A stretch of DNA of 64,000 nt from Adineta vaga (Eukaryota > Animalia > Rotifera), in contig CP075496.1 in NCBI GenBank assembly GCA_021613535.1, positions 2,046,001 to 2,110,000 on the forward strand, written 5' to 3'. The notes beneath the pieces were generated by a model. It had not been told where the DNA came from. It ran no database searches and worked only from the letters and a program-made list of their open reading frames with translations. The position numbers and the translations under genes are program-made. Shown here piece after piece: positions 1 to 64,000 of the stretch (position 1 is the first letter of the stretch; each line of letters opens with the position of its first letter).

Positions 1-1356
1 TGCGAAAACAAGGTTCTATTCTTTCTGACTATTTCACTCCATCACATCGGTAAATCAACAGATAATTTTCTTCAAAAGAAAAAACGTTAAATAAATCTCG
101 TCTTTTGCATAATTAGTGAACCTGAAGAAGATGATGATGGAACATCTCTACCAAATGACAATAATATTGAATCTTCACGAAATCGACGACGTCGTTCAAG
201 GTAGTATTTCAAATTCTTTAATTCAATTAAAATGTGATAAAACGGAGGACAATATTGATCTTGCTGTTTTAGAGCACACGAATTGGGTGCACGAGAACAA
301 CCCGTAGGTGCAAATTCAGATTTTCAACATTCAGAATTAATGGTAACGAATTTCTAAAAAAAATCGCTATTTTATTGTTCAGATATAGTTTTTTCTGTTT
401 AGAATGTAGCAGCAAATGCAGTACCGGAACGAATGTTTAAAGTAGCTTTTATTGGTATGTATTCTTATTGGAATGTATGATGAGAGGCTGACAAAACAAA
501 ATGATATTTTTAGGCGATAGTGGAGTGGGAAAAACAAGTTTTATTCAACGATTTTGTACGGATAATTTTAAAGATTCCTTTTCTGCTACCATTGGTGTTG
601 ATCTTCAAGTAAAAATGATGAATATCGATAATCGAATTGTTGCTTTACAATTATGGGATACTGTAAGTATATAAAAAAAACGTCTTTTAGAAGAATTGCC
701 ATTGACGAAATTTTTCTTAAATCTTTTCAGGCTGGTCAAGAAAGGTTTGTTTGATAAAAATAAAATTCATATCAATTGAATTTTCATGGAATTTAATCAT
801 AGATTTCGAAGTATTACAAAACAATATTTTCGAAAATCCGATGGTGTTATACTTGTCTATGATGTAGCATCTGAAATCACATTTCGTAATGTTCGTGCGT
901 GGATGACAAGTGTTCGAGTATGTTTCAAATAGACAAATCTATTTCTTATTTATTCAAAATTGTTTAAAGGAATCGGCTGAAGATGATTGTGTAGTTGCAC
1001 TTGTGGGAAATAAGACAGATTTATGTAGTGATGATGAAAAACGACCGGTCAAGTATAAAGATGGAGCCAAATTAGCTGATGTAAATTCACTTCATTTGAA
1101 ATTGTTTTTCTTTGATTAGAATCATCTTTTTCATCTAGGAATATGGTTGTTTATTTTTTGAATGTAGTGCTAAATTAGGTACATCAGTTGTTGAAATAAT
1201 GGAAGCAATAGCTCGGTAAATGATGTAGTTTCTTCAGAGCAAAATTCTTCAATCAATCTTTTTTTTAGAATCATGCAAGATAAAGATGACAAACAACGTA
1301 AAGGTGAAAATATTGTTGATATATCATCAAAGAAGAAAAAACGTGGATGCTGCTAG
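1..1356 (+). CDS. Large Rab-domain GTPase (RASEF/CRACR2A/Rab44-like), 3' part; 5' end lies outside the window
   Basis: Spliced exons give FKVAFIGDSGVGKTS (G1), SATIGVD (G2), [26 protein letters not shown] (G3), GNKTD (G4), ECSAK (G5) and a C-terminal KKKKRGCC* prenylation motif (TAG 1354-1356). Coding exons upstream of the GTPase domain indicate a large Rab. Confidence 0.85.
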
Positions 1357-1907
1357 TCAGTTCAATGCATATCTTTCTTTCTTTTTATATTGAACAAAGC
1401 TAAATGAACACTGCTGCGCAGTTCTTTTTCTTTTCTTTTTTTTCTCTCTTTGATACGGTGTCGGGATAAATTGGGTTTGATAAAATCTACCAAGAGAAAC
1501 TGAAACGAAGAAAACAAATCTTAATAAATTGAAAGGAAATTCATCAGATGATTTAATAGACATGCACATGATAGAAACGAAGAAATTTCTTTTCGGATGA
1601 AGAAAAACGAGAGAAAAACGATATCTATTTCTTGAATTGCACGAATGACGATTACATATCTTCTATCGATAACCATACATCCGTGATTTTTTCTTTCGGG
1701 CGATCATTCTGATTGGAAAGAGATTATTCTTGCTCGATGCTCTTGACATATACAATCGAACAGTTGTCATTTACGTCTCGATACAAATAAAGAGAATCTG
1801 ATTCTTAGAAAACAAGTCAACGGGAGGTAAGGATGTTATGTTGATTGTTTCTTTTTTTCTTTCAACGAACAATTTGGTTATTCTTTTGTTTAGAATCGTT
1901 AATAATC

Positions 1908-4670
1908 ATGAGTTTTTATCTGTTTCTTTCATGTTCATTTTTTCTCTTCATTCGTTGTCAACCACGCGATGAAATTGTTGAATGTAATGATAAAAAACTC
2001 AATCAATCTCAATTGAATGCAATGACTGGCCATGAACAAGAACAACTTGTAAATAAAATTTTATCTTTAAGAATTCTTCGACGTGTTCGATTGATATGAC
2101 TAAACTAATTATCTGAAACATTTCTTTCGTATTCATCACAAAATCTTTTCAAAGATGAAAACAAATTGTTTGAATTTCCGTTTCATCAGAAATAAACATG
2201 AAAAGTTGTCTTCATAGAATAATATTTGAATCTTTAGGCAAAAACAATTCTCTATGAATATAATATCAATCTAACAACACTTGCTTATATAACATCATCT
2301 TCAGAATTCGAATCACAATTATATCTCAATGATACGAATCGAAAACGTTTTATGGTAAACTTTGACTTTGAAATCACTGGGGTTTTTTTTTCTTCAAAAT
2401 AATTTTAGGAAAAAAACTATGAAATCTATCGAAATTGTTTGAAAATTATTGCAACAGTTGCTCGACAATTTGAAAAAGTCTATGAAAATACGAATTCATC
2501 ATTATATTGGTTATTTTTACGTACACAAGCCATTGGTGATGCAGGAGAAAATGATCCAATTATTAAATTTCAATTACAAAAATTCAAAAGTCATATTAAA
2601 GAAATTTACCATCGAAAATTTATTTGGAATAATACGAAAATTGGAATTGATGGTGAAGATTTCCAATCTCTATTTCAACAAAAAGCAGAAATCAATCTTT
2701 GATTTTCGTTTAGAAGTACAAGAAATTCTTGGTAGACTCAATTCATCAGATGATCTTCTGTCTTTATGGAATGCAACGTATGAAGTTGCAGCACCTATGC
2801 GTGATTATTATCCAACACTAATTGCAATACAAAATCAACAAGCCATACAGAATCGTATCTTAGTAGTAACCCATTCTTATAGATAAATCCCTGCTTTATT
2901 TTTCGATTTATTTGTTGATAAATCCTTCCTTAGTTTCTCCTACGAAAAAATCATTCTTGGTCCATATTTATTTGTGTTTTTCTTTCTTTGCTAAGGTACG
3001 AATGAAAAAAGTGATACACCAGCTAATCTTGAAGAACGTCGAATGGTTGAACAATTATGGCAAGAATTAAAACCATTATATGAATTAATACATGCTTATT
3101 TACGACAACAAATGGCACGAATGTATCCTGACCTTATTCAATTTGATCAACCTATCCCTGTTCATTTAACAAGTCAATATTAATTCGAAAATTTTCTTTG
3201 AAAAATTTAATTTAATTCTTTCGTTTCTAGAAGATCTTTTTGGTTTAATGATGACATATCTCGAACGTGATATTCTTCCATTTCCCAATATCAATGGTAT
3301 TGATCTCGGTCCGACAATGAAACGAAAAGTTTGAAGAACAAAAAACGAATCAATCTATATTTTCATTGCTTAAAATTTCTTATTTTTTTTAGAATTTTAC
3401 TGAAGAAAACATCTTTCGATATGCTGACGAATTTTTTGTTTCATTGAATTTAACACGCGTACCTGATTCATTCTGGAATCTATCCGTTTTTAAAAAGATT
3501 CCGAATCATCATATGGCTTGTCATCCAACAGCTTTTGATCTATATAAATACGACGATGTTCGGTAGAAGTTTCTTTCAAATTGTTGAATTCATTTTCTAT
3601 TCGAAAACATTTTAGAATTCGTATGTGTACAAGTGTAACATCACGAGACTTTTATGTTGTTCATCATGAAATGGGTCATATACAACATTATCTTCAATAT
3701 AATCATTTACCATTTTGGTTTCGACGATCGCCTCATGGTGGATTTGGCGAAGGTATTGGTGATGCAATTGCTTTAGCAACAATGTCTCCAGCACATTTAA
3801 AACGTGTTGGTTTATTAGAAAATTATACATCGACAAAAGGTAATTCGATAGAACATAAATCAATATTGTTTCATTTTGATTGTGATATATTTCTTTAGAG
3901 GATAATATTAAATTCTTGGTATCACAAGGTTTAAGTCGCCTGTTTTTACCACCCTATGCATATGCACTTGATATTTGGCGATGGTCGGTTTATAATGGAT
4001 CTATTCAACCATTTGAATATAATAAACGTTATTGGGATTTAATGTAAATGAAATTCTCTTGACATTTGTTTGATATTAAATTTTGTTTCGTTTAGATGTC
4101 AATATCAAGGTATGAAACCACCGACACCTCGTAATGAACGATATTTTGATGCAGGAACCAAACTTCATGTTGCTTTTGATTTATCATATATAAAGTAAAT
4201 CGAATCTTCTAACGAATGATAAATCCTTGTTTTTAGATATTTTCTTGCACATGTTTTTCAATTTCAAATTTTCGATGTTCTCTGTCGAGAAGCTGGCCAT
4301 CAAGGACCATTACATCTATGTGATTTACATGGTTCAATTGCAGCTGGAAAAAAACTAAAGTAGATTTTCGATTTTTCAAGAATTGATTTGTTTATGAAAC
4401 TTGTGTTTAACTCTTAGAATTTTATTGGGTTTGGGCTCATCAAAACCTTGGGAAGATATTCTAGAAGAATTTGCTGGTGTACGAACATTTTCTGCTCAAT
4501 CATGTTTGAAATATTTTCAACCATTACGAGATTATCTTGAAGAATTAGTTGCAAAGGGTGAATTAAAAGTTGGATGGAAATGTGAAAGTAATCAATCTTC
4601 AAGAAAACAAATAAACATCTATTCCCTTATATATCTCCTCTTTCTTTTTTCAAAATTTTCTTTTCATTAG
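1908..4670 (+). CDS. Single-domain angiotensin-converting-enzyme-like zinc peptidase (family M2), signal peptide, hydrophobic C-tail
   Basis: Multi-exon. Motifs [35 protein letters not shown] (HEXXH), GFGEGIGD (third Zn ligand Glu), [22 protein letters not shown]-terminus [17 protein letters not shown] is hydrophobic. Confidence 0.93.
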
Positions 4671-5015
4671 AAGATAAATATCCATTTTGTCTTGTTACTT
4701 GTCTCCTCAACTATATCTTTTCTTATCTTATAGGTGAAACAATAAATAAAGAAAAAAGTCGCGAATATCATCGAAGTTATCTTTCTATTTTTAGCTAAAA
4801 ATGTCGATAGATGATAGTTCACCAAAACTAGATCTACATTCGATTGAATATTCCATCTGTTCTTTTGTAATTTATTAATTTATATATGAAAAAACAAAAG
4901 TTAGTAAAAAATCACAGCAAATAAATAATAATTCGTTCAAAAAAACAATTAGGATATTATCAAGCACCAAAATAAATTTGAGATTAATAACATAAGTAGT
5001 ATTAAAGAAATCGGA

Positions 5016-6651
5016 TTAAAACTTTGAAGAAAATTTCCCGAAAATATTTTTCACTGCATTATCTAAAAGATCATCTACTCCATCGGGTAATTTATCCGTA
5101 ATATGTTTCTTAATTTTATCTTGAATAATATCATCCGCTAACATACGTAATAATTCCGGATATCGTTCTTTAATTTCTTGAAAGAATTCTTCTGGTGAAT
5201 TTAATTTTAATTTCGAATTTTTTAATAAATCAACAATTTTATTAATAAAAACACGTAATTTACTTAAATAATTCGTACCACATATAAGTTTATACAATGG
5301 ATGTAAACTAGAGAATTTCTCGAGAATCTGTGTACATTCATCGATATGATTTGATAATGGTTGTAAAACATCATCTTCATTTTTTAAAGCAAGAATTCCA
5401 TAAGTTAAAATCAATTCAATATTTTGCATCATATGTCCAATAGCACCGACTTCTTTCACAGTATTTGCAGCTGAGACTTCAACAGCATCAGAACGAGATG
5501 GATCAATATTTGTACTTGCTAACATCGGTTCATTTGAATCAACAACAGCATCAGCCTGAAGATTCATTTTGTCGTAAGAATAAAGAAGAATTGAAAACTT
5601 ACTTGAGCTGCAACTTGTGCACCATGCTTTTGAATAAGATTATCATCGAGTTTATTCGCTGCTTGATAGAAACGTTCGAATGAATTCAAAGCTTTTTCAA
5701 CTACAGGAGCTTTAGTACCAAATTTTGATAGTTTTCGATGAATTTTTGTTGTCATTTCTAATGGTGCAAATCGATCATTTGTCGAACGTTTATCACCTAG
5801 AAATATTTTATAACGATCATATCATAAAGATAAAAAAAGAATACTTTTTTTATATTCTAACTTACCTGTAAGAGCTAATCGACCAAATAGTGAACTTAAT
5901 TGTTGACCAACTTGATCAATTAATGCTCGTACGGTTTCCGCAATTTTTTGTAAATCCATGATATTCGACATATCAATATGAAAGAATTTACAGAAGACAT
6001 CGATGATTTGTCCGAGAAAATCTAATATACGACCAATACCAAGTTCACCTAATTTCTCATCGATAACACCAAGAATTGTATTGAACTAAAATTCATTCTC
6101 ATAAATCTTTCGTTTATTTATTTCTATATTTAGTTTCTTACTCTTCCCAATAGCATTCCCGTTCCACAACATAATAAACCGATAATACCTAAATTTCCAT
6201 GTTCAGTGAGAGCTTCTCTTGCTTCATTCAATTGATTTTCAATTACTCGAAGTATTTCCGGATGTTCAGCAAATATAACACAAGCCAAACCAGATACTGA
6301 CTCATAAATTTGTATACTTGATAGAAATGTTGCAACTACAGGTGGCATTTGTGTAAAACCAGCTTGTTGAACTGTATCATAGAATTGTTTAATAATTGAA
6401 AAATGTTGTTTCATCGGACGAATATCATCACCATTTGCTGACGTTGTTTCAGTTGCACTGGGTAAATATTCACAAACCTTCTTTGTCCATTCACAAAGTT
6501 GTGTAGCATCAAGTCGTAGAATTAATGAATTATCCGTATTAGAATCTTGTTGAAATCGACCAATAAATGTACGTAATTTATCAATATTCGGTGTTTCCAC
6601 AGGTTCACCTCCATCATTATTTTGACCGCCCAAACATGAAAGAAGATTCAT
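5016..6651 (-). CDS. Uncharacterised alpha-helical protein (~490 aa, 4 exons) with apparent two-fold internal repeat
   Basis: Exons ~6651-6142, ~6085-5866, ~5797-5603 and ~5555-5016 join in phase through GT-AG introns into one ORF. No family recognised. Confidence 0.75.
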
Positions 6652-6857
6652 TTTACAACGGTTTTCGTCCTCCTTATGTTCTGATTACTATTTCTTGTTC
6701 TGTCTATTGATATAGCGTAGGTAGATACATGAAAAGACATTTTTTCATTGGCCGATCGATTCCAAAAAGAAAACAGAACACATATTCTCTCTTTACAACT
6801 CAGTTGTCGCTGTGAATCGATCTCTCCTGATTAACACTTTATTTTTCTCAAGAAATT

Positions 6858-7208
6858 TCAATAATAAAAAATAGCAAATGCACTCGCTATACAAATGAAA
6901 TCTTGATTAATATAAATCGATTGTGCACATTTATCTGTATCCGAATCCCAATAAGCTCGACAATTCATTTGTAAGTTTTCATTATATTCTTGACAAATAA
7001 GAATTTGTATAATAAATTTATATCGTTCATAACCGAATGTTTTCAATGTTTCTTTAATTCGATGAGCTAAATCTTTACTTAACGAATGACATTGACTTGA
7101 ATCATATTGTTTATCATGTAAATATTCATGAAGAATTTCATGAAGACAATTTTTAACGTCTTGACAATTGAAAATTTTTCGTGGTAAACTTTGAATCTTG
7201 TCTGGCAT
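6858..7208 (-). CDS. Tctex-1 domain dynein light chain (TCTEX1D/DYNLT2B-like), intronless
   Basis: 116 aa with YDSSQC..LSK.LA..IK, GYERYKFIIQ, CRAYWDSDTD and FICIASAFAIFYY, the Tctex-1 pattern. Confidence 0.88.
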   Translation of the reverse strand: MPDKIQSLPRKIFNCQDVKNCLHEILHEYLHDKQYDSSQCHSLSKDLAHRIKETLKTFGYERYKFIIQILICQEYNENLQMNCRAYWDSDTDKCAQSIYINQDFICIASAFAIFYY

Positions 7209-7319
7209 GTCGCAAAAATATTTTCAAGAGCGCGTTGAAAAACAAAAGAAAAGAAATGATTTTTATTCTTGTAATATCATAAAAAAAGAAAAGAAAAGAA
7301 AAACGATAGCACGATGAAA

Positions 7320-9299
7320 TTAACTTGAATGTGTATTATAATGACGAGAATAGAGTCGTTCAATTGGAATATCTTTACTGAAAATATGTGGAGCTTGAAA
7401 GAGAGTTAAATATGAACCAATTGTAGTTAAAAAAATAAATACTATTAAACAACATCGATCGATAACAAGTGCAATATATCGCCAACCCTCTCTTTCCTAT
7501 TAAAATGAGAGAACATCTACAAATAATAATTGATTAGAAAAGAATACTTACGATATCATCTCGTTGAGCTTCACGTTGAGTTTCACTTATATATCGAATA
7601 TCTCGAATGGCTTGTTGAATAGTCGGAGGATATTTTTCAATGGATTTATTTTTTAAATATCGACTTAAACGATGTAAACTATCCTCTGTTGTTGATAAGG
7701 ATAATTCTTCATCACGTTTATCAGATTTTAATTGTGACATCGCTGTTGCGATATGTGGCTTGGACATTAGTATAAATGGTGGAATTATTTCGAAAAACCA
7801 TCGTTTTACCCAATCAGGCATGTAATGAGTATTTGGATGACGCCAATGGATATTTAATGTTATAATTGTAATAAAGATAGAAGCATTGACAAGAACTAAT
7901 GTAAATAATAAATATGTTCCAAGTAAAGAAAGTGTAAATGATGTTGGTGGAATAAGATCGACGAGTAGAAGATAGAAAACTTGTAATGCGACAAAGATTG
8001 ATATTGATAATGTTAATTTTTCACCTGAATCACCTGAAAAAGAGAATATCTTCTTGCAAAAGAATGAAATGTGTTGTTTTTGTTTTACTTACTAGGTAAG
8101 TAAAAGACAAGAATAGTAAGAAAAGCAATATTAACACAAGGTACAACAAGATTAACCATATAAAACAATGGTTTACGTCGAATACGTAATGTAAATGTTA
8201 CATCAAAATATGGATCATCTTGACAACAATCATAAATAAGAACATGACGAGCTGCATCCTAAAACATAAATTCAATGAATTCAAATTTGAACATATTTAA
8301 TGAGAGATATTTGTCATTCAATTTCTGACAGCTGTCCTGTTACTTATTATAAAGTACTTTTCAAGTATCTATTCCTATTATCTACTCTACAGATGGTGCA
8401 ATTGAATACAAGAATGATTAGTTGTTCGAGAGAATTTATTTCTATTTACAGCAGATAGAATATCCCATTCAATTGATGGATAATAATCAGTCAGATCAAC
8501 ACCAACAGCAATGAATATTTGTCCTGATTTATGTGAAAGATCAACCTAGAATTGAAAATAATCGTTTTGGAATCCAAATGAATTGATTGTTTACTAGATT
8601 TCCATCATGTGACCATGTTCCGAATTTCATGGCACATTTTTGAACATCAAATGGATAATATTGGATATCAATAGCACAATATGATTTGTAAATAACAGGT
8701 GGATGCCATTTAATTGTTCCATTCCAAAACTATCAATAAGAATTTATTTTCTTAGAAATTCAAAATAAGAAACAAAGTTATTTTTAGTCAAATTTACCAC
8801 ATGAGCTTTAGTGATTGTATTGACTTCATAGGTTCCATCAGCATTATTATATAGAACAATATCTGGTACCCAAATATCTGATGAAGGAATTTCTACAACA
8901 TCAATATCACCATATTGACTTGGTATCCATGTTAATTTGTAATCCGTCCATTCCTTGAAAAGAGAATTCGATTTTCTTTCGAGAAAAACAAAAGAAGAAG
9001 TTATTTTTTACATGTTCAAGCCAAACATTTGTTGTCATTATTTGATTTCTTTCATCAATATCTGATAATTGAGATAATTTCAAACCTAATTTAACATTCA
9101 CTGTTTGATTTATCGATGGAACAGGTAAAACAAAACGATTATAATCTTTCATAAGTTCATGTAATAATCTTTTTGCTTCAGCATTTCCTTGAACGTCTAC
9201 AATGAACGAAAGAATATTTTTCGACTTATTTTTCCAAATAATCTTACCAGATTTAAATAAAATGAAAACTTGTATTACAATCGTTATTAAACGAATCAT
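7320..9299 (-). CDS. Nicotinic acetylcholine receptor alpha subunit (Cys-loop ligand-gated channel)
   Basis: [32 protein letters not shown], Cys-loop, loop C vicinal cysteines (YDCCQDDPY), RRKPLFY, DSGEK before M2, and M4 in the last exon. Stop TAA at 7322-7320. Confidence 0.95.
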
Positions 9300-11141
9300 A
9301 ATAATGTTTCTATATTCTTATTTGATCAAATAATAATATAACTAACATTAACTCGATGATTGCCATATTCAGTCGTTAAGATGATGAAAGACAAAGTACA
9401 CTTTGTTGATGACGTTCTGTTTATATACGAGACTTTGGAAGACAATCAATGACGATCGATAGCTAGACATTAAGAGTAAAAGAAGAAATAACGACAGTAG
9501 CATATGGACGAAGTCATCAGCAGAAAATAACTAAAAGAATAAGAAGAAGAAGAAGAAGGAAGAAAGGCCAGAATATTATTCTTTTTCTTCTCTTTTTTTA
9601 ATACTATCATTACGATCATAAATATTCGTAGAAATCTCGGTTTAACTTACCCAATTAGTCGAATAGGGAAGTTAGTTTTGTCGGAATTGAGATGCGAAAA
9701 GACAGACAAATGTTCTTCACTCTTTCACTCTCTCTCTCTCTACGTATGTGTATTCGATTGACTAATAAGGAAGATGAAGCACGCGTTCTTTCTCGTATGT
9801 TTCCCTAGAGGAACAAATCAATCGGAAACGTTAAATCAACAGTAGCAAAGATGCAGAAGATCTTTGCGACTGTTGTTATTATTAGAGAAAAGAAAGAAAA
9901 AAGAAGAATAAGAACAAGAAATGTCGATGAAAGACAAGCAAAAGAAATATAAATTCGCACTCAGAAGAGTATATTACATTGCTCTATGTCTAGTTCTGTT
10001 CTTTTCTTTCTCACTAGTTCCGTTTTCTTTTTCCTTTCCTCGGAATATTTGTCTAAAAATTTATCTTGATGGTGCTGATTATATGCAGAATAATGATGAC
10101 ATAACATTATATTGATAGAAAGAAAAAGAAGTAGAGTACTAATAAGTATCTATTTTCAACTCACTAGAGAATATTCATAAACATAAGTCGAAATAAATTT
10201 TCTTCTTCAACAACAATAGGAATCATATAAAAATAAAAGATATTTTTCGTTGCATATTTGATTGGAATTAACTATCGTATGTAAAGAAATGAATAAGTGA
10301 GCTTTATATCAAAAGACTGAAATCAGAGCTGAGAATTGTGTGAGTACGGAGGCGATGTACCATCAATGACTTATATAGACAGATATTGTTGTTTTAGGAA
10401 TTTGAATACATGATACTACTTTTCATAAATCTGTTGACTTAAGGTCATATAGAAGTGTTTTACATAATCTTGTTATTCATTCTTATCTATGATAGTTCTT
10501 TTTTCATTGTTGATTTTCAACCCATAATAAAATACAATTCTTCACTTTCGAATTTCTCTCAATTTCCTATATATATAAGCAATTTTTAATACCATTATGA
10601 AAATTTCTATTCAAAGTTAAGTATTTCACGATCAGAATAGTAACAAACATGTTTTTCATTTGACCTGCCAAGGATGACAACTATTATTCTTGCCATATTC
10701 ACATTACAATACAAAAATTCAATCTTCTTACTTGTCAAACTAACGTTTCCCTTGTGTGAAGATGATAATTTTCATTGAAAATTTTATTTATACAAAAGAA
10801 AACACATTATTGATTAATCATCTAATCATTGAGTTGATAGTTCATATTCAAAACACATAAACAAAAACACGCGCACACACACTGTTGCATTTTCTCACCT
10901 AGTTTACCAGAAAAAGAAAAACAATGTACTAGAAGAATAAACATACTCAGTGCAGACAAAGAAATCAAAAAAGGAAAATGAAGTCAATCTCTACGGAAAA
11001 AAAATAAGACTGAATAGTGGCAGAAAAAAAGAAACATAAGTTCGCTAAAGATCTTTCTTAGATAACAAATAGTAAACTGAAGAATAGAAATTTGTATAAA
11101 AACAAAAAAAAAGAAAACGAAAATGGTAAAAATAAAACAAT

Positions 11142-14100
11142 TTAGATTTTTTCTTTTGATGGAATCCAAGCATGAGTAACAGATTCTTCATGTTTCATAA
11201 CTTCACACATACGATCATAAACATCACTCAATGTTGCTGCTTCGATCGTTGCTAAAATCAAACATCACATTTGATTTCGTTAATTCTCTTCGATATTCTT
11301 ACCTGTGAATAGATCACCGAATACGTGTTCAACTTTAGTTGCTTTTTCAAAAAGTTGTTGAGCATGTTCTTCATTTGCTTCTTCTCCCATATTATCCCTA
11401 TTAGATGAAAAGTTTCAATCAATTATATGGAACAATCTTTCGAAATGTCTTCTTACATAATCCATTTAACATCACGCGGTTTGACATAAATGACAATTGG
11501 ATAGAGACCAGCTGTAATCAAACGTCGGATTGCATAACCACTAACATCCAAAATACAATGTTTTTGCTACAAAAGAAAAAGAATTTCTGTAATTCATTTG
11601 TTGTTTCTCGATCAAATTTTCACATACATTATTCGCTACATCGCGAACAGCTTGAACACTAGTACCATATAGATTTCCTCCATATTCTCCTGCTTCAATG
11701 AATAAATACTGTTGAATATCTCGTTCCATTTGCTCTCGTGATGAAACAAAGAAATATTCTCGACCTTCAACTTCCTTTTCACGTTTAGTTCGACTTGTAT
11801 CTAAAAACGAACATCATTCTATTAATATCGAAACTTAATCATCGTCTATAGAGAATACGTACGTGGAACACAATTAGCATATTTATCGGGTCTGTCATTA
11901 AGAAATTGATCTGTAAGAATTTCTTTAAATGGACCAAATATGATAACTGGTCTTGTATAATCAACTAAATAATGTAAATATTTATTTTATCATCTGTTTT
12001 CTGTCAACAAGATTCCTAATTATTATTTCATCGCTTCGAATTCTATTTAAAGATAGAAGTCTTCTGACAACTATTCGTCTTTCTAATCTCGAGGTAATAA
12101 AAGATATAGAAATTGACAAAATCTTTTAGCTAAATAAGTTATTTCTATCCTAAGCCGAGATTGAAAGCAAGACAAAAGAAAAGTAGCTTACTTTCATGTT
12201 GAACAACTAATTCATATGATAGAGTAGGTTCAGAATTTTCAGGTTCATTTTCCGATTCTTCACCTGATTGAGTTTCTTTTTTATCACTACTTTTATTGAA
12301 TATACCAAATTTTTTCTTCTTCTTTTTATCTCGTTCAAGTGTATTACTCTAGAAATAAATTGCAATTTGTCTAGATTTTCTTCATGTAAATAGAACATAC
12401 TCGACTATGACTACGGTTTTGGTTAAAATTAACACGTTTTTGTCTTGCACGGTCTCGTTTTTCAATACGAGATTTTGATGGAATTATACCAGTTTCTTCT
12501 TCTACATATCCATTTGTTAAACGTTTTGCTTGCCACCATGAATCGTCAGCTGCATTGGTAACATGCAAAATATCACCTGCATGAAATGCTAAACCAGGTC
12601 CGCCTGGTAAACTTGGATCTTTTGTTGGATCATAATCGAATTCCGCTCTTAGATGAAAGGAAGAAAAAAAAAGTATTTTGGCTTCTCTAGACAAAATCAT
12701 CTTCATACCGAACATAAAATTGTCGTTTTGTTGAAGTTTTCAAACTACCTGTACTACCAGCGGTTTCACTAGTCATTTTATTCCGTTGTTCATCATTACG
12801 ATTTTCAACTCGAACTAAATCTAATTTTAAAAGAGTAATTCTTCACATGATTTTTATATAGAAAAAAACAAACCATTGTATTTATGAACAACATGGAAAG
12901 TGGCTGTTTCACCACAATTTTTCAGCACCGATGCTGCTTCTTCATGAGAAGCTCCACGTAAATCTATATTGTTCACCGACAATATTCGGTCACCTATACG
13001 TAATTCACCTGATTTATCAGCTGCACCGCCTGGTTGTATTAACGATATGTAAATTCCTTTTTCTAAAAACAAAATAAAAACTATTTGACAATGAAAAATT
13101 TTCTATATACCTTGTTTGCCATCTGCACCATGAATATGAAAACCAAAACCAGTTGGACCCCGTCGAAGTACAACTCGATGTTCGCTAAACAAAGAACATG
13201 CAAAATATGTTATCTTCTATTAGTATTAATCACAATTGACACATTGCATGTCTGTTCACTGTCATATCTTGTGTCACTCATCAACGACACTCGTATTTCA
13301 TGTCAAATTATTTCAAAAACTTTTCAATGAAATCCTTCATATTTCTCAATTCTTTTACTTACTCAGTTGGTTCTACTTGTTGTTCTTGAGTTGCTGATGG
13401 ATATCCATTAATTTGATCTGTTAAAATTTGAACATCAGATGAATAGTCAGTTGGATGACCAACAAGTAAAGTTATTGTTTGTCCTTCATCACAAGCACGA
13501 CGAATGGACTCGACTGCATGTCGATGTTCAACAAATTCCAAATCATAACTATTTTTCTAGAAGAAGAAATTTTTTTCACAAAACAAAATTCAACAAAAAT
13601 CGTCATACCGCTGATTGTACATGTACTAAACGATCACCAACTTTTAATCTTCCATTTTTATCCGCAATTCCTCCTGGAATAATATTTGTAATGAATATTC
13701 CATGATCACTAAAAATGTCAACAAACAATAAACATCTGTCCTGTTTGTTTTTTGTTTCAATTAAAAAAGAAACAAACCCTTTGACATATTCATTACTAAT
13801 TCCACCAGCTATTGAAAAACCTAGATGAACATTGGGTGGTTTTTCTAATTCAATTTCTTCCATAGCTGGTGGTTGTAAACGACGAACTAACTAAAAGATA
13901 AAAAAGGATATTTTTACAAAGATTTTCTTTCATAATTTACCAAAACCACATCATTTCCCGCTGCTTTTAAACTCTCAACAGCTGCTTGATGTTCAATATG
14001 AGTAAAATCACTATCATTAACACGTAAAATAATATCATGTAATCTAAAATATGAAAATCATCTCAAATTTAACTTGAATTTATTATTAAATTTTACTTTA

Positions 14101-15151
14101 AACGACGATCACGATCAGCTAGACCATCTTCAGTAATACGTGTGATAACAACAGCTGATGAATCATTAATACATGGAGTATCAACACCCCCCGCAATAGA
14201 AAATCCCAAACCAATACCAGGCGGCTAATTGAATTTGAAAATTTTTACACATAGTTAAAAAAAAAGGAAATCTTGATAAATATTTACTCGATGTAGATCA
14301 ATTTCAATTTCTCTCCAATGATCATCATAATTAAATTGCAAAGAATCTCCCGTTGTCATATTTGGATGAGTTGTTAAATCGGGTGTATCTGTTATTCGTG
14401 TGAATGGTGTTGTTGTTTGTCGTGGACTTGCTTCTTTCCTAATCGTTGGTTGAGATAACGGATTATCGGTTGCAAGTGGCGCTATTGTTGTTGATTCTAT
14501 ATTTGTTGGCGTTCCATTCTAGAGACAAAAAAAAAGGTTAATTATCAAAGTAAATAGAAAAACAATAGGTACTCGAATATCTCGTTTAAGCATAGGTTGT
14601 CTTTCCCATTCTTCAGCTAGATGAAGTGTCGCTGTAATTTTAGCTAATCGATCACTTTGTTCATCAAGAAGTATTGATTCATAGAATTCTTGAATATCTA
14701 AATAAAAGAGAGAGAATATACATATTAGTTTGTTTCTTTTGTTCTCTTTTATAATTCTTTTTTTTTTACCTATAAGTGCTTGAAAAAGACGACTTTTGAA
14801 GATTTTGATAACTCTAAATGAAAAGAGAAAAATTAGAACGGAAATTTCACTGAATATTCTTGTTTTTCCACTTGAATAATCAAAAATAAAAGGTTAACGA
14901 AAGAAGAAAAAGACGTTTTCAAAATGATTCTTAATGATTTATTCAAAAATATATCGGAAAGAAAATTATTTACCTGTCAATGGCATTTTTCAATGGTTTA
15001 TCTTCTGGTGAATTGAGATGATTGTAATATTCTTCTAGTAATTCTAATGCTCGGTAAGCATCTAAATTGAACGAAGAAAAATCTTTGGATATATATATAT
15101 TTTCTTTTTTTCTTCATATTTTGAGAAATTACCTTGCTTTCGAACAGGCAT
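11142..15151 (-). CDS. dlg1: Discs large MAGUK (L27, 3 PDZ, SH3, HOOK, guanylate kinase)
   Basis: Starts MPVRKQ (DLG1/SAP97-type N-terminus). L27 ([18 protein letters not shown]), three PDZs ([21 protein letters not shown]), SH3 ([16 protein letters not shown]), GK ([16 protein letters not shown]). Ends WIPSKEKI*. Confidence 0.96.
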
Positions 15152-18100
15152 ATTGTCGAGCATAAAATGATGGTTTTACATCTAACCAAAAAAGTGGCTT
15201 CTTGGATGATGAAAAGAACGAAAAGAAAATTAAGCCTCATACAATATTTTGATGATTAAAGGACGAAGAAAGCAAAAAAAGAAATAGAGAGAAGAGAAAA
15301 AAAGAAAAAGAAAGAGTTTATTCTGTTTTATACGCGTTTTTAACCTTGAAATAATCGTTAAATGTCAAAAAAGAGGAATAAAATGAATGTAGAAGATCTT
15401 ATAGGGAAATATCTACACATCTATTAGTAAAGTCAATAAAAGAAGATAGAAAAGGACGAAGTTATTCGAAAAGATTTATTGTTAATAGAGAAAGAGAGAA
15501 AAACATGCAAACGACTATTATTTATATTTATTCTGTCCTTCGTCGATTTCTTTTTTCTTTACTTAAGATCTTCTGCTTTTTCATTGATCACTCCGGTAAC
15601 AAGATCATATCGAGGACAAGCGATCAAACGATGAAAAACGAGTGGCAGAAGACGAGTCTAACTACGACATAGAAAATAAATAAATCACTGGTATAAAAGC
15701 AAAAAAAAAGAAGAAGAAGAACAAGAACAAGAAATGGAAGAAAATAGAGGAAAAGAAGAGGAAAGAAACAGAACAGAACAGAACAAATCAGACATTTTGT
15801 ATAGGTGTACATATCCTTTTTTTTCGATATATCGTTGTACTTATTTGCATTTAATATGCTTAATTGATTAGTTTTTTCTTTTAAATGTCTCTTTTTCATA
15901 ATATATATATGTAATTTTCTTCGGAAAAATCATAGATGTCACTTGAAATCGAATAGAAAACCTTCTTTTTCACTCACATGGATTTTCCTGTTCAAAAAAG
16001 ATTTCGATGAACTATACAACGATTAAAATTGCTAAATTTTTCGTTCTTGAATACATAAAATTGTGAAGCACTATTATGTTAATTTTATTCAGTGATAAAA
16101 TCAATTATGTGTCAAACAGAATTTTGCAAACATTTTTTATGATCGAATTGGATACGATGAAAAATCGTTACAACTATATGTGGTTTTGTTTACGAAGACT
16201 ATATAGTCTCATTCTATATGCATTTCGATGGGATTTTTCTATTATTTAGTAAATCTTCATGCACATCATTTCTATATCGATAATCTTCTTCTTCTTCTTC
16301 TTTTTCCTGTTTAATACTCCAGTGATTTGAATAGAAGAAAAGCGCAATGATAATATCATTAATATTTTAAATGGATTATTATTCATTCACAAATTTGTTT
16401 CTTCGGAGACGATCAACAGTCTTATTAATAAAAGATGATTCAAGATGAAAATATCTTCATAAAATTCCACATATTAAAAGAACAATATGAAATGAAATCC
16501 ATTAAGATTAGTTGAAAGAAATGCTTCATCAACGAGTATTTTGATTAACATATTGAAACAAACTACAAGGTTTTCTCTGAATAAGAGAGCGTGGGTGGTT
16601 GTGAGCAAGGATAGAATACGCGCAAGTTCGCATCCATCCATCCACTCCCGAATAGATATCAAACAATTACTAGATAGTTCATAAAATTTGTAAACTTCAT
16701 GTTTCTTAGTTGAATTGAATTGTGTCATCAAAAAGTATTGTAAAATCGTAAATTTTTTGAATAATTTACTCTGCAAATCGGATTGTTAAGTTAGGCGACT
16801 GCATGAGAATTACTTTTATGGAGAACTCGGAAATTTCTTTTATTAAATCTAAAAGTTATTGTGACATCTTTACCCGTGGGCATCGTCTCTACGAACTGAC
16901 AATCTTTGAAAACATTCAACGGATGTATAGGAAGGATAATCTTCCTTTTCTATTAAACAAGTTGAAAACAGTTTGCAGTATGAAAAGAGAATTTTATCTT
17001 CTTATTCAAGTTTGACTATTCAACTCGTATTATTCATTTAGACTGGCAAAACCAGAGAAACAAGTTGTTTCTGAATGATCAGTTGAATCTTCAAACTTTT
17101 ATTTCCTATCATAGATTATTTCCAATCAGGTTAAGCCTAACTGACAGATGAAAACTGAAAAGAATCCTTTTTCTCTCGATCAGAATTTAATATTATTAAA
17201 GTATCAAAAACAAATCACTCATTATCATTAATCTGAGAAAATAAGTCTTGTACATCATCTATCTGTCAATAAATAGATTTTAAAAAGTTAATATTGAATT
17301 CATTCATTATGTTTTTTTCAAATCATCTCATATATAATAAACATTACAAAATTAGAGTTTCATAATCTAAACTAAGCTGCTTTGTCAAGTCACGATTTGA
17401 AAAATTCATTATAATTTTGAGTACTTTTTTTTAGAAATCTCTCGTTTCATTTCCTTCATAGAGCAAAGTCAACCAATATTTTTACTCATCTGAATAATAT
17501 TTTGAAGAACATTCTTGACAAAATCTTTTCAAATAAGTGAATATTTAATCAAAAATGGTCTATTCTAATTTCTCTAGCAAAGCAAAAGAATCTCGACATG
17601 CAAATTGTCTTTTCGTCAATACTTGTATATTTTCGTGATTTACATCAGCAGAAGGCAAATGTCTTGATAAGATCTTTTAGATTGATGAAGGTACTTGCTA
17701 TACACTCTCACAGATTCGTAGCATAATATCGTATAGGAAAAACTAAATATCCTTTTCAGAATATATTTTATCAAAAACTTTTTCTTCTAGAATTCTCACC
17801 AATGTACTTAGAAATATGAAAAACGACTGAAAAAGAGAGAGAGAGCTTCTAATCAGATATAATCCTTTCTTTTGCATATCTATATTGTCTACGTATTCTT
17901 TACCAGTTTGTTATTATTGTATTCACACTGAATTATTTATTTTCTTTAGTAATAAGTTTTTTTCTTATTTGTCAATAGAAATACGTTCTTCGATATGTTT
18001 CTTTTACGAGAAAATGTTTCTTGTTGTACTTATCAATCGTGAGATTTTTCTATGATTGAAGAATAATAACGATATGTCAGAGTACAAAATTTCAAACTAT

Positions 18101-19296
18101 TCTGACAGAATTGTGTCACACAAAGCGTAAGTTAAATTCTAAGTTGCGAATGAATAGAAAGAAGTGTTACTTAACTATCATGTATGTGTTGGATTAACTA
18201 TAATCTTTCGCAAGACAAAGGAAAGCTTTTTATATTTTCTAAATGATTGTCAGATTATTAACAACGATTTAAATGTTTATCTAAAGATTATAGTGAAACG
18301 ATCATAGCACGAAACTCTTAACTTTTGCTTCTAATATGTTGAATAGAAAAATAAGAATGAAGAGGCCAACTTCTTTTTATTTATTGTTAAATGTATGCAT
18401 GATAATATGTCATACTTCTGTTAGAAAGAAAAACATTGGTCTAAATCGTCAATTGCCCATTTCATTTGGAAAGAGTTTTATTCACTTAAAATTTTCAAAA
18501 CATACATCAATGTTTCTTCTTTTCTTTCTCTTTCTTCGTTTCCGCATAGTCATTTTTAACTGACGAGAAAATTTAGCTAAGTATAACACTCGATTTGAAT
18601 TCAGAGTGTAAATAAACATCTATAGATGATTCCTGTCATGAGAACTTTTTCCCATGTGTTACGTATGTGAAAATCGAAACCTGAAGTTGTAATCTATAAC
18701 CATATCTAATATTAAATTCTGAAACCTTTCACCTCAAAGCAGACGTGTCGTTGTGAAGATATCAGATAATCAAAAGAAATAGTTTTTTTTTGTAGAACTT
18801 GTGAGAAAAAAAAGAATGAGTTCATTTCTACTAACTTGGTTCTAAGAAGAGAAATGTCAGATTAAGAGAAAATTTGCAGATGTAAAGAAGTGTATGACCT
18901 TTCATTAGACATCTTTCGATTTCCGTCACTATAATATAAGAGTTGGTTAAAAACTGAGTGAGATATCTATAATTCGTAAGGAAAGGTCTAATTGAAGGCA
19001 AGCTTTTCTCTAGATTATGAGCTTCAAATGGATAGTAACATTTAGTGAGATTTTCTTCATCAACTCGAAATTCCATTGATAACTTACTGGTAATTTCCAT
19101 AACTAAATATAGATTATTCTCTTTTCTTTATTTCGATGTGTGTTATATTGTATGTAAATGATTATATTTATCGATTTGTTTTTGTCTGAACGAGAGAAGA
19201 ATTGCAAAAGGAATTCATTTTCTCGATTGATGAACATTTTATTCGAAATATCATTTTCTTTTGCTCGGAAGATTCTTTGTCTTCTAGTCAACCATC

Positions 19297-20344
19297 ATGT
19301 CTTGTATTAGTACACAAAATTCCAATACTACATTGACTTCTATGATTAATTATCTTCAATTCATTAAAGAAGAATATCTTATATATTTACCATTAATATT
19401 TATTATCTTTGGTTTAATTGGTTTCCTTGGTAATGCATTTACATTTCTTCAATCGACACTTCGATATAATAGTTGTTGTATTTATTTACTTTGTGAATCA
19501 TTCATTGATATAACAAATCTATTAATTAATTTATCTTCTATATATCGAAATGGATCATCGGAAAATCTCCTTCCGAAAATTGTCAATCGTTATCATTGCA
19601 AATTGAAATTATTTAGTTTAGTCTTTTTACCACAATTATCCATCAATTTTCTTATCTTATCTGTGATTGATCGTTATGCATGTACATGTTCAATGACATC
19701 ATCTATCAGATATATTCGACGATTATCAACAATACCATGGATTATATTTTGTACTACAATTTTAACGAGTTTAATGTCATTATATTCTCCAGTATTTTAT
19801 GATGTTAAACCAGGTGAAGGATGTACATGTACAGATCCATTTCTAAATGGAATTTTATATATAATTATTCATGGATTTTTAACTCCATGTATATTATTAT
19901 TGTATGTATTACTTACCTATCGAAATGTAATTAATAGTCGTCATCGAGCAGTAAGTTAAAGAAAATTTGTTTCAATTTTGTCTGATTGTTTTTGTTATAT
20001 AGAATTTAACAAATAGAGATCGATCAAGAAATCCATTTGTTCAAATGATTTTTACTCAAGTATTAACAACAAGTTTTTTAACATTACAATGGATTATTTT
20101 CTATATTTATCATATTTTTACTATACATAAAATGAAGAGTTGTGAACAACGAACTCTTCATTTTTTTCTTTGGTTTATTAGTAATAGTATTTATTATTTA
20201 ATCAATGTGAAATCATTTTATTTATCAACATTAACATCTCGATTATTTCGAAAGACTTTGATTGAATCAATTCATCGATTATTACCTATTTGTCAATCAC
20301 GAACAAAAAACTCCATAAATTTTAATGAAATATCGAAAAAATGA
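19297..20344 (+). CDS. Orphan class A (rhodopsin-like) GPCR, 2 exons
   Basis: Seven hydrophobic segments, GN in TM1, TM2 Asp, Cys at the top of TM3, DRY motif. One short intron at ~19951-20002. TM7 reads KSFYLST instead of NPxxY. Confidence 0.85.
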
Positions 20345-21235
20345 AAATCATAATGTGATATATATATATATAAACCATTTCATTGTTAAAGAATATTTTA
20401 GAAAATAAAAATGAATATAATTCACTGGAAATTGTTTTAAGAAAGAATTAATATAGAAGTGAGAATCTTTTCAAGATATACGATGCGGAACAATATGTAA
20501 AAATCATTTCATTCGAGTGCTTTTCAAAATAACTAGATTTCTTTTCTAAATATACTGAATAACGCCTCATTATTTTCATTCTTAATGCACATTAACAGAT
20601 ATTATTGAGCAAAAAAACGTTGGTTTTAGACCTGTTTTTACATTTTACACTTGAAATGAATATTTTCTGTTCGTCATTGAAATATTAAAACTTAAGTGTT
20701 CAGAATTAGTTGTTTCTTTCGTTTAGCTTCATTAAAACTATGGCAGGCGTGTTAATTTTTCTCATCTTGATAAGATGAACAGCAACGCGAACTGTTGTAT
20801 CTGATGAAAATGTCACATTGATTGAGATGTTCCATGCATACAGTATATAGCTAGTCTAAACGAATCAAATAGAAAACAAGATTTTCCAGACACCACACAG
20901 TAGTCGTATAAGAAAGTAAAAAGAATATTGTGTTATTCAAGTTACTTATCAGCAAATGCATAGTATGACATAAAACGTTCTCTTCATTTTCACGAATTAA
21001 TTGTCTGGTTTTCATAAGAAAAGTTCAAATGTTTTGTCGTTATTTTCTCTCATAGAATTCACTAACTAGTCATGATCTGTTCAATTGTCTTGCTGTGACG
21101 AAATGTTCATCAAATATCGATTGAAAGCAGTGTATTGATTAAAAAGAGATAACGTGTGTATGAATTCGTCTATTATCTTAAGGATTTTATTTCCAATATT
21201 GATTGAATTACTTTTTTTTTAAAAGAAAGATAGTT

Positions 21236-22956
21236 TTAGTTTATTGGATGTGTTGAAATAAGATTTTTCCATTCATTTGTTTTTGTTTGAATATGTTTGT
21301 CGAGTTCATTAGCCAGATCATTTACTTTTGGTCGAAAATCGTCGTTTTGTCGATGAATATAATCAAGAAATGAATTGATTGTTGAATTACTAAACAAAAA
21401 TTTCTGTAGAAAAAAAAGCCAACAGATTTCTATAATTCTTACTTATTTGAATATTCATTTTCAATTTGTTTCATTCGTTCAACTAAATTTGGAATATTAA
21501 ATTCAAGATCGATTTCCTTTTGTTTTTCTTGTTGATTATTATTTGGTAAGGATGATTTGGAATTTTCAATAATTATTTGAATATAATTTAATATTTTCTT
21601 CATTTGTTCACTTGTTTGTTCAATTAATGATAAACGATGAGTAAGTAAATTCTCGATTAATCCACAAAAATGTCCATGTTGATTGAGACTATCAAGAATG
21701 ATTTGTTGTTTCAATGCTAAACGATGATCATTTGTATATTGTTTTTCCAGAATATTCAAATAAATTTTTTCAAGTAATTGTTCATGACGTGATGAATAAA
21801 TAGTAATCAATTGATTTTCATATTGTGCACGTTGTTGATGATGAAGTTGAGATTTTGAACCAAGACGATCAGCTAATTTCCTTTGCGAAAAGAAAGAAAA
21901 CATTCGTAAACTTTATTCAATAGAACGAACTTACTTCAGATCATCGATTGGTGTTGAATCAAAATATTTCTTCAATTGTGTACATAATTGTAATTGAGAT
22001 TTTAGAGTTTCAAATTCAACACTTGCTAAAGCTGATTCAACTTCTAATCGAACAAGTCTTTTCGAAGAGAAAAAGAAGATATTGTTAGATGAATGATAAA
22101 ACATACTTCACAGTTCGATTGTTTAATTGGGAAATTAAATCATTATTGGGATTTTGTTCATAAGGATTTTCATCTGTCTAAAATTGAGTTATTTTCTTTT
22201 TCAAATGAAATTTAGTAATGTATATCGTTTTTACCCAAATAGTTTGAAGAATAGATAAATAATTCTTTTCCATTTGCAGAAAATTCATTCCAGTTTGTTG
22301 AAAATTAGTTGAATTCGTTGTTAATTGAAGAAGATTTTGTGGTGATGACTAAATTATTGAAATCAACTAACGAAAGAGGAAAGATGTTCTCATCTTACAA
22401 GTTGTAATAATTGTTCCATTTGTCGACGAGTTTCACGAATCTTTTCTTTACCTTTCGGTCCTTTCATTAATAAAGTTTTATATTGTTGTTGTTTCCAATT
22501 CAATTGACATTTCAATGCTTGACTTTGTGTTTTCATACATGTATATTGTTCATTTAAATTTCGTTGATAATTCGTCCATGGAATAACCATTTTTCTAAAT
22601 TAATAAACAAACTTATCAGTCAATTTACACATCTTAATTTACCCATTATCCAATGAAATGAGAATATCAAGAAGTTTTTGTCGTTCGTCTTTATTTTCGA
22701 TGACTTCATTTGTTAATAAAGCATATCTAAACAATCGAATAGAAAAGAAAAGAAAGATTTGTTAACTAACAAACCGATTTAATTCATCTTCAGTTAAGAA
22801 ATTCTCTTCCGATAAATTATTAACAATCCAAGTAAGAAATGGTTCAAGACCAGGTTGATAAACAAACCAATCGAAATTATATGGTTCATATTGATTTATG
22901 CCTGGATAATGAATTCGTTTTAAAAGATTATGAAATCCTATACCAAAATTTGACAT
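21236..22956 (-). CDS. HAUS3: HAUS augmin-like complex subunit 3-like
   Basis: N-terminus MSNFGIGFHNLLKRIHYP..FDWF..PFLTWIVNNLSEENFLTEDEL matches the HAUS3 N-terminal pattern (LKKIGYP..FDWL..FLKWF..NVLSE) as recalled. Followed by coiled-coil exons, ~450 aa total. Confidence 0.75.
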
Positions 22957-23714
22957 GATTCTTTCTTTCTAATGAAAGATATCTATCTTCTCTTTTCGTT
23001 TTCGACGAAACATACGTCCATTGTTCAATTGTATTCACATTTACCGAATCTTTTCATCAGTTTTTTTTATATCTACATAAAATTTTCACTTATAATTAAT
23101 AATAAACCGAAAAGAATCTTTGGCAATAGTTTTTTTTCGTTTGACCTTATGTGGATGTCGCTATGTATCATAAGATAGTATTATTCAATATCTGTATTTT
23201 GTCTAATAATCGATCGAAACAGTCGTCAGTATGAAACTGTTTTTTCCTTCTCTCGGTCTGCAGGTGATTAATGAAAAAATATGTTTCCTACGCTTGTTCT
23301 ACGTTAGTATCAACCTACACAATTTATTTTTCGTTCTATCAATATGAAAATATATGATGAGTGAGTGAATGTAACGTTTATAATGATCGGTGAATGTTTA
23401 GTCTGACATATCTCTGTTTTCTTGCAAAGACTTGATATGAATTTGGAATCAATCGAGAATTTACATTTACAACGATTGATATAAAGAGGAAAACCACGTT
23501 GGCCAACGAATGAAAAACATATTTATGAAAGAAAAAACGAAAAAAAAAGCAAGATGACTTGTCATCGTTACGCTTGGGTGAAACACAAAATCGGTATGTA
23601 TTTATACAATATAATTTGGTGTTTACTTTACTGTTTAGACTGTAATGTAGAATATAAAATATGGAAAAGAAAACATGTTGTTTATTAACAAATATCATTC
23701 GTATTCTTTTTTAG

Positions 23715-26659
23715 ATGTATAAAAATGTAATAACAAAAAGAGTTTTCCAGTTCTTTTTCATAATTTTCTTGTTGAATATTATCAACACCAATGGATCGGT
23801 TGAAATAAGCGATGATGAAGAATATATTGACATCGGTGTTCGTTTAACCGATGAGAATAGTGATCAACTTATAGCTGATTTAATTGCTCAAGAAAGAAAT
23901 ATTCTTAGTGCGGGTCATGTAAGTAAACGATTTTGTTGATAGGAATAAAGAAAGAAATTTGAAAATTGAATAGATTCCTGGTGTTGATTTATATCATTTT
24001 CAAATTCGACGAAAACGTAGTCATCGATCAAAACGTGAAATCAATCAATTAGTTGAGGAACTTAAAGAAGATGAACGAGTAAAATTGAATTTTAGTCAAT
24101 GAATAATGATGAATCAATTTGATATAAATTTAGGTTGAATATGTTACTGTGGGTAAAGAATTACAACGAGAAAAACGTGATTACTTTCCCGAAGATAAAA
24201 TGATTGATCTTTTTAAAAAATATCAACAAAAACAACAAAAAACTCGAGCATTTTATGAATATGAAAAGCTCGGAGAATCAAGTTTCAAAATTTCATTTGA
24301 TGATGAATTATTTCGAAAACAATGGTATTTAGTAAGTTAATTTCTTTTTTCAAAATAAAAAACATCAACTAAATTATCGATCATTTAAGGAAAATGAAGG
24401 GCAATTCAAATCTCCTGCATCTCATGATATGAACGTTGCTCCAGTTTGGATAGCCGGTTATTCTGGTAAAAACATAGTTATTTGTATCGTTGATGATGGC
24501 CTTGATCATCCACATCCTGAATTAGTTGATCGTTATGTAAGTAATCGATACACGAAAACAAAACCGTAGAAAATAGATCGAAATTTCATTGTATGATTAG
24601 CGACCTGATCTGAGTTATGATTTAAATGATCTTGATGATCCGAATCATGATCCACTTCCGAGAACATATGATAACCAAAATAAGTAAGATTAATATGCTG
24701 AAATAAGATCTATTACTTTTAACAAATATCACTAATTCGTATAATATATTGTATGCATTCTTTTTGCTTGAATTTCTTATTTATAATTGAGTTTAGTCAA
24801 TAATCAAATTGTTGGTTCTTTTTTATTCTAGCCATGGTACTGAATGTGCAGGAACAGCTGCTGCTAAAGCAAATAATGAATTATGTGGAGTTGGTGTAGC
24901 TTATAATGCAGATATAGCTGGTATGAGTAGAGAAAAAAGATTTGTTTGAAAATGATAAATGATGTTTTCTCATAGGTATTCGAATTCTTGACGGACGAAT
25001 TACAACATTATTGGAAGCTCGTGCTTTAACACTATTTGCTGCAGATACACATATTAAAAGTGCTTCATGGGGGTAAGATTTTATCAGTCAACTAGGTAGG
25101 AAAATCTTTCCTTTGTCTGTTTTAGACCAACTGATGATGGTACTAAAATGGAAGCACCTGGTGTCTTTGCCAATGCTGCATTGGATTATGGTGTCACGCA
25201 TGTAATTATTTTCCTTAATGAAAAAGAATTCAAATAACTATTGATTTCATATTTCAGGGACGTCATGGAAAAGGTACTCTATATATTTGGGCATCGGGTA
25301 ATGGTGGTGCTCATGATGATGATTGCGGTGCAGATGGTTACGTATCACATCATAATGTTATTTCAATCAGTTCTATTAATCATTTGGGTGAAACACCCTA
25401 CTTTATTGAGAAATGTCCATCCACATTAGCTGTTGCTTATACTGGTGGTATGCATTCACATAGTGGCAGAGAACATTCATTCCCAGTAGGTGTAATTGCA
25501 TCAGATGTTGGTGGAAAATGTACCTCAAATTTTGCTGGTACATCAAGTGCTGCACCCATTGCTGCTGGTGCATTTGCTATATTATTAGAAGCTAATCCTG
25601 ATTTAACTTATCGTGATGTAATGCATATTGTTACTGAAACAGCTCGAATTCCAACTTTATCAGAAGCAGATGACTGGATTATCAATGGAGCTGGTCATCA
25701 TGTTAGTGACAAGTTTGGTTTCGGTGTACTTGATGTTGCACAAATGGTTGCTTTGGCACAAAATTGGACAAATGTACCACCAAGAGATGAATGTTATCAA
25801 GAATATACTGGCGGTTCGGTGTAAGATTAAAATTGTTTTCTAATCATCTGTTGTCATCTTAGTTTTCATTCGTATAGTAAATTACTTATTGATGGAAAGA
25901 TTGAAATACCGATACATATTAAACAATGTTCGAAAATCAACAGAATTGAACATGTAGTTGCTAACATTTCATTTAGTTATCATTTTCGTGGTAATGTGCA
26001 AATTACAATTATATCACCAAGTGGAACAGCATCAGAATTACTTTCCTATCGTAAAAATGATGCATCTGACAAAGGTCTTGATTGAAAAAAAAAGAAAATA
26101 TTTGATTTTTTTAGTCGTATATTTTTATTTAGGTATTCAATATTTCCCATTTTTGACAACTCATAGTTGGAATGAAGATCCGATTGGTGAATGGATTTTA
26201 CGTATGGAAACTCGTTCATCTCAGAAAGGTATGTCAAAAAAATCAGCTACAGAACAGATTGATGAAGGTGAATTAAAACATTTTGGTATACGTATATTTG
26301 GTTCATACAATACAAAAGATGTTGAACAAGAAAAACGCTATGCAAAACGTGCATTTATTCCAACAAAACGTGAAATTGAATTGATATATAACCGCGAATT
26401 TGCTGCACGAAATTCTCCAAATGTTATTGAAAAACGTTATTACCAAAGTTTAATCAATGAAAAACGAGTGAAAGCAGAAAAAGCATCTGCTGCTGTTGTA
26501 ACAAATGCACCAGCCGATGATAAATCACCTTCAGGAATCATTCATAAAGTCATTGGTTATATACGCACAGGAATTGGATATGCTCATGTTGCTATCTCAT
26601 ATATTCGTGCCATCTATGATAAGATTCGAGATTTCTTCAGCTCGAAAAAAGCGACATAA
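23715..26659 (+). CDS. Subtilisin/kexin-type proprotein convertase (S8B) with prodomain and P domain, no Cys-rich or TM region
   Basis: Signal peptide; prodomain ending LQREKR; catalytic Asp (IVDDG), His (HGTECAG), Ser (GTSSAAP); oxyanion Asn (WASGNGG); SWGPTDDG; [11 protein letters not shown]; P domain IEHV..RGNV..SPSGT. Confidence 0.95.
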
Positions 26660-26972
26660 TACATCGAGTTTTTCTTCCTTATGAAAAAATGTGCTTTCAA
26701 TATTTTCTTAAACGTAGTTTTTCCTCTTCACTTTCTTATATTTTCTTACTAATAGAATTCTACTAATCAATTAAATAAATCCTTTTCATTCTCGGTGATG
26801 TGATTAATAAATAATCTAATAATTACGTCTTTTAATTATAGATCATTTGATAATGAGATATGTGCAATTCTTCCTTATTGCATGTTCATTCATTTTCTAT
26901 TTCAAAAAAAAAACAAGGAGGAAAAATAGATTTTCAAATATAAGTCTGTGATGACATGTGAGTCGATATTCT

Positions 26973-27969
26973 TTATTCGATAATAATTATATCATCTGCA
27001 GAAGATGAAGAATCGATTTGAGTTAGTTTTGGTTTATATGGATTGATTTCCATTAATTTATCCGCTAGCCATAACTTGAATAAAGGAAAGAAGAAGAAGA
27101 AGAAGAAAATGAGTTTTCGATTATCATATTCGAACTTACAACTGGATCTTTTGGTTTTTCTTTACATAAAGCTGTTAATGCTTTCATTAATGTTTTATTA
27201 ACATTTTGTTCAAGATAATCTTTAGCTGGTTGTCCAACTGGAATAGGTTCGACAATACCTAGAAAAATAAAAAGCTCTTTTCAAAGAAAAGTTGCCATCG
27301 AAAACAATTTTTACTTACAATTTGGAAAGAAAAAGCGAATCTCTCGTTCAGCACTTACTGCGCTATCACTACCATGCACTGCATTCTTCTGTTCATTTGT
27401 TCCGTACAATGCTCGAATACTATTTGATTCGGGAAAAGAAAATGAGAACTAGATTAGACCAAATCTTCAGTTCTTATTTACCTTTCTGGATGGGTTTCTT
27501 TTGCGACACTTGAATTTGTTGGTCCAATTAATTCTCTCCATTGTTGAATAGCATTGTCTTTTGCTAAAACCATAGCAACAATTGGGCCACTTGTCATAAA
27601 GGCAACGAGACTTGGAAAAAACTTCTTTCCATAATGTTCACTGTAGAAATCTGAACATTGTTCAGCTGTTAAAATTACACGTCGTTTCTAAATGGAATCG
27701 ACCGCATTAGAGAAGAAATGTTGCTTATTAAAATAACAAACTTGTAGAACAGTAAAACCTTGATTGAGAAGAATGGTTTCGATATCATTTGCTTTATTAA
27801 CTGCATCTGGCTTAACTAATGCAAGTGTACGTTCAACAAATATGCCACTTTTATTGAAACCTAATGCAGAACTATGATCACTTCGCGTTGTATCTTCTAA
27901 AGTATGCTGTTGAGGAGATTGTCGATGTTCATTTTCTCCATTGAAACTATTTTTTGAATGTGCTTCCAT
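26973..27969 (-). CDS. NME5: Nucleoside diphosphate kinase homolog 5 (NDK + Dpy-30 domain; ciliary)
   Basis: ERTLALVKPDA, FYSEHYGKKFF, FMTSGP, KNAVHGSDS (phospho-His), then a Dpy-30-like LMKALTALCKEKPKDP..WLADKL. Confidence 0.9.
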
Positions 27970-28237
27970 TCGAATTCAATCTAATAAAGAGTTTCTTACG
28001 CTATTCTTCTTTCTTGAAATTGTTAAAATATTATCAACAAGATGAAAAGTTTCGATCTTCATCAAGCATGTTGCTATAGTTAAACCTCTGAGTAAAACAT
28101 TTGATTCAGTAGATGTCACTATAAACTATTAAATGATTGGTAGAGTTGATTTACCAGCAAAAGAATACTTTCCTTTCCTGAAATAAATCTATTATCTCTT
28201 TTTTTTCTTGGGTTGCGTAATAGTTAATACACAAACA

Positions 28238-29098
28238 ATGGCAACTTCACTTGATGGTACAAAAGGAAATATTGTGATATTAGGTGCAACCGGAAATACT
28301 GGTTTACAACTCGTTCAACAAGCACTTGAACGAAATTATAAAGTCACCGCTCTTGTGCGAAGTCCAGAAAAATTAGTACATATAGAAAATAAAAATCTTG
28401 AAGTAAATTATTTCACAATTGTCGGTTATATAAAGAATGAATAAGAAAATATCTATTTTAGGTTATCAAATGTGATTTAATGAATCCACTTGAATTAACT
28501 TCTCTATGGAAGGATGTACTGCTGTTCTATCTGCACTTGGCCAGCCCGGTTTACAAATATCAGCTATGACTTTCTATGAAGATTCAATGAAATCCATCGT
28601 ATCTGCAATGCGTAATGCAAAAGTCAAACGATTGATATGTGTAACTGCTTTCTATACTAAATGTAAATGATATTATTTTTTCACTAAAATATCTCTTATA
28701 TGATATTATGCATAATTTAGATCAACCTGAAATCTATCCATTTAAATTTAAACTCATTATTCGTCCAATGATTGGCCGTCATTTAGATTCGATGTTTATT
28801 ATGGAAGAATATCTTGAAAAAGAATGTCAAGATTTAGATTATACAATTGTTCGACCACCTCGTTTACTTGATGATCGTATGATTGGTAAGTAAAAGTCTA
28901 TTCTAAAACTAAAATCTCTTGAATATATTTCATTTAGAAAAAGAAGTTAAAGTCAATGAAAATGGATATTTTTTTCCTGATCAATCAACAGCTAATCGAA
29001 TACCACGAGCAAATGTTGCTCGTTTTATGTTAGACATTTTAAAGGATGAAAAATATCCTCGACAAGCTGTTGCAATTGATATGACGTCAGCAGCATAA
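28238..29098 (+). pseudogene. Flavin reductase/BLVRB-like NAD(P)H-binding protein with a 1-nt frameshift in exon 2 (pseudogene allele or sequence error)
   Basis: GATGNTG Rossmann motif, VTALVRSP, AVLSALG, LDYTIVRPP, IPRANVARF. Exon 2 changes frame at 28501-28506; read as written it stops at TGA 28567-28569. Confidence 0.75.
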
Positions 29099-29484
29099 AA
29101 ACAATCCATTGAATCTTTTAGTATATCTACATGTTATGCATACCTCTATTATCTAAATGTATTTAATCAAAGAAGAATGATGAATATTTTCTATGATTTC
29201 ATATCATTTTGTACAATAATGTACGACATCTTTCAGAATGACATGTTGATCTAGAGAAGAAAAAAAATGCTCCAATAAATTTCTTTCTTCGTCCTTTATT
29301 TCATTATATACACGCAGACAATGAGATGGTATGCACATCATGTAAAAGTAATTGGTTTTCTAAACATGTGAACATTTTCTTTTTCTATATATTTACACGC
29401 GCAACAAAAAAGATCATTTTATGAGATGTTGATCGGTAATTGATTTTTATTTTTGATTGGTTTTAGATAAATTATTGTTAAACA

Positions 29485-32287
29485 ATGGCTGCCGCTCAGC
29501 CAGCGTATGTATTTTTAATTATCTGAAAAAAAGTTCAAAAGAAAAAGATTTTCATTTTATTTAGTTATGATTATTCATCTTATGATTATGCTTATGATGG
29601 AAGTGCATCATCAGCATATCCAGCTTATGCCGGTTATGAAACAAGTGCTTCTTATGCACCACCAGGAACTTATGATGCATATGCAGCATCAGCAGCTTAT
29701 CCACCAAGTAAAATAGGTTTAATTAATAGAATTAAATTATACAAGTTGTCTACATTTTAGGTACCGAGGTTCACCTTACACAACTGTAGATCCATATTCT
29801 GGATATCCAACAACTGCCTATGCTTATCCAACATCTGCACCAGGTGCTCCAGCAGCAGCAGCAGCCAGTCAAGCATCATATTCTGCAACCTATGGGTCAT
29901 CGCCAACAACAGCTGGCTATACATATGATTCCAGACGTAGTACACCACCACCACCAGCATCTGCAGCTGCTCATTATGCTTCATATGATTATGCGTCAAG
30001 TGCTGCTGGTATATTCCTTTCAACAATCTCTATAAGGATATCATTTCTGTTTCTTTTTATTCTAGGTGCATATGCGAGTGCTCCGCCACCACCACCGCCA
30101 CCAGGTACAACCTATTCTCCATACAAAACTGGACATACAGCAAATGGTGCTTCATCAGCAAGTGCCTATTCAACTTATCCTGCTGCTGCTCCACCACCGC
30201 ATGGTGCATATGGCCTTCCTCCTGGTAGTCATCTATCGGGAACAATGGGTCCACCTCCTCCACCACCTCATGTTTATGGACCACCTCCATCAGCAGCTGG
30301 TATGATTCCTCGTCGTCCTGAATATTATTCTCCTGCTCCAATGCATCATTCAATGCATTATGTTCCACAACAACCTCAATCTCTGCACTACCGGTAAGTT
30401 CATCTTTCTAAAAGAAAAATTTTCCAGTCGAAGTTTGTTTGTTTGTTCAAACAATTTTGTTCTTCTATCGCTCATTTGATATTGTTATTTGTTTTTTTTC
30501 CGAAGTTTTTCGTTTTCATGTTTCGACAAAATGAAACAGTTGATCGTTTTTTGTGTTTCATGTAATATGTGTTTTAAATCAGTTGATATTCTATTCTTTC
30601 TACTTTCTAGGAACAAAAATTCAATCGGAATATTTCATTTTTCTCATTTTGAAATAACAACACATTTATCTCATTTTAGGTTGATTGATTGGATTAAGAA
30701 AGAAAGAAAGAAAAAACTAACGATAGTGTCATGTATTTTGTGATCGAAAATTTTTTGTAAATATGAAAACAAAAGAACGAATATGAACAGTGGTGTTTTT
30801 TCTTTTTGTTGTGTTAATTTCTTTTTTTTTCTTTTCTTTGACAAATTACCTTCACAACAATTATTGTTCTACTATCTTCTTGTATATTCCAGTTTGCCAC
30901 CGCGAGGGGGCTATCAACGTGAACTTGATGGTAAGTACTAAAGTCTCTTATGGTTTTTTGTTTTATTCTTCTGTTCATCTCTTTTTCCGCTCAGAAGTTT
31001 ATATTTTGTGTTTTTGCTTCCTTATTATAAGATATATTTCCCGTTAACAACAAAATGAGCAACTTAAGTTATTAATGAAAGTCATTTTAATGAGCAGATC
31101 TCTTTTCGTGTTTCAATGTATGTGTGATATATGAAAATAATCAAATGATGTTTAGCGTTCTTTCTATATAATATCTATTTCATCAGCGTTCGTGTTGATT
31201 TTATTCCGTGAAATGTTTTTTTTACTCAAAAGCGTCATGTTGAGTGTTGATATTTAACTATTCTCTTGGAAAAAATTGTTTTTCGAAAACTGATTCGTTT
31301 TTTTATAGAACCTGGTGATGAAAATGCTCTTCTACGTCATGTTATTTATGTAACTGGTTTACCGAAAGAAATTCAAAATGAAACATTAGCTGATGTTTTT
31401 TCTGGTGTTTGTGGAACGATTGCACCGGTATGAAGATCCTTGTCGAGAAATTGGTTTTTGTTGAATAAGATATTATTTAGGTCGATGTACGATCACCTAA
31501 ACCAAAAATTTGGGTTTATAAAGATCGGCAAACACGTGAAGGAAAAGGTGAAGCAACAATTACATTTATTAATCCAGAATCATGTCAAACAGCGATTAGT
31601 TATTTTGATGGTAAAGAATTGTTTGGTCGGGAAATTCGCGTTACATTATGTCCCAGACGTATGTATAATATGCAAAAACAAAATACACCGTTCAATCCTG
31701 CTGCACCTTCAAATAATTCCAATTCAATGATTAAACAAATCAATACAAATAATATTATTAATACAACTACAGCTGATAGTTCAACATCATCATCATTAGC
31801 GACTGCAGTAACAACTACAACAACTCCAGCATCACCGACAGCAGTTTCAACTTCTACAAATACATCAGTATCAACAACAACAACAACGACAGCAACATCA
31901 AAACCGACGACGCCAACGGTTACAGCTGCAAATCCAATTGCAACAATATCTTCATCAACACTTGGATTACCTCGGCAATTAAATCATTCCTTATTCAAAT
32001 TACGACAAACACCAGAGCAACAACGTGGTCTTTTACCTACTCCACCTATTCCTTAGTAAGAAAATTGAATCATTGAGAAGAAAATTCTTCATCATTTTCT
32101 TTAGTGGAACACCGATGATAGGTAATGTTGCTGGACAACGAGATGGTGTTCGAAAAGAATTACCTCGTATTGCCTTAAATAGGTAAGTCATCTTTATTGA
32201 TATCGATCTATTCTTTATGTCTTCCCATTTCATTCATGTAGAGGTAATTATAATAATCCAACTGGTGTTCGACCGAAACCTTATTAA
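29485..32287 (+). CDS. FET-family-like (FUS/EWS/TAF15/cabeza) RRM protein with Y/A/S/P-rich low-complexity N-terminus and PY-NLS
   Basis: RRM VIYVTGLP..PKIWVYKDRQTREGKGEATITF..AISYFDGKE has the FET-type signature. Tyr/Ala/Pro-rich N-terminal exons, a 39-nt micro-exon at ~30892-30930, and a C-terminus RPKPY*. Confidence 0.82.
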
Positions 32288-32864
32288 ACATAATTGTTTT
32301 CATAATTGTCTCATTTGTTAGCTTGTTGTGCATTTTTTTTTCTTTCTGTATACGTATGTGTGTGTTTGTTTGTTTGTGAACATATATTCAACAAAAAAAA
32401 AGGAAATCACTACGAAGATACTATTCATGTGCACATTGAAATCATTTTCATTATTTTCTAACAACGGATCATTTCCTTCAACAAGTCTATATTTAATTGA
32501 AGTTTTGTCTGAAAATAGTCGAAATTGTATCTAGACTCTTTATTTCATGCCGAATTTTCTATTCATCCTACAAAAGCCAAAAATAGAGTGAATGATGATT
32601 GTCTAAATTCGATGGACACATGCTTATTTTCTTAAGAATAACGATGTTAAATAGGTCCTCTGACCTCATCGTACTTTTTTTTGATAACAAAAATAGTGTA
32701 AGATTATTATTTAGTAGACTATTTTGCACAGATGTTAAGTTTTCTCAATCGTGCATTCTTTCCCATCAATGAAGACTCACAATAATTTAAGATTTGCTCT
32801 TCGACGTTTATTATCTAGATTCCTTTCAACGAAGGAAAGTCAGTAGGTGTGTGCATCAACAACC

Positions 32865-34908
32865 ATGTTATGTCGTATAACACTTCCTATTATATGTCTT
32901 GCTATTTCAGCAATTCATGCTGATGAATTTCTTCCTGGTTTGTGTTTTTATCTTCATTGAATTATTTGTTAATTGAAACCATCTGTTATTATAGTTCATG
33001 GTACCCGAGCATCTGAAATATGTTACGATGAATATGGATGTTTCACGACTGCTAAACCATTTGGTAGAAATTGAATTAGTTTTTTTAATTTTAAAAGCTA
33101 TCTATATGTAAAATAGGTGGAACATTACAAAGACCATTTTCTATGTTACCTAATTCAGTAATATTAACATTTGATTTAAATTTATATTCATCGTTGATAG
33201 CTTTTAGCCTAGTGCTATTCGTACTAAATTCTATTTATATACGAAAGAAACACGAAAAAATCGTACGGAAATTAGTCGATCTACTACTCTTGGCCCATGG
33301 AAGGCAAGCAAACCAACAAAATTCTTCATTCATGGTTTTTTGGATAGTACAGATAATAAACCATGGTGGCTCGATATGAAAAATGCTCTTCTCCAAGTTG
33401 TATGTATTAGTTACTTGACTCTGTAAAGATCATTCATCGTCATTTATTTAGGATGATGTTAACGTTATTTTAGTCGATTGGTCAAAAGGAAATGGTTTTC
33501 CCTATACGAAAGCTACAGCTAATACTCAAGTTGTTGGTGCTGAAATCGCTTTGCTTATCAAATATATGATGGAGATATATGGTGCAAGAGCTGCAGACTT
33601 TCATATTATTGGTCATTCACTTGGTAGTCATATTGCTGGATATGTTGGAAATGGAGTTCCCGGTCTTGGTAGAATTTCAGGTAATCAATTCTTCACTTCA
33701 TATATTGATCTAATCTTTTGTAATCTGATTATTTAGGCTTAGATCCTGCTGGTCCTTATTTTGAAAATACTGATCCAGCTGTTCGTCTTGATCCTACTGA
33801 TGCTCTATTTGTTGATGTTATTCATACTGATGGTACTCGCAATCTTCTTCTTGGACTTGGTACGTAGCATATATTTCATATTTTCATTCATTATTATTGA
33901 CTTCTTTAAGGTACCCTTCAACGTATGGGTCATGTTGATTTTTATCCTAATGGCGGTTATAATCAACCAAAATGTTCGAAAACATCAGGCAAAATCGTTA
34001 ATCTTATTTTTCAACTGAGCACAATGAATGTTGAAGGTATCTTCATTCATATTTAAGAAAATGATATTTATGATTGATTGATGTATCTACATAGGTTTTT
34101 TTATGACATCATTATGCAGTCATATGGCTGCTGTTTATTTCTATACGGATACAATGCGTAATCAATGTCCATATGTTGGTTTTTCATGTTCTGATTTTGA
34201 TGAATTTGATTCGGGTAGATGTTCACTTAAATGTGATGGTAATCAAAATCAATGTAATCGTATGGGTTATTGGACTTCATCCAGCAGTGGTAAAGGTGAT
34301 CTTTATTTAAAAACACAAGATGCTAATGCTTATCCATTTTGCGGTAAGTTTAATTTGTCTTCGAAAATGATTGAAAATCTTAAATATCTTGTCGTTGTTG
34401 TTGTTTTTCTCTAGTCAATCATTATCAAGTTACTCTTCAATCAGGTTCAGCATATTCAAAAACACGCGGTATTGTTACGTTGAAATTGGTTGGTACTCGT
34501 GAAACAGTTTCTGTTCTATTCGATGAGTATGTAAATGCAAAATGAGATTTTGTTTTCTTACTTTGTAATTTCTCAATCAATTCTCTAGTGGTGCTACAAC
34601 ATTTACAAGTGGTTCAACTGAAACACGTTTTATCCCTTTGACTGTTGATATTGGTGAAGTCAAAGAAATCGAAATTGATTTTCAAAAAAAAGCTAATTTA
34701 GCTACAACATTATTATATTCCAACTCATGGGCATTCACTAAAGCTACAGTTTTCGATGGTGATAATCAAAGAAGGTCTGTATAGATATTCTCAAAAACAA
34801 ACAACAACATGACAAAAAAATCTTTTTTTCCATTATTTTAGCCGTACTTTCTGTACTACTGATCCAATTGATTTACCTGATTCTAAAATGCGATTTGCTT
34901 CATGTTAA
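32865..34908 (+). CDS. Pancreatic lipase-related secreted lipase with C-terminal PLAT domain
   Basis: Signal peptide, [25 protein letters not shown] (nucleophile Ser), GLDPAGP (Asp), [19 protein letters not shown] (His), PLAT beginning NHYQV. Confidence 0.94.
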
Positions 34909-35884
34909 GAAATCTATCAATTTTAAAAATAAAGATAAATGTGATCATGCATATATTAAGTTTTCAAAATCTACTTGTCATTGAATAAAATTCTCTTGTT
35001 TACTTTTAATTGAAGATAAAATAGATTCATTTTTTATCTAAGTACCGACAAACCTTCGTTGTTATTATTAGATATCTATTCGAAAATATACCTAAACAAC
35101 CTTGTGATTGTTTTATTTGATTGTGTTGAGTCAGCTCGAGGCATATGTGAAGAGAATAAACGCAATAATAATTGTCGATATAATTATAGACGGAATATAT
35201 ATATAAATATCGTCTGATTTCTAACCGGTTTTCAGCGTCCTCTTCTGTTGAAAACTCTCTCCCAATCAAGCCGTTTTACAAAATAAAGCAGAAGAAAAAC
35301 AACAACTGATAAAGGTCAAAAAGAACAACAAAAGATTAATCTCTTATATGAACTATATGTCTTCAATCACGTTTTTGAAGTCAGTGGGTGCATTTGATTA
35401 CATGTTCATTTTCATACTTTTCAAATTAAATAAAAAAAATTCATCTAACAGATATATTATTGTTTTTTTAAATTGTACTAAGAATAATTAAATGGTATAT
35501 ATTTGTACTTAAATAACATAGTCACTCGAGCATAAATGGACGATGATATAAGAAGAAGATTCGATTGTTCTTCGTATTCGTATTTTCAAATCACATATTT
35601 TTTCTTTTATCATCAAGATCGAAGGAGAAGGATGGAGAACAAAAACACATTACTTCGTTTTACTTTCACAGCATTAAGTAAAACGACATCGTACTGGTAA
35701 GATTCATTGACTAGAAGAACTAACAGTGCACGTTGTATGCACGAAATATATATCTTATTATTTAAATAATAACTACTTTGCTGAATATTTTCATTCGTAA
35801 GATAGTCCTGATAATGATTCTTGTTTATCATAAAAAAACATAAGCCAATAGAAAGAAAGCGTATGTTGCACTGAATGATCTTGA

Positions 35885-35914
35885 TTACGTAACCATCCGT
35901 TTGGATATAAAAAG
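35885..35914 (+). promoter_or_regulatory. PAR-bZIP/D-box (TTACGTAA) next to a TATA box upstream of catalase
   Basis: ATTACGTAAC at 35884-35893 fits RTTAYGTAAY. TATAAAAAG at 35906-35914, about 45 nt before the ATG. Motif match only. Confidence 0.45.
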
Positions 35915-35959
35915 AAGCGTTTCTTTTTTTAGAGTATTTTTTTTCTTTGATTATTCATT

Positions 35960-38130
35960 ATGGCTAATACAAAGCAACCAGAAATGAAAGAACCAGGTCC
36001 ATCGGACAATCAATTACTAGATTTTAAAAAATCGAATGTAAGTTCAGATGGTGTTCGTTGGAATGAAAACTTGAAATTTCTCATTCGTAGAAAACTGAAC
36101 AATTAACAACTGGTTTTGGTCGTCCTATTAGTGAACGAACGACTGTGGTTACAGTTGGCCCTCGAGGACCATTGTTACTTCAGGATTTCCATTATATTGA
36201 AGATACACAACGATTTGATCGTGAACGAATTCCTGAACGTGTTGTTCATGCCAAAGGGTACTTAAACTTTTCTTTTCTCTTCATTAAATATTTACAATAG
36301 GAATATGATTGAATATCTAGTGGCGGTGCTTTTGGTGTATTTGAAGCAACAGATGATATATCAGATATTTGTAAATCTGCTGTATTTAAAAAAGGCACAA
36401 AAACTCGTATGTTGGCACGTTTTTCTACAGTTGGTATGTAATGAGTTTGAAAAACTGTTTTGAGTATGTTTTTTGTACGATATGAAATTCTATTTAGCCG
36501 GTGAAAGTGGTTCAGCTGATACAGTTCGTGATCCACGTGGTTTCGCACTGAAATTTTATACTGATGAAGGTTTGTTGTTTACTTTTGAAAATGAAAGACA
36601 AATGTTCATTTCTTTTAGGTCTTTGGGATATGGTTTGCAATAATACTCCCATCTTTTTTGTGCGTGATCCATTCTTAGTATGTTTTTATTTATGAATAAT
36701 TTTTGAAAATATTTTATTCGTTTTCTAAAGTTTCAAATGTTTATTCATTCACAAAAACGTAATCCTGAAACTCATTTGAAAGATCCAAATATGGTTTGGG
36801 ATTTCTTTGCCAACACTCCACAAGCTACTCATCAAGTAATATGATTGCTCTGAAATTAAGACAATTAAATCATTTTTCTTTATTCGATAGTTTTTATTTC
36901 TTTATTCTGATCGTGGTGTACCTGATGGTTTTCGTCATATGCATGGTTATAGTTCTCATACATTCAAAATGGTCAATGCTAAAGATGAATTTGTTTGGGT
37001 GAAATTTCATTTTCGAGTAAGATTTTTCCTTAGTTTTAGAATAGATTTATTCTTAGTGTTTAATTGTTCTTTAGTGTGATCAAGGCATCAAAAATATTGA
37101 TCCTGCTCGAGCTAAAGTCTTAGCAGGCGAACAACCGGATTATGCACTTGCTGATCTTTATAATGCGATCGCGAAAAAAGATTATCCAAGTTGGACATTA
37201 TATCTTCAAGTATGAACGAAACGAAGTTTTCTTCATGTTAATTAATATCACTATGATCTCTAGGTTTTTACTCATGAACAAGCACAAAAAATGTCATTTA
37301 ATCCATTTGATTTAACTAAAGTCGTTTCTCAAAAAGAATTTCCTTTACGTCGTGTTGGTAAAATGACATTGAACGAAAATCCGGAAAATTATTTTGCACA
37401 AATTGAACAAGCTGCTTTCTCACCAGCACATATGCCACCGGGCATTGAAGCATCACCAGACAAAATGTTACAAGTAAACGAAATAAATGCATACTATTGA
37501 ATTTTAATTCTATATTTCTTAGGGCCGTTTATTTTCCTATGCTGATACACATCTTCATCGTCTCGGTACAAATTATCTTCAAATTCCTGTCAATAATCCT
37601 GAAACCAATAAACATGTGAAAGTTTGTACTTATCAACGTGATGGTGCCATGCAAGTTGGAGATAATTTTGGTACGTATTCAGAAAATTCAGCACTGAATG
37701 AAAAACGTTTTGATGACCTTTTTTGGTTTGTTTGCAGGCGGTCGTCCTAATTATTATCAAAATACTTTTCATGGACCAGAAGTATCTGATCGAAGTAAAC
37801 ATCTTGAACATGCAACATTTGAATCAGGCTTAGCAGCAAGACACGAAGCAAATGATGATGATAATTATTCTCAACCAAGAGTTTTTTATCAAGTAATTAA
37901 AAACAATCTTTCTATTGAATTTTATATGAGAAATTCATTTGTTTTCTTTGCTTTAGAAAGTATTGGATGATCGTGGTCGTGCACATTTAATTCAAAATAT
38001 TGTCGAACATTTACAACAATGTACAGATAAAGATATTATTCGTCGATCCGTTGCTGTTTTCGCTAATGTTGACAATGATTTTGGTAAACAATTAGCAACA
38101 AAACTTAAAGTTGAATTACCAAGCAAATAA
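35960..38130 (+). CDS. cat: Monofunctional heme catalase
   Basis: [25 protein letters not shown] (distal His), RFSTVAGE, RDPRGFA, NNTPIFF (Asn), [17 protein letters not shown] (proximal Tyr). About 12 exons. Confidence 0.97.
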
Positions 38131-39609
38131 GTATGTTCTACATTCTTCGAATATATCTTTATTAATCTTATAATCTTTTTCTAGTTAATCTCAATACTTT
38201 GTTCATTTCTCTCGACAATTTATCTCTTAATATACAATATTGTTCATGGAATTTATCATTAACACGACAAAACAAAACAAAAAAGAATGACGTTAAACTC
38301 TTTGTTCTTTCATGCAATTTTTCTCTGTTTCACTCTGTTCTGTTGTATTTTAATCCAGCAAAAGATTATTTTAAACCTTTAACTTTATCTATTCCGTGTA
38401 TTCTTTATTCTAGTAAATGTATATCAAGATTTTTTAGATAAAAATCTGCATATTTATCATGATCAATATTTTTTTCATAAAACAAATTCAGTTCAATTCC
38501 TCATATTATATCGCAATAGAAATGATGATTTCCGTCGGAAATTGTTCATTTCGATCAACGGAAATGATAGTTCTACCTTTTTCCAGTCCATAAATATCGA
38601 TTAGATAATATTAAAGAAATCTTCGACCTAAATTGATAGTGCACATTTTCTTTTTGTTCTGTATGAAATAAAAATATCTTCGAACGTTCTTCATTGTCCT
38701 TGAGCATCTACGTCGATAACATACTGTTTCTATCTCTTTCTAATAAAAAATTAATTAAAAATATTTATGATGTGTTTAATATCATTTATTAGTTTTTTCT
38801 TTTTTCTTTCAACGATTCCTTTGAGAAATAAATATTAGCTTGAATGAAACATCAACTAATTGTCTATATTTCGTCAACGTAAATTATCTTCAGCATCATA
38901 GATAATTAGTCTTTTGTTTAAGAATAGCTTTGTCAAAATCAACGATATGTGTGACCACCACCCTATTTGACGTCATGCAATCAAATTCATCAAAAATGAA
39001 AAATGTGTTCGATTTAGTCAGGATTTTCACCTTGCTTTTTCTTTTAACTTTATTTTTGTTGACATGAATCATTTAGATCAATGACTCAAAAGAATCGGCT
39101 AATATGCAGTTTCATTTATGTCTTGTTTTTTCGTAATATCTACAATATTTTTTGATTTCTTTCGTCATCATATATACGAATTAAAAAGAAGAAAGAAAAA
39201 AAGGCTATGTAACGACGGTGGGCGACGGTCGACGTCATTTGTATACACATAAATCTATTTCATACATTTCTGTTTTACAGGTAAAAACTTACAAAAATAA
39301 CGACGAAATAAAAACAATCTCTCGCAAATATCGACGGCAAATAGAAGAAAAAAAAATTAATATGAAAATGAGAGAGCCAATGAGAGAGGAAAACAGAGAC
39401 AGAGAAAGAGACAGAGAAAAAAAAATAGAAAGAAAAGGTAATAATGTATATACAACAACCTTCGACTCTCTTCATTCATTTGTTTTTTGCATAAAGCAGT
39501 GCGTGCATTTACTTTCTAAACGCTAGCGTTCGTTCTCTACTCTCTTCAACTGCTGGACAGTTTCGAAGAAAAAATTTTTTCGTCGTTGAACGACTTACGT
39601 GCCGAGCAC

Positions 39610-41676
39610 ATGTCTCAACAACAAACTATTCAAAACGTAAGCTAAATATATCACTAAGAACATTCGCAAATGGATCATATTTCTTCTTTTTTCTTCGAAT
39701 TTTCTCTAGCATTCGTTTTCGACATCAAATACTGTGGCTAATTCGAGCAATGAATCGAACAGTACGCCATACAAACGACGTCAACAAACGAATCAAGCTC
39801 TGGAAGCATTAGGTCAACTTATTAAAGATTCTTCTACTGATGATGTTGACACTAAACTTAATAAAAATGATGTACTCAGTTTAACCTTAGCTCGTCTTCT
39901 TCGTCGTAGATATTGGTCATCTAATCTTGCTAATAGTAAATATTCTTTTCAAATGAAATTTTAATAAACATTCGATCCGTTCTTCTTCGTCTAGGAAATG
40001 TTCAATTAACAGCTGGCATTGAAAATACATCTATGGTTGATGATCTTAATGGTTTCATTCTTGTATTGAATACACAAGGTCGAATTATCGTATTAAGCGA
40101 CAATATTGAACAATATCTACGTAAAAATGTTGTATGTATTTCATAATAAAATCAAAATATAGTTGACAAAGATTTTTATTTCTATTTAAAGCGATCACTT
40201 TATCCACAATTAACAAGCATTTATGATTGCATTAATCAAGATGACCATGAAGCAATTCAACGAATTTTATCTACACCTACGAGCGAAGAACAACGAATTA
40301 TTTGTACTTGGAATTTACCACGAGGAAAACGGCCAAGTCGTACACATACGGAATCAAAAGTAAAATAAATGAGAAAATAATTGAAAAAAACAACAAAATT
40401 GGTTCTCCTTTTTTTTTCTTCTTTTCAGTCAATGTTAATGACAGGTCATTTCTTTTCCATTAAAACTGACGATAATGTCGAACAACAAGAACCTTTATTT
40501 ATCGCAAGATGCGAACAAATTCTTTCAAGTACACCAAATATTCCAACAAATGCACTTGGATTGACAAGTCCAACAACACTTCGTTTTGTTCTCACAGATC
40601 AATTAAATATTAGTGAAATATCATCAAAGTTAGTGAAGATTTTATGGCGTTGTTGTATTCTCATGATTTTTCTATTTTAGTACGGAATCTTTATTGGGTT
40701 ATAAAGCCGATGAATTAATCGATCAATCAATAAAACGTTTGATTGCAACAGAAAATATTCATGAATTAGAGCAGGCTCGACAAAATTGCAGTATGTTTTT
40801 CATTTTGTTTTGTTTTTCTTGATTCAATTGATGTGCTTTTGTTTTCGTTTAGTCTTGGGTCAGCATTATACAACGATGAATGTTCTTGATTTTTATACAC
40901 GTGATGGAAATCGTTTAAGTTTTCTTTGTAATACTCATATGTTAGTCGAAGGTCGACGAAAAGCAATAAAACTTGGCTTTTTAGCACAACTGATTGAGTA
41001 AAAACTCCTTGAATTCATTGGAAAATAAATTATTTCTTTCTCATTTGTTTTAGTCCTTCAATCAAACATGAATGTGCTTTGTACGCGAATAAACAAAATC
41101 TTGACCGATTAAAATCAACTTTTCCACAAAGTACAGCTTATTTATCGAATATCAATACAAACACATCTGAAACAACAAATATTCTTTTATGTAAGATAAC
41201 ATTATGTCTTTCTCAATCATATCCTCTATTTCTGTATTATAGCAAATACTGAACAATGTTTAAATTTAAATTATATTCCATCGGTCTGTCCCGTACCGGT
41301 TGTTATTCCTCAACGACGAAAACGTCGACGACCAAATCAATCAATAATTAAAAGTGAACCAATTCAATATATTGATCACGCGCCATATACTCCTCAATTA
41401 ATCGATGATTTAAATGAATCTCAAAATGGTTCATATGATAATCTTGCATCTCTATCATCATCATCATCATCATTATCGGCCTCGCCTATTCAAGAACTTG
41501 GCCATATCGATGAATCCTATCAATTCATTGAAGATATTTTTCAAGACGACGAAAAAATCAAATTCATTCATGATTTTCCGTCAATTGATGATGTTAATGA
41601 CATTTTCGGTCTACAAAATAATCAACAATACGCCTTAATGACGCCCACCATGTCATCATTAAGTTTTTTTGCTTAA
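39610..41676 (+). CDS. Divergent bHLH-PAS transcription factor (AhR/NPAS4/SIM-like class)
   Basis: bHLH-like KRRQQTNQALEALGQLI..KLNKNDVLSLT. PAS-A LNGFILVLNTQGRIIVLSDNIEQYL..SIYDCINQDD. PAS-B LLGYKADELIDQS. Basic NLS RRKRRRP and acidic C-terminus. Confidence 0.8.
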
Positions 41677-42109
41677 GAATCATGCTTACTTTTCTCTTTT
41701 CTTTTCTTTCTAAAATTTATTTTAATCACACCTCTGTACAGTTCGTTGAACGACTGATTCTTCTCTATTAATTTTTCTTTCTTCTAAGTTGTTTTCTTGT
41801 TCGTTAGCTGTAGGAGTAATGTTAATAATGATCAAGGATTCTTCAATCGATGAGCCGGTCTCAATCGATGAAATCTAAATAATTATTATTTTCATTCTCA
41901 ATACAATCTATCTTTTTTTCTCTCAACTACACCACGATTATATATTCCTTTTTAAAAAGAATAAACAAAAAACTTTCTATTCTTTTTCTTCTTTACCAGT
42001 ATATATGACATTGAGTGAATAAAGAAAAGAGCTTGTTCGTTTTCTTCTCATCTTTAAAATATATATATTTCATTAATAAAAAAAAAGAAACACAAAGATA
42101 TTCATTATA

Positions 42110-42524
42110 TTAAAGAGCTTCTGGTACTTGTATGACAATCATTATATATTTACTCTCAGGAGCAACAATTATTTCATGTTTATGTGAACGAAGACCTAAA
42201 GAAAAGATGTCAATTAGATTCCAAATGAAATCTTATCTTACGAAGTTGTTCAAGTTCTTGACTAGAATCAAGTTCTCTTACAACACGTTTTGCATGAACA
42301 ATTAATTGACTGATTAAAGCTGCATAATGTAATGTAACATCAGGTTCCATACTTGTTCGAATTGGTAATGCCTTCCGAATCAATTATGATTAATCCTATT
42401 CGATTAACAAACATACACACAATTCATCGATTTAGGTTTTTTTAAATAGCTAATTCTTACCTTGAACACCTTTAGATGTTTGAATACGTTTAATCATATC
42501 ATCAACTTCATTTTGTGATGCCAT
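42110..42524 (-). CDS. DYNLRB: Dynein light chain roadblock-type
   Basis: Three exons give MASQNEVDDMIKRIQTSKGVQGLIIIDSEGITIRTS..YAALISQL..VVRELD..LRLRSHKHEIIVAP..IVIQ. Confidence 0.92.
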
Positions 42525-43101
42525 ATTTAGTAAAGAGAAGAAAAAAAACGAATGAAATACTGATTGTGTATCGCTCAACACAGTACAATCCTGTCGAATG
42601 TCGATGACAGTAACAAACTAGCTTTCTTTTTCTCTTTCTTTTCTTACAATTCTTCACCTTTTACCATTAACCAAAGAGAAGGAGAAAAAGCAAGAGAACT
42701 CATCTTTGGAGATCATATAGCAACCTATTTTACTTTAAGTTACCATAGAAATAGAAAAACAAGTCTATATAAATTCGCATTATATTTACTTTAGAAGAGA
42801 AAAAAGAATTGAGAAGGAGAAGAAGAAGAAAAGTGAATGCGAGTGTTAAAGAACAAACAATAATGTAAAAAAAACGAAGGAAAGAGAAACAAAGCGCACA
42901 ATAACAACGAAAACGACGAAAGTAATTAGATTATTTCAAGAGAACAAAAAAAAACAGGATGACTTTGATTACAATTTATTAAATAGAATTTAAAAACGAA
43001 AATTCAGTGAGAAATGTTAATTTATAAACAATATACAAAGAATTGTTTTTGCATAAATTTCGATTCATGATGATGATTTTTTTACACTAAATCACTTGGA
43101 A

Positions 43102-50709
<7,608 letters not shown>

Positions 50710-53468
50710 TCATAAATAAATCTTCGAAATTTATCTGACCAAGATTAAACAATGTCATTATGTTATCTAGAATAAAGATAAATGTTGTCAAATTCTCACC
50801 TTTATCATGAAATCCAAATGAACATGTTCAAATAATCTCTTTCGTTATTATCTTTGTCATATTTATTTCTTTTAAAAAGGTGAAGCATGAAAATGTTAGT
50901 TTAGATGTTCTCTATGTGTATATTTATATAGAGAGAAGAAGAAGAAGACGAAGAGAAATGAAGTTTTTTTTTGTGTATGCACATCCGAGACGACGTTCAT
51001 CGCGTGTCTACATGTTCTGTTAAATGGGTCGACCGACGTGATGGTTGAAAAAGAAGGATGAAGGGGAGTGTAAGCATAGCACAAGGAAATTAAAGAATGA
51101 TTCTCTAAAGCAAAGAGGAAGAAGAAAAGAGGAAGGAGATATGTCTCTCTAAAAAGAAAAGAACGAAGGAATGAATGTAAGAGAAGATGAGATGAGATGA
51201 TGAGCCAAAAGACTCGACAAACAAACAAAATAGAAGGAGAAAGCGAAAAGGAGAGAGAGAGAAAAGTCAGTTGTGATCACAATCATCAGTAAAAGCAGTC
51301 ATACTAAACTGATGACAGATGAATTTAACGAGATTAAAGGTCGTTATGCTTTCATATCAAAACAAGAAGACAAAAAAGAAACTCGGAATTTCGATGAAAC
51401 ATCTCGTTTCCTTCTTTCTTTCTTTCTTTCTTTCTTCCTTTCTTTTCCTCGTTTCTTTTGCCTTCAAACGAAAAGATCTCTAATGATAATTTATTCGAGT
51501 TAACGACAATATAGTGCAAATTTACTGTTGTGACAAGTAAATGTCTATTGACACATTTGCTTTCGGATTTCTTTGTTCTTGTTTCTAATGTTTTTTTTAT
51601 GCCTATGGATAGATGTGTGTGTTTGTGTGTATATATAAATATACATAAAATGCAAAACTCGACTGATGCAAACGTTCGTGCGACAGCTTGAACGATGAAT
51701 GACGCACGAATGCAAACGTTTTGTTAACAATATTAGAACATCAATAAAGCGCGGCACGAGAATTTCCTTTCTCTAGAGTTTAGAAAGATATAGAAAACGA
51801 AGTTATGTATTTTCTAGTTGCAGTTATTACCAGACCGACGAGTGATTATCTTGTCTTCCGCTTCGTCTTCTTCTTCTAACATCCCCGGGAGCCTATCACA
51901 CTGATTATAATGATGCTCCAAAGTGGATATATGTGTGTATGTGAAAAGCAGAATTGACGAGAAATTATATAAATAAAATAATATCAGAGAATAATAAACG
52001 AAGTATGTAAGTCAATTAACTGAAGTCATCCTTCAAGCATGATTTAAACTTGAGGAAGAAGAAGAAGAAGAAAAAAGCAAAAGGTATTCTCTCCTCTTCT
52101 AATTATTTAGTTAACGAGATATATTTAGGTGATTATTTCAAGAAGAAAAATCAATCTGGTCGTTCTCTCCGGTCTTTTTTTCTTCTTTTTTGTTAGATTT
52201 TTTCCTCTCACCGTTATGATTGTCGATTGGTTGACTTAAATGAAATATACAGAGAGAAGAAAAAACCGACAAGTAGAGTACTTAAAACAAGTCAAACCAA
52301 GGAAACAATAATAAAAAAAGAGTCGAAGAAGAAGAAGAAGAAGGAAAAAAGAAAGGAAAAAGGTGCCTTTCATTTCTGATTTTTTTTGAAAATACGATTT
52401 TTTTCAAAGATAATTCTTTCTCTTTTATTTCTTCTTCGTTCTTCCTCTATATCTCATTTAATGATCGATCCAATCAAACTTTCAATTCTTTGTAAAACGA
52501 GAAGAGCCAATACCCGAAAAAAACTCTCCACGATAGATGTCACGTGAATCTCCTGTCTCTTTCTCGGAAAAGAACAAAAAACTACATACTACTATTTTTT
52601 AACATTTAGAAAAATCGTCGACCATCCGGAAATAATACTGGCACACATTAAAGACTTCCGATTCTATTCTAACTTGTTTCTCTGTAGAATCAAAAAAAGG
52701 AGTTTTTTCACCAAAATCGGAAATGTAACACGGACATAGTTTCGCCCATATCAATATCATTCATAATGATTACTTTGAACTAAAGGAAAAAAACGACAAT
52801 TTTCTTGACGAATTCGAACTACTCTTCAAACATTACTTATAAATTTGATTATTGCGTATGAAATAATCAGAATCTATATTTAGAACAAGAAAATAAATGT
52901 CGCATTCCACGATGTTGAGAAAAAACACAAGTTTTCTTTCTTTTTTTGGAATGACATTCTTTCACATCATATTTCTCGTTGAGTTTTTCTTTTTCTATCT
53001 AAAGAGAAAGAAACAGAACAAATATTCAAATATGATCAACATATATATCGCACTTCTATCTTTATTTTTTTCAATTGAAAACTGTTTGTAGTTCTTACGA
53101 TTAAACAGAAGAAAAAAAACATACGACTCACGTTTCTCTTATGAAAAAAAAAACATAAGAAACTACCATGTTAATAGATTTTATTTGAAAATAATCGAAG
53201 TAAATGAGAGAAAGATTTGCTTTTGCTTTTCTCTATCAACTAATCGATCTGTTTTGAAGGCGTTCGATACTTCGAGGTCATTTCCCGTGAGATTTCCAAA
53301 GGGAAATTACATTTCGTTCAGTTTTTTTTTCATTAGCATGAATATTCATAAAAGAAAACATTGTTTTATTGGTTTCTGTTTTTTTTATTGAATAAAGCAA
53401 AATCTAAAATTGAGATTTCAAATTAACAAACAAAACATTGCACCCCTGAGAAGAAGAAGAAAGATCAT

Positions 53469-56400
53469 CTAATGATTAGAGAGTAATTGTTGAAATTTCA
53501 GAGTTTTTAATAATTCTAACATGGAATCAAGTTCAAGATGAAATCGTTCGATTTCACGATTTTTTTGTTTAATTATCGCGCGTAGTTTATTTACATCATC
53601 ATTCGTTTCGGAATCATGTTGTTTGATTAAACTTGTCGTATAATTTTTCGTGATTTGATCACGTTTCGACCAACGTTCTTCTAATTGTTTGATTTTATTT
53701 TGTAAGTCTTGAAAATGTTTCATTTCCTAAAGAATAATTCAATCAATCAGATATTTTTTTCATTTAGATTTATTCGTCCTCGAAAATCTTTCCTTCTGTC
53801 AATTCTGTCTGACGCAACATCATCTATTTGCTTAATTCAATTATCTATGAAGATGACAGAATGTCTGATTTTGGAGGATTGTCTTCGAGTACACTCAACT
53901 TCAAGTCCTAGACATATGTAACAAAGAAATGTCGATTTTGTTCATTGATAGTTACCGGTGTATGATAAGTTCGAGCATCGAAGAGTTCTTGTTCTAGACG
54001 ATGAATCGTAGCTTTTAATTCATCATCATGTGTACGTAAGATTGCTAATTCTCGTGCATTGTCATCGGCATGTTCGGTTAATTTCTACGAAGAAAATTGA
54101 GAAATTTTTGGATATTGATTGATTAGATTTGTACCTTTAAATGATTAATTGTTACATCTTGAGATTCAATTTTACGAAGAAGATCAGTAACACGAGTTTC
54201 GGTTGTTTTATTCGACATTTCATTTATAATTGTTTGTAATTCTAGTTTATGTTGTTGACGAAGATGTAGAATCTTAAAGAAAAGACGATATGAATGTGCA
54301 TTGAAAAAAGAAAAATCAAATTTTACTTCTTCATCTTTTTCACGTAATGCTCCTGCAATTGCTGATTGTCGATCCTCTTTTAAACGCATTAATTCAGCAT
54401 ATTGTTGTTGGGCATCATGTTCTAATTTTTCAACCTAGACGAAGAAATATTTTAGAACATTTAATAAATCTTACTATTTTACAAAAGAATATTATAGAAA
54501 AATAAAATATCACATCGTCAATGTCGAAGTGGAGAATTTATGAATAATCTTGAGAGTGTTAACAGAATTTTCTTTATGCAAAATATGTTTCACAAGAATC
54601 GATTTCATTAGTTGATGGAAAATAGTGATAATCTCAAGGCTTAAACAACTATCTCTCCTATTTTCTATTGGTTATGAATAATAAAATCGAAATGTTTACC
54701 AAATGTTTCAATTGATGATTTTCCGCATGAACAATTTCAGCAGGTGCTAAAACTTGGGTAAATCGATCAGGTTGATATGGTTTATTTCCCATAACTAAAT
54801 TTTCAAAATCAATAAATATCTTTCGAATCAATCAATCAATCAATCTTACTCGCTAGACGAGTTTTTTCTCGTTCACGTTCTGCTAAGAGACTTTTTTGTT
54901 GAACATTAATCGCATCATAAAGTGCTCGGAGTTTTTCTAATTCATCATTTTTACGTTCCAGATCAGTTCGTAATAGTTTAATCGTTTCTAAATCACGTTT
55001 CAAAGCTAAAATAAAACCAAATAATATTTATCAATTTGAAGAAGAAAAAAAACCCATAACTTTACATTTCGCTGGTTTTGATATTTGTTGACTTTTCACT
55101 TTTTCTAATTCAATTTTTAATCGTTCATTTTCACGTCGTAATTGACTTTGTCCTGTAAAAGTTTTATTTTTACTTATGACATCATGAATTTGTTTTTCAA
55201 ATTGATCATTTATTCCAGTCTGTTGACTATTATTATTAACAATTTGTTTCATTAAGAAATATTTCTCTTCAAGAATGCGAAATTCTTCTAAAAGTCGTTC
55301 TTCCGATGTTTGTTTTTCATGTAATGCTTGTTCAGCTTTATGTAATTTAATTGTTAATTGATTTCGTTCATCTAATGGATTTAAAACCATTCCAACTTGA
55401 GTCGTTGGACTTTGTTGACGTCGACGATTGATCAATTCTACAAACATAAATAAATCACAGTCATTTTTTCGATCTTTTTCATATACCTAATTCTTTAACT
55501 TGTCTTTCAAGATCTTTAATACGTTTTTGATCGAATGATTGTCGAATATCTTGATGATTTTTAGTCGTAAAAGAATTCAATTTACTTTGTAAAATATCAA
55601 TTTCTTCTTTTAATCGTTGATTTTCAATAGTTTCATTCTCTTGACTATTTAAATCAGATAAAACAATAGTTGATGATTGTTTTTTAACTATTCCTCCATG
55701 AGAATTTTCATTTCGTTCTAAAAGCATTTTCGTCTGAATTAATTCTTCTCGAAGTTTTTCATTGATGTTAAACATTGATTGTTGAATTTGTTTATTTTCT
55801 TTTTCCAATTGTTTAATTTGATTACAAAGTTTGACATTTTGAGCTTCATAACCTTCGATAAGTTTCTCTAATTCACTAACTTCACGTTGTTTTCCTGTGG
55901 AAATTTCAGATTTACCATCGAAATTTGTTTGAGAAATCTAAATTGAATTGTTTAGAAAAGATAAATTCGAAGAAGAAATGAAATACTTGAGCTTTAAGAG
56001 CGTAGTTTTCTTTTTGCACTTCGCGTAATTCTTCCTTGTGTTTCATTTCGATTGATTGAACTTTTTCTTTTAACATTTCATTGTCATGTTTCAGTTGTTC
56101 AATCGATTCAGCATCTTTCTATAGAAAGGAAAAAGGAATGTGCGAAAATGAATGATGAAAAAACTTTGTACCGAAGAATTTTCTTGTATGGGTGTTGGTG
56201 CTGTTTTTGGTCGATTGACAATACTTGATGATGCTAGAAGAATCTTCTTTTGTAGAAAAAAAAAGGAAAGAAATGTTTAGAATTTATTACTTTTCTTAAC
56301 TGGTGTTTGAGTATTGGGTTTCGAAGGATTTTTAACAACTAAATAAATAGTTCATTAGAAAGTTACAACAATACATTTTTTGTATTTATAGAGTTTGAAA

Positions 56401-57899
56401 TATCGTGTTCAACTTTAAGTAATTATGAAATTAATAAATAAATCAATTTTTACTTGTAGATTTTTGTTGTAATTGTGCTCTGATTTTCGAATCATAAATA
56501 TTCGATCTGGTTGTACGAGCTGGTGGCGTTGATTTAATATTTTGTCCATAAATACCACGTGATACATTCGAATTTGGTGTATTATCACCTGTTGTTGTCA
56601 AGGCATCTATTGATCAGAAAAAAACAGGATAATGATTTAGTTTTAAAAAGTGATTAACCTGATTTTGTTTTTGCTAGGCGACTAAAATCATCGACCGATG
56701 CTGTCGGTCGTGTTGGTGGCTCGAACATGGTCACACGTTTATTCGTTGTTGTTGTTACATTCATTTTCTCTTCATTATGTTCCATTTCTCGACCCAATTC
56801 ATTTGATAAAGATTCTTGAAAATCAATGGTTTTTTTGCAAAAATAAAAACGAAATTCTAAATTTCTTTTACCTTTGACGATATTATCATTTGGTAGTTGA
56901 TGAAGTGGTGTACTCATTTGATGAATTTGTGGTTCAAAAGAATTTAAAACTATTCAAATTCAAATCTACTTAAGAATTCGAAAAATAGAAACTCGTTTAC
57001 CTTCACCAGTTCGTATTGGTGATAATTCTAGATCCAATTCCTTATTTAACAGTCCAAAATCAACTGTATTTCCATTTTCATCTTCTTCAATCTCCTAAAT
57101 AATGATAAATAATAAATTGATGTATGAAAAGATTTGAATAAAAAATCATTTTACATGAAAAAATTTTTGTTTCTCTGTATCTTCATTGAGAGTATCCGAA
57201 CCGATTTTCATTGTTGAAAATGGTGTCCCATCAATTTCATCTATACATAATAAAATAGTTTAACTAACAAAATCTATTTTTCTTCCATACTTCGATCAGC
57301 CAGTATATCTCCAGGTAAATCAGCAACAGGACTAAGAAACAATGTTTAATTATTTTATTCAAATATCTCAATCCTTTTACCTGACTGGTACATCTAATTT
57401 AGCTAATGGATTTGATGGTCGTCTCAATCCTTTTAAAATTAAAAATGAATCATAAAATAACAAAAATGCATCGATCATTACCCGGTCGTACAAAATCATT
57501 TTCATCTGAGGATCCGAAATTTAAATCATCATCAAACTAAATCAATTAAATTCGATATTTTATTCATAAACAATCGATCTTACTCACTTTTGTTTCTTCT
57601 TTTTTCGCTGTTGAACTCTTCATAAACATTTTTTTCGGTTCTTTTGCTGCTATTTTCAAAGATTAAATTGAAAAATTCATCATAGATTACAACATGGTTT
57701 CTTACATGATGATTTCGTTGTTGGTGTTGATGATGAACTGGATGAAATGGAATCATCATCATAACAATATTTCTCTATGGATGTATCGGAATCCGATTGA
57801 TTCTAGACCATGAGAAACAAGATTTTTTTAAAAGTTTTGGGAATGAAAAGTTTGAATTACCAGGTCGTTTTTTTTCTTGTTCGATTTTGTTCGAGACAT
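53469..57899 (-). CDS. CEP162: Centrosomal protein CEP162-like coiled-coil protein
   Basis: C-terminus HTPEMKHF..KIKQLE..KNREIERFHLELDSMLELL resembles the CEP162 C-terminus (HTPEMKHF..KNRELEKFRTELDSILDVL) as recalled. Long coiled-coil exons. Start MSRTKSNKKK at 57899 is inferred. Confidence 0.75.
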
Positions 57900-58163
57900 T
57901 TTTTTGGAAAATAATCAGAAATAGAAAGAAGAAAACAAATTTATTAGGCAAAAAAACGAAAATTTCTGTGTTTATTCGTATCTCTATTGCCGTGAAAACA
58001 AACTAGATGAAAAAAGTTTAGAAGAAACACGCAAACAGGCAAAAACAATGTATTTATAATTATATAAAAGAAATCAAATGAAAATTTATCGTTTTTGTGC
58101 TCTGAAAAATAGAAGAAATATATTTTATATTTTTAAAGAAAAGTTTGGTGAAAGCAGAATGTT

Positions 58164-61100
58164 TTACTTGGGTATTCTTGTACTAGAATTTGATCGAATT
58201 TTTGTTTGAGCTTCTGAAAATTAAAACGAACATTCAATAGAAGAAAGAAAAGATAAGAATTCTACCTTTTAATTGTCGATCAAGTCGATCTATAGATTCT
58301 TGTACTCGACGTTCTTCGATCGACAGAGTTGTCGGTGTATGCGTAGTTATATCTTTAAAAAGTTGAACGAAAATTATGAAATAGAATGCAACAAAAAAGT
58401 TTGATTTTACGTTTTATTCCATTGAATTTTGGTTCGGTTATTTTATTTACAGGATTTGTTGGTACTCTAATATTATTAAGAAGAATAAGTATATTGAAAA
58501 TGAAATTGATTATGATACATACTGTGGTGGTAATCGTGCATCATTTTGACTAAAATTACTACCAGGTATTGAACTCAAACGAAGTTCACTGAATAAAGAT
58601 TCATTTTCATCATCATAATTATTGATTTCATTTGGTTTCGATGATGTCATTGACTATGAATAGAGAGAAAAGATAAATCAATTCTTTGAATTTTTTGCGA
58701 AAAAGAAAACAAATTTTACCATTAGAATATGTGGTGATGATGAGATGGGTGTTCGTCTTGATGAAGGTGAATCAAACATTGTTGGAGAACCATTTGTTTG
58801 TCTTAACGATTGTGCATAACGAGTTTTATGCAATTTAGCACGTAATTCACGTTGACGTAATCCAATATTTGTATATCCTTGCCGAGCTTGACCTGTTGGA
58901 GTAAGAGGATATACAGGTGGTTTCGAACTTGTTGTTGAAGAACATTCAGATGCACGATCATCATTTCCATTAATTTGTCTATACAAAAAGAAACGAGAGA
59001 GAAAGATTTTTTTTCCTCCATCAATGAACGTTATTTGTAAACATTGTTAACATAGCAAGTATCTTATCTTTCTTGACAAGAGTCAATAAAAGATAATAAA
59101 ACTATCTTTCACTTATTCATTTCGACTATTCTTTCTTTTTTTTTACACCTGTATCTTCATCATGTCATCATTCGTTATTGGACTGGATATTGGCGGTACT
59201 CATATTACTGCAACTCTTGTACGTATTGAAAATCGAAATGTAACAATTGAACGTGATGTTTTCTATACACGTTCAATTGAACCGACGATCGATAAAGATC
59301 CTCGTTCAATTATTTCAACTTGGATCGCATGTATCGAAGAACTTATTCATGATTATGTGAATAAGTATCAAGAAAATCAACCAATTATTGGTATTGCTTG
59401 TGGAATTCCAGGTCCAATGGATTACGAACGAGGCATAAGTTACATTCAATCAACTCAATTGAATAAATGTGAGAAATTCTTTGGTCTTAATTTACGTTAT
59501 GCACTTGAAGATGGTCTACGAGATCTAATTTCTCGTTGGAAACGTATTTATAATCCAAAATATTTCACACCACCAACATCACCACGTTCAAGTCTATTTG
59601 GTCAAGAAAAACAAGTGACTCTTGAAAAATCTTTACATATGAAACGAGTTACAGAAATTTTATCGACAACAAATCCAACATCTTTCCATTACAAAGATTT
59701 ACAATTAGAAAACTTAGATTCTGAATCATCAGTTAAAGAAATTACTAATTTTTGTGGTTTACAAGATAAAGATACGGAAGATGTTCAAACTGAAACATCT
59801 TTTCCAGAGAAAGAAATCGATTTATCAACGAAATTAAATATTACTGAAAATCTTACACCAAAAATTTGGACAATGATTAAACAGTTAGCGGAAATTCCAA
59901 TCACATTCTATAATGATGCGACATGTTTTGCTGTGGGTGAAGCGCATAAACATCAAAATAAAGATTATAAGCGTATTCTTGCTTTAACACTTGGTACAGG
60001 TTTTGGTTCTACATTTATCGATGAAAATGAAATTATTCTTCATCGAAATGATGTTCCACCTGGTGGAATGCTTTGGAATTATCCATATGATGAACATTCA
60101 ATTGCAGATGATTGGTTTTCTACACGTGGATTAATGAATATTTATGAAAAAATTCTTCACAATGAATCTATGGAAAATGCAAATCAAGTAAAGATTCGCT
60201 TTCAAATGGATTCCTTCGATGGTCGAACTCTGGCTGAACAAGCTTTAAATGGTGATGAAAATGCAAAGAAAGCATTTGAAACGTTTGCTCGATTGTTAGG
60301 AGAATTTTTAATTCCACATGTGAAAAAGTTTCAGACAGATATTATTATTATTGGTGGAGGTATTGCTCATGCATATCAACTAATCAAAGATGAATTAATG
60401 AAAATAATGGAAAAATCTGTAATGATTCCAGTTTATTTTAGTCTTTCACATGAGAAATCGATTTGTCTCGGTGCAGCCTATCAACAAATTCCAATCTTAT
60501 TCCAATCAACACCTAAAATCTTTCGTCAAACTCATCAAAATCTTCTTCCAGTTATAAAAACTCTCGACATCAATCAATATGATATTTATCCATGTCATGA
60601 AATTCCTATTGGTTCTATTGGCATTGGTCATAAACAATTTCATGAAAAATTATTTCGATTAATCGAAGAAAATCAAATTTTATTAATCGATGGTTTTGTT
60701 GGTACGAATTTCGATGAATTTGCTTGTGAATTAAATAAATCTTATCATTATCAATCGAAAGATAAGAATCTTCCATCGTTAGTTTTCTATGATACACGAA
60801 CATTTCTTCAAACTCATTCAGATCAAAAACGAAATTTTTATTTAAAATCTTCGAAATCAATCTTTGGTAAATTAGCAATAGATTTAAATTTTAAAGATGA
60901 TTTCGTCGATGAAAATAAATTAATTTATTTACAAAAGAATCTTTCTTATCCATGTATTATCATTGGACCTGGTGCTTCATTTGTTCATGAAACAGGACCA
61001 TTAATTTACATTGATTTACCAAAAAATGAACTTTATTATCGACTAGCTGCACAAACGGCATGTTCATATTTAAAACCACAACGACAAGATATTCCCGTAA

Positions 61101-64000
61101 TCAATTCCATTGATACTGATGATTATGAATTAACGGCAGGTGTATATGAACAGAAATGTTTGTATTTTCTTGATTATCCAATCTTTAATAAATTAAAACA
61201 AGAACTTCTTTCTCGAATGACTTTTTTTGTTGACGGACAAAGACCTAATTGTCCAACATGGCTTGATGGTGATACATTTCGTCAAACACTTGCGCATCTT
61301 GCTAATGTACCAATTCGTGTTCGACCATGGTTTGAACCTGGTCCATGGGGTGGCCAATGGTTGAAAACTGTCTGTACAAATCTTTCTCAATTTCCTAAGA
61401 ATTATGCGTGGTCATTTGAAATGATTACACCAGAAAATGGAATTATTCTATCGGATAGAAATCACCATTTGATTGAATTTTCTTGGGATTTATTTTATGG
61501 TTCACAGTCCAATCGAGTTCTTGGAAATGATATGCATTGTCGATTATTTAATGGTGCCAATGATTTTCCAATTCGTTTTGATTTTCTCGATACAATCGAT
61601 GGAGGAAATTTATCCATTCAATGTCATCCAAATTTACAATATATTCGAGAAAATTTCGGAGAAAAAATTACCCAAGATGAAACATATTATATCATCGAAA
61701 CTAAACAACATTGGAAGGAAGAATATGAAAATGATGACAATTCATCTGCTTGTGTTTATCTCGGTTTTCACGAGAATGTTAATCCTGAAGAATTTCATCA
61801 AGCATTACTTCATAGTCGTCAACAAACACAAGAATTTCAAGTAGAAAAGTATATTCAATGTCTTCCATCGAAATTACATGATTTTTTTCTTATTCCAAAT
61901 GAAACAATTCATGCATCCGGACGGAATCAAGTCGTTTTAGAAATATCTGCAACACCTTATACATATACATTTAAATTATACGATTGGTTAAGATTAGGTT
62001 TAGATGGACGTCCTCGTCCATTGAATATTGAACATGGAATGAAAAATTTGAAATTCGATCGACGTGGTGAACAACTTCGTTGTCAACCGAAAACGATTAA
62101 ATCTGAAATTGATCAATATAAGGAAGAACATCTCCCAACACATGATTTACATTTCTATGATGTTCATCGTTTAATCATTGAACCAAATGAATCAATTGAA
62201 ATTCTTCGTCAAACAGAAAATCGTTTTCATTTATGTATGTTAGTTGAAGGTGATGCTATTGAAATTGAATTCAATTCCATTGATAATCAACAACAAAAAC
62301 AAATTCAACAATATAATTATATCGAAACATTCCTTATTCCAGCATCAATACAAGAATATCGTCTGCGACCAATTATTAAGCAACAACAAAAGACAGCTCG
62401 AAAATTTGTTTTGATTATTGCTTTTCTCAAATGGGATTGTGAAAAATTACTCGACTAAGACTTACTTTGGAGGAGGACGATGTGGAAGTGTTAACATTGC
62501 AGCTGATTGAACACGACGTATTGGTGTTTGTTCATTATCTAAATATTTCAATAGGAAATCTTTGTTTTTTGTTTATGTATTTCTTTTCACTTCTTATACC
62601 AATATCAGGTTGTTTAACAAGTTGAGTATCTGATACACATCGTTCATTATCAGTATCTTGTGCAAATCGAACTGTTTTCTTCTAAAAAAAATAATTTTTT
62701 TATGAATTATTTGAAAAACGAAATTATTCATACTTGTATTTCCATATCTTTCAATAATTTTGTATTGATTACTTCCAAACTATCTTTCACACGAGCTTTT
62801 TCACCAATAGTTCGTGTTTGTGGTGCACTTCCTTTTCTCATCGGAACTATTGGTTTATTATTTGATAGATTACTTTCAATCGAAGGCGATCGTTTAAGAA
62901 TACTCTTTTGTTTTTTATTCGTTTCACTTTCATTTCCATCGAGTGAGGTAGGTTTTTGCATAATATTTGATTTTCCATTTGTTTTACCTGCACCTAACCA
63001 TGCTGCTACTTGTTCATCACCAGTAACAGGAGTATTTTTAACAAAGAAACTTTCATGATAACTTCGACGTAATAATTCTTGTTGCTCATCGATGGTTTTC
63101 GTATCAAATGCTGAAGTATTCAGAGGTTTTTTTTGTGGAATATTTACAATAGGAGTTGGTCGGACAATGGGTCCACTGATTTTCTGTGGCTGATAACGGT
63201 TTGCTTCTTCCAAACTATCAATACTTTCACGATCCCATGTATTTGTTTCATCATATTGTTGTTGTTGTGATGATGAAGTGTAGATTGAACTTGAGCAGCG
63301 AAATCATTTAGTACCTGACGTTGAACTTCTTGTAAAGGTGAAGTATATTGAACGGGATTGATATATTGTGGCACTTGAACGACAGAATTAGTTCGTGCTA
63401 AAACGGAAGGATTTCTTGGATCAGATTTGTATGGATTATAAATCGGTTGTTGTGATCCTAATTCTTCCATTGATATCGATCGACGAAAAGTTATATTTGC
63501 TCTTGGTCGCTGTTGTAGATTCGTAGGTGGTCGTCTTGGTGTAGATCGATTCGATAGTTGACGTCCTGTGATTGTTTCAATTGCTCGATCGAATTTTTCG
63601 GGATCTTTAAATAATAACATAACGTTTTTATTGATCAAATTTAGTAAGAATAAAACGTTTCATTTACCCATTACAGTAAATCCTGGAAGATTTCGTTGAA
63701 ATCGCATTGTTGCTTGTACGGTTGCTGCTTTCCGTTGTGCTAAAATTGCCTGACGTTTTCGTTCGATGGCATCATTAGCTTCTTGTTCACGTTTCTTATA
63801 TGATCTAAAACAAATTTAATAATTCACTTTGAAACGGAAGATATTTTATATACATACTTGCATCGCTCAGCTGTTTCTTTCATAATTTCTCGTTCACGAA
63901 CAATTCGTAATGAACGTTCTTGAAGAAATTCTTGTCGCCAACTTTCAAATTGTTCATCTTGATCACTAAAATATACAATAAAAATCGAGTCTTACGAATA
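58164..64000 (-). CDS. CEP126/KIAA1377-like protein (5' end outside window), host of the nested gene
   Basis: Exons from >63970 down to 62466 splice in phase across intron 62465-58979 to exons ending RIPK* (58166-58164). ILAQRK..ATMRFQR, KSILKR and VKDSLE resemble CEP126 motifs as recalled. The gene structure is more certain than the identity. Confidence 0.55.
59162..62458 (+). CDS. Intronless ROK-family sugar kinase fused to a class I mannose-6-phosphate isomerase-like domain (probable bacterial HGT)
   Basis: 1098 aa. ROK motifs IGLDIGGT, GIPGPMDY, NDATCFAVGE, LTLGTGFGS, IIGGGIA. PMI/cupin motifs PWFEPGPWGGQW, FPIRFDFLDT..NLSIQCHP, QDETYY, TIHASG, LEISATPY, FKLYDWLR. Confidence 0.92.
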   Translation: MSSFVIGLDIGGTHITATLVRIENRNVTIERDVFYTRSIEPTIDKDPRSIISTWIACIEELIHDYVNKYQENQPIIGIACGIPGPMDYERGISYIQSTQLNKCEKFFGLNLRYALEDGLRDLISRWKRIYNPKYFTPPTSPRSSLFGQEKQVTLEKSLHMKRVTEILSTTNPTSFHYKDLQLENLDSESSVKEITNFCGLQDKDTEDVQTETSFPEKEIDLSTKLNITENLTPKIWTMIKQLAEIPITFYNDATCFAVGEAHKHQNKDYKRILALTLGTGFGSTFIDENEIILHRNDVPPGGMLWNYPYDEHSIADDWFSTRGLMNIYEKILHNESMENANQVKIRFQMDSFDGRTLAEQALNGDENAKKAFETFARLLGEFLIPHVKKFQTDIIIIGGGIAHAYQLIKDELMKIMEKSVMIPVYFSLSHEKSICLGAAYQQIPILFQSTPKIFRQTHQNLLPVIKTLDINQYDIYPCHEIPIGSIGIGHKQFHEKLFRLIEENQILLIDGFVGTNFDEFACELNKSYHYQSKDKNLPSLVFYDTRTFLQTHSDQKRNFYLKSSKSIFGKLAIDLNFKDDFVDENKLIYLQKNLSYPCIIIGPGASFVHETGPLIYIDLPKNELYYRLAAQTACSYLKPQRQDIPVINSIDTDDYELTAGVYEQKCLYFLDYPIFNKLKQELLSRMTFFVDGQRPNCPTWLDGDTFRQTLAHLANVPIRVRPWFEPGPWGGQWLKTVCTNLSQFPKNYAWSFEMITPENGIILSDRNHHLIEFSWDLFYGSQSNRVLGNDMHCRLFNGANDFPIRFDFLDTIDGGNLSIQCHPNLQYIRENFGEKITQDETYYIIETKQHWKEEYENDDNSSACVYLGFHENVNPEEFHQALLHSRQQTQEFQVEKYIQCLPSKLHDFFLIPNETIHASGRNQVVLEISATPYTYTFKLYDWLRLGLDGRPRPLNIEHGMKNLKFDRRGEQLRCQPKTIKSEIDQYKEEHLPTHDLHFYDVHRLIIEPNESIEILRQTENRFHLCMLVEGDAIEIEFNSIDNQQQKQIQQYNYIETFLIPASIQEYRLRPIIKQQQKTARKFVLIIAFLKWDCEKLLD

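Follow-up and report, generated by a model that had tools for sequence, protein, structure and literature searches.

A bacterial-type ROK/PMI-like gene, probably of Bacteroidota-like derivation, lies antisense within an intron of a bdelloid-conserved gene in Adineta vaga

We analyzed a 64,000-nt stretch of the Adineta vaga genome (contig CP075496.1, forward-strand positions 2,046,001 to 2,110,000), referred to below as the window; all coordinates are positions within it. Very probably, the window contains a gene derived from a Bacteroidota-like source that sits antisense in one intron of a gene conserved among bdelloids and codes for a single polypeptide in which a ROK-type sugar kinase is followed by a middle domain and then a class-I-PMI-like cupin. 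The host pre-mRNA splices from 62466 to 58978, and the whole foreign gene is thereby removed. The features of the locus are compiled in Table 1.

Table 1. Features of the nested gene and its host gene
Feature	Position	Strand	Description and basis
Host stop TAA	58086-58088	-	Frame check
Further 3' host exons	58523-58653, 58411-58466, 58266-58352, 58168-58213, ..-58101	-	Joints, frames
Host exon just downstream of the large intron	58720-58978	-	86 codons; identity among five bdelloid loci 79-89%
183-nt spacer, host acceptor to nested ATG	58979-59161		Contains host polypyrimidine tract and acceptor
Nested ROK / middle domain / PMI-like gene	59162-62458	+	1098 aa, single continuous ORF without internal stop
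ROK sugar-kinase domain	59162-60424	+	aa 1-421; Pfam PF00480, 84.8 bits, in two stretches
Middle domain	60494-61411	+	aa 445-750; conserved in bacterial and rotifer proteins
PMI-like cupin domain	61412-62455	+	aa ~751-1098; profile match to solved PMI
Probable metal ligands	His822 61625-61627; Glu840 61679-61681; His917 61910-61912	+	Alignment columns
7 nt between nested stop and host exon	62459-62465		GACTTAC on +, reverse complement of host donor GTAAGTC
Host exon just upstream of the large intron	62466-62538	-	Ends ..NEQTPIRRVQSAAMLTLPHRPPP+K; donor read-through gives AAG TAA
Further 5' host exons	62600 (or 62591)-62681, 62734-63604, 63668-63804, 63858-~63957	-	RNA joints, translations, annotated protein P0140
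First host exon (MAWVERM..)	beyond 64000	-	Outside the window

The host intron (58979-62465, minus strand) is 3487 nt long, has GT..AG borders and cuts a codon after its second base (AA/A = Lys). Read on the minus strand, the upstream exon closes at 62466 with ..CCA AA, and GTAAGT follows; at the other border, ..TATAG precedes the downstream exon, which starts at 58978 with A CAA ATT. According to the frame check, the reading frame is open on both sides of the joint and unbroken across it. The joint 58978 to 62466 (CT..AC on the plus strand, GT..AG on the minus strand) is present in RNA-type contigs of runs X1 and X2 (study P1) and X5 (study P2), and it is absent from the contigs of the DNA run X9. 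A single contig from X2, 2038 nt long, connects exons 58523-58653 and 58720-58978 across the joint to 62466-62538, 62591-62681, 62734-63604 and 63668-63804. The sequence, the frames and the RNA-type contigs from three runs thus bear out the donor (62465), acceptor (58980-58979) and matching phase 2 proposed in the preliminary description. That description also took the intron to be the largest one in the coding regions of the window, which holds within the 5.9 kb considered here: 11 other joints skip 52-67 nt each, making the host intron about 55 times as long as its neighbors. As to two of the checks it suggested, spliced RNA across the joint and contiguity of the DNA, the joint is seen in all three RNA-type runs, and contigs of X9, an independent 2013 assembly, are colinear over 58000-62053 and 62225-63371, i.e. 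through both edges of the intron.

The nested ORF (3297 nt) is contained wholly in the intron, on the opposite strand, and makes up 94.6% of it. The distances given for it at the outset, a stop within 7 nt of the host donor and an ATG about 180 nt from the host acceptor, agree with the coordinates (183 nt in the latter case). Its description as intronless holds for A. vaga, where it is one continuous ORF, but not for the orthologs, each of which has one short GT-AG intron. The 183-nt spacer would also have to house the promoter and the 5' UTR of the nested gene. RNA-type contigs tile 59281-62495 at a depth of about 4-6, roughly one third of the host depth, while X1, X2 and X5 give no or almost no coverage over the spacer region (58985-59181). 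As the contigs are unstranded and shallow, the ORF coverage could partly represent unspliced host pre-mRNA. An antisense overlap of the nested 3' UTR with the host exon is suggested by the geometry and by one unstranded contig (62225-62495). The GC content of the ORF is 31%, and its GC3 is 0.149 compared with 0.148 in the host exons (concatenated for base counts); dN/dS between A. vaga and A. steineri is 0.29 (742 codons). The nested gene is under purifying selection and has host-like codon usage.

The ROK domain clearly exceeds the PF00480 gathering score of 22.9. It carries a low-complexity insert of ~145 aa (about aa 90-235, 59432-59863), which the bacterial relatives do not have; since the contig 59281-59965 is colinear, the insert is not an intron. 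Two motifs, DIGGT at aa 9-13 (59186-59200) and GTGFGS at aa 278-283, are identical to the bacterial consensus. The classical ROK family has a zinc motif, CxCGxxGC, and ExGH; neither a cysteine cluster nor ExGH was found at aa 283-330 of the nested protein. Among solved structures, the ROK part is best matched by the Bacteroidetes-type kinases 3MCP and 3R8E. For the middle domain, the AF2 model has a pLDDT of 77.7, and Foldseek returned weak P-loop matches resembling nucleoside and pantothenate kinases (PanK and UCK2, E ~1e-4, TM 0.33-0.50). No Pfam or NCBIfam family matched aa 451-1098, and the Pfam PMI type I models were absent even at E = 10. Nevertheless, the cupin domain matches the solved PMI 1QWR with an E-value of 2.4e-6 as a single sequence and of 1.1e-14 as a profile (over chain residues 71-309), and the profile also matches 1ZX5 (6.8e-8). 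The probable metal ligands align with the 1QWR motifs VHP (His822), TEcWY (Glu840) and LHA (His917). These His/Glu/His ligands are present in group A and in bacteria and are lost in paralog B. In the four group A sequences (A. vaga, A. steineri, Rotaria sp. Silwood1 and R. magnacalcarata) all catalytic motifs equal the bacterial consensus. Judging from the motifs, the nested protein is likely a bifunctional hexose (mannose-type) kinase/isomerase.

The sequence search returned 1483 matches. Among the best 120 of them, about 80 are Bacteroidota-type relatives of ~890 aa, with 36-40% identity over 75-79% of the query, and many of these are named kinase/PMI class I. All named non-rotifer matches in the same 120 come from Bacteroidota, except for a single Clostridia MAG; non-rotifer eukaryotes are absent from the named entries. 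The view of the gene as bacterial-type is thereby upheld, as its nearest non-rotifer relatives in this set are Bacteroidota proteins with the same three parts. In the phylogenetic tree the rotifer sequences form a monophyletic clade (SH-aLRT 100). Because we rooted this tree by hand on the bacterial sequences, the direction of transfer is read from how the gene is distributed among taxa.

The host gene has proved harder to identify. Neither Pfam PF15352 (K1377) nor any other Pfam family matched any host exon or the annotated 5'-half proteins, even at E = 1, with exons searched singly and whole-model queries being database proteins only. In the Atlas feature search with the A. steineri 5'-half protein, all of the top 10 hits were K1377 clusters (score 0.90-0.91, 188-190 shared features), while the downstream exon scored 0.78 to unrelated clusters. 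A profile search of 1.84 billion proteins with the 5'-half alignment yielded 33 matches, all of them bdelloid-type fragments with the exception of P0189, an AT-rich sequence (E 2.5e-4); P0189 and its relatives contain no Pfam families. By sequence, the host gene is well conserved among bdelloids and barely traceable outside them. For the label ‘CEP126-like’ given to it initially there is no Pfam match, and what points to it is the Atlas score to K1377 clusters. The host is possibly CEP126-related, and we treat the name as a lead. Its N-terminus is charged and coiled-coil-like, as in CEP126/KIAA1377, yet it gives no PF15352 match, and the clear centrosomal gene here is the downstream neighbor, CEP162.

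There is also a practical annotation problem. Because donor read-through yields AAG TAA, all public annotations that we inspected split or truncate the host gene. Those of A. steineri and two Rotaria species have an upstream gene of 445-471 aa ending in ..P.K; two of the three add a separate downstream gene of 204-229 aa, and in R. magnacalcarata the CEP162 model has absorbed the downstream exons. In A. vaga, P0140 (418 aa) is likewise a model of just the 5' part and ends earlier, in a retained short intron. Retention of the large intron, with the stop at AAG TAA, may give rise to a short isoform.

The arrangement is not confined to A. vaga. Host exons flank the ortholog in six other bdelloid loci (L007, L008, L009, L017, L021 and L022), three of them metagenomic bdelloids and the others A. 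steineri and two Rotaria species. The orthologous intron, whose comparison had been suggested at the start, is thus occupied in all six. In all seven loci the nested gene is surrounded by CEP162, the host gene, and WD40 and His_Phos_1 genes. The donor (AA/GTAAG), the acceptor (TAG/ACAA) and the phase are conserved in the four loci whose sites were read. Spacing is less uniform. The stop-side gap, 7 nt in A. vaga, measures about 10-45 nt in L007, L008, L009 and L017; the ATG-side spacer is 183 nt in A. vaga compared with about 560-1430 nt in other species. In the three metagenomic loci (L017, L021 and L022) the nested copy is without its catalytic core, having lost residues, acquired frame breaks or lost ~185 aa of the PMI core. 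These decayed copies suggest that the nested layout can outlast the enzyme. Taken together, the seven loci indicate that the layout predates the Adineta-Rotaria split.

A collinear block on chromosome 1 of A. vaga has a ROK-PMI paralog that is un-nested and has lost the catalytic motifs. Host exons were not found near it (tblastn per exon, 20 kb around, best E 0.09), and genome-wide searches with two exons, as well as DNA searches, returned only the locus itself. The host gene is single-copy in A. vaga. Since the chromosome 1 block keeps the ROK-PMI paralog without the host gene, there is no empty homeologous intron to compare. The layout probably predates the bdelloid genome duplication.

These observations can be combined into the following scenario. 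The nested gene would be transcribed from its own promoter, located in the 183 nt beside the host acceptor, and its 3' UTR would run antisense into the host exon 62466-62538. As the nested 3' UTR would enter this exon, the two transcription units would collide head-on and could form double-stranded RNA. The transcriptional interference or co-regulation predicted in the preliminary description may then result. Historically, the nested gene would have occupied the locus, in the simplest case within the intron from then on, prior to the duplication from which the chromosome 1 block arose. On that block, the host gene would afterwards have disappeared and the catalytic motifs of the ROK-PMI copy would have been lost.

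Several other explanations have to be weighed against this scenario. We see practically no chance that bacterial contamination or a misjoin put the ORF here. The protein is indeed bacterial-type and the A. vaga gene has no intron, but its GC (31%) and GC3 (15%) are host-like, the 2013 DNA assembly covers both edges, six other assemblies are occupied at the same locus, and host splicing runs over the nested gene, which leaves no room for contamination. The earlier argument that nesting speaks against contamination or misassembly is accordingly sustained by the colinear DNA assembly, the six other bdelloid loci and the host-like codon usage. It is also highly improbable that there are two separate host genes and no intron, with the upstream gene ending at AAG TAA (62465-62463) and the downstream exons belonging to another gene. 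An in-frame stop does occur directly on donor read-through, and the public A. steineri and Rotaria annotations model the upstream gene alone, two of them with a separate downstream gene. However, a GTAAGT donor placed after the second base of a codon inherently gives an in-frame TAA, the exact GT-AG joint is found in three runs of two studies and not in DNA, the 2038-nt contig covers exons on either side, and the four species compared by sequence agree in donor, acceptor and phase. We rejected the two-gene model on the RNA joint at 58978/62466. The preliminary description had named the same outcome, two flanking genes and no spliced reads, as fatal to its proposal, and the joint in X1, X2 and X5 contradicts it.

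The ORF might instead be a silent intronic passenger without a transcript or function of its own, in which case unprocessed host transcripts or carried-over DNA would account for the RNA-type coverage. The contigs give no strand information, are fragmentary and reach about one third of the host depth, and the copies in L017, L021 and L022 have decayed as described above, which would be compatible with such a passenger. We nevertheless regard it as unlikely, because the 1098-codon ORF is intact with a dN/dS of 0.29 and a GC3 equal to that of the host, the catalytic motifs follow the bacterial consensus in the four group A sequences, coverage ends at the 183-nt spacer although the spacer shares the intron, and the orthologs gained and retained a spliceosomal intron. 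A somewhat different question is whether the transfer itself created the intron: foreign DNA would have entered a coding exon, the insert, rescued by its removal through splicing, would then have become the intron, which would consist essentially of the foreign gene, and the antisense layout would since have been kept in all bdelloid lineages examined, even where the enzyme decayed. The edges are tight on the stop side (7 nt in A. vaga, roughly 10-45 nt in the four other loci given above). Moreover, L019, a distant AT-rich locus, has a homolog of the 5' half, a ~107-nt GT-AG intron that seems equivalent to the neighboring small bdelloid intron, and then a 398-codon frame that weakly matches the downstream exon, with neither an intron nor a ROK gene at the corresponding place. 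On the other hand, the alignment of L019 with the downstream exon is non-significant (hhalign probability 7.7%), only its N-terminal 75 aa match well (95.8%), the L019 locus is not syntenic, and the ATG-side spacer varies from 183 nt in A. vaga to about 560-1430 nt elsewhere. Intron birth by transfer is thus a doubtful proposition with a small but appreciable chance of being right; if true, there would be a hint that host-gene expression has come to involve the insert or its transcription.

If the nested gene is of Bacteroidota-like derivation, as we favor, it is among the cleanest anchors of a bacterial gene in an animal chromosome. The locus also offers a natural experiment in three respects: a 3.5-kb antisense gene lies within a genome of ~55-nt introns, catalytic motifs are kept in the nested copy and lost in the un-nested duplicate, and the intron persists in some lineages while the nested copy decays. 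In the open-access literature, we found neither this gene nor any foreign gene within a bdelloid intron described before.

The closest known counterparts of the protein are the Bacteroidota fusions annotated as ‘NBD/HSP70 family sugar kinase / mannose-6-phosphate isomerase class I’. Examples by name occur in Flavobacterium granuli, Dinghuibacter silviterrae and Danxiaibacter flavus. We found no biochemical study of such a fusion in the open-access literature. The rotifer protein shares with them the order of ROK, middle domain and PMI-like cupin, as well as the DxGGT/S, GTGxG, QCH, E and H motifs. The rotifer gene differs in the ~145-aa ROK insert, in host-like AT-rich codons and in its eukaryotic chromosomal context, and the rotifer orthologs (not the A. 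vaga gene) differ further in carrying a spliceosomal intron.

As for the arrangement, nested intronic genes are common in Drosophila and mammals, a familiar case being OMG, EVI2A and EVI2B, which lie antisense in an NF1 intron. There, too, a single host intron holds an entire gene in antisense orientation, and host splicing passes over it. In contrast to those animal nested genes, the A. vaga gene is bacterial in origin, has its stop codon 7 nt from a host exon, and fills 95% of its intron while neighboring introns measure 52-67 nt. Bdelloid rotifers reportedly carry foreign genes (Gladyshev et al. 2008; Flot et al. 2013), and like these the nested gene is of non-metazoan origin, ameliorated, conserved among bdelloids and probably expressed. 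Unlike them, it lies in a gene-dense syntenic region, 2.1 Mb into a 15.2-Mb chromosome rather than at a TE-rich end, and here RNA contigs document the splice over the gene and seven loci date it.

Within the window, which was placed on C4, a chromosome-scale contig of the A. vaga assembly (100.8 Mb, six contigs), a plus-strand gene coding for a protein with ROK, middle and PMI-like parts is nested in a single intron of a minus-strand host gene. The preliminary description had given this geometry correctly: the intron measures 3487 nt, the ORF takes up 3297 nt of it (94.6%), the nested stop codon lies 7 nt from the host donor, and the ATG is separated from the acceptor by 183 nt (previously put at about 180 nt). 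The codon that the intron splits into two bases and one base is AAA (Lys), and the frame is open on either side.

Coordinates of the nested gene, its host and related features
Feature	Position	Strand	Remarks
Nested ORF	59162-62458	+	1098 codons, continuous
Middle domain	60494-61411	+	aa 445-750 of the nested protein
Host exon upstream of the big intron	ends at 62466	-	ends ..CCA AA, then GTAAGT
Host exon downstream of the big intron	starts at 58978	-	starts A CAA ATT, preceded by a pyrimidine-rich tract ending TATAG
Downstream neighbour	~52000-57900	-	ATG about 57897; genes at orthologous loci carry CEP162 Pfam families
Un-nested paralogue (L002)	assembly G000, C1:9872756-9876061		full-length ORF
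Short intron in nested-gene orthologues	L007 8973-9027; L008 ~9093-9145; L009 ~9078-9171		GT-AG
Degenerate nested copies	L017 7115-9928; L021 10171-12977; L022 9806-12706		

That the host is spliced across the ORF had been proposed, and contigs of three RNA-type runs (X1 and X2 of one study, X5 of another) do carry the joint 58978->62466, whose ends read GT..AG on the minus strand; the 2013 DNA run X9 lacks it. Eleven additional short joints (52-67 nt) in the RNA-type runs are all missing from X9, indicating that the X1, X2 and X5 contigs stem from spliced RNA. Read-through at the donor yields AAG TAA, as might be expected if two separate genes flanked the ORF without an intron. However, this interpretation is contradicted by the exact joint in X1, X2 and X5 but not in X9, and by a single X2 contig of 2038 nt that connects two exons below the ORF to four above it. 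It follows that the host forms a single transcription unit, and we consider this point settled. Misassembly, the other concern raised initially, is likewise excluded, since contigs of X9 run colinearly with the window across 58000-62053 and 62225-63371, spanning both intron edges. At 62026-62254, in the 3' part of the ORF, the DNA run breaks into several short contigs with a summed depth of 177-195 versus ~110, which suggests two alleles or a short repeat.

The 5' half of the host protein (MAWVERM..) is coiled-coil-like and then of low complexity; bdelloids show strong conservation of both this half and the 86-codon exon downstream of the big intron. The host exons, each searched singly, and the annotated 5'-half proteins had no match in Pfam, and a large profile search with the 5' half returned bdelloid-type fragments and P0189, a weak AT-rich relative, and nothing else. 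Atlas features place the 5' half near K1377/CEP126 clusters (0.90-0.91), which we treat as a lead to the identity of the host rather than a test of it. Because the stop codon of the host gene is at 58086-58088, the CEP162-type neighbour is a separate gene. The runs disagree on some splice ends: the intron below exon 62600-62681 has its start at 62600 (X1, X5) or 62591 (X2), a 9-nt difference that stays in frame, and for intron 58653/58652-58720 the difference is a single base, X5 having an additional G. Within the minus-strand host exon 62734-63604, two overlapping ORFs in different frames meet in a CAA/TTG repeat at 63260-63275. In the X1 and X2 contigs, 63267 is followed by 7 additional bases (TTGTTGT); a 2-base deletion at 63269 in the 2013 DNA contigs shifts the frame equally. 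The frame problem is probably an assembly error or a microsatellite allele.

The same layout is found in other bdelloids. In A. steineri (L007), Rotaria sp. Silwood1 (L008) and R. magnacalcarata (L009) the gene order is CEP162, host 3' exons, the ROK gene on the opposite strand, host 5' exons, a WD40 gene and a His_Phos_1 gene. The comparison of orthologous introns that had been suggested thus finds them occupied in A. steineri and both Rotaria species, with the pre- and post-intron exons at matching sides; the donor AA|GTAAG and the acceptor TAG|ACAA are kept in the same phase. Existing annotations partition the host differently: in A. steineri and the two Rotaria species the upstream model ends ..P.K through donor read-through, a separate small downstream gene is called in A. 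steineri and Rotaria sp. Silwood1, and the host 3' exons are fused into the CEP162 model in R. magnacalcarata. In the A. vaga model I4U23_017794 (418 aa) a false intron bypasses the frame problem and a small intron is retained. Metagenomic bdelloid contigs (L017, L021 and L022) show the same arrangement with degenerate nested copies, which are 41-45% identical compared to 54-93% for the surrounding host exons. Their defects include lost motifs; one protein is down to 937 aa, the reading frame changes in another copy, and ~185 aa of the PMI core are missing from the third. Even so, the long intron persists, uncollapsed, in all three of these lineages.

As to the nested protein itself, Pfam detects ROK (84.8 bits), split between aa 1-90 and aa 235-421, and none of the Pfam PMI models. 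A profile built from 31 homologues hits the solved phosphomannose isomerase 1QWR (1.1e-14, covering most of the chain) and 1ZX5 (6.8e-8). The intervening domain of ~300 aa is conserved in all homologues; it contains a DGFVGT motif and a YIDLPKNE motif whose D, K and E are invariant. It has no family match and lacks the canonical Walker A lysine; its AlphaFold model (pLDDT 78) weakly resembles P-loop pantothenate and uridine kinases. A word search with the nested protein found 1483 relatives, rotifer sequences ranking first. They are followed, among the matches listed, by about 80 proteins of ~890 aa with 36-40% identity; the named non-rotifer matches listed belong to Bacteroidota (Flavobacterium, Chitinophagaceae and others), the sole exception being one Clostridia MAG. 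Many of the Bacteroidota-type matches are annotated as 'sugar kinase/mannose-6-phosphate isomerase class I'. Since the ~890-aa bacterial relatives match it, the three-part architecture is wholly bacterial. In a 31-sequence tree, rooted by hand on bacterial sequences, the rotifer-type proteins group together in a single clade with 100 SH-aLRT, at the end of a long stem. GC3 is 0.149 in the nested ORF versus 0.148 in host exons, and comparison with the A. steineri orthologue over 742 codons gives a dN/dS of 0.29; both are signs of long residence. The ASKHA motifs (DIGGT, GTGFGS) and PMI ligands (His822, Glu840, His917) match the bacterial consensus exactly in A. vaga and the A. steineri and Rotaria orthologues; the classical ROK zinc motif is absent from the sequence. 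The A. steineri and Rotaria orthologues contain one intron of roughly 55-65 nt, near codon 346 and with stops inside. At ~60185-60215, A. vaga has 30 in-frame bases beginning GTAAAG and no intron, and contig 60021-60563 is colinear. This short intron was acquired once the gene had been transferred, and A. vaga has since lost or partly exonised it.

A second intact ROK-PMI copy (58% identity) resides on chromosome 1 (C1). Its surroundings are collinear with window 46790-52000 and the same adjacency is kept in A. steineri, so the gene was at the locus before the block was duplicated. No host exons were found around the C1 copy, the host gene is single-copy in the A. vaga genome, and orthologues of the duplicate stand alone. 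In the simplest history, nesting preceded the duplication of the block, and one copy subsequently lost both CEP162 and the host gene. The paralogue group (P0007, P0010, P0012, P0016, P0017) retains a full-length ORF but has lost the DIGGT glycine pair, the GTG motif and His822 (e.g. DISDS for DIGGT, Q/R-C-N/T for QCH); its members resemble pseudoenzymes or repurposed proteins. By motifs, this leaves the nested copy as the catalytically intact one in A. vaga.

A 24-28% GC eukaryote, represented by contigs L018 and L019, has a distant homologue of the host 5' half and may serve as a non-bdelloid outgroup for dating the intron. On L019 (312 kb, 24% GC; region 10001-13141), a relative of P0189 matches over the N-terminal 75 aa (hhalign probability 95.8%). 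The homologue is a single long exon ending at a GT donor, followed on L019 by a GT-AG intron of ~107 nt and an in-frame 398-codon ORF, for which hhalign gave no significant match to the exon downstream of the big bdelloid intron; no ROK gene lies within 10 kb. This arrangement hints that the two host halves may have been one gene before the insertion, perhaps with no intron at that spot. It is possible that the insertion itself created the intron.

RNA-type contigs, unstranded and of low depth, tile the ORF over 59281-62495. None covers 58985-59181, though it is inside the same intron; this gap fits a separate nested transcript starting just 5' of the ATG. Contig 62225-62495 spans the nested stop and extends 30 nt into the host exon, representing either the nested 3' UTR or an intron-retaining host transcript. 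One X1 contig matches the window from 60020 onward only, its other side being 255 nt of unlike sequence, and the local depth is 29.5 versus ~4 elsewhere in the ORF; this may reflect a chimeric contig, or else a transcript sharing a short stretch.

Transcription by the host polymerase thus crosses an antisense gene 3.5 kb long, which the spliceosome takes out. The nested gene would start within the 183-nt spacer, shared with the host acceptor signals. Because its stop is only 7 nt from host exon 62466-62538, its transcript is expected to end inside or past that exon, which would bring the two units into head-on conflict and allow their RNAs to pair. Judging by the annotation of bacterial relatives, the nested protein is probably a hexose kinase that also isomerises the 6-phosphate (mannose to fructose-6-P); no assayed member of the kinase/PMI fusion was found in the literature. 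Our literature search also found no paper on this locus or on foreign genes nested in bdelloid introns. Foreign genes in bdelloids are well known, as are nested genes, and the present locus is an unusually well-anchored case of the two combined.
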